From a virus (lineage: Duplodnaviria > Heunggongvirae > Uroviricota > Caudoviricetes), in IMG/VR virus record IMGVR_UViG_2713896799_000003, positions 1 through 14,665 of that record: a stretch of DNA of 14,665 bases; one strand, written 5' to 3'. Below, piece after piece: positions 1 through 14,665 of the stretch. How positions within the stretch are numbered: the first letter of the stretch is position 1; each line of letters starts with the position of its first letter. The position numbers and the translations under genes are program-made. Below the pieces are notes generated by a model. That model saw only the letters and a list, made by a program, of their open reading frames with translations. It searched no databases and had not been told where the DNA came from.

Positions 1-7792: not shown

Positions 7793-10393
7793 TTTTGCCG
7801 ATCTGACAGCTGTTCTTACACTGGATTCAACCCGTTTTTCTGAAGAGGCTGCACGGGTAAAGAAAGAACTGGGTGAAACCAGTGACCTTGCGGATTTGAT
7901 GGCCGGGCGTGTCAGCCAGTCTTTTAAGAAACAGGCCACTGCCGTTGAACAGGGCCTGAGCCGTCAGGCGCTGGCTGCACAAAAAGCCGGGATTTCCGTC
8001 GGGCAGTATAAAGCGGCCATGCGTACCCTGCCTGCACAGTTTACGGATATCGCCACGCAGCTTGCCGGTGGTCAGAATCCCTGGCTTATTCTGCTGCAAC
8101 AGGGCGGTCAGGTGAAGGACGCCTTCGGCGGGATGCTCCCCATGTTCAGGGGGCTTGCCGGTGCGATCACCCTGCCGATGGTCGGGGTCACCTCGCTGGC
8201 GGTGGCGACAGGTGCGCTGGCGTATGCCTGGTACCAGGGGGATTCCACGCTTTCAGCGTTTAATAAAACCCTGGTTCTTTCCGGTAATCAGTCCGGACTG
8301 ACTGCCGATCGCATGCTGACGCTCTCCAGAGCCGGACAGGCAGCAGGGCTGACGTTTAACCAGGCGAGTGAGTCACTGGCAGCCCTGGTGAATGCCGGTG
8401 TGCGTGGTGGTGAGCAGTTTGATGCCATCAACCAGAGTGTGGCGCGTTTTGCTTCTGTATCCGGTGTGGAAGTGGACAAGGTTGCAGAGGCTTTTGGAAA
8501 GCTGACCACCGACCCGACGTCGGGACTGATGGCTATGGCGCGCCAGTTCCGTAACGTGACGGCAGAGCAGATTGCGTATGTTGCGCAGCTGCAGCGTTCG
8601 GGTGATGAGGCAGGGGCCTTACAGGCGGCGAACGATATCGCCACAAAAGGCTTTGATGAGCAGACCCGTCGCCTGAAAGAAAACATGGGGACGCTGGAAA
8701 CCTGGGCGGATAAAACCGGGAAGGCATTCAAATTGATGTGGGATGCCATCCTGGATATCGGTCGTCCTGAATCCTCAGCGGATATGCTCGCCAGTGCGCA
8801 GAAGGCATTTGATGAGGCGGATAAAAAATGGCAGTGGTACCAGAGCCGGAGTCAGCGCCGGGGAAAGACCTCCTCTTTCCGTGCCAACCTTCAGGGTGCA
8901 TGGGATGACCGTGAAAATGCCCGTCTGGGGCTGGCGGCAGCCACGCTGCAGTCGGATATGGAAAAAGCCGGTGAACTGGTGGCAAGGGACCGGGCTGAGC
9001 GTGAGGCGTCACAGCTGAAGTATACCGGAGAGGCGCAGAAGGCGTATGAGCGCCTGCTGACGCCACTGGAGAAATATACTGACCGGCAGGAAGAGCTGAA
9101 TAATGCCCTGAAAGACGGGAAAATCCTGCAGGCGGATTACAACACGCTGATGGCGGCGGCGAAAAAGGATTATGAATCGACGCTGAAAAAACCGAAGTCG
9201 TCAGGTGTCAAAGTGTCAGCCGGGGAGCGTCAGGAAGACCGGGCGCATGCAGCCCTGCTGACGCTTCAGGCAGAACTCCGGACGCTGGAGAAGCATGCCG
9301 GAGCGAATGAGAAAATCAGCCAGCAGCGCCGGGATTTGTGGAAGGCGGAGAGTCAGTTCGCGGTACTGGAGGAGGCGGCGCAACGTCGCCAGCTGTCTGT
9401 ACAGGAGAAATCCCTGCTGGCGCATAAAGACGAGACGCTGGAGTACAAACGCCAGCTGGCTGCACTTGGTGACAAGGTTACGTATCAGGGGCGCCTGAAC
9501 ACGCTGGCGCAGCAGGCGGATAAATTCGCACAGCAGCAACGGGCAAAACGAGCGGCTATTGATGCGAAAAGCCGGGGGCTGACTGACCGGCAGGCAGAAC
9601 GGGAAGCCACAGAACAGCGCCTGAAGGAACAGTATGGCGATAATCCTCTGGCGCTGAATAACGTCATGTCAGAGCAGAAAAAGACCTGGGCGGCTGAAGA
9701 CCAGCTTCGCGGGAGCTGGATGGCAGGCCTCAGGTCCGGCTGGAGCGAGTGGAAAGAGAGCGCCACGGACAGTATGTCGCAGGTAAAAAGTGCAGCCACG
9801 CAGACCTTTGACGGTATTGCACAGAATATGGCGGCGATGCTGACCGGCAGTGAACAGAACTGGCGCAGCTTCACCCGTTCCGTGCTGTCCATGATGACAG
9901 AAATTCTGCTTAAGCAGGCAATGGTGGGGATTGTCGGGAGTATCGGCAGCGCCATTGGCGGGGCTGTTGGTGGCGGCGCATCAGCATCAGGCGGTACAGC
10001 CATTCAGGCCGCTGCGGCGAAATTCCATTTTGCGACCGGGGATTTACGGGAACCGGCGGCAAATATGAGCCAGCGGGGATTGTTCACCGTGGTGAATTTG
10101 TCTTCACGAAGGAGGCAACCAGCCGGATTGGCGTGGGAAATCTCTACCGGCTGATGCGCGGCTATGCGGAAGGTGGTTATGTGGGCGGTGCCGGAAGTCC
10201 GGCGCAGATGCGGCGGGCGGAAGGCATTAATTTTAATCAGAACAATCACGTGGTGATTCAGAACGACGGTACGAATGGTCTGCCAGGTCCACAGATGATG
10301 AAGGCAGTGTATGACATGGCCCGCAAGGGTGCCCGTGATGAAATTCAGGCACAGATGCGCGATGGTGGTCTGTTCTCCGGAGGTGGACGATGA
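7782..10393 (+). pseudogene. H: Tail tape measure protein H, about 870 aa; frame broken by one missing base in a G-run at 10038-10041 (possibly technical)
   Basis: ATG 7782 lies 8 nt after AGGAGG (7768-7773) and overlaps the end of T. Frame 0 is open to 10154; up to ..KFHFATG it is lambda gpH-like, then turns nonsense (DLREPAANMSQRG...). From 10037 frame 2 reads RGFTGTGGKYEPAGIVHRGEFVFTKEATSRIGVGNLYRLMRGYAEGGYVGG...RDGGLFSGGGR to the stop at 10391-10393, overlapping the M start. Confidence 0.85.
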
Positions 10394-10718
10394 AGACCTT
10401 CCGCTGGAAAGTGAAACCCGGTATGGATGTGGCTTCGGCCCCTTCCGTAAGAAAGGTGCGCTTTGGTGATGGCTATTCCCAGCGTGCGCCTGCCGGGCTG
10501 AACGCTGACCTGAAAACGTACAGCGTGACGCTTTCTGTCTCCCGCGAGGAGGCCACGGCACTTGAGTCGTTCTGGCTGAGCACGGGGGCTGGAAATCCTT
10601 TCTGTGGACGCCGCCTTATGAGTGGCGGCAGATAAAGGTGACCTGCGCAAAATGGTCGTCGCGGGTCAGTATGCTGCGTGTTGAGTTCAGCGCAGAGTTT
10701 GAACAGGTGGTGAACTGA
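10390..10718 (+). pseudogene. M: Minor tail protein M; one single-base frame change near 10572 (possibly technical)
   Basis: N-terminus MKTFRWKVKPGMDVASAPSVRKVRFGDGYSQRAPAGLNADLKTYSVTLSV is in frame 1 up to ..ESF (10572). The rest, LAEHGGWKSFLWTPPYEWRQIKVTCAKWSSRVSMLRVEFSAEFEQVVN, is in frame 0 with stop at 10716-10718. The composite is about 109 aa, like lambda gpM. Confidence 0.8.
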
Positions 10719-11393
10719 TGCAGGATATCCAACAGGAACACATCTGATTCAGTCGCCCGTGGTGCTCTGGGAATCGATCTGACAGAGGTCGGTGGAGAAC
10801 GTTATTTTTTCTGTAATGAGCAGAACGAAAAAGGTGAGCCGGTCACCTGGCAGGGGCGACAGTATCAGCCGTATCCCATTCAGGGGGTTTTGAACTGAAT
10901 GGCAAAGGCACCAGTACGCGCCCCACGCTGACGGTTTCTAACCTGTACGGTATGGTCACCGGGATGGCGGAAGATCTGCAGAGTCTGGTCGGCGGAACGG
11001 TGGTCCGGCGTAAGGTCTACGCCCGTTTTCTGGATGCGGTGAACTTCGTCAACGGAAACAGTGACGCCGATCCGGAGCAGGAGGTGATCAGCCGCTGGCG
11101 CATCGAGCAGTGCAGCGAACTGAGCGCGTCAGTGCCTCTTTTGTACTGTCCACGCCGACGGAAACGGACGGCGCTGTTTTTCCGGGACGTATCATGCTGG
11201 CCAACACCTGCACCTGGACCTATCGCGGCGATGAGAGTGCGGTTATCACGGTCCGGCGGTCGCGGATGAATATGACCAGCCAACGTCCGATATCACGAAG
11301 GATAAATGCAGCAAATGCCTGAGCGGTTGTAAGTTCCGCAATAACGTCGGCAACTTTGGCGGCTTCCTTTCCATTAACAAACTTTCGCAGTAA
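10718..11393 (+). pseudogene. L: Minor tail protein L; at least 5 frame changes (possibly technical)
   Basis: ATG 10718 overlaps the M stop (TGATG). MQDIQQEH hits a stop at 10745. The gpL-like sequence continues in successive frames: ..PVVLWE (frame 1), IDLTEVGGERYFFCNEQNEKGEPVTWQGRQYQPYPIQG (frame 0), GFELNGKGTSTRPTLTVSNLYGMVTGMAEDLQSLVGGTVVRRKVYARFLDAVNFVNGNSDADPEQEVISRWRIEQCSELSA (frame 2), VSASFVLSTPTETDGAVFPGRIMLANTCTWTYRGDE (frame 1), and a tail ending ..KCLSGCKFRNNVGNFGGFLSINKLSQ at the stop 11391-11393 (frame 0). Confidence 0.8.
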
Positions 11394-11398
11394 ATCCC

Positions 11399-12137
11399 AT
11401 GACACAGACAGAATCAGCGATTCTGGCGCACGCCCGGCGGTGTGCGCCTGCGGAATCGTGCGGCTTCGTGGTGAGAACGCCGGAGGGAGACAGGTATCTT
11501 CCCTGCGTGAATATCTCCGGTGAGCCGGAGGCGTATTTCCGGATGTCGCCGGAGGACTGGCTGCGGGCAGAAATGCAGGGTGAGATTGTGGCGCTGGTCC
11601 ACAGCCACCCCGGTGGCTGCCCTGGCTGAGTGAGGCCGACAGGCGGCTGCAGGTGCAGAGTGATTTGCCGTGGTGGCTGGTCTGCCGGGGGGCGATTCAC
11701 AAGTTCCGCTGTGTGCCGCATCTTACCGGGCGGCGCTTTGAGCACGGGGTGACGGACTGTTACACGCTGTTCCGGGATGCTTATCATCTGGCGGGGATTG
11801 AGATGCCGGATTTTCATCGCGGGGATGACTGGTGGCGTAACGGCCAGAATCTCTATCTGGATAATCTGGAGGCAACGGGTTTTTAGGTGCCGTGTCAGCG
11901 GCGCAGCCGGGCGATGTGCTGCTGTGCTGTTTTGGTTCATCGGTGCCGAATCATGCCGCCATTTACTGTGGTGACGGCGAGCTGCTGCACCATATTCCTG
12001 AACAACTGAGCAAACGAGAGAGGTATACCGACAAATGGCAGCGACGCACACACTCCCTCTGGCGTCACCGGGCATGGCACGCATCTGCCTTTACGGGGAT
12101 TTACAACGATTTGGCCGCCGCATCGACCTTCGTGTGA
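11399..12137 (+). pseudogene. K: Tail tip assembly protein K; two frame disruptions (possibly technical)
   Basis: MTQTESAILAHARRCAPAESCGFVV...VALVHSHPGG is in frame 2 to about 11613. QVQSDLPWWLVCRG...DNLEATG is in frame 1 to the stop at 11884-11886. SAAQPGDVLLCCFGSSVPNHAAIYCGDGELLHHIPEQLSKRERYTDKWQRRTHSLWRHRAW is in frame 0 to 12137. The composite is collinear with lambda gpK. Confidence 0.8.
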
Positions 12138-12705
12138 AAACGGGGGCCGAAGCCATCCGGGCGCTGGCCACACAGCTCCCGGCGTTTCGTCAGAAACTGA
12201 GCGACGGCTGGTATCAGGTACGGATTGCCGGGCGGGACGTCAGCACGTCCGGGTTAACGGCGCAGTTACATGAGACTCTGCCTGATGGCGCTGTGATTCA
12301 TATTGTTCCCAGAGTCGCCGGGGCCAAGTCAGGTGGCGTATTCCAGATTGTCCTGGGGGCTGCCGCCATTGCCGGATCATTCTTTACTGCCGGAGCCACC
12401 CTTGCAGCATGGGGGGCAGCCATTGGGGCCGGTGGTATGACCGGTATCCTGTTTTCTCTCGGTGCCAGTATGGTACTTGGTGGTGTGGCTCAGATGCTGG
12501 CACCGAAAGCCAGAACTCCCCGTACACAGACAACGGATAACGGTAAGCAGAACACCTATTTCTCCTCACTGGATAACATGGTTGCCCAGGGCAATGTTCT
12601 GCCTGTTCTGTACGGTGAAATGCGCGTGGGGTCGCGGGGTGCTTTCTCAGGAGATCAGCACGGCAGACGGGGGACGGTGGTCAGGTTGTGGTGATTGGTC
12701 GCTGA
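12035..12705 (+). pseudogene. I: Tail tip assembly protein I; two +1 frame changes in G-runs near the 3' end (possibly technical)
   Basis: MAATHTLPLASPGMARICLYGDLQRFGRRIDLRVKTGAEAIRALATQLPAFRQKLSDGWYQVRIAG... is lambda gpI-like and overlaps the K 3' end as in lambda. Frame 2 runs to ..EMRVGSR (about 12637), frame 0 reads VLSQEISTAD (12639-12668), and frame 1 reads GDGGQVVVIGR with stop at 12703-12705. Confidence 0.8.
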
Positions 12706-12723
12706 TGCAAAATGTTTTATGTG

Positions 12724-12744
12724 AAACCGCCTGCGGGCGGTTTT
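12724..12744 (+). other. GC-rich hairpin plus T-tract between I and J (possible attenuator or RNA stability element)
   Basis: AAACCGCC-TGCG-GGCGGTTT inverted repeat (12724-12743) followed by TTTTGTCGTTT, about 20 nt upstream of the J ATG. Confidence 0.3.
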
Positions 12745-12765
12745 GTCGTTTATGGAGCGTGAGGA

Positions 12766-14665
12766 ATGGGTAAAGGAAGCAGTAAGGGGCATACCCCGCG
12801 TGAAGCGAAGGACAACCTGAAGTCCACGCAGTTGCTGAGTGTGATCGATGCCATCAGCGAAGGGCCGATTGAAGGTCCGGTGGATGGATTAAAAAGCGTG
12901 CTGCTGAACAGTACGCCGGTGCTGGACACTGAGGGGAATACCAACATCTCCGGTGTCACGGTGGTGTTCCGGGCAGGTGAGCAGGAGCAGGCACCGCCGG
13001 AGGGATTTGAATCCTCCGGCTCCGAGACGGTGCTGGGTACGGAAGTGAAATACGACACGCCGATCACCCGGACCATCACGTCTGCAAACATCGACCGTTG
13101 CGCTTTACCTTCGGTGTGCAGGCACTGGTGGAAACCACCTCAAAGGGGGACCGGAATCCGTCGGAAGTCCGCCTGCTGGTTCAGATCAGCGTAACGGTGG
13201 CTGGGTGACGGAAAAAGACATCACCATTAAGGGCAAAACCACCTCGCAGTATCTGGCCTCGGTGGGTGTGGTAACCTGCCGCCGCGCCCGTTCAACATCC
13301 GGATGCGCAGGATGACGCCGGACAGCACCACAGACCAGCTGCAGAACAAAACGCTCTGGTCGTCATACACCGAAATCATCGATGTGAAACAGTGCTACCC
13401 GAACACGGCACTGGTCGGCGTGCAGGTGGATTCGGAGCAGTTCGGGCAGCAGGTGAGTCGTAATTATCATCTTCGCGGGCGCATTCTGCAGGTGCCGTCG
13501 AAATTATAACCCGCAGACGCGGCAATACAGCGGTATCTGGGACGGAACGTTTAAACCGGCATACAGCAACAACATGGCCTGGTGTCTGTGGGATATGCTG
13601 ACCCATCCGCGCTACGGCATGGGGAAACGTCTTGGTGCGGCGGATGTGGATAAATGGGCGCTGTATGTCATCGGCCAGAATTGCGACCAGTCGGTGCCGG
13701 ACGGCTTTGGCGGCACGGAGCCGCGCATCACCTGTAATGCTTACCTGACCACACAGCGTAAGGCGTGGGATGTGCTCAGTGATTTCTGCTCGGCGATGCG
13801 CTGTATGCCGGTATGGAACGGGCAGACGCTGACGTTCGTGCAGGACCGACCGTCGGATAAGGTGTGGACCTATAACCGCAGTAATGTGGTGATGCCGGAT
13901 GATGGCGCGCCGTTCCGCTACAGCTTCAGCGCCCTGAAGGACCGCCATAATGCCGTTGAGGTGAACTGGATTGACCCGGATAACGGCTGGGAGACGGCAA
14001 CAGAGCTTGTGGAGGACACGCAGGCCATTGCCCGTTACGGTCGTAACGTCACGAAGATGGATGCCTTTGGCTGTACCAGCCGGGGGCAGGCGCACCGCGC
14101 CGGGCTGTGGCTGATTAAAACGGAACTGCTGGAAACGCAGACCGTGGACTTCAGCGTGGGTGCCGAAGGGCTTCGCCATGTACCGGGCGATGTCATTGAA
14201 ATCTGCGATGATGACTATGCCGGTATCAGCACCGGTGGTCGTGTGCTGGCGGTGAACAGCCAGACCCGGACGCTGACGCTCGACCGTGAAATCACGCTGC
14301 CATCCTCCGGCACCACGCTGATAAGCCTGGTTGACGGAAATGGCAATCCGGTCAGCGTGGAGGTTCAGTCCGTCACCGACGGCATGAAGGTGAAAGTGAG
14401 CCGTGTTCCTGACGGCGTTGCGAATACAGCGTGTGGGGGCTGAAGCTGCCGACGTGCGCCAGCGCCTGTTCCGCTGCGTGAGTATCCGTGAGAACGACGA
14501 CGGCACGTATGCCATCACTGCCGTGCAGCATGTACCGGAAAAAGAAGCCATCGTGGATAACGGGGCGCACTTTGACGGCGACCAGAGCGGCACGGTGAAT
14601 GGTGTCACCGCCAGCGGTGCAGCACCTGACCGCGAAGTCACCGCAGACAGCGGGGAATATCAGGT
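12766..14665 (+). pseudogene. J: Tail tip / host specificity protein J, 5' portion (continues beyond window); at least 7 frame disruptions (possibly technical)
   Basis: MGKGSSKGHTPREAKDNLKSTQLLSVIDAISEGPIEGPVDGLKSVLLNSTPVLDTEGNTNISGVTVVFRAGEQEQ... matches the lambda gpJ N-terminus. gpJ-like sequence continues in shifting frames: RFTFGVQALVETTSKGDRNPSEVRLLVQI (frame 0 from about 13095), NGGWVTEKDITIKGKTTSQYLAS (frame 2), MRRMTPDSTTDQLQNKTLWSSYTEIIDVKQCYPNTALVGVQVDSEQFG (frame 1), then MAWCLWDMLTHPRYGMGKRLGAADVDKW...VKVSRVPDGVA (frame 2, 13574-14443), with further shifts to the window end. Confidence 0.85.

Follow-up and report, generated by a model that had tools for sequence, protein, structure and literature searches.

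Six frameshifts that interrupt lambda-type tail genes M and L of an Escherichia coli prophage contig are very probably consensus errors of an unpolished long-read assembly

How two neighbouring tail genes of a lambda-type prophage come to be interrupted six times in succession, each time by a -1 change of the coding frame, is a question whose answer depends on whether the breaks are mutations, recoding signals or errors in the deposited sequence. The genes concerned, homologues of lambda gpM and gpL, lie in a window of 14,665 bp (the whole stretch of DNA analysed here), which is the entire contig LFZJ01000008.1 (GCA_001264215.1) and to which locus L007 is identical. The match to L007 came from an exact look-up of the Z-like protein. 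LFZJ00000000 is the draft assembly of IH57218, an O2:H27 E. coli and Shiga-toxigenic/enterotoxigenic hybrid. The ORF map of the window displays a lambda-type head/tail cluster with an intact middle and both ends shredded. The breaks in M and L are very probably residual consensus errors of an unpolished long-read assembly, not mutations or recoding, and the strain itself most likely carries both genes whole, M with 109 aa and L with 232 aa. The positions of the features discussed are collected in Table 1.

Table 1. Genes, frame-changing sites and flanks in the 14,665-bp window.
Feature	Position	Strand	Description
5' error flank	273..987	+	10 indels (9 deletions, 1 insertion), 0 substitutions; all private against 8 alleles
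Error-free core	1000..10000	+	9,001 bases with neither substitution nor indel; L005 and L006 match at 100% identity
3' error flank	10038..14633	+	21-35 indel events by gap scoring; H, M, L, K, I and J broken
M, lambda tail-tip gpM homologue	10390..10718	+	109 aa if intact; one break, at 10570
Site 1 (M)	10568..10571	+	One T lost at 10570, TTT -> TT; frame 1 -> 3, -1
L, lambda tail-tip gpL homologue	10718..11393	+	232 aa if intact; five breaks
Site 2 (L)	10737..10760	+	16 bases lost at 10738 and 3 in frame at 10758; frame 2 -> 1, net -1
Site 3 (L)	10770..10773	+	One A lost at 10772, AAA -> AA, GGGAAATC -> GGGAATC; frame 1 -> 3, -1; private
Site 4 (L)	10883..10889	+	GAGT lost at 10886, CAGGGGAGTGGTTTT -> CAGGGGGTTTT; frame 3 -> 2, -1; private
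Site 5 (L)	11126..11129	+	One base lost at 11128, GCGC[A/G]GTCAG -> GCGCGTCAG; frame 2 -> 1, -1; private
Site 6 (L)	11233..11234	+	GA gained, GATGAGTGC -> GATGAGAGTGC; +2 = -1; frame 1 -> 3

The six frame changes placed in M and L by the original prediction were all recovered when the window was aligned with six intact alleles, and again in frameshift-aware tblastn searches that used lambda gpM, lambda gpL and their closest intact homologues, each lying within 0-3 bases of where it had been put. Their description as single-base losses holds for only three of the six, the sizes being -1, -16 (with an in-frame -3), -1, -4, -1 and +2, and the supposed shortening of G6 to G5 at 10883-10887 proved wrong, the actual change there being GGGGAGTGG to GGGGG.

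In M, residues 1-61 of lambda gpM are matched by tblastn in frame 1 and residues 62-109 in frame 3. The Pfam profile PF05939 (Phage_min_tail, cut-off 39) likewise recognises two fragments, at 10390-10569 and 10572-10715, with 67.6 and 53.6 bits, which follow each other in order along the profile (1-58 and 61-108 of its 108 positions). Instead of a single ORF of about 109 aa, the deposited sequence thus holds one that is split at 10570, in the expected placement between H and L. The missing T is found in 8/8 comparison alleles (L001-L006, L011 and L012), and apart from it M is identical to that of L005, the prophage copy of GCA_036679865.1 that serves as a reference together with L006 (CP055941.1), the two genomes being unrelated. 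The split of the ORF is attributed to sequence error. Against lambda gpM itself, the C-terminal fragment is 98% identical and the N-terminal match, at 83% (residues 1-71), extends beyond the break.

L begins with an ATG that overlaps the TGA of M (ATGA), and a walk along the gene from 10718 passes through frames 2, 1, 3, 2, 1 and 3 (blast frames). Lambda gpL is found by tblastn as four fragments in frames 3, 2, 1 and 3, each 97-100% identical at the amino-acid level, and PF05100 (Phage_tail_L, cut-off 25) as four fragments of 44-126 bits, colinear on profile positions 1-34, 37-116, 119-153 and 154-206 of 206. A single ORF of about 232 aa is replaced by five frame changes and a garbling of residues 8-25. 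At site 2 a total of 19 bases (16 + 3) is lost, or 20 with site 3, within a garbled stretch of about 50 bases that can be explained, under gap-friendly scoring, as six small deletions from an L005-type allele with 0 substitutions. The GA gained at site 6 is absent from 8/8 comparison alleles. The garbled residues (window 10737-10760; L005 15622-15670) coincide with a natural hypervariable patch of gpL, the remainder of which is nearly invariant; at least two allele classes occur there among intact prophages, a lambda-type ETLNECTRAEQSAS and an L005-type ETHHETTRLTQSAQ. Gene order (H-M-L-K-I-J) and the ATGA overlap of M and L are as in lambda, from which the window differs in its six frame breaks and in the loss of about 19 bases toward the 5' end of L. 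Among intact alleles the nearest are the prophage copies L005 and L006, not lambda. M and L are ordinary members of the gpM and gpL families.

Whether the broken forms occur anywhere else was addressed by several comparisons. Window positions 10100-11700 are 92-96% identical to the H-M-L-K region of lambda-like phages and prophages, in which the matching stretch is about 24 bases longer, and all coding indels are private to the contig, being absent from 8/8 comparison alleles. When positions 10700-10800 were searched for in 5,426 complete E. coli genomes, all matches of full length spanned 121 bases, not 101, and the short form of the start of L occurred in 0/3,898 E. coli genome records with a full-length match there. 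Megablast and blastn searches of the same 5,426 genomes with M/L and with the start of L returned only longer, intact versions, and an exact 30-mer over the 16-base junction was not found in a search of one genome per species. The two longest products of the frameshifted ORFs, looked up by exact sequence, matched no gene on record. The absence of the frameshifted versions elsewhere argues against inherited mutations, though it is weak evidence alone, since fragments of pseudogenes frequently go unannotated.

Natural variation in these genes has another composition. In pairwise comparisons across 4.8 kb of this region, five intact alleles differ by 40-375 substitutions and no frame-breaking indel, their indels (0-4 per pair) being one of 5 bases between genes and in-frame ones of 12, 9 and 3 bases; paired 4-base gaps in two comparisons with L004 are taken to be alignment-end artefacts. 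The 5-base gap (ATTTT) at 11399 was considered as a seventh error and rejected, as it is intergenic and common to the lambda-type alleles L001 and L012, and it is left out of the 21 indel events counted below. The L-K spacer (11394-11399) lacks ATTTT relative to the closest prophages, as in lambda-type alleles, which is a genuine allelic difference, and downstream of it the window follows alleles other than L005, pointing to a mosaic tail-tip module. Of 54 substitutions that separate the 3' flank from L005, 44 are alleles of other intact prophages, and for that reason a reading of these substitutions as decay was rejected. What is private to the 3' flank amounts to 21 indel events against 10 substitutions, about 7 of the latter beside indels. 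Indels at twice the number of substitutions, or at 10:0 as in the 5' flank, are not what natural divergence or decay yields in these genes.

The breaks in M and L are part of a pattern that covers the whole contig. The core comprises the genes for the portal, a protease-capsid fusion, a decoration protein, a Gifsy-2-like protein, Z, U, V, G, T and most of H, and by tblastn all proteins from portal residue 12 through H residue 753 are 100% identical to those of the closest intact prophage; the indels nearest to it lie at 987 on the 5' side and at 10038 on the 3' side. The fusion gene of ClpP-like protease and major capsid protein lies at 2448-4427. Identity of the core to the prophages of GCA_036679865.1 and CP055941.1 is complete, and GCA_025988865.1 is identical up to about 8000; such identity across genomes indicates that the same lambdoid prophage circulates in unrelated strains. 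Three contigs of about 11 kb from three other genomes (L008, L009 and L010) carry the same prophage core and all stop inside H, their ends marking the start of sequence common to other prophages, near the onset of the 3' errors of the window. Copies of the K-I-J region number 3 per genome in the median and as many as 15.

In the 5' flank, indels interrupt the terminase large subunit (273, 414, 429 and 480) and, at 782, a small W-like gene, while those at 925-987 hit codons 1-11 of the portal gene; because these last indels break its start, the portal is called from an internal ATG at 1034, with 474 aa instead of 500. Six apparent substitutions at 928-941 were resolved as a G deletion (GGGG -> GGG) and an A insertion (AAA -> AAAA), both in homopolymers. 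In the 3' flank, the tape-measure gene H is truncated by a change of G5 to G4 at 10038, with a stop at 10154, and another 14 indel events fall in K, I and J; none of the broken genes at 10038 and 11617-14633 (H, K, I and J) is called in the deposited annotation. All 30-45 indel events are confined to the flanks, which make up 38% of the contig, with 0 in 1000-10000 (P=3e-13 under a uniform model). Errors in the flanks occur at a rate of 0.5-1%, mostly deletions with almost no substitutions, the ratio of deletions to insertions being 26:4, or 38:7 with gap-friendly scoring. Single-base deletions of the 5' flank lie inside runs of 2-4 identical bases in 8/8 cases; over the contig 16/28 fall in runs of at least two identical bases against a background of 46% (P=0.16, not significant), and homopolymer enrichment, clear in the 5' flank and non-significant overall, was dropped as an argument. 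Error density does not rise steadily toward the contig tips, 1-272 and 13502-14420 being clean. The errors, found in the flanks only, track the geometry of the contig and not the function of its genes.

The uniform direction of the shifts had been put forward as characteristic of a systematic, deletion-biased sequencing error. The error process as such gains support from the platform, the flank-only location, the indel-only 5' flank and the private nature of the indels. The shared direction, on the other hand, is not diagnostic of error, since natural bacterial pseudogenes show deletions in excess as well and the run follows the deletion excess of the contig. The run reaches beyond M and L to nine consecutive -1 shifts when H at 10038 and K at 11617 and 11886 are included, and 22/27 (81%) of the frame-changing indels contig-wide belong to the -1 class. 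Given this excess, six in a row has a probability of P=0.29 (P=0.03 at 50:50), and its significance in its own right was rejected. The shifts in M and L share one direction because the error process is deletion-rich throughout the contig.

IH57218 was sequenced on a PacBio RS with P4/C2 chemistry as continuous long reads, which were corrected by HGAP pre-assembly followed by PacBioToCA and assembled with Celera Assembler 7.0 (BOGART) into 17 contigs (PMC4551483). The terms "Quiver", "polish" and "resequencing" have 0 occurrences each in the text of PMC4551483, an absence of words that is not proof of an absence of polishing. An indel-prone platform and a pipeline with no polishing described are in keeping with a long-read consensus artefact. 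For the sister strain IH53473, treated with the same pipeline, a "frame shift" in estIa is listed in Table 1 of the same report (PMC4551483); as this strain did not produce STIa toxin, its frameshift may be genuine, but it deserves a check given the error pattern of the window. In the sister assemblies LFZH and LFZI, which come from the same pipeline, small contigs and the ends of contigs call for equal caution.

A mechanism for such an artefact can be outlined. The core would have been covered by several corrected reads, and the flanks probably rest on one or very few, leaving a residual error of about 0.5-1%. The flanks lie in the terminase and in H-M-L-K-I-J, which would be common to several lambdoid prophages per genome, and it is in multi-copy regions of this kind that repeat-aware assemblers would be expected to end contigs. 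During correction the flanks were possibly mixed with reads from sister prophages, and these may account for the garbled, allele-variable start of L and for the multi-base events. Several points count against an artefact, among them the non-significant overall homopolymer enrichment and the lack of a steady rise in error density toward the contig tips. Raw errors of PacBio continuous long reads are insertion-rich, so that the deletion excess must arise at the correction or consensus stage, and the events of -16, -4 and +2 are untypical of single-base miscalls. The prevalence of indels over substitutions (5' 10:0; 3' 21:10 private) is as expected of an artefact, and the deletion excess of the contig agrees with reports on long-read assemblies, in which false deletions dominate the indel errors and fragment genes (PMC12007338).

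Rival accounts have to be weighed against this body of evidence. M and L could be real pseudogenes of a decaying lambdoid prophage, with deletion-biased mutations in the terminase and tail-tip genes and a middle that was kept, or was recently restored through recombination with an intact prophage. STEC-type genomes are rich in lambdoid prophages that are often defective, the deletion excess of natural pseudogenes mentioned above would fit, some events are multi-base, and known alleles alternate in mosaic fashion along the 3' flank, so recombination does happen in the region. Natural substitutions outnumber indels by about 10:1, however, and under that ratio the 10 indels and 0 substitutions of the 5' flank have a probability of about 4e-11; moreover, the coding indels are common to none of the 8 alleles or of the genomes searched, and the damage halts abruptly at the core, for which two unrelated genomes show 100% identity, the damaged zones being the two ends of a small contig for which no polishing is reported. 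Decay is therefore considered very unlikely. It is slightly less likely still that the indels are real and stem from an indel-only, deletion-biased process in the flanks shared with sister prophages, such as recombination or repair slippage between paralogous prophages, which left the unique core pristine. That M and L are expressed through serial programmed -1 ribosomal frameshifts is hardly credible: all shifts go one way and a genuine lambda-type -1 site exists in G-T at 7337-7343, yet M and L are each a single ORF in lambda and in 8/8 prophage alleles, and the window gains or loses bases exactly at the shifts. No slippery heptamer conserved in relatives was seen on reading the sites, the GGGTTTT at 10885-10891 exists only through the loss of GAGT, and hardly any product would be expected after six shifts within 660 bases.

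A separate matter is how an artefact would have come about. Reads of sister prophages may have piled on the seed reads, the resulting chimeric consensus dropping bases where the copies differ. The flanks do start where multi-copy prophage sequence starts (three short contigs end in H), the worst stretch, 10737-10760, is the most divergent natural segment of L, and the alleles that support the 44/54 substitutions of the 3' flank shared with other prophages shift along the sequence. Against this, the 5' flank has indels only, without allele mixing, most single-base deletions lie where all comparison alleles agree, and the mosaic could equally be the true sequence of the prophage. Mixing of paralogues as the main route is hence possible, if rather doubtful. 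With residual consensus error as the preferred reading, the frame breaks have little biological meaning and a practical value: H, M, L, K, I and J, together with the W-like gene, the terminase and the start of the portal gene, are not to be counted as pseudogenes in this record, the prophage should not be called defective from these breaks, and scans for recoding or pseudogenes should first check whether breaks cluster at the ends of unpolished long-read contigs.

Among known systems, the programmed -1 frameshift of lambda G-T also entails a -1 change within the tail gene cluster. It depends on a slippery sequence, whereas the M/L shifts consist of missing or extra bases relative to intact homologues, with no conserved slippery sequence. 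In the window, the heptamer G GGA AAG lies at 7337-7343 in the zero frame of G (6930-7361), 18 bases 5' of the G stop, and the -1 frame past it runs into T (7388-7792). From these motifs, the programmed G-T frameshift appears to be conserved and to be the window's sole -1 shift of biological origin. A second comparison is offered by cryptic lambdoid prophages in decay, such as Rac, Qin and DLP12 of E. coli K-12, as they too have lambda-type structural genes interrupted by frameshifts in a bacterial chromosome. In genuine relics, however, substitutions, large deletions and IS insertions extend over the element and are common to related strains, whereas the contig has private small indels at its ends only. 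The closest likeness is with false pseudogenes in PacBio and ONT assemblies, which have in common with the window gene-fragmenting frameshifts, indels far in excess of substitutions, a majority of deletions and frequent short homopolymers (PMC12007338). The window departs from typical cases in that its errors are found only in two flanks beside a perfect core and include a few multi-base events. The breaks in M and L belong to this well-known class, the false pseudogenes of unpolished long-read assemblies.

Follow-up and report, generated by a model that had tools for sequence, protein, structure and literature searches.

The window, meaning the whole stretch of DNA analysed here (14,665 nucleotides), carries the late-gene region of a lambdoid prophage, as shown by tblastn with protein queries taken from the closest annotated E. 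coli prophage. It matches the entire contig LFZJ01000008.1 of assembly GCA_001264215.1 base for base, and LFZJ00000000 is the genome of E. coli IH57218, an O2:H27 STEC/ETEC hybrid from a child with diarrhoea (PMC4551483). Gene coordinates were carried onto the window through alignment with the reference prophage and are listed in Table 1, which runs from the C-terminal part of the terminase large subunit through the head, head-tail joining and tail genes to J. Two chromosome-sized contigs (about 5 Mb), L004 (GCA_036679865.1) and L005 (CP055941.1), carry a sister prophage whose genes run in the same order between terminase and J; all of these genes are intact there, J having 1233 residues, and the two contigs serve as the references for the comparisons along the window.

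Several features of the layout are conventional for such prophages. The protease and the major capsid protein are encoded by a single gene of 659 codons in which a ClpP-like prohead protease is joined to the capsid protein; RefSeq annotates relatives in the same way, and the arrangement is known among Stx-type and lambdoid prophages. The head-tail joining segment comprising DUF2190, FII-like, Z and U is a rare allele, with a top match of 95.3% identity among 5,426 complete RefSeq E. coli genomes, most of which show 80-90%, yet three GenBank assemblies (L003-L005) and many short draft contigs carry it with 100% identity. Close to the end of G lies the heptamer GGGAAAG, the programmed -1 frameshift site of lambda G/GT, and T is placed in the -1 frame relative to G; a site of this kind before T is an expected and known feature of lambda-type tail assembly chaperones. 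An open frame of 421 codons runs antisense to J. We take it to be a by-product of the codon composition of J and not a gene, since it lies entirely inside a gene whose product is 98% identical to lambda gpJ.

Table 1. Genes, zones, frame-changing events and other features along the window. Indel events are counted against L004 and L005; strands are given where reported.
Feature	Position	Strand	Basis or comment	Indel events
Terminase large subunit (terL), C-terminus	1-751		tblastn	4
Small W-like gene	748-958		tblastn	4
Portal	958-2458		tblastn	2 (start of gene)
ClpP-type protease/major capsid fusion	2448-4427	+	tblastn	
DUF2190	4515-4841		tblastn	
FII-like	4834-5115		tblastn	
Z	5118-5744		tblastn	
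U	5754-6152		tblastn	
V	6160-6909		tblastn	
G	6930-7361	+	tblastn	
T	7388-7792		tblastn	
Tape measure H	7782-10393		tblastn	1
M	10390-10718		tblastn	1
L	10718-11393		tblastn	10
K	11399-12137		tblastn	3
I	12134-12705		tblastn	2
J	12766-14665 (window end)	+	tblastn	10
Left contig-end error zone	1-987		987 bases; 0 substitutions	10 (9 deletions, 1 insertion)
Clean core	988-10037		9,050 bases; 0 substitutions	0
Right contig-end error zone	10038-14665		4,628 bases; about 45 substitutions	28
J, nine frame segments	12766-13098, 13099-13186, 13187-13271, 13272-13500, 13502-14421, 14422-14454, 14455-14607, 14608-14633, 14634-14665	+	alignment with intact J genes	
J, 1-base deletion	13098-13099	+	private to contig; codon ~111	
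J, 1-base deletion	13186-13187	+	private; codon ~141	
J, small scrambled patch, net -1 base	13265-13272	+	private; codon ~168-170	
J, 3-base loss, in frame	13445-13447	+	private; codon ~229	
J, 1-base insertion, extra A (AA to AAA)	13501	+	private	
J, 1-base deletion	14421-14422	+	private	
J, 1-base deletion	14454-14455	+	private	
J, 2-base deletion	14606-14608 (bases 14606-14607)	+	private	
J, 1-base deletion	14633-14634	+	private	
Rare head-tail joining allele	4400-6200		DUF2190, FII-like, Z, U	
GGGAAAG heptamer	7337-7343	+	intact	
ATTTT length difference, 5 bases	11398/11399		between L and K	
Antisense open frame, 421 codons	13376-14641	-	wholly within J	

Identity and reading frames of J

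The right-hand part of the window holds the first 637 codons of J, a lambda-type tip attachment or host-specificity gene that is truncated by the end of the contig; J has 1233 codons in the closest intact relatives, and only the first ~52% is contained here. Alignment of the window with intact J genes, mapped against the reference reading frame, divides the deposited J into nine frame segments produced by eight frame-changing indels, with one additional in-frame loss of three bases. An earlier sequence-only reading had described J as broken into at least eight pieces over 13092-14665, and this fragmentation is borne out; its interval extends correctly to the end of the window, and the start of the gene lies further upstream, at 12766. 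The frame changes it placed at about 13092, 13184, 13265, 13498, 14422 and 14447 each fall within about 7 bases of an indel in the alignment, the extra A it saw in an A-run being the +1 at 13501, and the two or more further changes it expected before 14665 are found as a loss of two bases at 14606-14607 and of one base at 14633.

The sequence between the breaks is closely related to lambda, with 96.3% nucleotide identity to lambda J. When the indels only are repaired, with deletions filled from L004 and insertions dropped, J reads through 636 codons with no stop, and the alignment with lambda gpJ that had been proposed as a check then extends over the whole length without a gap, 623 of 636 residues (98%) being identical. 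Compared with the L004 J there are only four amino acid differences, two of which adjoin indels. The repaired product matches the Pfam families FNIII-A_GpJ (PF24801, 142.8 bits) and Phage-tail_3 (PF13550, 148.9 bits) above their cut-offs, and a match to Ig_J (PF24421) starting at residue 610 is cut by the contig end and scores 23.8 bits, under the cut-off of 29. The genes H, M, L, K and I are placed in order immediately upstream in the tblastn mapping, which is the position of J in the lambda-type tail module.

By homology, domain content and synteny the gene is therefore a gpJ gene, and what is missing from the deposited sequence is a single continuous frame, about 1130-1230 codons long, that includes a receptor-binding domain at the C-terminus. 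This absence of a continuous frame is attributed to sequence error. J is most likely a conventional lambda-type tip attachment protein whose host-range-setting C-terminal part lies beyond the contig. The gene order H-M-L-K-I-J is shared with lambda (gpJ, J02459 15505-18903), whereas the closest intact relatives have 1233 residues in J compared with 1132 in lambda; this difference in length means that the receptor-binding C-terminus, a region outside the contig, probably differs from that of lambda.

Distribution of the indels along the contig

Comparison with L004 and L005 separates the window into two damaged ends and a core (Table 1). All 38 indel events are located in 1-987 and 10038-14665, which together amount to 5.6 kb, and none occurs in the 9-kb core (p = 1.4e-16 for a uniform distribution). 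Deletions predominate, with 34 compared with 4 insertions. The density of events shows no simple rise toward the contig tips and instead stops abruptly at 987 and starts abruptly at 10038, with particularly dense patches at 925-987 and 10737-10772. The left zone, for which the best RefSeq match is 98.9%, breaks the C terminus of terL, the W-like gene and the start of the portal gene, which is undamaged past its first ~10 codons. The right zone breaks H (at 10037), M (at 10569), L, K, I and J. Among the ten events in L, 20 bases are lost within 10737-10772, and the ten alignment events in J correspond to the eight frame changes and the 3-base loss. The protease-capsid fusion, DUF2190, FII-like, Z, U, V, G, T and codons 1-752 of H remain in frame throughout.

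Nine genes (terL, W-like, portal, H, M, L, K, I and J) are thus broken. The presentation of J as a specifically fragmented gene was misleading, since the indels are confined to the contig ends and disrupt eight other genes in the same manner at both ends of the window. With E. coli N96 (L001) as the first reference, compensating insertion/deletion pairs had also appeared at 4476-5742 and 10183-10233; these disappear against L004 and L005 and are ordinary sequence divergence.

This distribution bears on the idea that the frame changes are functional, with J expression under the control of programmed ribosomal frameshifting or phase variation. The insertion at 13501 does lengthen a run of A, and nothing more specific points in this direction. 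The eight events in J differ in size and have no motif in common, eight other genes carry events of the same kind, always at the contig ends, and related prophages have none of them. The one known programmed site of the module, GGGAAAG, lies intact in the error-free core. The proposal has a negligible probability and is effectively refuted.

The one-base deletions show some preference for short runs, with 17 of 24 (71%) being contractions of runs of at least two bases where 46% is expected. This homopolymer enrichment is moderate and on its own does not separate sequencing error from replication slippage.

Private indels, shared alleles and the origin of the frame breaks

The right end was aligned as ten sequences, comprising the window and nine references (five RefSeq E. 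coli prophages, L003-L005 and lambda). The frame-breaking indels are all private to the window, with none in any of the nine reference sequences. There are 11 private substitution columns, all within indel-scrambled patches (10742-10756, 11887-11892, 12642, 13266-13267 and 13446), and these are by-products of the alignment. Over the contig as a whole there are about 37 private indel events and 0 isolated private substitutions, and the 44 substitutions relative to L004 are alleles present in other prophages. Isolated substitutions in J comprise 18 synonymous and 1 non-synonymous changes, the latter (V223D) giving the residue found in lambda; the ratio of 18:1 indicates that the underlying J allele evolved under purifying selection. 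Just one indel of the window recurs in other sequences: relative to L004, a 5-base length difference (ATTTT) separates L from K, and E. coli 21F61 (L012) and lambda have it too. This indel breaks no gene and is a real intergenic polymorphism.

Searches for the broken forms elsewhere gave no matches. Exact look-up of the 289-residue J piece and the 790-residue truncated H returned no other record, which counts as negative evidence only. A 50-mer across two of the indels, used as an exact search pattern, matched nothing in genome_contigs or viral_contigs. Among 5,426 complete E. coli genomes the J part has no match above 97.8% identity, whereas the core matches other genomes perfectly, and no closer reference for the right end is present in this set, in which the best values are 97.0-97.5%.

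Prophage decay is common in E. coli. In nature a decaying gene gathers substitutions, nonsense codons and larger lesions over the whole length of the element, and in E. coli spontaneous mutation base substitutions are several-fold commoner than indels. The window could on this basis belong to a cryptic prophage remnant in which the tail-tip genes, J included, have accumulated frameshift mutations and can no longer build a tail tip. RefSeq marks J as a "frameshifted" pseudogene in one complete genome, that of E. coli MFDS1022581 (NZ_CP169399.1; L011, 2135-4143), and such an annotation in a finished genome means that a broken J is not impossible in itself; the short runs that contain 17 of the 24 one-base deletions are also sites at which replication slippage acts. 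The spectrum is nevertheless not that of neutral decay, with private indels and no isolated private substitutions over 14.7 kb and no stops in J after repair. Between the damaged blocks lie 9 kb that are perfectly identical to two other genomes, and the blocks themselves coincide with the contig ends. No nonsense substitutions, IS elements or large deletions were found in the window alignment or in the repaired J, the substitutions in J are almost all synonymous, and the broken products occur in no other assembly. The pattern is the opposite of natural decay and is the known behaviour of an under-corrected long-read consensus. Decay of the prophage is accordingly considered highly improbable. 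A very small probability, of the same order, is given to the indels being real through a localised, indel-only mutational process that struck the terminase/portal junction and H-J and spared the 9-kb core.

The frame breaks in J are, with high confidence, consensus errors of the assembly and not mutations, and J in IH57218 is probably intact. The strain was sequenced on the PacBio RS with P4/C2 chemistry as continuous long reads only (SRA study PRJNA269579). HGAP pre-assembly and PacBioToCA correction were followed by Celera Assembler 7.0, giving 17 contigs with gaps relative to an optical map and one misassembled area (PMC4551483). The words Quiver and coverage are absent from the text of that report, and it mentions no platform other than PacBio. 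The assembly is a 2015 draft without consensus polishing, that is, an error-prone, unpolished long-read source. Long-read assemblies are known to retain indels that truncate proteins (bioRxiv 10.1101/285049), and the fragmentation of genes by such leftover indels is also described in PMC12007338. The damage in the window resembles the errors of unpolished PacBio continuous-long-read assemblies in being indel-only, deletion-biased, homopolymer-enriched, located at contig ends and gene-fragmenting, with no isolated private substitutions. It differs from them in forming two sharply bounded blocks rather than being spread along the contig, and in that the right block coincides with a multicopy prophage module and a switch of alleles.

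The unique 9-kb core of the contig was probably well covered and is error-free. Both ends, which would have rested on few or ambiguously placed reads, carry the errors, mostly indels and biased toward deletion, that under-corrected PacBio reads typically leave behind. On the right the contig enters the tail-tip module H-M-L-K-I-J, a module common to many lambdoid prophages within one genome. Sequence similar to the J part is present in 4,605 of 5,426 complete E. coli genomes, the median being 3 places per genome and the maximum 14, with the same figures for the tail-tip module, and PHAST reports 17 prophage regions in IH57218 (PMC4551483). Low or ambiguous support at the right end is suggested by this shared module together with the many prophages of the strain, which would also account for the contig ending at that point. 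The left-end sequence is less repeated (median 1 place per genome), which makes simple thin coverage the likelier cause on that side. Both blocks have sharp inner edges, at 987 and 10038, and these suggest a change in the set of supporting reads and not a gradual taper. Three short-read draft contigs from sister strains with the same core (L007, L008 and L009) all stop inside H, about 560-1390 bases in, which fits the region from distal H to J being a repeat that assemblers cannot cross.

A further question concerns the origin of the right end itself. Relative to L004 and L005 the window is 100% identical over 988-10037 and shows no substitutions up to 10741, with only two single-base deletions after the core; substitution columns begin at 10742-10743, right in the densest error patch, and from 10743 onward the window has 44 substitutions along with the private indels and carries alleles of other prophages (L001, L002 and L010-L013) and of lambda. 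The switch takes place at the M/L junction, in the messiest patch, where the 20 bases are lost. These observations raise the possibility, held tentatively and as the lesser probability, that from ~10740 the contig is a chimeric or collapsed repeat built from reads of one or more other lambdoid prophages of the same genome, giving a mixed consensus that represents none of them singly, and that the indels arose from this mixing. The multiple copies of the tail-tip module in E. coli genomes, the 17 prophage regions and the misassembly reported for the strain are consistent with such a join. Lambdoid phages are natural mosaics, which makes genuine recombination at the M/L boundary equally possible. 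The left end, moreover, has the same kind of indels but no allele switch, indicating that mixing is not needed to account for them. The switch at 10742-10743 may reflect natural mosaicism or a chimeric join to a paralogous prophage, and the indels are artefacts either way; a chimeric end is a sub-type of the artefact explanation and not an alternative to it. The sequence-only reading had offered two outcomes for the broken J, a phage unable to make a functional tail tip or an artefact with J probably intact; the evidence favours the second and weighs strongly against the first.

Consequences for the use of the sequence

The frame breaks are not a real biological feature, and there is no new biology in the sequence. 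Taken at face value, the contig leads to the false conclusion that the phage has no working tail tip, and this affects the scoring of prophages as intact or defective, catalogues of J alleles and the prediction of host range in a STEC/ETEC hybrid of clinical relevance. None of the nine broken genes of this contig should be treated as a pseudogene, and the same caution probably extends to further small contigs in the LFZH, LFZI and LFZJ assemblies.
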